Positions 1 through 64,000 of a stretch of DNA of 64,000 nucleotides are shown here, piece after piece (position 1 is the stretch's first letter; the number at the start of each line of letters is the position of its first letter). The stretch comes from Octopus vulgaris. Taxonomy: Eukaryota. The notes beneath the pieces were generated by a model. The model was not told the origin of the DNA, made no database searches, and worked only from the letters and a program-made list of their open reading frames with translations. The position numbers were made by a program, and so were the translations under genes. The stretch spans positions 114,638,001-114,702,000 of the forward strand of contig OX597817.1 in NCBI GenBank assembly GCA_951406725.2. Direction: 5' to 3'.

Positions 1-346
1 ATTCTACTAATTTCACCAATCCATCGTGCTTGATCTTGGAGAAAATAATCAAAGTGATATTTCAGTTTCATCCATACACACCAGCAATCTAAGTGAGTCT
101 GGCTGGAATGTATTATTGTAATGCATGAATTTTGAACAGGTGTGGAGTGATGATCTAGTTGATCATTGCATTAATGCCTTTTTTAGTGATGTGGGTCTAA
201 CAAAACTTTTTAATAAAGCTTAGTGAGTATTTTCTTCAGCTTTTTCCTGAAGAAATTTTTGTCATGATTGTTGGGATTTTATGTAATTATGTAGATTGTA
301 GAAAGGCTTTCTGGTGTATTTTATAGTTCTCAGATACAGTCGTTTG

Positions 347-574
347 GGCGAGTTGGCAGAAACGTTAGCACGCCGGACGAAATGCTTAGTGGTATATAGT
401 CTGTCTTTACATTCTGAGTTCAAATTCCACCGAGGTTGACTTTGCCTTTCATCCTTTTGGGATCAATGAATTAAGTAACAGTTACGCACTGGGGTCAATG
501 TAATCGACTTAATCCCTTTGTCTGTCCTTGTTTGTCCCCTCTATGTTTAGCCCCTTGTGGGCAATAAAGAAATA
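347..574 (+). mobile_element. SINE family A copy (tRNA-like head, GCCTTTCATCCTTTCGGGGTCGATAAA-type central block, AAAGAAATA tail)
   Basis: A-box-like TGGCAGAAACG and B-box-like GAGTTCAAATTCC; near-identical copies elsewhere in the window; ~15 bp imperfect TSD AGATACAGTCGTTTG / AGATTCAGCCGTTTG. Confidence 0.9.
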
Positions 575-1319
575 AGATTCAGCCGTTTGATTACCTAAAA
601 TAGCCATAGAATTTGAACCCACTTCATCAGACTTTGTGTATTTAAATTATGATAAAGCATTAGAGTATTAAATGGAAAGTAAAAATGAGTGAACTCAATA
701 TTAAACAGGTGAATATATTGGTTCATTTGTTTAAATATGTAGACTCACCTTTTGTTTGAGTATGTGGACTTGTGCTGGATATTAATAGAGTATATTTGTA
801 TCTTACTGAATAAGTATAAATTAAAGTGTGTATATTGTTTTCAAGAGCTGGTCGAATTGTAAGTAAATAAAAGCCTAACTTCACTGCATTCTGTTTCAAA
901 CTGTCGGTATACTTTGAGAATTATCAATAAGACCACAAGGTTACTATTAATATAACAACAAAATGTATATGCCAACAAGGTAATACCACCTTCATTACAT
1001 ATATGGGGGAGATGATGACCTGTTTTGGGATGTTTTTCTGGTGCTGTTGTGCAACTTGTATGATACAGAGATAACTGGAACACAAATTCAGCTCTGAGAT
1101 GAGAAATTGATTCCCAGAAACTGATATCTTGCAGATATATATGAAATCACCTATTTGTAATCATCTTTCTTGTAATCAACTTATCTTGTGATATGACAAC
1201 AGGTGAAAGACAGTTACAACAAATAAGACCACATAAATAATTCACACCAACAGTCTTAGCATCTAGCATTATCCAAATTTATGCTGTAGTTATTTCTATA
1301 AATTTTATACAGGTTCTAT

Positions 1320-1665
1320 GCATGACCTTGCTTCCCAAACACATGGTTTTGGGTTCTATCCCACTGTGTGGTACCTTGGACAAGTGTCTTCTACTATAGC
1401 CCCAGACTAACTGAAGCCTTATGAATGGATCTGGTACATAGAAACTGAAAGAAACTTGTTATATATGTGTGTGTGTATGTGTGTCTTTGTGTTTGTGCCC
1501 CACTACTGCTTGACAGCTGGTGTTGTTTTGTTTACATCCCCATAGAGATGAATAGAATAAGTACCAGACTTAAAAATAACTACTGGGGTTGATTTTCTTT
1601 TACTAAACATGTGATGCCTCAGCATGGTTGCAATCCAATGACCAAAACAAGTAAAAGATAAAAGA
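1320..1665 (+). mobile_element. SINE family B copy, degenerate
   Basis: GGTTCTATCCCACTGTGTGGTACCTTGGACAAGTGTCTTC head, internal (TG)n, AAACAAGTAAAAGA tail; aligns to 29661-30056. Confidence 0.8.
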
Positions 1666-1902
1666 ATATTTGTCTTGCATTAAAATCTACAGTTAGGATT
1701 AGAAGATGTACATGGAGAATGTATTACAAGAATTTAAGTGTTAATAAATCTTAATCTTTGTTTTTCAAACTCAAGTCACTAGCCACTCTGAATTACTCCC
1801 CTTAGCTCATTTATATTTTAATTATGCAAATTTCCCAAGACCACTTCTCTTTATCTCAGCCCTTTCTCTGCTTGTCTGGAGGTAGGGCAACTGTTGTGTT
1901 TG

Positions 1903-2105
1903 CCCTTTAGCATTCAGATTTCTTATTTATTCACATTGTTTTGAATTAATCATGCATCATCTTGTGGTTTCAAGATTTCGATGATATGATTGTATATTTT
2001 TGGAATGGCATTGTAGGGGAAGGGCGAGAAGTTGGATCCGGTCAGTTTTAGCATAAAGCATATAGAATATTAAGGTTAGTTATGGCCAATTTAAATGCTA
2101 AAGCA
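1903..2105. mobile_element. piggyBac-like MITE, degenerate
   Basis: CCCTTTAGCATT...AATGCTAAAGC termini, TTAA at right end; second copy at ~32264-32487. Confidence 0.6.
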
Positions 2106-2861
2106 TTAAAAATGCTGCTGGAACAGAAAATCCCTTACTTGAAAAAGTATGAGAATTGTTTATAGGAAGAGTATTTTTGCTTTTTCTATTCTATTAATAT
2201 TCTAGATAAATAACTTCAATCAGGTATTGAAACCATACTGCATCTCAGCTATCTAGGTTCTCTTACAAATTATTTTACTGTATTTAACACTCAAGTTTAA
2301 TTTTCAAGGGATTTTTACATATTAAAATGCATTTCTTGGTTTGTGATTGTAAATTTCAAATGAATTTCCAAAATGTTGGTATTTCAATGTTCGTGGAATT
2401 ATTCAGAAGGTTTTTACAGTGAAATCAAGTTACTTTCATTCCTTCCTCCATCGCTCCCACTTCCTTCTTCTCCACAATTTGATATTTCATAATCATAATA
2501 CACATTTTTATCATAAATGAAAGCTAGAGAAGTAGGAATGGAATTGAATTGAAAAAAAAAAAAAAATTGGAAGAAATGTTCAATTGAAATTTAAAACTCA
2601 AAGCAAAATTCAATGTAAAGCTTAAATTAAATGTTAAATTAGTTAAAAAATTTTTTCTTCTGAAATCTCTTTCTCTCTCCTCCCTCTGTTCCTTTCACTC
2701 AGCATATATATATATATATATATTTATATTTGTACATTATAATTTGAAGTGTATTTCTTTACTAGAGAGATCATCTTTCAATTGGCAAAGCTCTCTCTGT
2801 TTAAGATCAAAAGCATCTGATGTGCAGTAGTAGTTGTGCTAGAGTTACCTATGTATGTGTA

Positions 2862-2908
<47 letters not shown>

Positions 2909-3370
2909 TGCTGAATTCTAATTTTTGTCCAAATTTCAATTCTAGATCTTCCAACAACTCTGTGAATTTTTCATTGCATGTATGTATGAATGTGATAGTT
3001 TGGGAATGGAGAGGTGTCTGGTCTTGTTTAGCCAATGGAAGAAATCATAATTAAAATCCTTGTAGTTTTTTTTTTTTTTAAATCCCCAAATGTGTAAACC
3101 TGCCAATGATTATTTGATGATGGGAATGAATTGTTGAGCTTTTTTCACATAATCATGTTAGCTTGCTGCATGAAATTACCAGAGATGTAACAATGCTATT
3201 AATCTGGATTTCATTGCTTTAACATGCTTCTGTTAATTTTTCATGCACCAAACGAATAATATACATACATGTCCATCACACATATAATACATATATATGT
3301 GTGAGTGTATGCATACTTGTATGTATGGTTCTATCTATATACATATATATGTGTGATTGTACACACACAC

Positions 3371-3418
<48 letters not shown>

Positions 3419-3420
<2 letters not shown>

Positions 3421-3486
3421 GGGTGGCTCAAAAGTTGCTAGACTATTTCAAGTTATTACATTTTAAAATGATTTTTGGCCACTCTG
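3419..3486. mobile_element. 68 bp Tc1/mariner-type mini-MITE
   Basis: TA-CAGGGTGGCTCAAAA...TTTTTGGCCACTCTG-TA: imperfect TIRs with TA flanks. Confidence 0.65.
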
Positions 3487-3582
3487 TATAAAACTTATGC
3501 ATATATCTTTTACTTTGCATGATAACAACATTGATTAAGCTTCGTGCAATGGCCATACTCGATAACGACGGGGCAGCCACCA

Positions 3583-3651
<69 letters not shown>

Positions 3652-3676
3652 CACACACATACACACATATATATAT

Positions 3677-3729
<53 letters not shown>

Positions 3730-3890
3730 TATCATCGTCATCAATGTCCTCATCATTTTAACCTATTTTTTTTCTATTCCTGAATGGGTGAAATAGGAGT
3801 CATTAAAGTAAATTTTCTACTGCTAGATGCTCTTATTGCTAGGAACACTCACCTTTTCCCATGCAAGGTTATATTTTTTCCCATTCTGTG

Positions 3891-4092
3891 ATGCCAAGCA
3901 GGCAGAATCGTTAGAACACTGTTTAGTGGCTTTTCATCCATATTTCAATTCTGAGTTCAAATACCACCGAGGTCAAGTTTGCCATTCATCCTTTTCAGGG
4001 TCTATAAAATAAGTACGAGTTGAGCACTGGGGTTGATGTAATTGACTTACCCCGCCCCCTCCAAGTTGCTAACCTTGTGCCAAAATTTGATA
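3891..4092 (+). mobile_element. SINE family A copy, degenerate
   Basis: GGCAGAATCGTTAG, CTGAGTTCAAAT and CACTGGGGTTGATGTAATTGAC motifs. Confidence 0.75.
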
Positions 4093-4160
4093 TCAGTATT
4101 TTTCCACAGTGTGTACATGTTTCTACAGGCAATGGGAAACAATTAGCACTGCTAGACCGC

Positions 4161-4866
4161 GTGATTGTAAAGTGAATTTCTTAACCATCTTCCATATTGC
4201 ATCCTATATGCACATTGACCTGTAAAAGGCACTGCTTGTATCACAATGAATTATATTTCTGCTTAAAACAGTTCAAGTTTTCACCAGCAAAATCAGTGCC
4301 ACAGATCGTCCTTTATGCACTACAACAGAAATTGTAATAACAGTTTTTCTTTTTTTCTTTCTTACTCTTTCAAATCTTCATCATATCAAATTGTTAATAC
4401 AACTCAATGTTACTGAACTTTCGGTCATGTACAACTGTTATGAAATTCATCGAACATTTGAACTTTTATTGTTGTCTATCTCTGAAATTTATTGAATATT
4501 GGAATTTGTATGAACGTTTGATGTTTTAAGCATGTTTTTCCAAATTCTCTGAATTTTCCCTTGTTCCTTCAATCTCTCCTAGACATTTTTTTTTTATTTA
4601 CCACAGATAACAAACAATTCTTGAAATTGGTTTGGTATTTTAATAAATTTATTACAAAATTTAAAAACTACAACTTGTATTAAGATTCAGGTGCATTTTC
4701 AACCTTATAAACCAACTTACCTATATTCTTGCCTGTGTAGAAATACACTTCTTTTTTTCCATATTGTGATAGTGTAATCACACCTAAACCTTGTGATTGT
4801 AAAGTGAATTTTTTAACCATCTTCCATACTGCATCCTATATGCACGTTGACCTGTAAAAAGCACTG
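4161..4866 (+). repeat. 74 bp direct repeat pair (4161-4234, 4793-4866)
   Basis: GTGATTGTAAAGTGAATT...GACCTGTAAAA(G/A)GCACTG occurs twice with about 4 differences. Confidence 0.85.
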
Positions 4867-4879
4867 TTCAATTGTTGGG

Positions 4880-5200
4880 TCTCACAGAGGCAGTGACAAG
4901 TGATCAAAACCTTTGGTGATACACCATGCTTGAGAAGACCTGTTAAGCCAAGTGAAATCATAGTTGTGGCCCATGCTGGTGTTACATAACTGGCACCCAT
5001 ACTGGTCACACATAAGAAGCACCCGCTACACTCTCGGAGTGGTTGGCCTTAAGAAGGGCATCCAGCCATAGAAACCTTGCCAAATCAGACTAGAACCTGG
5101 TGCAGCTCCTTGGCTTGCCAGTTTTCAGTCAAACTGTTCAACCTACACCTGCACAGAAAATAGACAGAAAATGTAATACATGATGATGATGATGATGATG
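4880..5200 (+). mobile_element. Retroposon family D copy (AGGAAGGGCATCCAGC block, (GAT)n tail)
   Basis: GGAGTGGTTGGCCTTAAGAAGGGCATCCAGCC followed by (GAT)n tail; homologous to 9400-9562, 35890-36035, 59820-59978. Confidence 0.8.
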
Positions 5201-5876
5201 TGTGTATTTTATGTGTGTGTGTGTGTGTGTGTGTGTATTTTAAGAAGGCAACATACAGGGTGGACATGGTTTAGGGTTCAGTCCCACTGTATGATGCCTT
5301 TGAAAAGTGTCTTCTATAGCCTTGAGCTGACCAAAATTTTTGAGAGGATTTAGTAGTTGGAAACTGATAGAAGCCTGCCATAGATGTGTGTGCATGTATG
5401 TGTGTGTTTGTGTGTACGTGTGTGATTGTGTATTCTGGTCTCAATATCATGTAATAATTTAAATGAATTTGGCTTTCATACAAACAGCACTATCCATTTC
5501 CAGTATTCTGCAAAAATATGTCTGGTCACGGAGAAATATTACTTAGGTTGGAAAAAGCTGAGGCTTGGTAATGGGAAGAACACCCAGCCTTAGAAAATCC
5601 ACCTCAACAAATTTCATGCAACACATGTTAGGCTGGAAAAGTTGACATTAAAGAACGATGATGATGGCGATGATGTCAGGATTGTCGGAATTGCTGTTGT
5701 TGTAAATATACAATGACAATGTCAAGTCCCTTCACCCCTTCAGAGCTGTTGGGCTACTGCAGCCATGCAGTGTATCTTGGGTGAGAAAGCCCATCCCTCT
5801 CCAGGCTAAACTCATTTCTATAGCTGAGTGGACTGGAGCAACATGAAATATGGTGTTTTGCTCAAGAACACAACTG

Positions 5877-6683
5877 GGATCTTTTCCTTTTGAACGGCAT
5901 ATGTCGTATACTGGTAGAATGTCTTTATAAAACATCATTTTTTCTTGGCTTTATTGAGATAATTCTATATATTGTAACATATTTCCACTTTAAAATCAAG
6001 CTTTTCGGCAATTTTAACCAATCAAATACGTCCATTTGGAGTCAAAACATACCATGCTGTATGAATATGTCCCTCAGAAACAGATTGGGTTTATTTACAT
6101 TTGCGAAGAAAAAAAGATACCCTTCCCCCACTTCTAACCCTAACCCTAACCCTAACTAAACCTAACCCTAAAATAGATTGAAATGCAATAGATCGATACT
6201 AGGGCCATAATGGTGATACTAGGGCCAATATGGGTGACAATTTCATACGACACCGCTACGGAAAATGGGATTTTTTTCTAGCGGTGTTGTATGAAATTGT
6301 CACCCATTATTATGGCCCTAGTATCGATCTATTGCATTTCAGTCTATTTTAGGGTTAGGTTTAGTTAGAGTTAGAGTTAGGGTTAGGGGTGGAGGAAGGG
6401 TATCTTTTTTTCCTCGCAAATGTAAATAAACCCAATCTGTTTCTTAAATGAGGACATATTCATACAGCACGGTATGTTTTGACTCCAAATGGACGTATTT
6501 GATTGGTTAAAATTGCCGAAAAGCTCGATTTTAAAGTGGAAATATGTTACAACATATAGAATTTTCTCAATAAAGCCAAGAAAAAATGATGTTTTATAAA
6601 CACATTCTACCAGTATACGAAGTTTAAAAGTGTTTAGTTAACTAGAAATTGTGTTGAAACTGCTGTTCAAAAGGAAAAGATCC
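5877..6683. mobile_element. ~807 bp foldback (palindromic) MITE, Merlin-like
   Basis: Whole element is an inverted repeat (GGATCTTTTCCTTTTGAAC...GTTCAAAAGGAAAAGATCC, centre ~6265-6275); 8 bp TSD CACAACTG / CGCAACTG; GG termini with an 8 bp TSD fit the Merlin/IS1016 superfamily. Confidence 0.85.
6135..6388. repeat. Telomere-type (TAACCC)n / (TTAGGG)n tracts inside the foldback MITE
   Basis: TAACCCTAACCCTAACCCTAAC at ~6135-6170, mirrored by TTAGGG/TTAGAG units at ~6348-6388. Confidence 0.85.
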
Positions 6684-6779
6684 CGCAACTGATCACCTGG
6701 TCCAGGGATGGCAACCACAATCTTATAGCCATGAATCCAACATCCTAACCACTAAGCAATGTGCCTCCACTAGTGATAC

Positions 6780-6922
6780 TCATTAATACAGCTGAGTGGA
6801 TTGGAGCAACATAAAGTGAAGCATTTTGCACAAGAACACAATGCATTGCCTGGTTCAAGAACTGAAACCACAATCTTGCAATCATAAGTCCAACATCCTG
6901 ACCGGTAAGCCACATGCCTTCA
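6780..6922 (-). mobile_element. SINE family C head fragment
   Basis: CAGCTGAGTGGATTGGAGCAAC...CAAGAACACAATGC...AAGCCACATGCCTTCAC. Confidence 0.75.
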
Positions 6923-7399
6923 CAAATATACAAACAGACACATATGCAGAGTTTCCTACTGAAAGTCAAGGGAATCTATTAACAATTTCTATATTGATTC
7001 ATTAATCATATTTTTGTAAACAGAACTGATCAGAAATTCTCTATGCTAAAAACTAGAACCTCCATCCTTACACTCCCTTAAACCTTTTCATAAAAACCCC
7101 CATCAAAAGTCAAAGCATTAACTGAAACATCAAAATGTGTAGTTTAGTTACCACCGCCCACTGTCACTATTTTAGCACACCTCCAATCCAACCCCTGCAA
7201 AGTAGTCTTGTCTATTTTTTGCTATATTGCATAGTAAACATTTTCATTTCCTAAAATTTATTAATTTTCTTTTTTGCTTTTTTATCTAAAATTTTTTTAA
7301 TTCGTTTTTTTTTTTGGTCCACTTTTCTATTTTTACTGTTAAGTGATTCCATTATCCATTTCATTTAATTTTCTCAATGTTAAGAATTATTTAAAAATT

Positions 7400-7489
7400 G
7401 TTACATATGTACCTATATATATATATACATACATATATATGTATGTGTATATACACACACATATATACACACACCCAAACATACATATG

Positions 7490-7553
<64 letters not shown>

Positions 7554-7628
7554 AACATATGCACACACAGATATATATATTTACGCACATATATGTACAC
7601 ATACATATATATATATTTATATTCATAT

Positions 7629-7673
<45 letters not shown>

Positions 7674-7895
7674 TATACATGTGTCTGTGTATTTACATAT
7701 GTGTACATATATACATATACTTATTTATATATATGCACACATACATACATATGTACATCCATACATGCATACATGCATACATACACACACACACACATAC
7801 ATACATACATACATACATGCATACATACATACATACATACATGTATGCATATGTGTGTCTGTATGTGTGCATGCACGTTTGTGTTTATGTGTATA
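7400..7895. repeat. Compound (TA)n/(CA)n/(TACA)n microsatellite
   Basis: Directly visible; source of the YIYI/HTHT ORFs. Confidence 0.95.
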
Positions 7896-8287
7896 TTTCA
7901 GATTTTCTGTTTGGGCAATTTTGATTTTGTTTTCTAACCTTACTTTTGGTATCTATATTGTTTACTATTAAATTCTTCTCAGTGTTTCTTGAGTTGCCTG
8001 GTTGTCTTCCCATCCCCTTCTTCTAATTCTCTGTGTTGTTAAAATATATGTTTAGACAATCTTTTCTCTATTCTTATGCTGTATCTTAAACCCAGAATGT
8101 ATGTTGTTTTGACGATTATCAGAAGTTTACTATGGGAATTGTGTACATTTCAATTTTTCTTTTTCCTGTGTAGGTCTCATTTGAATCAATTTTTCAATGT
8201 AAAACAATGTTTGTGTTAGATGAAGCTAACTCATGAGTAACAGTGATGTTTGAGGACTTATATGAATGTATGTATCTGTGTGTGTAT

Positions 8288-8430
8288 CAGGCATGGCTGT
8301 GTAGTAAGAAGTTTGCTGCTTCCCAACTATATTGTTCCAGGTTCAGTCCCACAGTGTGGCACCTTGAGCTAATGTCTTCTACTACAGTCTCAGGTTGGAT
8401 TTGGTACAAGGAAACTGAAAGATGCCCTTG

Positions 8431-8477
<47 letters not shown>

Positions 8478-8700
8478 TTTTATTCTTTTACTTGTTTCAG
8501 CCATTTGACTGCAGCCATGCTGGAGCACCACCTTTAGTCAAGCAAATCGACTCCAGTACTTATTCTTTGTAAGCCTAGTACTTATTCTATTGGCCTCTTT
8601 TGCCGAACTGCTAAGTTACAGGGATGTAAACACACCAACATTGTTTGTCAAGCAATGGTAGTGGGGGGTACAAACACAGACACACAAACATACATACACA
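8288..8700. mobile_element. Family B fragments in opposite orientation (head + 8288-8430, tail - 8475-8700) around (TA)n
   Basis: Alignment to full copies at 29661 and 32649. Confidence 0.8.
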
Positions 8701-9140
8701 CACACACACATATTTATATATATAGTAGTAGTAACAGAAAAGAGGAATTTCGATTTAATTCTCACAGTGCAGCATAGCCAATTCTGAGAATGAGAGAGAG
8801 AAAAAAAATAGAGAGATAGGAGAGATAGATAGACAGATAGAAGGAGGAGGGGTGCTAGATGGGCCCTAGAACTTGGCTGGTATTTTGCATATCAGTATTA
8901 GTTCAAATTTTGGCACAAGGCCAGCAAATTGAGTGGCGAGGTGTAAGTCAATTACATCAACTCTAGTACTCAATTCATACTTTAAGGCAAAATTGACCTC
9001 GGTGGAATTTGAACTGCGAATGTAAGGATGGTAGAAAGGCCGCTAAGTGTAGAGAACTGGAAAAATACTGCAACATATGCTATTTAATAATGTAAGCTCT
9101 CTGCCACACAGTTTTCAGCTAGAGAATTTCAATCACAAAG

Positions 9141-9400
9141 TGATACCATGTAAAAGCTCTCATGTGGTACCATGTAAAAGTGCCTGTGTGGCATCACATA
9201 AAAGCACTGATGCGGTTCCACATAAAAGCATCCATGTGGTGCCATGTAAAAGCACTCATGCAGTGCCATGTAAAAGTGTCCATGTGGCACCATGTAAAAG
9301 TGTCCATGTGGCACCATGTAAAAGTGCCTGTGTGGTGCCATGTAAAATCACCCGTGTGGTGCCATGTAAAAGTGCCCATGCAGTGCCACATAAAAGCTTC
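9141..9400 (+). repeat. 24 bp minisatellite (~11 units, GTGCCATGTAAAAGTGCCCATGTG) at the front of a family D element that runs to 9562
   Basis: Direct periodicity; continues into AGGAAGGGCATCCAGC and a (GAT)n tail. Confidence 0.9.
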
Positions 9401-10254
9401 CAGCGCACTCTGTAAAATGGTTGGAATTAGGAAGGGCATCCAGCTGCAGAAACCATGCCAAATCAGACTGATGTCTGGTGCAGCTCCCCAGCTTGCCAGC
9501 TCTGGTCAAACCATCCAACCCATGCCAGCATGGACAACGGATGTTAAATGATGATGATGATGGAGGCATTGATTAACCCAAAGATATAATATAAGTCATT
9601 TGCTCAAGGTGCCTGGCAGGGGAACTGAACCCAAAACCAGGTGGTTTTGAAGAGAACTTCATTGCACATTCATGCTAGCACCTGTTTCAAGTTTATTCAT
9701 TTGATTATTATTATTTTTTTTTGATAATATAAAATTGCTTGTATAGCAATTTAATTAATTTAAAGGCACTTAACTCCTCCTTGCTCTCTATCCCTCTTCT
9801 CTTCCTCGCCAAGGCAAATCATTCCATCTTGTGTCTTTAAAGTTATAATTACTCTGCCTAAAATTGAAACCCCACTAAAACCTACATGCTAACATAAAAA
9901 TAAAACTAACATTAAACATCTATATTTATTAACCTTAGTACAATTATTTTTCTTATTATTACCTAACATTAATACATTTCAATCAGTTCTTTTGTTTCAA
10001 AATCGTTGTTTTTCAACAAACTAGAAATGTACTGAGTGGAAAATTCTGTTAGTAAATTTGCATTATTGCTCTAGTAAAAAATTATCTTTGCTTTTCAAAT
10101 CCATCTCATTGTTTTACAGTTTTACTTTTTTATATATATTCTTCCTTTTTACAATTTCAATTTATTCAGAAACACTCAAATAGAACACATATATACTCGT
10201 ACACATAATACAAACAAATACATGTATATTTCAATTTATTTCGTAAAAAGAGTG

Positions 10255-10357
10255 CAAATATGTATATGTGTGTGTGTGTACATATAAATTTATATCTGTA
10301 CAGACATATATACAGATACATAGATCTGTATGACTATGTGTGTATGTGTGTTTATAT

Positions 10358-10392
<35 letters not shown>

Positions 10393-10396
10393 TATG

Positions 10397-10473
<77 letters not shown>

Positions 10474-10600
10474 GTATTCATACATTATATATTGACAAAC
10501 AAACATATGTATGCGTGTGGGTGTGTGTGTATATATATATATATAAATATATATATATGTATGTATGTATGTATGCACATATATACAGTTACAGACACAA
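10255..10600. repeat. (CA)n/(TA)n microsatellite cluster
   Basis: Directly visible. Confidence 0.95.
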
Positions 10601-11062
10601 TTGTAAAATTTTAACAAGTTGTGTCTTTACCATTTTACATTGTTATTTCAAAACTTTCAATAATGTTTGCTGAAGACATTTAACAAAACCTATCTTTTGT
10701 GTCATGAATTTTAAGATCAGTCTAACAATAGTTCTGAGAAGCTATTTACCTTACAACTACTTAACGAAATTGATTTCTTGTTATGGCTCAATATAAAAAA
10801 TTTATAGGTCAAGGGAATGTGATTTTGTGACGTTAATGCTTTTCTCAGGAGATATTGACTATGAAAGGACTTAACTTCAAATTGGGAATAAAATCTACTT
10901 TGCTGGGACTCTCTGCTGGGTGCTTGCTTGTCTCTTTGTTTATTTAATAACCTTTTTGTTACTGTATTTCTGTGGAAATATACTCACTGTTTCAATTAAT
11001 TTTGAAAATAAAGAAGAATTTTATAAAATAATTTTTGCTGTTATTACACTGATTTGAAGTAG

Positions 11063-11339
11063 TGTTGTGTGGACGCCCCCAGACTATGAAATAGGCTAGC
11101 CCAATACGTAGATATAGAGGGAGAAGCCTAGATGTTAACAGAGTAGACTAGAACAGTAGCACAGCAGAGTAGAGTAGAGAGTGGAGAGTCAAGTTGAGTA
11201 GAAGGCATCCGAACGTGCTACATAACCATGGCAATGAGGATTTCGTAGCTCATGCAGCCACTGTATAGTATTTCAATATAACAGTAGCGACGAGGATTTC
11301 GTAGCTCACACAGCCACTGTGTAGTATTGTGATATAACA
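11063..11339. mobile_element. Short TG...CA solo-LTR-like element with a duplicated terminal ~55 bp segment
   Basis: TGTTGT...ATAACA ends; 5 bp flanks AGTAG / GGTAG; reverse-complement homologue at 24411-24580. Confidence 0.7.
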
Positions 11340-11785
11340 GGTAGCAAGCTGGCAGAATCTTTACCATGCCGGCAAAATGCTTACTGGCATTTTGTCCATT
11401 TTTATGCTTGGAGTTCAAATTCCGTTGTGGTCAACTTTGCTTTTCATCTATCTGGGATTAATAAAATAAGTACCAGTTGAGTACTGGGTTTGATGTAATC
11501 AACTTACTCCCTTGCCCGAAATTGCTGGCCTTGTACCACAACCTAAAATCATTATTAAGCTGGTTTAAAGTGGCAACCAGCTGAATTGTTACCATGCCAG
11601 AGAAAATGCTTAGTAACATTTCTTCTGGCTTACATTCTGAGTTCAAATTCTGCCTATGTTCACTTTGCCAGTCCTCCTTTCAGGGTTATTAAAATATGTA
11701 CCAGATGAGTCCTGGGATTTGATGTAATTGACTTACCACTTCCCTGAAAAATTTCAGGCCTTGTACCTCTAGTAGAAAGAATTAA
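11340..11785 (+). mobile_element. Two degenerate SINE family A copies in tandem
   Basis: Two GAGTTCAAATTC B-box and GGCCTTGTACC tail units. Confidence 0.75.
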
Positions 11786-11842
11786 TAAGCTGGTGTATGG
11801 AGGATTAATTAACATGGAATTTTAATCAAAGCTTTAAATTTA

Positions 11843-12770
11843 TGGGGTGGTATCAAAAAGTTCCTGGACTAGTTCTGTAGTGCACTAACAGATGGCAGCA
11901 CACAGTTGTGTGTGCGGTGAGAGATAGCAATGACCTTCATTAGGCAGCGTACTGAGTGACATCATTGTGTTTACTTTGTAAGTTGTGAAAGTTGTGTTTT
12001 TGTGGTCACATGCATGCTGTAGTCTGCGATTTTTGTCATGAAGAGGAGAGTTGGAACAAAAAGCCAATGTGAAATTTTGCATTAAACTTGGAAAGTCTGC
12101 TACAGAGACATTGAGCATGCTTTGGCAAGCTTATGGCAACGAGACAATGGGTTGTATGCAATGTTTCAAGTGTCACAGGCACTTCAAAAACAGAAGAATG
12201 TCCCTGAAAGGTGATGAGCAATCTAGAAGGCCTCCCATGAGCATTGCCTCTGGAAATGTGGTATTGTGCTTCAAGCATTAATTCCCCAGAGCCAGACTGT
12301 CAGTTGAGAGTTCTACTGTGATGTTTTGAAGCATTTGAGGGAGGACATTTGGCGAAAGTGACCGGATCTGTGGAGCGCAAAGAATTAGATTCTTCATGAC
12401 AACAGTGAACCCTGTCACCAAGCTCTTCTCTCTCATGAGTTTCTAACCAAAAACAACATGGTATCACTTCTGTACCTACTCTATTCACCAGATTTAGCAC
12501 TTGTAGTCTTCCATATCTTCCTAGAGATGAAAATGCAGCTCAAAGGTCATGTTTTAGTACTGTTGTTGGGATCAAGTGTGAATCGCTAAAGGTCCTCAAT
12601 TCATTTACAGAAAACTATTTCCAGGTTGGATTCCAAAAGTGGCAGGAACACAGGGACTGGTGTGTTGCTGGGCAGGATGACTGTTTCAAATGAGACAATG
12701 TTAAAACTTAGGTAAATAAGTTATTTTTTATCAAACATAACTAGTCCTAGAGCTTTTTGATACCACCTTG
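11843..12770 (+). mobile_element. Decayed, internally deleted mariner transposon (irritans-like)
   Basis: TA-flanked TIRs GGTGGTATCAAAAAGTTCCTGGACTAGTT / AACTAGTCCTAGAGCTTTTTGATACCACC; transposase remnants inside. Confidence 0.92.
12051..12700 (+). pseudogene. mariner transposase pseudogene
   Basis: EQKANVKFCIKLGKSATETLSMLWQAYG HTH N-terminus; downstream ILHDN and YSPDLA motifs; stops, frameshifts and a missing central segment. Confidence 0.9.
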
Positions 12771-13015
12771 TAGATCACTTTAAAACAAAGAATTCCTATA
12801 ATAGAATCTGGGTCAATCTTAAGTGATTTTGTATCTACATGAACATTATTATCTAAGTAATAACCCTCTGATAACATATGAAATAGGAGACAATGAGAAG
12901 ATGGCTGTATGCAGGAAATAATAGTGGAATCTCCTTCAAATCACATTCTACCAATTTAAGAAAGTATATTTTGGATATATAAGAAAGTATATTTTGGATA
13001 TAAGAAAGGACTGTT

Positions 13016-13437
13016 CAAGGCAGCGAACTGGCAGAAACGTTAGCATTCCGGGCGAAATGCTTAGCGGTATTTAGTCTGCCGTTACGTTCTGAGTTCAAAT
13101 TCTGCTGAGGTCAACTTTACCTTTCATCCTTTCAGGGTTGATAAAGTACCAGTTATGCACCAGTGCTAGCACCTGTTGATGTAATCGACTTAATCCCTTT
13201 GTCTGTCCTTGTTTGTCCCCTCTATGTTTAGCCCCTTGTGGGCAATAAAGAAATAGGTATTTCGTCTGCTGTTACGTTCTGAGTTCAAATTCTGCCAAGG
13301 TTGACTTTGCCTTTCATCCTTTCGGGGTCGATAAATAAAGTACCAGTTACACACTGGGGTTGATGTAATCGACTTAATCCCTTTATCTGTCCTTGTTTGC
13401 CCCTTCTATGTTTAACCCCTTGTAGGCAATTAAGAAA
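13016..13437 (+). mobile_element. SINE family A dimer within one TSD
   Basis: Full unit plus 5'-truncated unit; 15 bp TSD TAAGAAAGGACTGTT at 13001-13015 and 13438-13452. Confidence 0.92.
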
Positions 13438-14137
13438 TAAGAAAGGACTGTTGATATGTGCCTGGGTTGTTTCTTATAAGTTTTGTTTGATATTGTATGC
13501 TGCAGATAATCTTTATGGATGGTAGGTATCAAAGTTCAAGTTCAAGTATTTTCTGCTGATTGTGAGCATGTGATACAATCCATCAGTCCATATGGCCCTC
13601 TATTCCTAGTAGGGCTATATGAGTGGAGTCTGGAACCGTGTGATTGGGAAGCAAGCTTCTTACCAAACATCCATGCCTGTGCATATTAATTACCTTGTAT
13701 TCTTTTTGGTGTTGGTGAATTTGCTAAAATTTATTTTCAAAGTTAAAGTTTGAGAGTTATTGTTTAGCACCCACCCCAAGGGCAGCTCTGATTGAGCAAA
13801 CCTATGATGAAATGGCATTCCAGCCTTAACCGTTTTATCCCTTAAAAGGTATCTCAGACTGTAGGGTCCAATATGTCCCACCTTCCCTCTCTGTGTTTCT
13901 GTCAGTTTGTCTGCCTGCCTGTCTGTCTCTTTGTCTGTGGATTTGTCTGTCAGCCTATCTTCCCCTTTATCTGTCTTCCTATCTTTCTGTCTTCCTGTCT
14001 TCCTATCTGTGTATGTGTGTGTGTCTGTCTGTCTATGTTTGCGTCTCTCTCTCTTTCTCTCTGTCTCTCCCTCTCTGTATCTCTCCTCTCCCCCTCTCTC
14101 TTTTCTAACTTCCAAGACAATAAAGTTTAATTTCAGA

Positions 14138-14304
14138 AATATTAAATTTCTAAATATTTCATAAAGATATGTACGGTGGTGGGGCGATAGAGTGGTTGTA
14201 TACTGTCAACTTAACGTGACAATAAGGGAATTACACCACCGCTGTTTAGCCCTAGGAATCATCGATGCTTCCTGTCGGCCTTGACACATTTCCTGTGTCC
14301 TTAT
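14138..14304. mobile_element. Short retroposed insert of unassigned family
   Basis: Flanked by 14 bp direct repeat AGTTTAATTTCAGA (14124-14137, 14305-14318); richer in CpG than the flanks. Confidence 0.55.
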
Positions 14305-15113
14305 AGTTTAATTTCAGATAGTTTAATTACCATTCCCAGACTGCTGTACATCCACATAGTGGTTTGACAGTTAAATATCTTACTTTGGTATAGGTAATGG
14401 AATCGGAACTCTTGGAACTCTGGCCAATAATCTGACATTGTACAGAGGAAGAAAGCCAGCTGTGACTATCCTTCATATGTGTGTGTGTGTGTTTGTGTAA
14501 CAAGTCAATATTTCAGAAAACTGGATTAGCCTCCTGAACAATTTCAATAACTCCACAAAATCACTCAAGCGAAGCAGTTTCTACACAAATTTACTGGAAG
14601 GAAATATAGTGAAAAAGCCATAAGACATAAAAGCAATTCTAATATTTCAAGAATCTTCAAGAGACTCTTAAATATTTCGGTAAATTCTCCAAAATTGCAG
14701 AGTAAATCTCAGTTCTGCATTTTTAGTATAACACACACACACACATACACTGGCAAATGATATAAATGTACATAGGCCATTATATGTAAATAAACACAGT
14801 CACACACAGATGTACAGGCATATGAATATGTGTCTAAGGAATGAAAGAAAGTGTGAGAGAGACTGGAGGAAGAGAGAAAGAGAGAGAGACGGGGTGGGGA
14901 GAAGATATAATTTCAGTTATGAACATTGTTATGTACCTTTTCATAAATTCATGTTTGTAAGAACGTCTTCCATACAATACATGTGTTATGCTTGTGTCAG
15001 AACATGCATCCACGCATACATATCCACACACATGTATATTACACATGTGTGTCTGGTGTGTTTGTATATTTGTACACATGCATGTCTTTATATACATACA
15101 CACACACACATAA

Positions 15114-15144
<31 letters not shown>

Positions 15145-15221
15145 CATACATATATATTTATATATAGATATACACACATACATATATATGCATACACATA
15201 CACATGTAAAAATATATATAG

Positions 15222-15270
<49 letters not shown>

Positions 15271-15974
15271 CATATGTATGTATATAGATACATAATACAG
15301 ATTTAAATATATATCTGTCTGTTTCCTCTTCTTCCTCTCTCTGTGTATGTATTTAGATTGTACACCATGTATATAGGTCATAAGTAAATGTAAATTACTA
15401 TGCGTTGTGGGTGGTGTAGGTTACTATTGTATGCAGTTATGGAACAAACATTTGAAATGCTTCTTAATAAACCAGTATTTGCTTTTGTTATTGTTTTGGT
15501 ATCTATTTTACTCTTCTTCTTTTTTTGTCCTTTTGGTCTCTGGAAGTGAGACTTCTTATCTTTTGAGGCAGAAATAAAGATTAAGAAACTTTGTCAGGTA
15601 AATAACAATCTGAAACATTTAATTTTTAATCTTAATCTCTATCTCAAGTAAGAAGTCTTCTAGAAATCAGATGAAAAATTTCATTATGTTCAAAAGACTG
15701 GTGCATTATGTGATGCTACTTGTATAAATAAATCAAGCATTGATGCTCATATGATCTTCTTGGTTTTCTGCATTTGTGTTTATGTTGATATACATGTAGG
15801 ATATATAATGCATTCCTGTGTCTGTTTACAAGTACCATAGATAGAATACTGGTAAGCACCTGGTAAGCCAAGACAGTGGTGTATGTTTGATTTCTGGTTG
15901 AGTAATTTCACTCAGTATTTAATCCCTTGAATTCTCAGTTCTGTGCATCTGAATATATATATATATATATATAT

Positions 15975-16190
15975 TGATTTCAAATGTTGGCACAAGGCCA
16001 ACAATTTTGTGGGAGGTAGGTAAGTTGATTACATTGATCCTAATGCTCAACTGGTACTCATTTTATCGTCCTTAAAAGGATGAAAAATAAAGTTGACCCT
16101 GGTAAAATTTGAACTCAGAACATGAAATCAGATGAAATGCTCCTAATCATTTCACCCAGCATGCTAATGATTCTGCCAGCTTACTGCCTT
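15975..16190 (-). mobile_element. SINE family A copy
   Basis: GGCACAAGGCC...AATTTGAACTCAG...ATTCTGCCAGC. Confidence 0.8.
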
Positions 16191-16364
16191 AATTTGTGTA
16201 TATATATTATTATATATGTAAAATGTATATGTTTATTTGTGTGTGTATACTGCCAGTATTGTTAAGGTGTGTATCTTATTGAGGACTTGTTCATGAGTTC
16301 AAGCCCTATCATTTCTTCAGCTTTATAATCAATTTTGTTATTGTCAGTGAGGGCAGAAGAACAG

Positions 16365-16640
16365 TGGTTTGGCAGAATCATTAGAACATTGGACAAAATG
16401 CTTTGCAATATTTGCTCTGGTCAAGGGTGACAAGCTGGCAGAATCGTTAACATATTAGGAAAAATGCTTAGCAACCATTTGTTTCTCTGTATGTTCTGGG
16501 TTGAAGTTCTGCTGAGGTCAACTTTGCCCTTCATCCTTTTAGTGGGGGTTGATAAAAAAGGCACCATTTGATCATCAGGGTTGATGTAATTGACTTACAC
16601 CCACCTCTTAAATTGTTGGACTTGTTCCAAAATTTGAAAC
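16365..16640 (+). mobile_element. SINE family A copy with an extra head fragment, degenerate
   Basis: TGGCAGAATC twice, TTTGCCCTTCATCCTTT, GTTGATGTAATTGAC. Confidence 0.7.
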
Positions 16641-18255
16641 CAATATTTGCTATGGTTCTTAAATGCCATTGGAGTAACTGTTGCCATTCAAGCTTTCAGG
16701 GTCAATAAAAGGAAGTACCAGTCCAGATCAGTGGAATTATTAGAGTGCAGAACAAAAAGCCTCATGGCTTTTGTTCCCATTCTTTATATTTTACAATCTG
16801 AGTGTGCCTGTGATGACTGTTGTCAAACTGTATACACCTTTGTATTTCCCTTGCACAACGTCAGTGGTATACTGAGGTAATATTTGTTGCACAGGCCATT
16901 GATGGCCTTCCATTAAAGGATAAAAGAAAAAAAGGCTTGGTGTGGCCTTTACCTGAAGACTAATGACTGGTGCAAATATGAGGTCATCCCTAACAGAAAC
17001 CTTAAGGAAGGCAATGGATTGCAGAATTTAATAAACCATGAAAAAGCTTTGTTAACTGCAGGAAATAACAGCCAAATCTACTGCAAATTATCACAAATAA
17101 AAGTGATCTAAAAAAAAAAAAAGGGATGAGTTGGATAATGTGGTTCTTAGATTCCTGTACCCTGGAAAAAGATGGGTTAGTCATGGTTGCTATGCTTTTG
17201 GTCATAGTTCTGCTTGATAAGAACTAAACTCAGGCTAAAAAACAACAACATAAACAATAATACAGCAACAACTCTTGTTCAATTCCCTATAGATACAGAA
17301 TCAGTGAAATTTAATGCATTCATACTTGATTTTGACAACAGCACATTCTTTAAAATGAAACTAAAGAAGTCAATGACATCTTCCAGCTTCGGGCATGTGG
17401 AAGGCTCTAACTACAAACAGCATTCTATTCTTTACAATGTAATTTAGAAGCTGGCAAATAAACTAACTAACTAAAAACATGCAGAGCCTAGATTATCAAG
17501 AGCTCTGCATATATTTTATTGTTATTTTTCAAAACAAAACAGACAGGAAATAAAGTATATATATATAAATAAACATCTCTATTCCTTGAGAAAATTTTGA
17601 TTTTTGCTACTGCAGGCTGTTTTTAATAGGAATACCTTTTGTCTGTGTTGTTCTTCATAATTTTTTCCTAATGTTTTTTACTTGTTAAGTTCTTTTTTTT
17701 TTTCGTGTGTTTTGTAACATCTGTGTGATATTGGAATATTTCCTGTGTATATTAATATTATTTTGTTGTCTACTGTCATAAGAAAACAGGCTGCCATAAG
17801 TTAGTTCCATTATCTTGTCAATGATATACCCCGAAGCTTTGTATTCAATCTTGAAGCTGACTGAAGCATCAACTGAGGTCCTCTCTAATATATTGGCTCT
17901 CAATCAATAGTTTTCAGTTCATTTTTATTTTGGGAAAATTAAATATGTTTCACATGGACATTCATTTATTCACTTTTTGTTGCATCTGTAAGGTGTGCAG
18001 ACTGGTATATGCATGTATATGCATAAGGGATGTGTGTATGTATATATGTGTGTGTGTATGTATGTTGCATGTATATATATATATATACACATATATATAT
18101 ACACACATACATATGAAACACAAATATATTTATATATATATATATTATATCAATATATCTATATCTACCTATCTATCTCATATATATATGTATATCTACA
18201 TATGTGTTTGTGTGTGTATATGCATATATATGTACATTATATATCTATCTGTCTA

Positions 18256-18324
<69 letters not shown>

Positions 18325-18325
18325 T

Positions 18326-18363
<38 letters not shown>

Positions 18364-18639
18364 GAGTTAGAGGTTCTGCAACTGTCTAAGGGATAAATGT
18401 ATCCATAGGCACTGCTAGTGTATTAATCTTCTCTTATCTGTATACCTCTTTTCTAATCTGTATATACATATATTTACTTATTACTAATCAGTAGAAGTTA
18501 CTGAATGATGCAAGGGATAAGAGTTTTGTGTATTGGCACATAAGCTAAGCAAACTTTAATAAGTATCAATGCATGAAACTTTCAACTTTTGAGTCACTCT
18601 GTAACTTCCGTCAAGTATTAATAATAATAAATATATATA

Positions 18640-19141
18640 TCTTTATATATAAAAGTATGGTTGTGTGTCTGTCTACTCCGATTTAGATTCCTAACTACTC
18701 CCACAATTTGCGGTGCAGTTTAACCAAAACTGGGTATCTTATAGTCGTGATTCATATCGAGCCCTTCTGGGTATTAGCGTGCATCTATGATGAGTCTACG
18801 ATTTAAAAAATAATTTAACATCATTTTTTATTCCATTTTAATGCATAAAATGCATCGTATGTCGATGGCGGCGGAGTTGGCGTCCACGCTCACAGCTGCA
18901 CCTGTTTGCTTCTCCCCCTTCCCTCCCTCGTGAAGCTGTGGGGAAGGGAGTGTAAAGAAATCAACGTCGTAATGCGTTGTGAAGGAAACCAGCGTTCTTT
19001 TAGAACAACGACTTCATGGCTTGAAGACACCAAAACAAAAATGGCTAAGAAAGCCCGAATTTATAAGGGAAGTAACTCTCTAAAAATGCTTATATAGTTA
19101 TTTCCCTTACAAACCCGAGCAACGCCGGGCGATACTGCTAG
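18640..19141 (+). mobile_element. Non-autonomous Helitron, copy 1
   Basis: A|TC 5' end (TCTTTATATATAAAAG), subterminal GC hairpin CCCGAGCAACGCCGGG, 3' CTAG, no TSD. Confidence 0.88.
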
Positions 19142-19534
19142 TCTTTATATATAAAAGTAAGGTTGTGTGTCTGTCTACTCCGATTTAGATTCCTAACTAC
19201 TCCCACATTTTGCGGTGCAGTTTAACCAAAACTGGGTATCTTATAGTCGTGATTCATATCGAGCCCTTCTGCATATTAGCGCGCGTCTACGATGAGTCTA
19301 CGATTTAAAAAATAATTTACCATCATTTTTTTCCATTTTAATGCATATTTTTTAAATATAAGGGAAGTAACTCTCTAAAAATGTCTACGATGAGTCAACG
19401 ATTTAAAAAAAATTTACCATCATTTTTTTTCCATTTTTAATGCATTTCTTTGCTATTTTTTGGCTATAACACTCTAAAAATGCTTTATAGTTATTTCCCT
19501 TACAAACCCGAGCAACGCCGGGCGATACTGCTAG
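19142..19534 (+). mobile_element. Non-autonomous Helitron, copy 2 (head-to-tail with copy 1)
   Basis: Same TC start, hairpin and CTAG|T end; abuts copy 1 at CTAG|TC. Confidence 0.88.
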
Positions 19535-20019
19535 TATATATATATTACTCATAATTTGAGTTCTATTTCTTGTTTGTATCACCAAAGCTACATATTTCAA
19601 AAAAGGATCAAAGACAGTTTCCTGGATTCTGTGGTATATATATTTTCCCTTCACTGGATGGGATGCCAGTCCATCACTGGATTACTTATTTTTGCCAACG
19701 AATGAATGAAAGCAACATGAAATGAAGTTCTTTTCTTGAAAGTACTTCATTTCAAGGTCAAAAATGTAAACATTCCTTTACATATAATGTATTTTCTTGT
19801 TTCCATGAGCAGTATCTTTTAATTTACACCCTCCCCATGCTCTCTCACTCGCTCTGTCTGTTCTCTCTCTCTCTCTCTCTCCATCCTACCACAGAATTTT
19901 AAAAGTGTCTGGCCAGTTAGAAATTTTGCCATAAGATTTGGCTTTTCAAAGCAATATTTAAATCCTTCCTTCAGTGTGTTCTCCTTCAATTAATAATCAA
20001 TTACATAAACCTATTAAAC

Positions 20020-20097
<78 letters not shown>

Positions 20098-20421
20098 GGT
20101 ACAAAAAAGAAAAATAGAACCCAAAATATGAATATATGTATATTTTTATTAACATTTAGCAGAAGTAACAGAGTGACTTAAGGTCTGAAAGTTTTGTGCA
20201 TTGTCACTTATCAAACTAGTTATCTTTTCTCTTTTTCTTTTGTGTGTCAAATAAACACATGCACTATATACTCATTCTACACTTCAGTTTTAGTATTATT
20301 CATATTTTAGTGTCCTTCATCTGAAATCTTTTGTCACGTCCTATGACCTCTGTGGCAACTCTCCATCCCATGTGTCTCCTCCTGTCCTGTTTAGTTCATT
20401 CCGTCTGATTCACATCAGGAA

Positions 20422-21784
<1,363 letters not shown>

Positions 21785-21892
21785 TAGATATAGATATATA
21801 TATAGTTGAAGTTTACAGAACACAAAAGATGAAGACAGGTGTATAAACAACAAACAGGTGTATTAGTTTAATGCTCGGGAAGGTGAGAAAGT

Positions 21893-21929
21893 CTTTTACG
21901 TTTCGAGCCTATGCTCTTCAACAGAAAGG
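21893..21929 (-). ncRNA. Hammerhead-like variant motif
   Basis: Minus strand: CTTT-CTGTTGA-a-GAGC-atag-GCTC-GAAA-CGTA-AAAG; core has an A6>U change; ACGT palindrome in place of stem III. Confidence 0.5.
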
Positions 21930-22079
21930 AACATGAGGAAATAAACAGAGAGAGAATAAAAATAACTTTTGGAGCTAGCAGTTAGTCATGGTGGCTGGCT
22001 GGACAGAGGTTGTTAGACAGGAGAGCTAGGAAGATGGGGAGATAATAAAGTATTGGTGATCCCAAAATGAAGGTGCACA

Positions 22080-22350
22080 TGCTTGTGTATGTGAGAGTGT
22101 GTGTGTGTGCATGTGGATAGGGGCTGGTGACTTTGATGTGTGGATGTGTGTGGTGTGGTGGTGTGTGGTATGGTGTGGCAGAGTTGGGGTGTAGGGATGC
22201 AAGGGAGGGGTTTGGGGATGTGATGGTGGGGTGAGGATGTGGAGGTAGGGGTGGGGTGGTGGGTTGGGATGTGTAGGGGTGGGATGAGGATGGAGGGGAT
22301 AACGATGAAGAGAGAAGGTGGGTAGGAGTGAAGAGAGAAAGTAGGTGTGA
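22080..22350 (+). repeat. GT/G-rich low-complexity tract
   Basis: (GTG)n, (GT)n and many GGG/GGGG runs. Confidence 0.85.
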
Positions 22351-23794
22351 GATAGCATATCTACAAATGTTTCATTAAGATATACCATGAAATCCATTCA
22401 TCTGCTTTATTATTATTTTACACCATGCTTAAAGTTTCATTTAACTTTGGCTACTCTTGGATTTGGGGAATATCGAATAGCAGTGAACTTCACTTTCTTG
22501 GTGCCTCCTTTGCTGAATGAATGGATTGTTTTATCTCTTGTGCATCAGTTTTGAACTGTTTCATTCTATTTTGTAGATCTGTCTTTCTCTCTCTCTCGCT
22601 CTCTTTCTCTTACACACACATATCTATGTATACTTACACATATACATATATACACACACACATATATATATATATATTGACATATATTTACACATTTACA
22701 TATATATATCTATATTTACACGTATATATATATATATATACATTTACATATGTTTACACATATACATACATATACACATATATATATACATGCATACAAA
22801 TATGCATACAAGTGTACATAAAATACATACATGTATACTTACATACATATATACATACACACACACACACACACATACATAAACAATACATGCTCACATA
22901 CATGAATGCTTATAGGACACACACTGTTTTGTTCATGACGGAAATTGTCAAAGCATTGAGATAATGAGAAAGTTTTTTTTAATCTCCAGAAAACACTGTG
23001 GAGAGAGGTGGTGAGCAAGAGAGGGAGACAAAATGTGGATGAAAGAGTAAGTAGGTAGTGCAGTAAAAGCTTGATGGATAATGGTTGTGCAGCATTTTTG
23101 AAGTGCGAAGAATAAAAGAAAAAAAATATGTTAGAAAGATGAGTTTCAGAACTCATCTTTTATAGTAACTGCTAGTATACATTGCTATGAAGGTAATGAG
23201 TATGTGAAGTGAATAGAAAAATATGCAAAGAATTATGCTGTTATTGGTGGAAGAGAGATAAACATGTTCCATGGTTGTGGACTGCTAAGTGCAGAGGTGA
23301 AGGTAGTGCACTTGCACCCTCCTAAAATTTTGTGGGGCAATGAAAATGCTTTGAACATCCTGAGTTGGACCTAATTTTTTTCTTGTACTTATGATTAAGT
23401 GTTGAATGAGTTGGGAAATTTGAAATGAAAATGTCATTTTAAATTATTTAGGTACATATAAATGTATAGTAAGGGTGTTGTAATTTAGTGGCTTGAGTGT
23501 TTGGATCTTGATCATAAGATTGTGGGTTCAATTCCTGGCCTCAGCAGTGTATTGTGCCCTTGAGCAAATCACTTCAGTCTACTCACTGGTAAATGAAAAC
23601 TGGTTTGGTGCTGGTGCAGCTTCTTACCCATCTCCTTTGTTTCTACTTTCTGGATGTGCCACTGGATCAAGAGTGAAGGTGCTTGTGACTGAAATAATTG
23701 GCGAATGTGTGATTCATGTTACCAAGCCTTATTTGTTTACGAGTGATGGCTGGCTATACATAACGACATAATGAACGGTTTCAAGCAGAAACCA

Positions 23795-23965
23795 ATTGGC
23801 GACAGGAAGAGCATCCAGCTGCAGAAACCAAGCCAAATTAGACTGGAATCTGAAGCAGCTCTCTGGCTTGCCAACTCTGGTCAAACCATATAACCCATGC
23901 CAGCATGGAAAATAGATGTCAGAAGATGATGGTGGTGGTGGTGGTGGTGGTGATGGTGATGATGA

Positions 23966-23996
<31 letters not shown>

Positions 23997-24016
23997 AGCA
24001 GTGGTGGTGGTGGTGG

Positions 24017-24064
<48 letters not shown>
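23795..24064 (+). mobile_element. Family D 3' part with expanded (GGT)n/(GAT)n tail
   Basis: TGGCGACAGGAAGAGCATCCAGC...CCATGCCAGCATGGAAA followed by a triplet tract. Confidence 0.8.
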
Positions 24065-24065
<1 letters not shown>

Positions 24066-24229
24066 ATAAGTGATAGAAGAGTAAAGATGTTTTAAGAACC
24101 ATTTATTATAGGCATCAAAAGATTAAAAGATGTAAGAAACTTTTAGTGTTTCTAAACAAATTACAATGTTTATGACTATCTTAATCATATGATTTTATAT
24201 GTGTGGGCATGGATAACTGAATTAATCAC

Positions 24230-24735
24230 AGTACTTACTTGCTAATCACAATACTTACTTGCTTAAGCCCTGTGCTTCCTATGGAGCATAAACCATTAAT
24301 AACTTTTCTCCACTAGTCTTCACTCAGGGTTGTCTTCTCTCCCAGGTCATGGTTGTGAATTATCATTGATGCTTCTATAATGCATTGATGCATTTTTCAA
24401 GATAGGGGAGTGTTATATTGCAATACTACACAGTGGCTGTGTGAGCTACAAAATCCTCATTGCCATTGTTATATCGCTCATTCAGATGACCTCTACTAAA
24501 CTCCTCGATGTCTAGACTTCTCCCTCTATATCTACGTGTTGGGCTAGCCTACTTCATCATCTGGGGGCATCGACACAATAGGGAGTTAACCCAAATTAAA
24601 CCCATTTTTACCTCTAGGAAGAGTTGGTCCTTAATACCTACTCGGTATTAGAGGCCCTGCCAGAAGCTTGCACTTTGCTGGCATAGCTGTTGGGGTCAGT
24701 GAGGCACACAAGCCAACACGCCACAACAAGGACTG
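24230..24735 (-). mobile_element. Probable internally deleted RTE-type non-LTR derivative, interrupted by the TG..CA element
   Basis: TACTTACTTGCTTA tail; GCATAGCTGTTGGGGTCAGTGAGGCACACAAGCC...CCACAACAAGG resembles RTE 5' UTRs as I recall them; no coding remnant seen. Confidence 0.4.
24411..24580. mobile_element. 170 bp TG...(C)A solo-LTR-like element
   Basis: Perfect 5 bp TSD GGGAG (24406-24410, 24581-24585); reverse-complement homologue of 11063-11339. Confidence 0.75.
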
Positions 24736-25198
24736 GACCATATGGTGAACAATATACCATTGATGGATGTTTAATTCATTGAGTCCTAAATTATGGAAAG
24801 GGCAAAGACAATACCTTCTGAATTTGAACTCAGATACTTGAGGAATAGAATAATATTCTGTAAGTAAGGTAATTTGATCCAGCATTTCAATTAATATTGT
24901 AGTGAAAAAATAGTGTTGTGCTGTCGTAGGCTATATTGTAGAATTGAAGATTTACTTTTGTAGACAGTATTGTTACAATTTCAAGGTACACTGTGACTGA
25001 GTTTACTGTTACAGTGGTATCCTTTTGTGTTTGATAAATAAAGCATCAGTCTAAGCATGGAAAAATGGATGTAAAAATGGACAAACAGGATACTGTGTTA
25101 TAGGTTTTACTGTAATATCATAAATTTTATTGTGGTGATTACAGGATACTGTGTTATAGGAAATATATATATTAGCGAAAGAAACAGTATGAATGATG

Positions 25199-25373
25199 AG
25201 AGGTAATATTCATCCCCACTTAAACGTGGATGTTCTGTTAGTACAAACTATACTGTGGCAGATATCATGAGAGAAACACTCATACTGGTCTTTTGGGGCA
25301 AAATACATGCTTGTTTGTTCACTTGTTGGCTCTAACAGAACTTCCACATTTAAGCAGGGATAAATATTATCTT
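25199..25373. mobile_element. ~175 bp MITE-like inverted repeat
   Basis: ~42 bp imperfect arms GGTAATATTCATCCCCACTTAAACGTGGATGTTCTGTTAG / CTAACAGAACTTCCACATTTAAGCAGGGATAAATATTATC. Confidence 0.65.
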
Positions 25374-25488
25374 ACTGTATTATAAGTTCTGTCATAACAT
25401 CATAGGGTTTATTGTCACATTTATTAGTTTTTCACTGTAACATTGTAAGATTTATTGTGGTAGTTATGATGTTCTATGTTGTAGATTG

Positions 25489-25754
25489 GTGTGGAGATGC
25501 GTGGCTTAGTGGTTAGGGTGTCAGCACCATGATCGTAAGATTGTGGTTTCGATTCTTGGACCGAGTGACGCGTTGTGTTCTTGAGCAAAGCACTTCATTT
25601 CATGTTGCTCCAGTCCACTCTGCTGGCAAAAATGAGTAACGCTGTGATGGACTGGCGTCCCATCCAGCTGGGGAACACATACGCCATAGAAACCAGGAAA
25701 CCGGGCCCATGAGCCTGGCTAGGCTTTAAAAGGGCGCATTTATTTATTATTATT
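25489..25754 (+). mobile_element. SINE family C, full length (tRNA head, V-SINE-like central block)
   Basis: TGGCTTAGTGG A box, GGTTTCGATTC B box, GATGGACTGGCGTCCCATCCAG block, (ATTT)n tail; 14 bp TSD TATGTTGTAGATTG. Confidence 0.92.
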
Positions 25755-25811
25755 TATGTTGTAGATTGTACTGTAATATCAGTGAGGAACAGGTTGTGTT
25801 AGTGACATAGG

Positions 25812-26110
25812 TGAGGGCACATTGCCCTGTGGTTAGAGTGTTACATTCATGATTGCAAGATTATGGTTTCGATTCTTGGAATGGGTGATGTGTTGTATTG
25901 TATTGTGTTGTTGAGCAAAGCACTTCATCTCACATTGCTCTCTGATCACTTTGACATCTGACATATGACACCCTGTGCACCTGTATAGGCAATGTTGATT
26001 TGATGTAGTGAGCTAATGAACAGTGGAAACATTTGGTCACTATAAACAAATCATCTGTGCAGATTGTTCACCAAGAAATTGTGGAACCCTCATCTGTCGT
26101 CTACGATAGG
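25812..26110 (+). mobile_element. Family C head with alternative body/tail
   Basis: Same head as C; body shared with 55185-55475. Confidence 0.75.
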
Positions 26111-27667
26111 AGATGACAGATGACAATAACTAGGCACACTATTGTCAACATTAGTAATACCACTAAGATACATTATACTATATTATGGTATTAATGAGTA
26201 CTTCTCTAGTATGCTTAATCTCATTACTATTGATTACTGGCTACATCAGCAGCAACAACAGCAATAACTTAAAATCACTCTAAAGTTAATGAAGAGGCTT
26301 CTGATGTGTGGTTGATGAACCTGGTAGAAATAGCAGCCTGATTATTCTAAAATTACATCTCTACCATCTTGAAAATAAAAAAAATGGTATAACACATTTG
26401 ACTGGATGGTCGTGCCTTGAATGCCTTTGTGTGTAGGTTTGATTAATCAAAGCTGAACAGTGTTTAGCAATAACAACAACAACAACTCTAGCTGCAATGC
26501 TATTGACTGTTTCATGTACTCTTGTTTCTGTTGTTGTTGTTGTTGCAATAGTTGAAGTTATAACAGTCTTTAGGTGCTCTTTGCTAAATATCATCAATCT
26601 ATCACCTTCGTTCTGTTGATAGTACCAGAAATAATGTTGTTACTTTCATATATCCCACCCCACCCCACCCCACCGTCTCCACACTTTGTATTTATTTCTA
26701 CTTCAATCTAGATATAAGCCATTTCCTATAATTGCAGACACATTTGGACAGACATTTTGCTGTATTTATTTATTATTTATTTATTGGTTTCTTTTCTATT
26801 TTTTTCTTTATTGTTTTTCCTTTTTGTTTTTGTTGTTGTTGTTTTTCTTCCCGATATTATTGTCTTGGTTCACCTTTCAGTTTGTCTTTATGTGTTTGCA
26901 GAGCGAAACAAACTCATTGTTTTTGATAGTTCATAGTTTAAGTCTAATTTTAAGTGGAAATCTTTAATCACAAGAAAACCTATTGATTTGTTGAATCATT
27001 TCAGTTTAGATGGTGTGAATAACTTAATCACTTTCAGTATGAAAACGAGATGAATGAACTTTTCGGTGCAACTAACAAACATACCTAAATTAAAATTTTT
27101 GTAAATGTTTAACTAACAAAAACAACAAACAAAACATACAAAAAAGAAACAAAATTTAAAAACGCAAAGCAAAAAACAAAAGCAAAAAGAAAAAAAATTA
27201 AAATATTTAAACTAAGTGTAAAAAGACAGAAAAAGAAAATTTTGAAAAATGAATTACGGAAGTGACAAAACGAATTTGATATTGTCAACTACAACAACAA
27301 AACAACAAGAATTCTAACTGCAGTAATGCAATATTTTGCTTGATTTAGAAAATATGGCCCCTACATTTGATTTAGAAAATATGGCCCCTATATTTTAATG
27401 AGAAGCAAAATAAGTAGCTATGATGATTATAACTCCCTAGAATATATTAATAATTTTATATGAAATATCAAATGTATGTGTAATCATGCAAAATATTATA
27501 TACATGTGCAGGTCAGGTATATATATATGTGTGTATTTAAGCGTGTGTTTGTGTATCTCTTCTTCATATACACATCCACACACACACATGCACATATACA
27601 CACACATGCATATTGGAATATATACATGTATGTGTGTGTGTGTGTGTGCATGTGCATATACATGTAT

Positions 27668-28160
27668 ATCATCATCATTGTTCAACATCCGCTTTCCATG
27701 CTGGCATGGGTTGGACAGTTTGACATGGAGCTGGCTAGCAGGAAGCTGCCTAGACTCTAACTGTTTGTTGTGGTATGGTTTCTCTGGCATTGGGGTCGAT
27801 GTAATCGACTTAATCCATTTGTCTGTCCTTGTTTGTCCCTCTGTGTTTAGCCCCTTGTGGGTAGTAAAGAAATAGGTATGGTTTCTCTGGCTGGATGTCC
27901 TTTCTAATGCTAACTACTTATCAGAATGTGGTGCGTGCTTCTCACGTGCCACTGGCACAGGTGCACTTCCATAGCACCAGCACAGGTGTATTAATACAGT
28001 ACTGGCACAGGTGCCTTTTAAGTGGCACTGGCACCTGAAAGTACAAGCCTGTATGTGTGGAAGACAGTGATTTTAACTGGCTTGACATGTCTTATCAAAT
28101 ACAGCAAATAACCACATCTCCCAGTCTCTTGTCATTTCCTCAGTGAGGACCAGCATCTGA
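27668..28160 (-). mobile_element. Family D copy containing a nested family A 3' fragment (27789-27874)
   Basis: Nested fragment bounded by perfect 17 bp TSD GGTATGGTTTCTCTGGC (27772-27788, 27875-27891). Confidence 0.85.
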
Positions 28161-28162
28161 TG

Positions 28163-28198
<36 letters not shown>

Positions 28199-28232
28199 CA
28201 CTCACATACACACACACACACACATATATATC

Positions 28233-28395
28233 ATAGGTGCAGGAGTGACTGTGTGGTAAGTAGCTTGCTTACCAACCACATGGTTCTGGGTTCAGTCCCA
28301 CTTCATGGCACCTTAGGCAAGTCTCTTCTACTATAGCTAAGGGCTGACCAAAGACTTGTGAGTGGATTTGGTAAACAAAAACTGAAAGAAGCCTG

Positions 28396-28398
<3 letters not shown>
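28233..28398 (+). mobile_element. Family B 5' half ending in (TA)n
   Basis: TAGGTGCAGGAGTGACTGTGTGGTAAG...ACTGAAAGAAGCC. Confidence 0.85.
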
Positions 28399-28444
<46 letters not shown>

Positions 28445-28538
28445 AGAAGAAAATGGAAGAAAAATAACAGGAAGAAGTTGGTCGTTTGCACTAAGCCATT
28501 AATTTAATTAATCAATAAAGAAAAGTGGTAGTAATAGT

Positions 28539-28589
28539 ACATTTACAACCGTTTCTGTTTACCAGTTGTGGTGGTAGACATCAGAATGC
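28539..28589 (-). ncRNA. Degenerate hammerhead motif in a (TA)n-flanked insert (~28442-28705)
   Basis: Minus strand: GCATT-CTGATG-TCTACCA-ccacaac-TGGTAAACA-GAAA-C-GGTT-G-TA-AATGT; stems present but the core box is incomplete (likely short deletion). Confidence 0.5.
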
Positions 28590-29660
28590 GGAGTCATATG
28601 TAGAGGTAAGCAGAGCAAAAGACATAGGGATACATTGATAACCAGGAGCGCCTTTGGATTTAACCATCCCTTAGAGGTTTTAAACACCTCTAACTTATAC
28701 CTAAATATACATATATATATTTATGATCTCATCTGTTGATATATGTGGGTCTATATTTTCCAGTGTACCCTGAATTTAAAATGGTTGGGTGTGATTCAAT
28801 GGAAATTTGACTACTATTTGTAGCGACTCGCTTGCTCACACAAAGGTATTCACTTTTTGCTTTGAAGGAAACCTTGATCATTCTTTTGTCATTTTAGTCT
28901 CAGATCAGCTGTAACCAAAGAACAATACTGGTGAAAGATACTCTAATTGGGACAATCTCCTCTTTTGTATATATGGAAGCATAATTTCAATATAGCTTAT
29001 ATTTGATTCCTAATTGGTGGGCATCGTCGACGGATGTTTCATTAGAGGACATTGAACATCATCAGTTGATGTTTGGAAACTTTTACAAGGACACAGCCAT
29101 CATCAGTTGATGTTTGAGCATCTAGTTTGTCTAATGTACTGAAGCATAAGCAGCCTTTATGGATGCGGGAAACTAAGTTGCAATAGCTGATTTGTACAGT
29201 GACAGAGAAATTTTTTACTGACTTTCCTCCTTCATCATGAGATAAAATAGATGATGATGATAAGGAAGAAGAGGATGACAATGTTGACAATTACAATGTT
29301 GATAATGACAATGATGATGATGATGATAAGGAGGAAGAACATGTCAACGATGGCAATGTTGATGATGATGATGATCATCATCATCTAGATAGGGTTAGAT
29401 CAGAAGAATGTGATGTTTTAAGTAGCTTAGGATAGAAAAAGTGCACCATATTTTTTTCTCCTTTTGTACATTTGTTTGACAAAAACAGTGAGGAAATCTC
29501 TAATGAATTTATGTTCACACCAGATATGCATAGCAGAATGAATATTTTATGGCACTTTTCTATAATGAGATTGTAAATTTTCATAGTTTTTCTACTTATC
29601 TAAAGTGAAAATTAGTATAAAAGTTACCCTTTAGAAAAATGAATATATATATATATATCA

Positions 29661-30055
29661 TAGGTGCAGGAGTGACAATGTGGTAAGTAGCTTGCTTACC
29701 AACCACATGGTTCCGGGTTCAGTCCCACTGCGTGGCACCTTGGCCAAGTGTCTTCTGCTATAGATAAGGGCCGACCAAAGCCTTGTGAGTGGATTTGGTA
29801 AATGGAAACTGAAAGAAGCCTGTTGTATATACATAGATATGTATATGTTTGTGTGTCTGTTTTTGTCCCACTCCATCGCTTGACAACCGATGTTGGTGTG
29901 TTTGTGTCCCTGTAACTTAGCGATTTGGCAGAAGAGACTGATAGAATAAGTACTAGGCTTACAAAGAATAAGTTCTGGGATCGATTTGTTCAATTAAATG
30001 CGGTGCTCTAGCATGGCTGCAGTCAAATGACTGAAACAAAAAAAGGAGTGAAAGA

Positions 30056-30056
<1 letters not shown>
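29661..30056 (+). mobile_element. SINE family B, full length (~400 bp, internal microsatellite)
   Basis: tRNA-like head with GGGTTCAGTCCC B box, ACCTTGGCCAAGTGTCTT block, TA/TG spacer, AAAGAG-type tail. Confidence 0.92.
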
Positions 30057-30107
<51 letters not shown>

Positions 30108-30299
30108 CCTGTTTGGTGCACATATTCATGCAACCATTTCATGGTGTTTAATTTTTAAAGATGGGTCAACTTAGCCTGGGCAAATTTTGGTCAAAACATA
30201 TCTTTGTCAAACTTAATAGCCCTACCTGATAGAATCTTTTAAGTCCATGTTTTCAAATTAAGTTTTGTGTATTTCCTTTATATCAGCATTTTTTAAAAC

Positions 30300-30530
30300 T
30301 GAGACACATTCAGGTATAGGTGGCTTTTCTGGTATCCCTTGAAGAAATTTGTCCAGTTATTGTTTGAAGATGATAGGCTCCTTTTCTTCTTTGATTTGTT
30401 TTGAAATATTAAATAGAAGAGTGCCTTTTGAGGGAGAGCCATTGTGTTGTACTGTGGTTATCTGTTGTGAGTTTAAATTATGCAGGGGTTAGATATCTTG
30501 GAGTCCCATGCTTGGTTGAATTATGAACTT
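30300..30530 (-). pseudogene. CR1-group LINE ORF2 C-terminal remnant
   Basis: Minus-strand translation GTLLFNISKQIKEEKEPIIFKQ*LDKFLQGIPEKPPIP resembles the LFN...FK..LDKFL..IPD.P C-terminus of CR1/L2-group ORF2. Confidence 0.6.
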
Positions 30531-32263
30531 AATGTGAGAATTTTGGTTACTATATTTAACAAATTGATGGACAACTAAATTACTTTGTGTGCTTACCAGA
30601 CTCTGACATCTCTGTAAAAAGTGATAGGTGTTAAGAAGACTGTTTTCCTAAAACTACAACATGTCTGTTCTATTATTTATATAAATATATAGATTCCAAA
30701 CAAATTTAAAATGTAAAACAAAAGGTGTAACGTTGTATGCAAAACACAACAAACATATTTTGAATTACATTTTAGTTTACAATGAGGTTTTTTTTGTTTT
30801 TTCCTCTATCCATTATTTAAAATATTTTACTTGGTATACATTACCAAAATTTTCTCATTTTAATAACAGTAAATGCATATTACTATAAATTATGTTTCGA
30901 TTCATATATAGTGAAACTAGCTCAGCTATGGAACATCTAAACACTTCTGTTTCAATCCTAGGCATGATGATGAAGTTCTTTGGAGTTCACAAAATTATTT
31001 CTAATTGAAATGACTATAACTTGACTTACTTAGTAGGAGAGGGGTGTTTCACACCCTGTGGTCTTCCAGCGTGTCATACACTAACCCAGAATTCCTAAGG
31101 GCTTCTGCTATTGCTAGATTGTTGTTAAACCTACACTGGTTTCATCCGTCTTTTTGACAGGTCTTGTTTTTAGTCTACTACTAGTATTGGTATGTATGTG
31201 ACCCCATAACTTAGCATTTTGGCAAAAGCGACTGCTAGAATAATTGTCAGGCCTAACAAAAGACTAGTGGATTGATTCATTCAACTAGAAATTCTTCAAG
31301 GTGGTGCCTTAACATGGCCACGGTCTAATGACTGAAATAAGTAAAAGATAAAAAATATAGAAAGATGTATTTCAGATACTCACCCTTTTATTTTTTAATT
31401 CAATGAGCAGGAAACAATAGTTTATTAAACAACTGAATAATCATCATTAAAACTGTTTTTAGAGGGAGATTTAGTTGCTGTTTAACTGTAAGGACTGCTA
31501 TTTCTAGCAGCTCAAGCCATCACATAAATGCTCCCTCTTCGACTTGTATATTTGATTTTCAGGTTAGGTTAAGTTGAGGTCTTTGCAAAACTGCCCTGTA
31601 TAAAAGTTTGATGTTGTCGTAATATGTTAATCTATAATGCTAGTATTACACTGACTGGATGCTGTGCTGCTGTCACCATGGATATATACTTAGTATAAGC
31701 CACACACAACAAAGGAAGCTATAACCTATCTCTGCTGCCATTAGTAAATTCTATTGAAGATAAGTCCTACTGAGGTTGATAGGATTATATTCCACCCTAT
31801 TCTCCTTTATTGCAATGCAACCGATTAAAATTTTCCATTGGACGACTAAGACTTATATTGCTTTATTCATTGCTTGCTTCACTGCTATTATCTTTAGTAT
31901 GTGCTTCTGCTTTTCTTCTTAGCTTCCTACGCCATTTATTCATTGTCACATCGGAGGTGAATTGGTAAAAAAAAAAAAAGAAAAGGAATAGTAAAAGACA
32001 ATTGTATTATGAGTCTACATTTCTATGTACCATTTAAGAAACTTGATAAAAACTTTGAATTTAATTGCCTCACCTTCCTCCTCCTCCGCCTCTATGTCTC
32101 CCTCCTTGTCATCATCGACTTGTCCTCTTCCTCTCCATCCTTCTCCTCTTCCTCTTCCTCATCTTTGTCTTTCCCCTCCTCTTCTTCCACTTCCGCTTCC
32201 TCTGCCGGCACCATCATTATGTCCACTTTTTCAGGCTTGCATTGGTTGGATGGCATTTGTCAT

Positions 32264-32487
32264 CCCTTTAGCATTCAGAATACTCTGTGAAATGTAATGC
32301 TTATTTACTCGCATTGTTCCGAGTTAACCATGCATGATCTCATAGCTTTCAGATTTTGATGTTGTGATTATCTATCTTCATAATGTCATTGTAGGACAGG
32401 GGTGTTGAAGTTGAATCTGGTTAATTTGAACATAAACACAGGCAGAATATTTTAGGACCTGATATGGCCAGTTGAAATACTAAAGGG
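32264..32487. mobile_element. piggyBac-like MITE, degenerate
   Basis: CCCTTTAGCATT...AATACTAAAGGG-TTGA; homologous to 1903-2105. Confidence 0.6.
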
Positions 32488-32648
32488 TTGAATTTTCTAT
32501 AGCTGGACACCCTTCCTTTTGCCAGCCCTCACCTGTTTTTAAATGAATTAGTGTTTCTCTATGACCAGACATGTTTTCATGGAAGACTGGAAACAAAAGA
32601 CACCGCTTTCATGACAGTGATGCTCATCTACAACAGTTACTCCTTTTT

Positions 32649-32866
32649 TACTCTTTTACATGTTTCAGTCATTTGACTGTGGCCATGCTGGAGCACCACC
32701 TTTAGTCGAGCAAATCGACCCCAGGACTTATTCTTTCTAAGCCTACTACTTATTCTATCGGTCTCTTTTTGCTGAACCGCTAAGTTACGGGGACGTAACC
32801 ACACCAGCATTGGTTGTCAAGCGATGTTGGTGGGGACAAACACAGATACACACACGTACATATTTA

Positions 32867-32916
<50 letters not shown>

Positions 32917-33093
32917 CATACATAAATACGACAGGATTCTTTCAGTTTCCATCTACCAAATCCACTCACAATTCTTTGGTCAGCCTGAGGCTATAGTAGA
33001 AGACACTTGCCCAAGGTTTCACGCAGTGGGACTGAACCTGGAACCATTTGGTTCGTAAGCAAGCTACTTACCACACAGCCACTCCTACGCCTA
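32649..33093 (-). mobile_element. SINE family B, full length
   Basis: Reverse complement of the 29661 and 44108 copies, with expanded internal (TA)n. Confidence 0.92.
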
Positions 33094-33339
33094 TTATGTA
33101 AAATTAAAGAAACAGTAATACAGACGCACATACTAACACACACACACACACACGCACACACAAAGCTTCTTTCAGTTTCTATCTTCAAAATCAACTCATA
33201 AGGCTTTGTTTGGCCCAGAGCTATGATACAGAGCTACGATATTTGCCTAAGGTGTCACACAGTAGGACTGAACCTGAAGCCATGTAGTTGAGAAGCAAAC
33301 TTCTTACATCAAAACCATGCCTATGCTTGAAATAATAAT

Positions 33340-33940
33340 ATCGGTTTCAACTTTTGGCACAAGGCCAGCAATTTTGGGGTGGGATATGCTGATTATATTG
33401 ACCCCAGTGCTCAACCGGTACTTATTTTATCAACTGCAAAAGAATGGAAGGCAAAGTTGACTTTGGTATAATTTGAACTCAGAATGAAAAAACACACAAA
33501 ATGCTGCTAAGCATTTCACCAAGTGTACTAACGATTCTGCCAGCCTGCTGTCTTCTTAAAAGTTGATTATGTTAACCCCAGTGCATAACTGGTATTTATT
33601 TAATTGACCCCACCACCACCCCCCACCCCCAAGGGTGAAAGGCAAAGTTGACCTCGGCGCAATTTGAACTCAGAACATAAAGACAAATGAAGTGTTGCTA
33701 AGGTGTTGCCAGGTGTGCTAATGATTCTTTCCTTTTCTACTATAGGCACAAGGCCTGAATTTTGGGGGAGGGGATGAGCCAATTACATTGACCCAAGTGC
33801 ATAACTGGTACTTAACTCATTGACCCCCATGAAAGGCAAAGTTGACCACAGCGGAATTTGAACTCAGAATGTAACGATGGGTGAAATAACGCTAAGTATT
33901 TGGTCCAGTGTGTTAACGATTCTGCCAGCTCATTGCCTTT
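33340..33940 (-). mobile_element. Cluster of three SINE family A copies
   Basis: Three AATTTGAACTCAGAA and AAGGCAAAGTTGAC units. Confidence 0.85.
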
Positions 33941-34527
33941 TAAAATAATAATGTTACTGAAGAGGATTTCTTTTACTTGCTACAAATAAAAGTGTATACA
34001 AAATGACATTATGTATTCATATATGTGTATATGTATGCATGTTGCGTTTTGTATGCTTGTATATAATAGAAACACCATAATAACATCCTATCCACCACCA
34101 CCACCACCACTACCATACCTGGTATCATTTCTGTGTTAATGATAGAATCTTGACTTGCTAGAAATTGCAACCAAGTATTTATCAAATCATGTTTTTACCA
34201 TTTTCTTAAAAAAGAGAATGCAGCCCTGGTTTCATTATTCTAGGAAAATACAAAATGGTTATGGTTGAAGTGCTTTTGGTATTATTTCTTCTGAATCAAG
34301 ACTGATTTATAGTGAAGCCTCAGGAAGTAGGAGAAGAAGAAGAACAACAACAACTGTGTTGTTTCTGTGATCTTTTCTTTTTATTCTTGTAGCAGGAATG
34401 GGTGTGTCTGAGCAAAATACATTATTCCTTTATGTATTTTTATACTATGAAAGGTGTTCAGTACTTTTAGATGTGTTCTAAGATAGTTCTAACCACATGT
34501 CTTTATACTACATGTATGATACAAAGC

Positions 34528-34787
34528 GTGGAGGCATGTGGCCTAGTGGTTAGGGTGTCAGCACCATGATCGTATGATTGTGGTTTCGATTCCTGGACCA
34601 GGCCGCACGTTGTGTTCTTGAGCAAAACGCTTCATTTCACGTTGCTCCAGTCCACTCAGCTGGCAAAAATGAGTAATGCTGCAATAGACTGGCGTCCCAT
34701 CCAGCTGGGGAACACATACACCATAGAAACCGGGAAACCGGGCCCATGAGCCTGGCTAGGCTTTAAAAGGGCTCATTTATTATTTTT
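34528..34787 (+). mobile_element. SINE family C, full length
   Basis: High identity to the 25489 copy; 15 bp TSD TGTATGATACAAAGC. Confidence 0.92.
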
Positions 34788-34816
34788 TGTATGATACAAA
34801 GCTACAAGCAGGCACA

Positions 34817-35130
34817 TGTGAAGGCACATGACTCAGTGGTTACAGTGTCAGGCTCACAATCATGAGGCAGTGAGTTCGATTCCTGAACTTGGCTGTGTGT
34901 TGTGTTCTTGTGCAAAACACTTTATTTCATGTTGCTCCAGTTCACTCAGCTGTAGAAATGAGTTGTGACATCACTGATGCTGAGCTGGATTAGTCTTTGG
35001 ATAACATCGATGGTGTGGAGAGAGGAGGTTGGTATGCATGGGCAACTGCGGGTCTTGGCTGAACTTGTTACTTGGAGGGTAGCTTTCTAGGTGCAATCCC
35101 ATGGTCACTTATGACTGAAGGGGTTCTTTT
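34817..35130 (+). mobile_element. Family C head with a third body type
   Basis: Head aligns to C; 3' part GACTGAAGGGG resembles the tail of the 5725 copy. Confidence 0.7.
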
Positions 35131-35439
35131 CAAGCAAAAACATAAAATGATTATATCCCCCCCACATATTTATTTATACATGAACATACATATATAATCT
35201 GATTGTTGCATATAGTTAACCAAATTTGTTTAACACTGCTAGGATTTATTTATCCAATTTACTTACTATATAAATTCTGGAAGAGGTGGGCTCCTGTTAG
35301 AGGCCTGCAACACTTCAAGATGCATGGAGCCAAATCAAACTGTTTTAAATAATACATATAACTCCTTCCAAATGTGTTGAGTGCCCCGTTCTTTCATTCG
35401 TTCACTCACTCAACTCATGTGTGTGTGTGTGTATATATA

Positions 35440-36033
35440 AATAAGACCCGGCAGGACAAGTGAGACCATAACCCATGGCCTCTACCTGGGATGTAGCCAG
35501 TCCACTTATGCATACCTTTCCTTCTTGGGACACAAAACTCTAGTCGTGAAGACCTGTTGAGGCAAGTGGAAATCAGAATCAAAATCGAAATCAATCAACA
35601 TCAATGGAAATTGTAGCTGTGATACCAGTGCCGGTGGCACGTAAGCGAACCATCCGAACGTGGCCATTGCCAGCGCTGCCCCGACGGGCCTCTGTGCTGG
35701 TGGCACATAAAAAGCACCATCCGATCGTGGCCGTTGCCAGCCTCACCTGGCCCCCATACTGGTGGCATGTAAAAAGCACCATCCGATCGTGGTCGTTGCC
35801 AGCCTCGCCTGGCCCCCGTATTGGTGGCACGTAAAAAGCACCATCCGACCGTGGGCGTTTGCCAGCCCCGTCTGGCATGTAAAAAGCACTCACTACACTC
35901 ACGGAGTGGTTGGCGTTAGGAAGGGCATCCAGCCATAGAAACGTTGCCAGATCAGACTGGGCCTGGTGCAGCCTTCTGGCTTCCCAGACCCCAGCATGGA
36001 AAGCGGACACTAAATGATGATGATGATGATGAT

Positions 36034-36035
<2 letters not shown>
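35440..36035 (+). mobile_element. Long family D copy with internal ~60 bp tandem units
   Basis: GGTGGCACGTAAAAAGCACCATCCGATCGTGG...CCAGCC repeated 4-5 times, then AGGAAGGGCATCCAGC and (GAT)n. Confidence 0.85.
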
Positions 36036-36074
<39 letters not shown>

Positions 36075-36080
<6 letters not shown>

Positions 36081-36480
36081 GCAACCATGGCTGTGTGGGT
36101 AGAAGCTTGCTTTCCAGTCACATGGCTCCAGGTTCAGTCTCACTGACTGTGTGGCATCTTGGGCAATTGGTCTTCTTCTGTGGCCTTGGACTGACCAAAG
36201 CCTTGTGAGTGGATTTAGCAGATGGAAACTGCAAGAAGCCCATATATGTGTGTGTGTATGTGTGTGCGCATTTGTTTGTAAGCCTACCATCGCTTGACAA
36301 CCGATGCAGGTGTGTTTATGCTCCCATACCTTAGCAGTTCAACAAATGAGACTGACAGAATGAATACTAGGCTTACAAAGAATAAGTTCAGGGTTTGATT
36401 TTTTCGACTAAAACCCTTTAATTGGGTGCTCCTGCATGGCTGCAGTCAAATGACTGAAACCAGTAAAAGTGTAAAAGAAT
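36075..36480 (+). mobile_element. SINE family B copy
   Basis: Collinear with 29661-30056. Confidence 0.85.
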
Positions 36481-36486
36481 AACACA

Positions 36487-36537
<51 letters not shown>

Positions 36538-36654
36538 CATATACATACATACATACACATATGTATATTTTTATGCATGTGTGTGTGTCTGTTGTGTGTG
36601 TATAACAAGTAATGTTTGTAGCCAGAGAAATTTTCGAACTAGCATTTTTGCTTT

Positions 36655-36692
<38 letters not shown>

Positions 36693-37278
36693 TGTATATA
36701 TATATACATATACATATATAAATACACATATATATCTACATACACATGCACACATATGCAAACACACCCACATATATACGTATATTTATAAACATTCACA
36801 CAACCCCCCACACACACACATGGACTTGAATGTACGTATTTGTATAAAGAAAACAGAACTTCTGCTTTTTCCATGTTATTTATGTATGAATATATGGATG
36901 TGCACTGAAAAATGAAAATAAGTAAACAGAGAGGGTAAGATGGAAAACAACATGCAAACAGAGAAACAAAAACCATATGGAATGGCAAGAAATCTGGACC
37001 AAATCATTGATGGATGAGTGTTCTGGTTTCTGCTGACTAATTTTCTTGCTGTGCAACTTGAGAACATGCAGCTAGCAATTTGGATAAAATCTTGAAGGAT
37101 CTTATTCTCTGGAACTATTTGATAAATGAGAGGAAAGAACACAAAAAAAAAAAAAGAAAACCCATTGAGGCTTTGCTGCTCAGTGTATGTGTATTCAATG
37201 GATGTTCATGAATAATTTCTTTGGATAATGGTTGGTGTTGTTATAGTTATTTAGTCCGAGGTTAGTCCTGAATAGCAG

Positions 37279-37620
37279 ATCATCATCATCATCATCATCA
37301 TTACTATTTAAAGTCCATTTTCCATGCTGGCATGGGCTGAATGGTTTGAGTGAAAACTGGTAAGCTGGAGAGCTGCACCAGGTTCCAATCTGATTAGGCA
37401 TGGTTTCTACAGCTTGATGCCATTCCTAATGCCAACCACTCCAAGAGTGTAGTGGGTGCTTTTTATGTGCCATCAGCATGAGCTCCAATTATGTAACACC
37501 GGTATCGGTCACAACTGAGATCTCACTTGGTTTGACAGGTCTTTTCAAGTATGGTATATTTCCAAAGGTCTTGGCCACTTGTCACTGTCTCTATGAGGCT
37601 CAATGTTCAAAAGGTGCTTT
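37279..37620 (-). mobile_element. Family D copy
   Basis: (ATC)n, TTTCCATGCTGGCATGGG, TTCCTAATGCCAACCACTCC. Confidence 0.8.
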
Positions 37621-37651
37621 TGAAAGAAAGTATTTCTTGCCATGGTTATTC

Positions 37652-37880
37652 TTTCTTATTTCTTTATTGCCCACAAGAGGCTAAACATAGAGGGGACAAA
37701 CAAAGGGATGAATTCGATTACATTGACCCCCAGTGCATAACTGGTACTTATTTAATCGACCCTAAAAGGATGAAAGGCTAAGTCGAACTCGGCGGAATTT
37801 GAACTCAGAACGTAGCAGCAGACAAAATACCGCTAAGAATTTCACCCAGAGTGCTAACGATTCTGCCAGCTCACCGCCTT
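37652..37880 (-). mobile_element. SINE family A copy
   Basis: Reverse complement of 347-574; imperfect TSD GTTATTC(T/C)TTCT. Confidence 0.88.
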
Positions 37881-37914
37881 ATAATTGTTATTCCTTCTGT
37901 TTGTGTATCTAGGG

Positions 37915-38210
37915 TGACGGTGTGTGGCTTAGTGGTTAGGGTAATCAGCTCATGATCATAAGACTGTGAGTTCGATTCCCAGCAGTGCATTGTATTCTTG
38001 AGTAAGACACTTTATTTCACATTGCTCCAGTCCACTCAGCTGGCAAAAACGAGTAGTACCTTTATTCCAAAGGGCCAGCCTTACCACATTCTGTTTCATG
38101 CTGAATCTCCCTGAGAACTATATTAAGTGTATGAATGTCTGTGGAGTACTCAGCCACTTGCACATTAATTCAATGAGCAACCTGTTGTGTTAATTGGATC
38201 AACTGGAACC
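37915..38210 (+). mobile_element. Family C head with another body type
   Basis: TGGCTTAGTGG, GAGTTCGATTCC, TTGCTCCAGTCCACTCAGCTGGC. Confidence 0.75.
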
Positions 38211-38369
38211 GTCATTTTGTATATCTAGAACTACGTTGTCTTCCATTTTAATTTTTTTTTTGCTTTTAATGCTTTGCATGTCAAAAGCATTTTCACAAGT
38301 TTGTCCTGCTTGTTTCCAGGCTTTTTGCTAGTCCTTGTTTCATGCCTTCTGAGTTATCCTTTATCATTT

Positions 38370-38629
38370 GCTAGTTTCTGTCATTTGACTGTGGTCATGC
38401 TGGGGTGCCACCTTGAGGAATTTTAGTCAAACTAATCAACCTCAGTACTGACTTCCATTTTAAATTTGGCACCTATTCTATCAGCTCTTTTGCCAAACTG
38501 CAAAGTTGCTGGGACATAAACACACCAACTCTGGTTGTCAAGCACTGGTGAGGGACAAACACAGACACAGAGACAGACAGACAGACAGACACACACACAC
38601 ACACACACACAGACACACACACAGACACA

Positions 38630-38670
<41 letters not shown>

Positions 38671-38810
38671 CAGGCTTTTTTCAGTTTCTGTTTACCAACT
38701 TCACAAACATGGCTTTGGTCAGCTTGTGACTATAGTAGAAGATGCTTGCCCAAGGTGCTATGGTGTGGGACTGAACCCAGAACCATTTCATTGGGAAGCA
38801 AGCTTCTTAC
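38370..38810 (-). mobile_element. SINE family B copy with internal (CA)n
   Basis: Collinear with the 32649 copy. Confidence 0.82.
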
Positions 38811-40659
38811 CTTCATACATGCTTGCACCTTCATACATGCTTGCACCTTCATACATAAAGTTTTTTTCATAAGTTGTATGGTGGTTGACAAAAATATGCA
38901 TCATATCTAATGCATAGACACTAGGATGTCCTGGGACAGGCAAAGAGTTAAATATGAGAAAGTGAGATTTGAAAGAGATTTAGCTGATGTTCCTAGCAAG
39001 TTGAGAAACTGTTTCAAATCTCCTACACTGGAGACTGCTGTATTAATTGTTCTTCCTGTTTAAGATGGTAGGGTGTGAGTATTGTTTCTAGCAAAGTGAT
39101 TGACCATGTAGAAGTTGACTCATTGGGGAGGGATTTGGTGATATTGTGCAAGTTTGTGGTTGAAATGTGGGTGTGAGTTCAAGTTCTGTTTGCCATTTTC
39201 CCTTCTTTATTTAACTTTCTGAAATCTGGGACACCAAATAATGGTCATATATTTATATTAGTTTTGTATCTAGTACTATAGTTGGATGGTCACAGTATTT
39301 AAGTGCATCCTACTCTAGGATGTGGTAATTGAGTGCAGCTGTATGGATGCTAATGATTTGGCATGGCTGACTGGTCATTGAACCTGCTTTGGTGATGGTT
39401 ATTGTTAACAGTGCAGACAACATATGCATGCACACATGGGCATACACTCATGCACACATGTACATGCATGCAGAAATACACATATGCAAATAGAGAGAGG
39501 GAAAGAGAGAGAAAGAGAGTGAGAAAGATTACAATTTATTAACTGAGCATAGCTGACATAAACACTAAAATATTGTACCAGTGATGACGTGTTTAGTGTG
39601 AGTGTTCTATGATTTAATGTATGAAGAGTATTTGTGAGATAGTCCATTCCAGTGTGTTTTTGATAAGCATGTATAAAGAATGTCAGAAGGCAGTTAATTT
39701 ACAATGAAACATTGCAAGCTTTATTTAAATAAGATGAGTGCTGGCAAGTAGTAACAATGATTAATTGGCATGTTTATGTGAATCATCTACATGCGTATGC
39801 GAGGCAGGAAAAATCTCATAACTTACTTTTTCACACAGAAGGGTTATGTGAAAACCCTTGTAAGCTAATAAGAACAAGAATGTACCTCTCATTTTGAGGC
39901 AGAGTTGTAGTTGATATCATTCAAGTGAGCTACATGAAGTTGGTGATGAACACAACAATTGAGGCATGTCAAAGGAAGAGATGTTACTGCAAGGCTGTCT
40001 TTTCACCAACTCACTTGAAACTGCCGCTTCACTGCTAAGGCAGATCACTGCTATTTGTATTCATACACATCTAGCCCTAATTGGCTGGAGTCTACCACAG
40101 TACAACTGAACTAAGCCATGATGACAAAATAGATCTTTCCTGACTCACTAAAAGTTAAAAACCAAACCACAGCAACATGCAGTCCAGCCTCAGATTTATT
40201 CGCATGCTCAAATATGTCTCCTACAACAACATCAGCAATAACAACCAGAAGAATATGCCAGCTATGGCAGTAGTTTCTACAATGTTAGCAACATTAGCAA
40301 CAAAAGGATAAGAACTGAAAGTAGTACAATGCTAGCATCATTAGCATTGTTGACCTTCGCAGAATTTGAACTTAGAACTTGTAGATGATGGAATGTAGCT
40401 AAGCATTTTGCCCTGTGTACTAATGATTCTGCCAGCTCCCCACCTTAATCTGAAAAAAATATTAAATCAGCAAAAATAACAAAATACAACAATATATGAA
40501 TTACAATAAGAACAACAACAACAACTAGAAGGAAAGGAGGGTAGCAAAAATTAGCAGCAATAGTAATAGAGTAGAAAATTGAATTGTCTGAAGGTAGAGC
40601 CAGATGATGGTGATAGACATTAGCACCAGCAACAGCAATAACTAGAAGCATTACTGATA

Positions 40660-40887
40660 CTCTTTTACTCGTTTCAGTCATTTGACTGTGGCCATGCTAG
40701 AGCACCACCTGTAGACGGGCAAATCAACCCAGGACTTATTCTTTGTAAGCCTAGTACTTATTCTATCAGTCTCTTTTGCCCAACCGCTAAGTTACGGGGA
40801 TGTAAACACACCAGCATCGATTGTCAAGCGATGTTGTGGGGGACAAACACAGACACACAAGCATATATGCACACACATACATACATA

Positions 40888-40940
<53 letters not shown>

Positions 40941-41117
40941 AATATACATATATTCGATGACTTCTTTCAGTTTCCGTCTACCAAATCCACTCACAAGGCT
41001 TTGGTCAGCGCGAGGCTATAATAGAAAACATTTGCCCAAGGTGCCATGCAGTGGGACTGAACCCGGAACCATGTGGTTGGTAAGCAAGCTACTTACCACA
41101 CAGCCACTCCTAAGCCT
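40660..41117 (-). mobile_element. SINE family B, full length
   Basis: High identity to 32649-33093. Confidence 0.92.
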
Positions 41118-41149
41118 GATACTAACAACATCAGCTGGGAAACACTGCT

Positions 41150-41608
41150 AGAACATCCTTATCATCATCAAAAATCAAGAACAACAACAACGACCAGCAT
41201 GGCAGCAACACCAAAAGCAGCATTATCATCAGCAACAAGAAAGAAGAAGAAGAAGAAGAAGAAGAGGAACAGGAACAACAACAACAACAACAACAGCAGC
41301 AGTAGCAGTAGCAACATTGACATCAACAACAGTAGTCAGAAAAGAGAAAATATATCAAACAGTATTTAAAGGAGAATGAAAGAAGAAAGTAAGAATACAG
41401 AAAGGAAAGAAGATGTAAGAAAGAAAGGAAGAAGCAGAGAAGAAAGAACAAGAAAGAAAGAAAAGAAGGAAGATGATGAAGGATAAAAGAGGAAAGCAAT
41501 GCAGAAGAAAAGAAGAAAGGAAGAAAGAAATAAAGAAAGGAGGCTAAACATTGTTTAAAGGAAAATATTATACTACAACAGCAGCAGCAACAACAACTAC
41601 TGCTACCT

Positions 41609-41645
<37 letters not shown>
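41150..41645. repeat. (AAC)n/(AAG)n/(ACT)n and GA-rich low-complexity block
   Basis: Directly visible. Confidence 0.9.
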
Positions 41646-43634
41646 AGGATCAAAGCTATCACTCAGAAAATTGAATGAAGTTCTAAAAATTATTGTTGAT
41701 CATTTTCTGTTTGTTTTGATTGTTTGTATGTATGTATGTGTGTGTGTGTGTGGATGCATGTATGTGTGTGCATGTGTGTGAGTTCTTTTTTTTTTCTCTC
41801 CTTTAATGCCTGTTGTGTAATCTGTTAATTGCTTCTAGTACATTAGACTTCCATTCATTTAGTGTCTGTATATGTAGGCAAATGAACATGTTTATGTGTA
41901 AATGCATGCATACACAGGTAAGCATGTATGTGTATTGAATACACATGCATACACACACACCCATATATACACATATATATAGGTGTACAAATGAAAGAAA
42001 AGAACACTCAACAGATCATGAACTTAAATACTTGCATTAACTTGATTTGGAGTTGTTTTAGCTACATACCCATCAATGCTAAGGGCATGTCTAATCATCC
42101 AGATGCTTAATACTAAGTGATGAGATGCTCAGAGCTTCTAAGGAAGGCTGATTATCATTGGATGATGAGAGTGGACTAATTTCATTGGTCAGTTCAGGCT
42201 ATATGGTTTATTTTATATCTCAACCACTAGTGACACCTGTTGCATTGAGGGGCAACTCGGGTTCAATGGATAGAATTACTCTCCTTTTCTTAGAAATTTC
42301 AGTGAAATTAAAGATTTTAGTAAAATTGATGGAATGGGATTAACAGCTAATGACTTGAAATTAGCTAAAAGCAAGTACCATTGATGGTAGCAAAATAATG
42401 GTTCAATTTTGTTATAAATGATACAGGAGTGGGTGGAGTTTTCTCTGGCCTCGGACCTGAAAGTGTGGATATGATAAATGAAACTTACTTTAAAGTTATT
42501 GGTTGTAAGTCCCAGATAGTTAGTTCCTGAAGTTATTATCAGGGCTAAATGTCATGTTATTGACTATTACCTTGGGCATGTTTGATTTTCGCAGTTACTA
42601 AGTGGGTAACTGTGGTAAAGCTTGCATGAATGTATGCTAAAACTAAAAGGGATGCAGCATGTGAATTATATGATTACAAAAATATGCTAGAATTGTTCAA
42701 GCGTCAGAAGGATTGCTTTGTAGTATTTCTTCAGGCTCTTTACTTTCTGAGTTCCAATTTCATTAAAGTCGACTTTGCCTTTCGTTTCTCTGTGTTGATA
42801 AAATAAAGTACTAATCTAGTACTGGCTTTGAATATAATTAACTAAGTCCCCTTCCCCCTCAAAAGTTCTGTCTTTGTGCCTAAATTAGAAATTATTAATA
42901 GCAAGTTCATTGACTACAAATTTCTGGTGGCTGTTGTTCAGGAAACATATGCACTAGTGTATAATCCAACTAAGTATATAAGACAACTCCAGAATTTTCT
43001 TTGAAAATGTAGGCTTTGAGCTACACTCACTGTACAAGTCTGCTTGGCAGCATTTCACCCATGAAGCAATGGTTGAGATGTGTGTGAAGCAGAGTCCAAT
43101 GCCCCCAACTGTTGGAACGGTGTCTTTATAACCTAATTATTTTTTTTATTACCAGAAATATGTTTTAATAAATGTTGAATTCAAAATCTCAACACTTGTA
43201 ACATACTTATCACAGCCCTCTAAGCTTTATAAAGCTTACACAGAGCTGTCTCTGAAGGCCTTGTAATCTACTGCTATATCTAGTGATGCTGGGATTTTAC
43301 AATAACTGGAGATTAATCGTCACCCATAGAGAGTGCTGCTGCTTATGACAGTGTTGACAATTTGGGCTTTTCAAGAAACCCCACCTCCAAATGTTTCAAA
43401 ACTCTGGGAAGTGTGAGGGGTTTTTTTTTGTGTGTGATTGGCCTATCACAGGATTTAATCTGTAAACAGTGGTAGGAGCATGCAAGCTATACCAGTGTTT
43501 TATACTCTTCTCCATTGCTATTGGTAACACTCCAGAGCACAGCATGTTAAAGTGCTGATTTTATACTTGTTTAATTATTCGTAGGGACACCATGGTCTAT
43601 TATGCAACCATAAAAATACTACAAAGTATATTAA

Positions 43635-43855
43635 TCCTTTCGTTACCAACCTGGCTGAAACTGGCTCTGGCCCTGTAGTACAAATGTCTTGTTTTCATAA
43701 GTTTTGAATTAAAATCTTCCACCAAACCTTAGTCACAATTTATGTTCCTAACACTAGCTTAATGATAACTAAGTTATTTTACTAAATTCTTTGTTATATT
43801 TAAAGTAATTGAAAGAAACACAGAACATCTCAAAATAAATATAGTAATGAAAGGG
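43635..43855. mobile_element. piggyBac-like MITE (221 bp)
   Basis: TTAA-TCCTTTCGTTAC...GTAATGAAAGGG-TTAA: TTAA TSD and (C)CC/GGG termini; related fragments near 10950-11050 and 49000-49113. Confidence 0.8.
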
Positions 43856-44107
43856 TTAAACACTTTATAAGTCACTACAGTGCTGGCTATAATTTCTATA
43901 GAAAATCTATAGAGATAACCTTATGATGATACCTAGTTTTGGGGGTGAGTTCTTAAGGTTCAAATTCCATTCTGTACACCAACATATATGGTATAATTAA
44001 TGTTATTGGTATAGTCTTTGTATAGTCATGGGATAACCCTGTATGAATAGATCTTTGATTTGAGATATTTCTGCTTTGACCATACTATCTTTTTCTTTTG
44101 TTATCTA

Positions 44108-44493
44108 TAGGCGTAGGAGTAGCTGTGTGGTAAGTAGCTTGCTTACGAACCACATGGTTCTGGGTTCAGTCCCACTGTGTGGCACCTTGAGCAAGTATCT
44201 TCTACTGTAGCCTTGGTCCGACCAAAGCCTTGTGAGTGGATTTGATAAATGGAAACTGAAAGAAGTCCATATATATATGTATGTGTGTGTATGTCTGTGT
44301 GTGTGTATGTTTCTGTGTCTGTGTTTGTCCTCCCAACATCGCTTGACAACCGATGCTGGTGTGTTTACGTCTCCGTAACTTAGCGGTTCAGCAAAAGAGA
44401 CCAATAGAATAAGTACTAGGCTTACAGAGAATAAGTCCTGGGGTCAATTTGCTCGACTAAAGGCGGTGCTCCAGCATGGCCACAGTCAAATGA
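44108..44493 (+). mobile_element. SINE family B, near full length
   Basis: High identity to other B copies. Confidence 0.92.
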
Positions 44494-44619
44494 TTTAAGA
44501 TGGCAAGTTGTGATTTAAGAAAAGTTGACTGCTATTTTTAATTAGTTGAGCAACCATATAGTATCTCCCTCAACTTATTGAGGCAAGGCTTCTTCATAGT
44601 TGTTGTAGGTTGTTATTTT

Positions 44620-45270
44620 CATCATTGTCCTCATGGTCATCATCATCATCATCAACAGATCTGTGTTCTGTTCATCATAATCATCATCATGTCATCATCC
44701 TCATCATCATTGTCATCATCATCATCACCACCACTACCATTCTCATTGTTATCATCAGTTATCATCATTACTTTCAGTGTTGTTGCTATTATAACCATCA
44801 TCTTCATCATTATTGTCATCATCAGTATTGTTATTGTTATCATCATTATCCATGCCATCTTCATTGTCGTTGTCGTCGTTGCCATCATCATCATTGTTGT
44901 CATCACCACCACCACCACCATTCTCATTTGTATCATCAATTCTTATCATAATTTTTATGTCATTGCCACTCTAAGCATCATGTTCATCATTATCATCATT
45001 ATCATCGTCCTCCTCCTCCTCCTCCTCATCATCATCATCATATCATCATCAGTATTATCATCATCATCACCATCATCTTCATTGCCATTTTCATCATCAC
45101 CACCATCATCATTATTGCTTTCATCAGTGCCATCGCCATCATCATCATTATCAATATCATTATTATTGTTATTGTTGTTACCACCATCTCTATCTTCATC
45201 ATCGTCATTGTATTTTACTATCATTGCCATCATCACCATTATCATTATATTCTATCATTATCATCACTTT
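44620..45270. repeat. Degenerate (ATC/CAT)n triplet tract, ~650 bp
   Basis: Directly visible; source of the poly-I/S/H/D/M ORFs. Confidence 0.95.
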
Positions 45271-45699
45271 TGACAACAATGTTATCAGAATTTTACATCA
45301 GTTGTCTCCTCCTCTTAATGGTGCAGGTAGAGAGATACTGTACTGACAATGACAGGAGCAGTATCATCGGTTTGTATTTAAGTGAGAAAGAAAAAATAAA
45401 ATCTGTTACTATTCAGAGAACTATCACTGTTAAAAGCAACATCTAGCAATCCAAGAAACGGCAGAAAAAAAATGAAGATAAGTTGCAAATAATAAAACAA
45501 TTGAGCAACACAGTAAGTAAAAATAAAAAAGAGAGAATAGTGGTCCCTCCACCTACCAAATTCCTTCACTAAAAAATAATATGCGCTTACATCAGCAGGA
45601 ACAAAGACAAGGAGAAAATTGATGAAAGACTTAAAGAAAGAAACATATTTTGATCAAAGTTTTGTCTTGAAGAACATATAGATTTTAGAAATTACTTAA

Positions 45700-45956
45700 T
45701 ATATATGCATGCGTACATACATACATACATACATACATACATACATACATACATACATACATTCATATATATGTATGTGTGCATGTGTGTATATATATAT
45801 ATGTATATGTATATATGTGTATATGTATATATGTAAATGTATATATGTATGTATATACTCAGACACGCACACATGTATGTATATATATGTGTGTGTGTGT
45901 ATACATATGTTTATATGTATACATATAAATACTCATTCACACATATGTTTAGCTAA

Positions 45957-46004
<48 letters not shown>

Positions 46005-46009
46005 CTCTA

Positions 46010-46046
<37 letters not shown>

Positions 46047-46262
46047 GTAAGTATGTATATGTGTGTATATATAAATGTGTGTGTTTATACACACACACAC
46101 ACACATGTATACTGTATATGCATACAAATATACAGTCATGCATATACAACATGTACGCTCATACACACATGCATATTTACACACATACATATGCATATAT
46201 ACATGTATATAGGTTTCTGTATGAGTGTGTGTGTATATATGCATGCATGTGTGTGTGTGTGA

Positions 46263-46309
<47 letters not shown>

Positions 46310-46312
46310 TAG
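45700..46312. repeat. (TACA)n/(TATC)n/(TA)n/(TG)n compound microsatellite
   Basis: Directly visible. Confidence 0.95.
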
Positions 46313-46686
46313 TATCCTGAAGAGAGGAGAAAAAATTTGAAGAGAAAAATGTTATAGTAATGCTAAAGTAACTGATAACATGACCGATCTTCTTCTGTTT
46401 TACATTTAATTCTTTATTTTTCGTCTAAGCATTATCTATCATTCGATGTAACTGTCTCTCTCTGCCTGAAGCAGTCCTGCAAACAAACGAGATGATGTAT
46501 CACATTGATAAGGTAAAATATGCAATATCTGTCCTTTATGTTGTTATGTTGAAACTACATTTCAAAACTTAACGAATTCCTCATCATTCTCCCCACTCTC
46601 TTCCCCTCTCTCTCCCTGCCCCCCCTCTCTGTACTCACACACATATGTACAAGCATTCACACACATGTATACATGCTCACATGCAG

Positions 46687-47205
<519 letters not shown>

Positions 47206-47838
47206 ATGTATTTGAATGTATTTATATGTATGTGCACACGTATACACTCACACAACACACATACACACCTGCACAGAAGTACATATACACATTATATATC
47301 ATATAGGATATAGTATATATTATCATTTAATATGTTATTGGAGGCTGAAGTTTCCTAAACTACAACTCAGATTTTTCCATTTGTTCAAAATAGTTGAAAA
47401 AACTGTATTAAACTCAAAGAAGAGGAAATAGCAGACACGATGTTGTTTCTTACATTAACCTTCTGAGTTCAAATTCCTCTAGGTTCTATAAATCAATATA
47501 ATCTGGTCAAGCTACTTCATTTTATTGCACCTTTCCTATTTCGCAGCCTTTCATTCATTTGATCATTTCTTCTACATCCAATTTCCCATGCTTGCATGAC
47601 TTGGCAAATGTGTTGTTTGATGCATTGTTTAACAAGTGGTTGCACTTACTTGACATTAATTCTTATCCGTTTTAGAAATAAGGGATCATTTATTACACAT
47701 GATTTGAGAGAATGAATTGCGCGGGCAATTTGTTGACAGCAGAGATTGACGCTCACACTACAGGCTGCGCTTTCATACAAATGATTGAAGAAGTAAACAA
47801 ACATCCAAACACATTTGCACACATATACACACACACAT

Positions 47839-47909
<71 letters not shown>

Positions 47910-48278
47910 TACATACACTTGGAAAAAAGATCCTCATTGCTTCAGGTTTTAAATTTTCCATGTGTGAATAGGTCAGATGAAATTTCATGAGGCAAACTTT
48001 ACATGGCTGGATGCTTTTCCTTTTGCCAACCTTCACCTGTTTGCAATTATGATAATGTTCACCCATGAGCAGCACAATGGATGGACATATTTTCTTGAAA
48101 TTTTATCAGTAAATGGCAACATTTTTATGACAGCAGCAATTATTTGTTTACATTTAGTGCATAATGTTAAGACAAAATGTCAAAAACACACACACACTTA
48201 TATATGTATTTGCACACATATATATATATAGACACATACATACATGAATATGTATTTATATGTGTGTTTGTGTGTATA

Positions 48279-48407
48279 TAGGTGCAGGAGTGGCTGTATG
48301 GTAAGAAGCTTGCTTCCCAACCACATGGTTCCTGGTTCAGTCCCACTGTGTGGCACCTTGGGCAAATGTCTTGTGAGTGGATCTGGTAGATGGAAACTTA
48401 AAGAAGC

Positions 48408-48466
<59 letters not shown>

Positions 48467-48510
48467 TTGTGTGTCTGTGTTTGTCCTTCCTCCATCAGTT
48501 GACAACCTTG
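48279..48510 (+). mobile_element. Family B copy, internally deleted
   Basis: Head intact, internal (TA)n, truncated tail. Confidence 0.8.
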
Positions 48511-48528
48511 TGGGTTGGCAAAAGATAG

Positions 48529-48563
<35 letters not shown>

Positions 48564-48571
48564 CAAATAGA

Positions 48572-48611
<40 letters not shown>

Positions 48612-49226
48612 GAGAAAGGCAGGCAGACAGATGGATAGATAGACTACCCTGCATATGGCATGTCACTTGGAGTGAGCCTTGTTGCTGGGTGTTATAGTTT
48701 GCATTGGGAGCACTTCTTGATCAAAAATTCTTCATCAGACTTTATATACATATATATGATAGGCTTTTTACAGTTTCTGCCTACGAAATCCACTTAGAAG
48801 GTTTTGCTAAGCTTGGGCTATAGTATATGTCCCTTCATCAAGTGGGTTGAACTTGAAATTATGTTACTGCGAAGTGAACTTCTTCACCATACTGCTGTGT
48901 TTGTTTCTTCTTAACTATTGGTTAAATACTCTTACTTTCTTGTTCAGTTTTTCTGGGATCTTTTTAGTCATTTATGGTATAAATTTCTTGGTTTAAAGTA
49001 ATCTAAACTGAAACCTTTCCAAATACCTGCTTAATAAAATAATGCTATTTTATTAAATTCTTCATTATATTCAAAATTAATTGGAGCAAAGACAATATAT
49101 GGTAACAAAAGGGTTAAGATGCCTAGTGACAATCAAGCTACTTGAAAGGTTTCCTGATTTCATAATTGCCAGCCAGCACTTCAAAGAAATTAGAAACATT
49201 AGCAATGTATAACTTTGAATAGTTTC

Positions 49227-49257
<31 letters not shown>

Positions 49258-49288
49258 ATGATGATGATGATGATGATGATGATATATG

Positions 49289-49324
<36 letters not shown>

Positions 49325-50582
49325 TGTATGTATGTATGTATGTATGTATGTATGTGTTTTCGTGTTTTCGTTTAGAGAATTCAAGCTGGCTACTAACCAA
49401 ATGGCAAGGCTCTTTTGTTTCAGTTAAGACAAATGTTGGAGTTTGTAGTCATTTGAATTGGGTGATGTGTGTATATATGTACATGCATGTTTGTGCTTGG
49501 GGATAACTTGCCTTTGTGTGGTGTATACTCACACACACACATACACATGCACTCACACACACGTATCCATGCATATATATATATATATGTTATTCATGTG
49601 TGCAGGCATGCCCATATGTATGTATGTATGTATATCTGCATGTGTGTATAGGTACAGTACTGCCAAATGGTTAACAAGTTTGCTTTGCAAGCATAAGATC
49701 TGGGTTCAGTCCCACTATGTAGCATATTGCACAAATGTTCTTTTCCATAACTTTAGCTCAACTTATATATATTTTGAGTTAAATATGTAAATATCTACCT
49801 TACTACTAAGTATGGTAACATACATATATATCAGACTACCCAGTTCCATGCAAGTAGAGTTATGCCTATTTAAGTAGTAACTATCAGAACATGAATAATA
49901 CAGCTTTTTATATTTCATGAATTGCTTATAGGAAAAAATACAGACAACGGTATGTAAGGAGATTTACTTCCTTCTGAAGAACTGCTGATAGTACAGTTTG
50001 TAGATTTCCAAACAAAATGAGGATGAGTTAGCAGGTTATATCTTGTCATCAACATGAGAGTTGCTGTTGTTATCATTGTTTTTATTGTTACTATCATCTC
50101 CATTACTACCATCACTGCCACTGTCTCAGTCATCCTTTTACATCTACTTTCCATGCTAATTTGGTGTCAAGAGTTCATCATGGTCTGAGACAGTTTATAC
50201 TCAGAGTTGCTAGTCTCCTAATTGTATTGGGCATGTATTCCATTTTTAGCATGGTTTCTATAGCTGGAACTCCTTTCTAACACCAACTGCTTTACAGAGT
50301 GTACTGACTGCATTTTATCATGGCACCCACATTAAAGCAGTGGTCAGTAAAACTATAAAACCTTCTTGACCTATGTTATTTCTGCTTGTCTGCTAACTAG
50401 ATACTTGGAGCCATAAACTGCTAGTTTAGATGGATTCAACTAGGTAGCTGTGAAGGGTGCTGAAAAGTTCCTGGCTTTGGGTAAAAGAAAATACAGGAGG
50501 ATCAGTTAATTATGATTTTATCGAAGTCAATGAATCACTCATGAAGTCCTCAGTGCTACTAATACATAGAAATAAGAGTGTA

Positions 50583-50768
50583 ATGAGCAGATGTGTGTGT
50601 ACATCAGAGTTAGTAAGTGTAGTGGTAAGATGCAAAGGGTCACCATATGTAGATTGTAAAGATTGTTTCATCATTCCTTCAACTACCTCTATATGGTCAC
50701 CCTTCGCATCTTAGTAATGCTGCACTTAGTAACTCCGATGTATACACACATCTGTAGGTGCTCACTTA
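50583..50768. mobile_element. ~185 bp hairpin / MITE-like inverted repeat
   Basis: ~65 bp arms CAGATGTGTGTGTACATCAGAGTTAG...AAGGGTCACCATAT / ATATGGTCACCCTT...TAACTCCGATGTATACACACATCTG. Confidence 0.7.
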
Positions 50769-51302
50769 GCCCTGCCTGAGATTCAAAACCAAATCTATAC
50801 ACTTGTTGCTTGTCAGACAACTGTCTGATTCCATTGTGTTTTATTTCCATGTTGGGAGATTAATTAGAAACATCTGGTCTCCTACCACCTTTGCTGGTCA
50901 CTGAAGGGTCAGTCCATTGATTTAGGCTTGACCTACTTCCTGGCTATACTCTGTATAACTTGAGAACATCTCTCTCTTGCCCTCTTTGGTTAATATATGA
51001 CAACACCATGCATTTGACCAGAGTTTTTGTTGTTTAGCTTAAAGGGTTTCAGTTTAGTCATTCTCCTAGAAACGCTATCTGTTATAGATAAGCTCTTTGT
51101 CTAGAAACAGACTGATCTTGCATCCACCTAAATGTTGCCAAAGGTAGTGTTGAGTATCATCTATGAGAAACCTTTGAAATCTGAAATAATCAGCTTCTGT
51201 TACTTCTTTTAGTTGCTATTTGATTTTTTCTAAGACCCCAGCTAGCCAAATTGATTGTATTGATGGCGTGCTGTTTTACACTCTCTCACATAAACACACA
51301 CA

Positions 51303-51373
<71 letters not shown>

Positions 51374-51560
51374 ACACACATGCACATACACAATCACACA
51401 CATCTTTCGTATCATTGATAGAATGTGCGTGACTATGTGTGTTTATGAATTTATGTACATATGCATATATATGGTTGTGTGAGTGTGTATATGTGCATGT
51501 GTATATATCTGTATATTTGTTTTTATGTATATACACATATACATGTGTGTGTGTATGTGT

Positions 51561-51605
<45 letters not shown>

Positions 51606-51647
51606 AATATATATGCATACACACTCACACACACACACACACACACA

Positions 51648-51679
<32 letters not shown>

Positions 51680-52057
51680 TCTTGGCAGCTTCAGTTGAAG
51701 AACTTGCAATATGGTATATTTCTCAGCAGAAAACACATGTTCATATTTATAGTACTAGGTAGATAAAATTTTCTTTAAAAGTTAAAGAAAAAGAAATGGA
51801 AAGAAAAAAAATCATCCTAAGTTGTTATTTTATTTTGTTTTTACTCCATTTACACCAGTATTTATATTTTGATCACTCTCCATCTCACTCTCTCTTTCCC
51901 CCTCCCCACATCCACCTCCACATTTTCTACTTTTATTCTTTTAGAAAACAGGATGATTTTGCTTATAGCTTTTTTAAAAATTTTTTGTCTTTTTGCTTTT
52001 CTTGCAACAAAACAGAATTATTTCCTATCAGTTTTTCAACAATTTTTTTTGTTAGAG

Positions 52058-52098
<41 letters not shown>

Positions 52099-52850
52099 TA
52101 GCAAACAAAACTGAATGAATAATTTGAAAGAAAAATTAACAAAATGAATATAAATATTGATAAATAAAATAAACTATATAAATGTATGAAAATGAAATGT
52201 TAGAAAAAAGGAAATGAACAAAAAATGGTAAATAGAAAAAAGGAAAGAAGGAAAATGTACAGGAAAAAAGTCCCTTAAAAATACAAAAAAAAAAATGAAA
52301 CAAAATATAACAAAAAAAAGCAAGAAACAAATAGTATTATGGTTCTTATGGAGAATCAGCAGAAAATAAATGTTTGCTGATCTTGTATTAACTTTCACTC
52401 AAATTTTACTAATCAAATAGTAATTTACCCTCAGCTATGTAGCAAAGTAAAAAAGAAAGAGAGGCGTGTGTGTGTGTGAAAAAAAACGAAATCAAACAAA
52501 AAAAAAAAACATTCATTGCTATTTTTATAGTCTTCTGAAAATGGTGGATTGGTAGTATCCTTAAAGTAAATACTGCTTTTTGTTGTGTTTGCTCTGGCAG
52601 TCTGCATTCTGTGTTCAAATCCAATCCTGTTTAACTTTGCTATTTATCCTTCAGGCTAGGGTTTGATAAAGCATCAGTTTAATTCTGAGGTAAATCTCTC
52701 TCTCTCTCTCTCTCTCTCACACACTTGTTCTTCACAATTCCTTTCATCATATTCACCTTCCTATAAGTTGAAGGTATACTCTGACATATTTGTTTATTAG
52801 TTTACTTGTTTCAGTCAATAGAATTTTTTGTTGAATGATTGACCCCAGTA

Positions 52851-53284
52851 TTAAGGCAGTGAGCTGGCAGAAATGTTAGCATGCCGAGCGAAAAGCTTAG
52901 CGGTATTTCATTTACCATTACGTTCTGAGTTCAAATTCTGCCGAGGTCGACTTTGCTTTTCATCCTTTCAGGGTCGATAAATTAAGTACCAGTTGCGTAC
53001 TGGGATTGATGTAATCGACTTTATCCCTATATCTGTCCTTGTTTGTCCCCTCTACGTTTAGCCCCTTGTGGTCAATAAAGAAATAAGAAATGTTAGCATG
53101 CCGGGCGAAATGCTTAGTGGTATTTTGTCTGTCTTTACGTTCTGAGTTCAAATTCTACTGAGGTCGACTTTGCCTTCCATCCTTTCAGGGTTGATAAATT
53201 AAGTACCAGTTGTGTACTAGTGTCAATCTAATCAACTAGCCCCCTCCCCCAAAATTTCAGGCCTTGTGTCTAGAATAGAAAAGA
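52851..53284 (+). mobile_element. SINE family A dimer nested in a minus-strand family B copy (~52800-53565)
   Basis: Two A units with different tails; TSD ATTGA(C/T)CCCAGTA at 52838-52850 and 53285-53297. Confidence 0.88.
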
Positions 53285-54544
53285 ATTGATCCCAGTACTT
53301 TTCTTTTTCAAGCCTGATACTTATTCTTACAGTCTCTTTTGATAAACCAAGTTACAGGGACATAAACACACCAACACCGGTTGTCAAGTGGTTGTGGAGA
53401 CAAACACATGATATATATGATGGGCTTCTTACAGTTTCCTTCTCCCAAATTCACTCACAAAGTTTTGAAGCTATAGTAGAAAACATTTGCTCAAAGTGTC
53501 TTGCAGTGAAACTGAACCTGGAACCATGTGGTTGGGAAGAAACTTACCACAGAGCCTTGCCCGCACCTTCACTAGCTTCACTATTGTTTCTCATTTTCAA
53601 CCAGACCAACAGTCTATCTTCTCCACAAGAAGACACCTGTTCCTCCATCATACTTTTTGAAGGACTTTCTGAATGGCAACCTAAATGAAAAAAACAAAAC
53701 TACCTTGAGTTTTTTAGTAGTGTGGCCCACTTTATGATTCCCTTGTAGCTGCTTCTTGGAAAAGGTTGCCTATGCTTGATCTAGACAGTAAGTCTTGGGC
53801 TATGTTTTTCAAATGTGTCCTTGGTATTTCATGAAAACAAGGAATTGTTTGAGAGAGATTTGGTTGTTATTTCAAGCTAATTGAATGCCTGCTTAAAGGT
53901 CTCTCCCTTATTTAAGAGGGTGGTGGATATGTCTTTTCCAAGTAACGGTATTTTCTTTTCTCCTCATTGTGTTTGATGGTAAGCTTCGGTGGAACCATTG
54001 ATGGAAATGACGTTATTTATGACACTTTGAAGGAGAAGACTAATAATGTCTTTGATGAGAAGTTGTGCTAGAACTGGTAAAGGAAATAGTGACATTTGTG
54101 ACACATTTGAGTGGGATTGACAATGACTTAGCATCTCCAGGCTAAATTCAATTATATGTTTACACCTACCCATGCACATACACAGATGTTCCACACATAT
54201 GATATGACTTTAGAATCATTTTCTGGTGAATGTTTTACTTAGAAATAATGTCACCATCAATCATTATTTATTAATTGTTTATCTGTTTAGCTACTTTATA
54301 CCACTGATGGTGTCACAGGAAAACTGAATTTGAAGTGATCCTAATGGTATCCTCCTGTCCTCAAAAATCTCTATCATAATGATGTTAATGTAAGTATATT
54401 TGTATGTGTAGCCAACATGTGGCCAGTACATCCTTCATTGGATGTACAGGCACCTTACACCAAATACCTCTGAAGCGATGAAAAAGAAAGTGTTTGAGAA
54501 AGAGGTGGAGAGAGAAAGAGATAAATAGAGATAGGGAGGGAGAG

Positions 54545-54592
<48 letters not shown>

Positions 54593-55102
54593 GGATGCTT
54601 TTCACTGTATTGTTGTCAGACCTTCTGATCTTATCCTTTTGACTTAAATAAAACCTATTTTGGACAATGTAGCTCTTGATACACAAAAGGACAAGAAGGC
54701 TGGAATACTTCTTCATCATGGGTCTGTTTGATCAGGATTGATCTCCGGCTGAACTTCAGCCAATCTTCAAGCCAATGAGGGAAGATCCTCTGCTCGTTCA
54801 CTCAACATACTTAAAATATTTGTCAAATTTCTCTAAAATCACAGGATGAATTTAATTTAAGAGAAGACATTATGGACAATATAGTTCCTATCATCATCAT
54901 CATCACACATTCATCTTACCATTTTTACATAGGTTAGATGGAATTTGTTGAGGCAGATTCTCTTCAGTTAGATGCCATTCCTACCATTAACTCCCACATA
55001 TTTCCAAGCAATGTAATATTTTCTCATAGTCAGACATTTTTCATGGAAAACTGGACACAAGCAATCTCATTCATTCACTCATTTATAACTATTAACTATA
55101 TA

Positions 55103-55165
<63 letters not shown>

Positions 55166-55184
55166 CATATACATATATCTGTGT

Positions 55185-55475
55185 GTATGGCTTAGTGGTT
55201 AGGGTGTTGAACTCATGATCATGAGATTGTGATTTCAATTCCCTAGACTCGGTGGTGCATTGCGTTCTTGAGCGAAACACTTCATCTTGCATTGCTCTGT
55301 GATCATTTGGACACCTGACGTACACAGTGCACCTGTTCAGACCATGTCGATTTGATGGAGAGAGTGAGCTAATGTGTGGCATGAACATTTGATCACTATA
55401 AACAAGTCATTTGTGCAGGTCGTTCAGCAAAAGCTGAACACTTATATATCATTTTCCATGGGAGAGTCCATCATC
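55185..55475 (+). mobile_element. Family C head with alternative body (same as 25812)
   Basis: TGGCTTAGTGGTTAGGGTG head; GATCACTATAAACAA body block. Confidence 0.78.
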
Positions 55476-55581
55476 TATCATATAAAATAGATCTCTGTGT
55501 GAGTGTACTCATTTTTCAATCAAAAATGGCTGTGCAAATTGGTTCCATTCTTGGGATATATGAATAATTTGACCTCAGATA

Positions 55582-56771
55582 TTAGGTCATCAAGTATGAA
55601 ATTTGTAGTAAGGTATATGGTAAACTTTGACAGCTGCTCATTTTGTGCCATTGTTATATTTTGCCAATCTTTATTTTTTATGAGAAAGCTGACACATCTA
55701 TTTCTTTATTCTAACTCATTTTGAGTTTTATAAAGTATTTATAAATCGTATTTTCCTATTTTTGTTTAGAGAGAGATAAGTCGGAAATTTGTAGTTTTGA
55801 AATATGAATTCTTTCTTGGAAATACAGCATCACAGATAGCTCAGAATATTAATGGAATATTTCATTCTAATGCTATTACACAGCTCACAAATGAGCAACA
55901 TGGTCGACCAGAAACAAAGGTGGATAATGACGAACTGAATGCCAACATCAAGACAGATGCCTCGCAAAGTGCCTGTAAATTATTGTTATTGTTTGGTGTT
56001 AGCAAGCAAACAATATTGACTCACCTAGTTCAAATTGGTAAAGCGAAAACGTTGGATAATTGGGTTCTACATGAATTCAATGAAAACCAAAAATGGCATT
56101 ATACCTGCATTATATTACTTTCTCGTCACAAATATGAATAATTTTTGAATTGAACTGTAACATGTGATGAGAAATGGATCCAATACAACAACCGTAAATG
56201 TTCAGCACAATGGCTGGACAAAGACAAGCCACCATAACAGTCCAAAAAGCAAAATTCATCAAAAGAAGCTGATGGTGTGTGTTTGGTGGTCTGGCGCAGG
56301 TGGCCAAAGTATACTGCAGCCAACTGGACCAAATGATGTAGAAACTTACAAAACACAATCTAGATTAGTCAACTGATCCCCTCCTAATTTATTGCAAGAT
56401 GATGCCAGACCACACATTGCAAAAATGACATTGGCGAAACTACAGGAATTGGAGTTGGAAGTTCTCCATCATCCACCATACTCACCTGATCTTGCCCCCA
56501 CTGACTACCACTTCTTCCAGAATTTGGATAACTTTCTGATAGGAAAAAAATTTAATTTCGACGATGCTGTAAAACAGGCCTTCTAAAATTTTATTGAATC
56601 TAGATTGCTGCCACGCTTTTACAGTTTGGGGTTGGACAAACTATTGCTGAAATGGCAAAAGTGTATTGACAATATGGGTGCATACTTTGATGAATAAAAC
56701 TATTCCTTGTATTTATAAAATGTTAGCAAACTTTTTTTTCTTTTCTACAAATTTCATACTTGACAACCTAA
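55582..56771 (+). mobile_element. Decayed mariner transposon (cecropia/Hsmar1-like), 1190 bp
   Basis: TA-flanked ~27 bp TIRs TTAGGTCATCAAGTATGAAATTTGTAG / CTACAAATTTCATACTTGACAACCTAA. Confidence 0.95.
55770..56697 (+). pseudogene. DD34D mariner transposase pseudogene
   Basis: GRP, WVLHEFNENQK (WVPHEL motif), TCDEKWIQY, QDDARPH...HPPYSPDLAPTDYHFF with 34 residues between the 2nd and 3rd catalytic D; broken by stops and frameshifts. Confidence 0.95.
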
Positions 56772-57588
56772 TACATAATAGGGTCTTCGTTTTATTTTTT
56801 TTTATTAAAAATAAATAATACTGCGTTATATATATATATGATTCACTTCTTTAAAAAGGTTTTTCAATGTCAGCTTCTGGTATTGACATAGTAACTACCT
56901 AAACAATATCAATTTGTTGCAGGCGAAATTTTCTGTTTTCATTTACAAAGCCTCTCATTCTCTATTTTAATATTTTCATTTCAAGTTTTCAGTCACTTTT
57001 TACAAACAGCTACGATAAATTACGGAAAGAAATATTTACTAAGCAAGTGAGATTTTTTTATGAATTGAAGTTTTCAAAAAAATCAACTTTCTGAACTTCC
57101 TTTTATTATTGAATATTTCAAGTTCTCAAATTTAAATATTCGGCACAAGATAGTTTTTAATGAGCTTTTATTTATATGAATTTTTCATTTCATGTTTATT
57201 TCCTTCCTCGTTTGCAATGTTCTCTCCCCTGCTGTCTGTCTCTCTCTCTCTCTCTCTCACACTGTCTCTCCCTAACATAAATGCACACACTGTCTCTGTA
57301 ATATAAACACACACTCCAGGTTTTATTTTGTTGTTACACAAATATCACATTACAATTTTACAATTCAACACGCAATGTCCAAAAAAATATGAGCAGTTTT
57401 TTGCTTGAACCCACACACTTTGTTAATTTCCGTAACAATTATTTATTTATTTACTTTCCGTGTACTGTGTTCAGCTCTATGTATTTGTAGTCAGTCACAA
57501 ATGCACATGTGTGTTTTTGTATGTACGTTTGTATGTATGCATTTATGTATGTGTGTGTTTGTGTGTCTGTGAGAGAGAGATGGAGAGA

Positions 57589-57629
<41 letters not shown>

Positions 57630-58099
57630 TGAAGGTGTGTGTGGTCATGTATACATTCATACATAAATATATATAAGCATACACACACACATGCACACAT
57701 ACATATAAAAAAGATGTATGCATATTTATGTATGTATGTATGTATGTATATCTGACACACCCCTTCACTCAACCTCTCTCTCTTTCACACATGTCCATTA
57801 CATATGTACATATGTACACACATCTTTCACTTTCTCCTCTCTTCTACTTTAAAACAAAAGTAAATAAATCAAAAAATAAATCAAAAAACAGCTGTTCATT
57901 TGAGCATTTCTGTGATTTCCCCCAAAAGAATGCCAAAATATGCAACTAAAAAAGAACATTTAGCAACAAAGGCATGATGGCAGACAATATCATAAAAATT
58001 ATTAGAATTGGGAATCAAATGTGAAAATATTATCAAGTGGTTAGCAGAAAACTGCCCAGAGGGCAGTCTTTCTGCTAGTATATATATATGTAGATATAA

Positions 58100-58362
58100 A
58101 AATAAAAAAATAAATGCACCCTTTTAAAGCCTAGCCAGGCTCATGGGCCCGATTCCCCAGTTTCAATGGCGTATGTGTTCCCCAGCTGGATGGGACGCCA
58201 GTCCATTGCAGCGTTACTCATTTTTGCCAGCTGAGTGGACTGGAGCAATGTAAAATGAAGTGCTTTGCTCAAGAACACAACGTGTTGCCTGGTCCAGGAA
58301 TCAAAACCACAATCTTGTGATCATGATGCTGACACCCTAACCACTAAGACACGCACCTCCAC
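58100..58362 (-). mobile_element. SINE family C, full length
   Basis: Reverse complement of the 25489 and 34528 copies. Confidence 0.92.
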
Positions 58363-59055
58363 ATATGTAAATTATTAAGGTGTCTATTCGTAATTGAAAT
58401 ATCAAAAGGCACAAGTACAATCATCACTAAAGTAACTAATGGTTCAAATCAGCTCCAGCATTGCTAGAAATAAGAGTCAAAGCAACTCTTAACCATGGGT
58501 AGAGCACTTACCTATTGACAAGGGAGAGCAACCTCCCTCCAGTAATATATAACAGGCTACTTTCAGTTTCTTTCTTATGACATCCAGTCACAAGACTTTC
58601 GTTGGTTTGTAGCTATAGTAGAACACATCTGCTCAAGATGCTACACAGTGGGACTGAAGACCAGACTACATTGTTGAGAAGCAAGCTTCTTAATCAGACA
58701 CCCAAGCCTGCAGCTACACATCAATGCCTGTTAAAGTGGTAATGGGTAAAGATAGCCTTGCTGGTTGTATGCCTCATTACACTTAATGGTTTTTTAGTCA
58801 TAACACTTGTCTTGATAATGGGGCTGAGTTCACTTGATGCTGAGTATATGCTCTGTCAGCCTTTAAACTCATTTTCTGATAATAGCTGAACGGACTGGAG
58901 AAACTTGAAGTAAAGTGCTTCAGTCCAGGGCACAACATGCTTCCAAGACCAGAAATGGAAGAAATGGCCTTATTGTCAAGAGCTTAGCTGTCTAACCATT
59001 AGTCCACACATCATATTATCATGCACGCACACAATCACACAAACACAAACACACA

Positions 59056-59124
<69 letters not shown>

Positions 59125-59128
<4 letters not shown>

Positions 59129-59325
59129 TTTTACTATAGACGCAAAGCTAGCAGAAGGAGGTTAGTCAAATACAGTGATCCCTGTACTCAACTGGTACTT
59201 ATTTCATCAACCCGGATGTGATGAAAAGCTGACCTTGTTGAAATTTGAACCCAGAAAGTAAAGCTGAATGAAATGCCACTAAGCATTTCATCCAGCGTGC
59301 TCATGATTCTACCAGCTTGCCACCT
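59125..59325 (-). mobile_element. SINE family A copy, degenerate
   Basis: CTCAACTGGTACTTATTT, AATTTGAACCCAGAA, GATTCTACCAGC. Confidence 0.7.
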
Positions 59326-59897
59326 TACACACACACACACATGTATATATGCATACATACATACATACATAATATATCAGTGTTGCCTTACTGGCACTTG
59401 TGCCAGTGTGCAGGTGACACGTAAAAAAAAAACATGATATTCCATGACCGTTGCCGGTACCACCTGACTGGCCCTCATGCCGGTGACACATAAAAGCACC
59501 CACTATACTCTTGGAGTGGTTGGCGTTAGGAAGGGCATCCAGTTGTAGAAACTCTGCCAAATCAAGATTGGAGCCTGGTGATTCTACCAGCTTGCCACCT
59601 TACACACACACACACACACACATGTATACATGCATACATACATACATGCATCATACATATATGCATCATACATACATATATAATATATCAGTGTCCCCTT
59701 ACTGGCACTTGTGCCGGTGTGCAGGTGACACGTAAAAAAAAAAAAAAACACGATATTCCATGACTGTTGCCAGTACCACCTGACTGGCCCTCATGCCGGT
59801 GGCACATAAAAAGAACCTACTATACTCTTGGAGTGGTTGGCGTTAGGAAGGGCATCCAGCTGTAGAAACTCTGCCAAATCAAGATTGGAGCCTGGTG
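59304..59897 (+). repeat. Tandem duplication (59304-59578 / 59579-59897) of family A end, microsatellite and family D segment
   Basis: Both units start TGATTCTACCAGCTTGCCACCTTAC and end AAGATTGGAGCCTGG; the second continues to the (GAT)n tail at ~59978. Confidence 0.9.
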
Positions 59898-60324
59898 CAG
59901 CCATCTGGTTAGCCAGTCCTCATTCAAATCGTCTAACCCATGCTAGCATGGAAAGCAGACGTAAAACGATGATGATGAGGATAATGATGATAGAATTGGT
60001 GGTGGGGATGATGATAATGATGATGACGGTGATGATAAAGTGGAGGAAGAGGAGGATGAGGAGCAGTAGGAGGAGCTGAAAAATTTGTAAATTATTATAC
60101 ACAGTTGAAGTGGTGGTGTCATTTCATATGTCTTCCTTCATTAAGATAAGCTTGATATGTAACAGAACACTTTGTTTATGTTGAAAGTCATATTTGCAAT
60201 ATTCCTATTTTCTCAAACAATATCAGGCCTAGCTAGCAGGTGGTCGATGAGATCATTTTTCCATCACATATATTTGGCTTCAATCTGCGCTATATTTTTA
60301 TTTATTTATATATTTCTTCATTTA

Positions 60325-60576
60325 TGTGTGTATGTGTTGTGTGTGTGTCTCGCTATATGTATATGTATGTGTATGTATGATATCTATACATATATACATA
60401 CATACATATATACATGTGTAAATATATATTTATGTATGCGTATATATATGTATATGCATATACGTATAAGTATATATACCTGTATATCTGCTGTGTGTAT
60501 ATGCATACATATGCATACATACATGGATACATACACACACACATGCATATACATTTATATACATACATATATGTGT

Positions 60577-60609
<33 letters not shown>

Positions 60610-60616
60610 CATATAT

Positions 60617-60673
<57 letters not shown>

Positions 60674-60780
60674 AATCTTTATACGCATGCATATATATGT
60701 ATATGGACATGTATACATATATATGTGTGTGTGTGTATGTATGTATCTATATGTGTGTGTATATACACACACACACACAA
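60325..60780. repeat. (TA)n/(TG)n/(CA)n compound microsatellite
   Basis: Directly visible. Confidence 0.95.
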
Positions 60781-61596
60781 ATGAAGGCAGTTGTGGTGGA
60801 AACAGAGAGAACAGAAATGGCAGTAAACCGATAGAACCAAGCTAAAAGAGAATATTATAATATATTCTTGTGATTAATAAATAACAATGGTATTCCTGAA
60901 GGAGAGATATCCAATAATATATTCTGCTCATATCTCCAAATTATAATTTTTTCTTCTTGTTTTTGTCTCAGTTTTATTTATCTCACTTCTTATGTAACCT
61001 TAAGCAAAAACATAAATTTTTTTGATTTAGTTTTTCTCTTCTTTATTTAGTTTTTGCTTGATAATATTTCAGCAAACTAAGGTTAATTAATTTTGGTGTA
61101 GGATTTTGTAGTACTTGATTTTCTCCTTAAAGAGAGGAAAGGGGGTGGAAAAACTCAAAATCACAGAAAATAAAGGATCCTATATTTTACTTTATCTATA
61201 AATATTATTATATTTAAGACTGTGTCTCTTTTGTGTTTTTGTGTGTATTTGTGTGAATATTAAAAAGTAATTGCCATAATCATTTTTGCTGTTGGAGAAA
61301 AAAAATGTAATTTAAAAAAAAATAACTTTATTCACATCTGGAAAAGTGAATTCTATACAGAAAATTTATAATATGATTTTTTTCTCTTTTTTTTTCACAT
61401 TTGGATCCTGTAATCTCTTGAACAGAATTTTTGTTTGTTTTTGTAAAATGTATCATGAATACATTACACATAGTAATAAAGCACCTCTGTTTGCATGTTA
61501 ATGCTACTAAGAGAAGGCAGATCAGACTAGGGATGAGCTGTGAAAATTAAGAGGTCAGTGAACCTCACAGATTTGAAACATTGAAATAATTTATTC

Positions 61597-62162
61597 AGGT
61601 GCAGGTGTGGCTCTGTGGTAAGAAGTTTGTTTCCCAGCCATATAGTTCTGGGTTCAGTCCCACTGCAGAGCACTTTGAGCAAGTGACTTCTATTTTAACC
61701 CCAGGCTTTGGAAGTACATTTCATAAACAGAAGCTGAAAGAAGCCTATTGTATATATATTCTTTCATTCTTTTACTTGTTTCAGTCATTTGACTGTGGCC
61801 ATGCTGGAGCACCACCTTTAGTTGAACTAAATTGACTCCAGGACTTATTCTTTGTAAACCTAGTACTTATTCTATCAGTCTGTTTTGCCAAACTGCTAAG
61901 TGACAGGGAGATAAACACACCAATATTAGTTGTCAAGCGATAGTGGGGTACAAACAAAGACACAAATAACAATCACACATATATATATATACATATATAT
62001 ATATATACAACAGGCTTCTTTCAGTTTCCATCTACCAAATCCGCTCGCAAGGCTTTGGTCAGCCTAAAATGATAGTAGAAGACACTTGCGCAAGATGCCA
62101 CACAGTGGGACTGAACCTGGAACCATGTGGTTGGGAAGCTGGCTTCTTACCACACAACCACT
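61597..62162. mobile_element. Inverted pair of family B elements (+ head 61597-61750; - full copy 61765-62162)
   Basis: Alignment to other B copies. Confidence 0.85.
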
Positions 62163-62167
62163 ATATA

Positions 62168-62741
62168 ATTAATAGAGGTCTCAAAAGTGACAGAGGGTTC
62201 TGACTAGTATCGCTTTTGCTAAAGATAAGGGTTAAACTAACTCAAAAGCCACAAAATCCCTGTCTTAATGACTGACATTAAGACAGTAATTATGTGGCTT
62301 TTGAGTTAATTTAAATCTTATCTTTAGCAAAGCAGTGTTAGTCAGTACTCTCTGTCATTTTTGTGACCTCTATTAATTTTGCCTTTAGGTTCCAATTGCT
62401 AATAAGCCACTCTTTTTAATTTGTTTACACTTTTACTGTTTTGAAAATCAGCACACATTATCTATGGTTTTCTTATAAGTTGAGTTTAACTCTAGGTGTT
62501 AAGAGCCGCTGATGAGGATTAAGATGGTCTACATCAAAATTGGAAATCGCGGTCCAGCATTATATGAGGGGGATTTACCTCCCTTTGTCAGTCATTAAGA
62601 CAGTGATTTTGTGGCTCTCGAGTTAGTTTACCTATCATCTTTAGTAAAAGCAGTGTTAGTCAGTACCCTCTGTCATTTTTGTGACCTCTATTAATGTTGC
62701 CTTTTGGTTCTAATTGCTAATAAGCCTCCCTTTTTAATTTG

Positions 62742-62743
<2 letters not shown>
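62168..62743 (+). mobile_element. Retrozyme / Penelope-pLTR-like element: inverted arm plus ~1.5 tandem 317 nt monomers with a hammerhead
   Basis: 62168-62276 is the reverse complement of 62276-62377; 62276-62425 is repeated at 62593-62743; hammerhead lies between; ends in (TA)n. Confidence 0.75.
62505..62558 (+). ncRNA. Type I hammerhead ribozyme motif, slightly decayed
   Basis: GCCG-CTGATGA-g-GATT-aa-GATG-gtcta-CATC-aa-AATT-g-GAAA-T-CGCG-G-TC-CAGC; intact core, palindromic CGCG loop III, GUC triplet; one CpG-type mismatch in stem I. Confidence 0.75.
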
Positions 62744-62793
<50 letters not shown>

Positions 62794-62824
62794 AAAATAA
62801 TATGTGACAATTATTCGGCAGCCA

Positions 62825-62885
62825 AGATAAAACTGAGTTTCGGATGCCGAGGTGGAAATCCACACCACCATCTCTTCGGTTATCT
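62825..62885 (-). ncRNA. Hammerhead variant motif in a ~205 bp (TA)n-flanked insert (62791-62995)
   Basis: Minus strand: AGATAA-CCGAAGA-GATG...GTGG-attt-CCAC...CATC-c-GAAA-C-TCA-G-TT-TTATCT; 6 bp stem I, extended stem II, U4>C core change. Confidence 0.6.
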
Positions 62886-62990
62886 GTCCATCTTATGCAT
62901 GAAAGAACATATTATTTTACAGATAAATTTCCTCGATTTACATAATATTGAGGTCTCTGTCTTTCTTTCTTTTGTTATCTTACCGTTTTA

Positions 62991-63033
<43 letters not shown>

Positions 63034-63035
<2 letters not shown>

Positions 63036-63200
63036 AGGTGCAGGAGTGGCTGTATGGTAAGTAGCTTGCTTACCAACTACATGGTTCTGAGTTTAGTTCC
63101 ACTGCATGGTACCTTGTGCATGTGTCTTCTACTATACCACCTTTCAAAGTGGTCCCACAGCATTGCTGCTGTCAATGAATGAAATAAGTAAAAGATAAAA
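63034..63200 (+). mobile_element. Family B head fused to tail (large internal deletion)
   Basis: TAGGTGCAGGAGTGGCTG...GTCTTCTACTATA joined to GTGGTCCCACAGCA...GAAATAAGTAAAAGA. Confidence 0.78.
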
Positions 63201-64000
63201 AATAAATTGATACTTTATTCTATGAGCTTTCCATTTCTTTTTTTTTGGGGGGGGGGGGTTGAAAGAGGTTATGTCATGCAGCACCTCATTATCTATACAA
63301 GAAGCTGTGTACACAGATTAAATACTTACAGTAGGAGGCTTCAGCAACTTGTTCTTTCATATTGATGCATAAGTTTATTTTTAGGCATCACTTCTTTAAA
63401 GTAATGCTAAAATATAAGCTTTTGTATAAATCTGAAACACAAATGAAAATCTGCTTAGTTCAGCATTTGCTTAAAATTTGCTTTATCTCATCTGGCATGG
63501 GCAGTCATTTTCAAGAAGTGGGCTGCATGAGATATAGCTCGTCATCAGGCAGACAGTATTACTAAAAAATGCATATATTTAAAAAATTTTTGACAGGCAT
63601 GTCATTTAGAAAGCTCTGTGGGCCTATGCCTGATCTGCATTGAAAAGATAAACACATGGAAAATCATTCATTGTCATGTGTGCAGTAATATTCATTATTT
63701 GTGCATGTGTTATGTGTTTCATTGCTATTCTTTAAGTCCAGGTTGGTCCTGATCAAACAGATCTATGATGGAAAGGTATTCCAGCCTTGACAATCTTGTC
63801 TGTTTAGGGATATATAGAACTACATTATTTAATGTGATGCTGTCTCATATAAAAGGGTAGGATATGAAATGAGGTAGATTTGGCTGTTATTTTTTGCTGG
63901 TCAAGTAACCATATAGTGGCTCTCTTAAAGAGGCACTGAATACTGAAACAAAGTTAACTGTTCATCTAATTCCTGTTTGTTACATACAAACACCTAGTTT

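What the first reader, a model, noticed from the sequence alone, without database searches (positions are those of the whole stretch)
62168..62743. Retrozyme-like unit: 317 nt tandem monomer with one hammerhead ribozyme and a 5' fold-back arm
Seen: a ~150 bp block repeats with a 317 nt period (62276 and 62593). A hammerhead with intact CTGATGA/GAAA core, palindromic CGCG loop III and GUC site lies between the repeats (62505-62558). A ~108 bp inverted copy at the 5' end forms a ~210 bp hairpin. There is no ORF, and the unit ends in (TA)n. Known: Penelope-like elements carry minimal hammerheads in pseudo-LTRs arranged in direct and inverted orientation, and metazoan non-LTR retrozymes are short tandem hammerhead units that can yield circular RNAs. 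Inference: this is ~1.5 rounds of reverse transcription of a ~317 nt self-cleaved, possibly circular, RNA. It may be an uncharacterised cephalopod retrozyme family.
Basis: partly seen in the sequence, partly recalled or inferred. Interest (0 to 1): 0.78.

Follow-up and report, generated by a model that had tools for sequence, protein, structure and literature searches.

The report
Ribozyme circle hitchhiking on Penelope transposons
This is a decayed copy of an old, protein-free 336-base repeat that carries a hammerhead ribozyme motif and is scattered through the genome in several hundred places, and the way its copies begin and end suggests it was likely pasted in from a small, probably circular RNA by the enzyme of a Penelope-type jumping gene.

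Summary
The anatomy is real: 317-nt period, one type I hammerhead, 110-bp inverted arm, (TA)n end. It is one decayed copy of an ORF-less ~336-nt family of several hundred copies, ~11% diverged. The family hammerhead is well formed (AUC site, one compensatory pair). This copy's has three broken pairs, and its GUC is a mutation.

Across 118 loci the unit behaves as a closed circle: 129 segments read through the cut site and none exits into an ORF. Copies end at two fixed internal sites, ~141 and 189 nt past the cut, often in microsatellites. 62 of 132 insertions are head-to-head pairs, and their inverted arms start at the same two sites. The hairpin is therefore an insertion product, not an RNA arm. 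These are Penelope hallmarks. Two copies are fused directly to one Neptune-type family, the likely helper.

Verdict: a new member of the non-LTR retrozymes (non-autonomous Penelope-like elements), with unusually direct genomic evidence for Penelope mobilisation. Cleavage, expression and circular RNA are untested. The scan noted a similar layout in another genome (e1-7908855) and judged it a plain Penelope end; that reading fits poorly here.

The parts
62010..62167 (+). High-copy SINE-like repeat whose short TA tail received the insertion (left flank, not part of the element)
   Evidence: copies at 61597-61702 and 63036-63141; very high depth; loose ends at 62156-62162 continue into (TA)n
62168..62277 (-). 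Inverted arm: a second, shorter copy of the unit (consensus q141 back to q32; q1 = first base after the cut). Its outer end is the family's first preferred 3' end
62270..62743 (+). Direct segment, 1.47 turns of the unit (q32 through one full turn to q189)
62276..62592 (+). One 317-nt period; lacks about 19 nt of the ~336-nt family unit, including 15 nt of the long stem below the ribozyme
   Evidence: (table 4)
62490..62573 (+). Type I hammerhead with extended stem I: stem I 62504-62508/62555-62559, core 62509-62515 and 62543-62546, stem II 62516-62542 (5+4 bp around an AA/AA loop), stem III 2 bp with palindromic CGCG loop; decayed in this copy
62554..62555 (+). Predicted cleavage site (after C62554); family triplet AUC, here GUC
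   Evidence: position from hammerhead rules (established knowledge), cleavage untested
62696..62743 (+). 'Tail': the ~47 nt between the two preferred 3' ends (q~141 and q189); 62743 is the family's main end
62744..62791 (.). (AT)n microsatellite at the right end, the inferred target site; no distinct target-site duplication seen
   Evidence: 63 of 127 preferred ends abut a dinucleotide run, against 8.5% of random positions

Best explanation
The element is a decayed genomic copy of a non-coding ~336-nt hammerhead unit (a non-LTR retrozyme) that was likely copied into microsatellites in trans by the reverse transcriptase and GIY-YIG nuclease of a Neptune-type Penelope-like element, probably from a circular RNA. 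Steps: (1) inferred: a locus with two hammerheads in tandem is transcribed, cut twice (perhaps as a dimer through the palindromic loop III) and the monomer closes into a circle; (2) inferred from fixed ends: the Penelope protein cuts both strands of a (TA)n/(CA)n target and starts reverse transcription inside the RNA, at q189 or about q141; (3) shown in the DNA: copying runs back through the cut site and on around the unit for up to 2.1 turns, stopping at scattered points; (4) shown in the DNA, mechanism inferred: about half of the insertions have a second copy in the opposite orientation that starts at the same sites, giving head-to-head pairs and, by chance here, a near-perfect hairpin. This copy has one damaged hammerhead and 1.47 turns; about 1.6-1.7 turns are needed to hold two cut sites, so it would be a dead end.
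For: Closed unit: 129 segments read through the cut site, 69 through q170-215, 49 exceed one turn; 5' ends within 40 nt of the cut are spread evenly (65 ends, one at 0 and one at +2). Fixed 3' ends: of 194 outer ends 75 lie at q180-192 (35 at q189), 47 at q130-146 and 1 at the cut; of 70 segments picked only by a 20-mer at q20-39, 45 end in these two zones (p 3e-13). Twin priming: 62 of 132 insertions are head-to-head, short arms end in the zones in 40 of 62 (zones are 11% of the circle). Same template: turns and arms of one insertion agree at 74% of polymorphic sites against 53% between loci, and none of 247 columns is turn-specific. Hammerhead: 89% of cells paired against 27-44% for slid controls, and a stem I pair that is CG in 18 and UA in 11 of 36; the consensus circle folds at -96.8 kcal/mol, z -5.2. 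Helper: two direct fusions, both to one old family ('PLE-B'): L127 (inverted unit arm joined to PLE-B 5' part) and L202/L233 (left arm ends at PLE-B's own 3' end, right end is unit q13-142 joined to the last codons of the PLE-B ORF, both in TA runs). PLE-B has RT, a C-terminal GIY-YIG and a CxxxxCxxC motif before it, which PMC8557442 gives for Neptune and Nematis. Internal initiation at two sites, a tail between them, extension of both strands and AT-rich targets were shown in vitro for a Poseidon element (PMC11167929, passages).
Against: No RNA data: expression, cleavage and circles are not shown. The family is old (10.7% non-CpG divergence, best long segment 92%), and only 11 of 117 complete hammerheads keep core and stems. 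No long array or young source locus was found among 131 loci. The helper link rests on 2 fusions, which could be nested insertions followed by deletion. The unit's 3' end shows no significant similarity to PLE-B's (30, 142 and 106 of 500 shuffles as good), so what the protein would recognise is unexplained. PLE-B copies differ by about 14.5% and unit copies by 19% (different methods), so ages match only roughly. Covariation rests mainly on one pair that may be a single subfamily change. In the Poseidon system hammerhead cleavage was not needed for insertion (PMC11167929), which weakens the need for a circle.
Confidence: 0.6

Rival explanations
1. Same non-autonomous unit and same Penelope helper, but the template is an uncut linear tandem transcript (or repeated jumps between linear monomers), with no circular RNA; the hammerhead is a slow or vestigial leftover.
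For: Every DNA-level result also fits a homogeneous tandem transcript. Uncleaved RNA was the main substrate for the Poseidon protein (PMC11167929), and 8 of 9 Xenopus retrozyme dimers did not cleave in vitro (10.64898/2026.07.22.740005). There is a mild excess of 5' ends at q181-195 (17 ends at a coverage of 125), though two queries were biased towards that.
Against: No array longer than 2.09 turns in 131 loci; no turn-specific variants; the unit folds as a strongly self-paired circle closing at the cut site; the hammerhead has a long extended stem I and a compensatory change; mussel and coral units of this type do give circles (PMC7229834).
Confidence: 0.25
2. An ordinary 5'-truncated end (pseudo-LTR plus tail) of an autonomous Penelope whose ORF was not found; tandems are partial tandems.
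For: Inverted arm, tail, hammerhead and microsatellite target are all standard for Penelope ends (PMC8557442, PMC3846280). 12 of 118 loci have Penelope protein matches somewhere in the locus. Only the 40 best of 306-740 candidates were scored per search. An earlier scan note reached this verdict for another genome.
Against: Partial tandems would have variable periods and long copies would run into a 3' UTR and ORF; here long copies loop back into the unit (69 read-throughs). The flanks shared between loci next to the unit read as microsatellites and other common repeats, not a common ORF entry. No unit sequence in 48 GIY-YIG-centred loci or in 19 other PLE-B loci, whose 3' UTR is different. 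0 of 13 new loci picked with the region upstream of the ribozyme have Penelope protein matches. The unit may still descend from a lost Penelope end.
Confidence: 0.1
3. A DNA-level product: a dispersed repeat locally duplicated and folded back by slippage or snap-back synthesis, the hammerhead being incidental.
For: The window junction is an almost perfect palindrome.
Against: The same period and the same two ends recur at unrelated loci on many contigs; 41 of 44 simple head-to-head junctions are not palindromic; the hammerhead fold is kept family-wide.
Confidence: 0.03

Closest known systems
Metazoan non-LTR retrozymes (coral, Mytilus, axolotl; PMC7229834; vertebrate survey 10.64898/2026.07.22.740005)
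   Same: Non-coding 150-450 nt unit, GC under 45% (39% here), one type I hammerhead per unit, short stem III with palindromic loop, self-paired fold, Penelopes in the same genome; Mytilus units are 350-390 bp and also lack the usual tertiary-contact bases.
   Different: Here mostly under two turns, no long arrays, old and decayed; circles and cleavage not shown. Fixed internal 3' ends, head-to-head arms and fusions to a Penelope are seen here; 'inverted' does not occur in the main text of PMC7229834, and in the preprint 'tail' is absent and 'inverted' and 'chimer' occur only in references.
Endonuclease-positive Penelope-like elements (Poseidon PAc of Anolis, PMC11167929; Neptune; Adineta Pen families, PMC3846280)
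   Same: Two internal reverse-transcription starts downstream of the hammerhead with a tail between them, inverted 5'-truncated copy at the 5' end, AT-rich or microsatellite targets.
   Different: No ORF; starts lie about 141 and 189 nt past the cut (about 85-92 nt in PAc by my subtraction from the paper's numbers); tail about 47 nt against 30-40; the hammerhead has a long extended stem I, unlike the minimal Penelope form (PMC4209133); no detectable sequence link to any Penelope end examined here.
Non-autonomous Chlamys elements such as MRC1 (PMC8557442)
   Same: ORF-less, pseudo-LTR-forming, head-to-tail insertions moved by a Penelope-like partner.
   Different: Those resemble their partner at the 3' end, and the paper describes the clade as lacking canonical hammerheads; this unit has a hammerhead and no significant 3' similarity to its likely partner.

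Membership tests
non-LTR retrozyme | Short non-coding unit (150-450 nt), low GC | tested here: met
   about 336 nt, 39% GC, longest stop-free frame 42 codons
non-LTR retrozyme | Type I hammerhead in each unit | tested here: met
   family alignment and pair counts; the window copy has 3 broken pairs; Rfam scores are below threshold
non-LTR retrozyme | Head-to-tail tandem with two consecutive hammerheads | tested here: met
   met by the family (L004, L007, L017), not by the window copy, which has one; longest 2.09 turns
non-LTR retrozyme | Canonical loop 1-loop 2 tertiary contacts | tested here: inconclusive
   stem I has a 4x4 internal loop and an extension, but stem II is 5+4 bp, not the canonical 4 bp; Mytilus retrozymes also lack the contacts
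non-LTR retrozyme | Self-cleavage of the transcript | not testable with these tools
   needs in vitro transcription
non-LTR retrozyme | Accumulates as circular RNA | not testable with these tools
   no run on record as RNA was listed; DNA read-through of the cut site is compatible
autonomous Penelope-like element | RT plus GIY-YIG ORF between pseudo-LTRs made of this sequence | tested here: not met
   no ORF entry or exit in 131 loci apart from 2 different fusions to a family with another 3' UTR
Penelope-type insertion | Two internal 3' ends separated by a tail | tested here: met
   q~141 and q189
Penelope-type insertion | Inverted 5'-truncated copy at the 5' end | tested here: met
   62 of 132 insertions
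Penelope-type insertion | Microsatellite or AT-rich target | tested here: met
   63 of 127 against 8.5%
non-autonomous Penelope derivative | Sequence homology to a partner's pseudo-LTR | tested here: not met
   not significant against four Penelope ends; no match in 48 Penelope loci; most Penelope families of the genome were not examined

The most novel reading that the evidence does not exclude
A retrozyme with no sequence relationship to any Penelope end parasitises a specific Neptune family in trans: the Penelope enzyme starts at two fixed internal sites on a ribozyme-made RNA circle, rolls through the ligation junction, and can switch between circle and its own mRNA within one insertion. 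The genome would then hold a fossil record of rolling-circle target-primed reverse transcription and name both the enzyme and the start sites.
Probability: 0.4. Interest if true: 0.7.

Novelty: new member of a known kind. Interest (0 to 1): 0.5.

Why it matters
Which enzyme moves animal retrozymes has been a proposal since 2020 (Penelopes as 'strong candidate', PMC7229834), supported in 2026 by co-occurrence and pseudo-LTR trees (10.64898/2026.07.22.740005). This family adds a different kind of evidence, read from the insertions themselves: Penelope-type start sites, twin-strand inversions, target choice and two fusions with one named partner. It makes the question testable at base resolution with the published Penelope in vitro assay. 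The limits: the kind of element is known, this copy is dead, and the family looks extinct.

Tried and rejected
Rfam on the window: no hammerhead; the strong hits are microRNA models matching the hairpin or TA runs. Public RNA: no RNA holder listed; contigs of four runs were laid at 80% likeness and only show that the family occurs in runs labelled organisms B, C and D, and weakly A; this says nothing on expression. A genome-wide scan with my covariance model was not available, so counts come from DNA and short-pattern searches and are lower bounds. The model found no family-type hammerhead in 35 Penelope loci except an unrelated one in L044. Young 781-aa Penelope as parent: no DNA match. PLE-B as parent: 0 of 19 other loci carry the unit. 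Homology of the 3' end to Penelope ends: looked plausible by eye, not significant; a shared 13-mer scored 30 of 500. Of the 12 loci with Penelope protein matches I read the junctions of 5: L106 and L202 are direct fusions; L018, L102 and L185 are separated from the unit by TA runs or other sequence; the other 7 lie about 600 nt or more away and were judged by coordinates only. Snap-back origin of the arm rejected. Loci that overlapped another locus were dropped before counting (30 duplicates); the 13 loci were checked separately and are not in the end counts. Scan notes by sequence and by place: nothing.

Full report
Observation. The hammerhead of this copy is damaged: it folds no better than shuffles, has 3 of 12 core-flanking pairs broken and gets no Rfam hammerhead hit. 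The window lies in a 2.8-Gb animal genome of 227 contigs; an octopus-like host is my recalled guess, not a tool result.

The family. Searches of the own genome gave 426, 740 and 306 candidates for three parts of the unit, 40 scored each. An exact 20-mer occurs 71 times, its reversed control 0 times; with 10.7% divergence that implies roughly 700 segments (my arithmetic). From 118 non-redundant loci I built a consensus of 333 nt; read-through copies mostly carry 2-3 more bases near q180-200, so the unit is about 336 nt. It is 39% GC, has no frame over 42 codons, and folds as a circle at -96.8 kcal/mol (z -5.2 against 100 shuffles), with the hammerhead at the tip of a long stem. Divergence is 10.7% at non-CpG and 21.4% at CpG sites, and the best long segment is 92% identical: the family is old. 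Contigs from runs labelled with three other organisms carry it, with the consensus letters at the positions mutated in the window.

The ribozyme. In 36 aligned copies the motif is a type I hammerhead: 5-bp stem I, a 4x4 internal loop and a 9-bp extension; stem II of 5+4 bp around an AA/AA loop; 2-bp stem III with a palindromic CGCG loop; AUC triplet. 89% of cells pair, against 27-44% when partners are slid; one stem I pair is CG in 18, UA in 11 and UG in 5 copies. Related sequences can pass the shuffle control without structure, so I give that little weight; the compensatory pair may be one subfamily event. Of 117 complete hammerheads 49 keep the core and 11 keep core and stems. Rfam gives two good copies weak HH9 hits below threshold. 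PMC4209133 (passages) says such short palindromic stems III work as dimers; that is an inference here.

How copies begin and end. With q1 as the first base after the cut, 118 loci hold 132 insertions. Of 194 outer 3' ends, 75 fall at q180-192 (35 at q189), 47 at q130-146 and one at the cut. One query ended at q189 and biases this, so I repeated it on 70 segments picked only by a 20-mer at q20-39: 45 end in the two zones (p 3e-13), 13 exactly at q189, none beyond q198. 63 of 127 such ends abut a dinucleotide run, against 8.5% of random positions. 5' ends are scattered, with no pile-up at the cut; 129 segments cross it, 69 cross q170-215, 49 exceed one turn, the longest 2.09. 62 insertions are head-to-head; the shorter arm ends in a preferred zone in 40, and only 3 of 44 simple junctions are near-palindromic. 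The window's hairpin is thus a chance case of two independently primed copies stopping at about the same place. Turns and arms within an insertion share variants (74% agreement at polymorphic columns, 53% between loci) and no column of 247 differs by turn, as expected from one RNA species.

Is it just a Penelope end? The genome is rich in Penelopes (6136 GIY-YIG candidates; RT plus GIY-YIG). The unit matches none of 48 such loci. 12 of 118 unit loci and 0 of 13 further loci have Penelope protein matches; no ORF entry or exit recurs. An earlier scan note on another genome (e1-7908855) prompted this test; here the fixed period and the loop-back argue against that reading, though only part of the family was seen.

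The likely helper. Two loci are direct fusions, both to one old family, PLE-B. In L127 an inverted arm (q522 to q314) joins the PLE-B 5' region with no spacer. In L202/L233 the left arm is PLE-B's own 3' UTR ending at its own first end site, and the right end is unit q13-142 joined to the last codons of the PLE-B ORF, both ends in TA runs: what a single insertion with a template switch near the cut end of the unit would leave. The other 19 PLE-B loci lack the unit, and PLE-B's normal end is a different sequence with its own two ends about 35 nt apart. PLE-B has a CxxxxCxxC motif before a C-terminal GIY-YIG, given for Neptune and Nematis in PMC8557442 (passages); 'Neptune-type' rests on that alone. 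Against: two cases only, no significant end similarity, and ages that match only roughly (14.5% against 19%, different methods).

Mechanism. Shown in DNA: closed unit, two fixed 3' ends, read-through of the cut, head-to-head pairs, microsatellite flanks, two fusions. Inferred: internal target-primed reverse transcription on both strands by a Penelope protein, as shown in vitro for an Anolis Poseidon (PMC11167929, passages). Inferred and less sure: a circular template (0.6), against an uncut tandem transcript (0.25). An insertion needs about 1.6-1.7 turns to hold two cut sites (my arithmetic); this one has 1.47.

Known or new. It fits the non-LTR retrozymes of PMC7229834 (passages and section 14 read) and the view that these are non-autonomous Penelope sequences (10.64898/2026.07.22.740005; parts 1-3 of 5 read, abstract to discussion; its supplements are closed). 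Inverted pseudo-LTRs, tails and trans-mobilisation are described in PMC3846280 (passages). Four searches listed no paper on a cephalopod retrozyme or on these insertion fingerprints for a retrozyme; most subscription journals, Repbase, Dfam and the supplements of PMC7229834, which may list more species, were not seen. Verdict: new member of a known kind, interest 0.5, earned by the mechanistic evidence across the family and not by this copy.

Noticed in passing
L044 3064-3137 (-); L238-L252: A second, older dispersed family with a hammerhead of the same shape (A-rich loops in stem II, palindromic AAUU loop III), 179 candidates; self-repeats spaced 384-439 nt in four loci, some inverted copies, (TA)n end about 215 nt past the cut in L044; Penelope protein match in only 1 of 15 loci. 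Probably a second retrozyme family.
   Followed up: partly
L061, L064 and many 781-aa frames: A young, probably active Neptune-type Penelope: intact 781-aa RT/GIY-YIG frame, pseudo-LTRs 99-100% identical, preceded by an overlapping stop-free frame of up to 479 codons with no Pfam match. Two frames are unusual for a group described as single-ORF; it may be an intron-split 5' exon.
   Followed up: partly
PLE-B 3' end (L222-L235) and L061 5060-5110: By eye both autonomous families carry a minimal hammerhead-like motif in which the usual C3-G8 pair reads U3-A8, with palindromic loops III. The reading is mine, numbering recalled, not tested.
   Followed up: no
window 62573-62585 (family q17-28): The family consensus holds the reverse complement of a perfect 5' splice site, like the 5' end of U1 snRNA (recalled), paired in the fold with a donor-like stretch just before the ribozyme; the window copy has lost that partner strand.
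   Followed up: no
L129 3396-5620: Another Penelope family with an inverted end and a ~45-nt tail inserted in the same (TA)n as a unit copy; L185 and L044 show similar sharing of one microsatellite by different elements.
   Followed up: partly
L127 4490-4760: The PLE-B copy fused to the unit ends in a GIY-YIG piece that other PLE-B copies do not match, so this insertion may join three RNAs.
   Followed up: no
window 9140-9397, 13066-13439, 35633-35876: Short tandem arrays with 24-, 184- and 62-nt periods, probably parts of common repeats.
   Followed up: no
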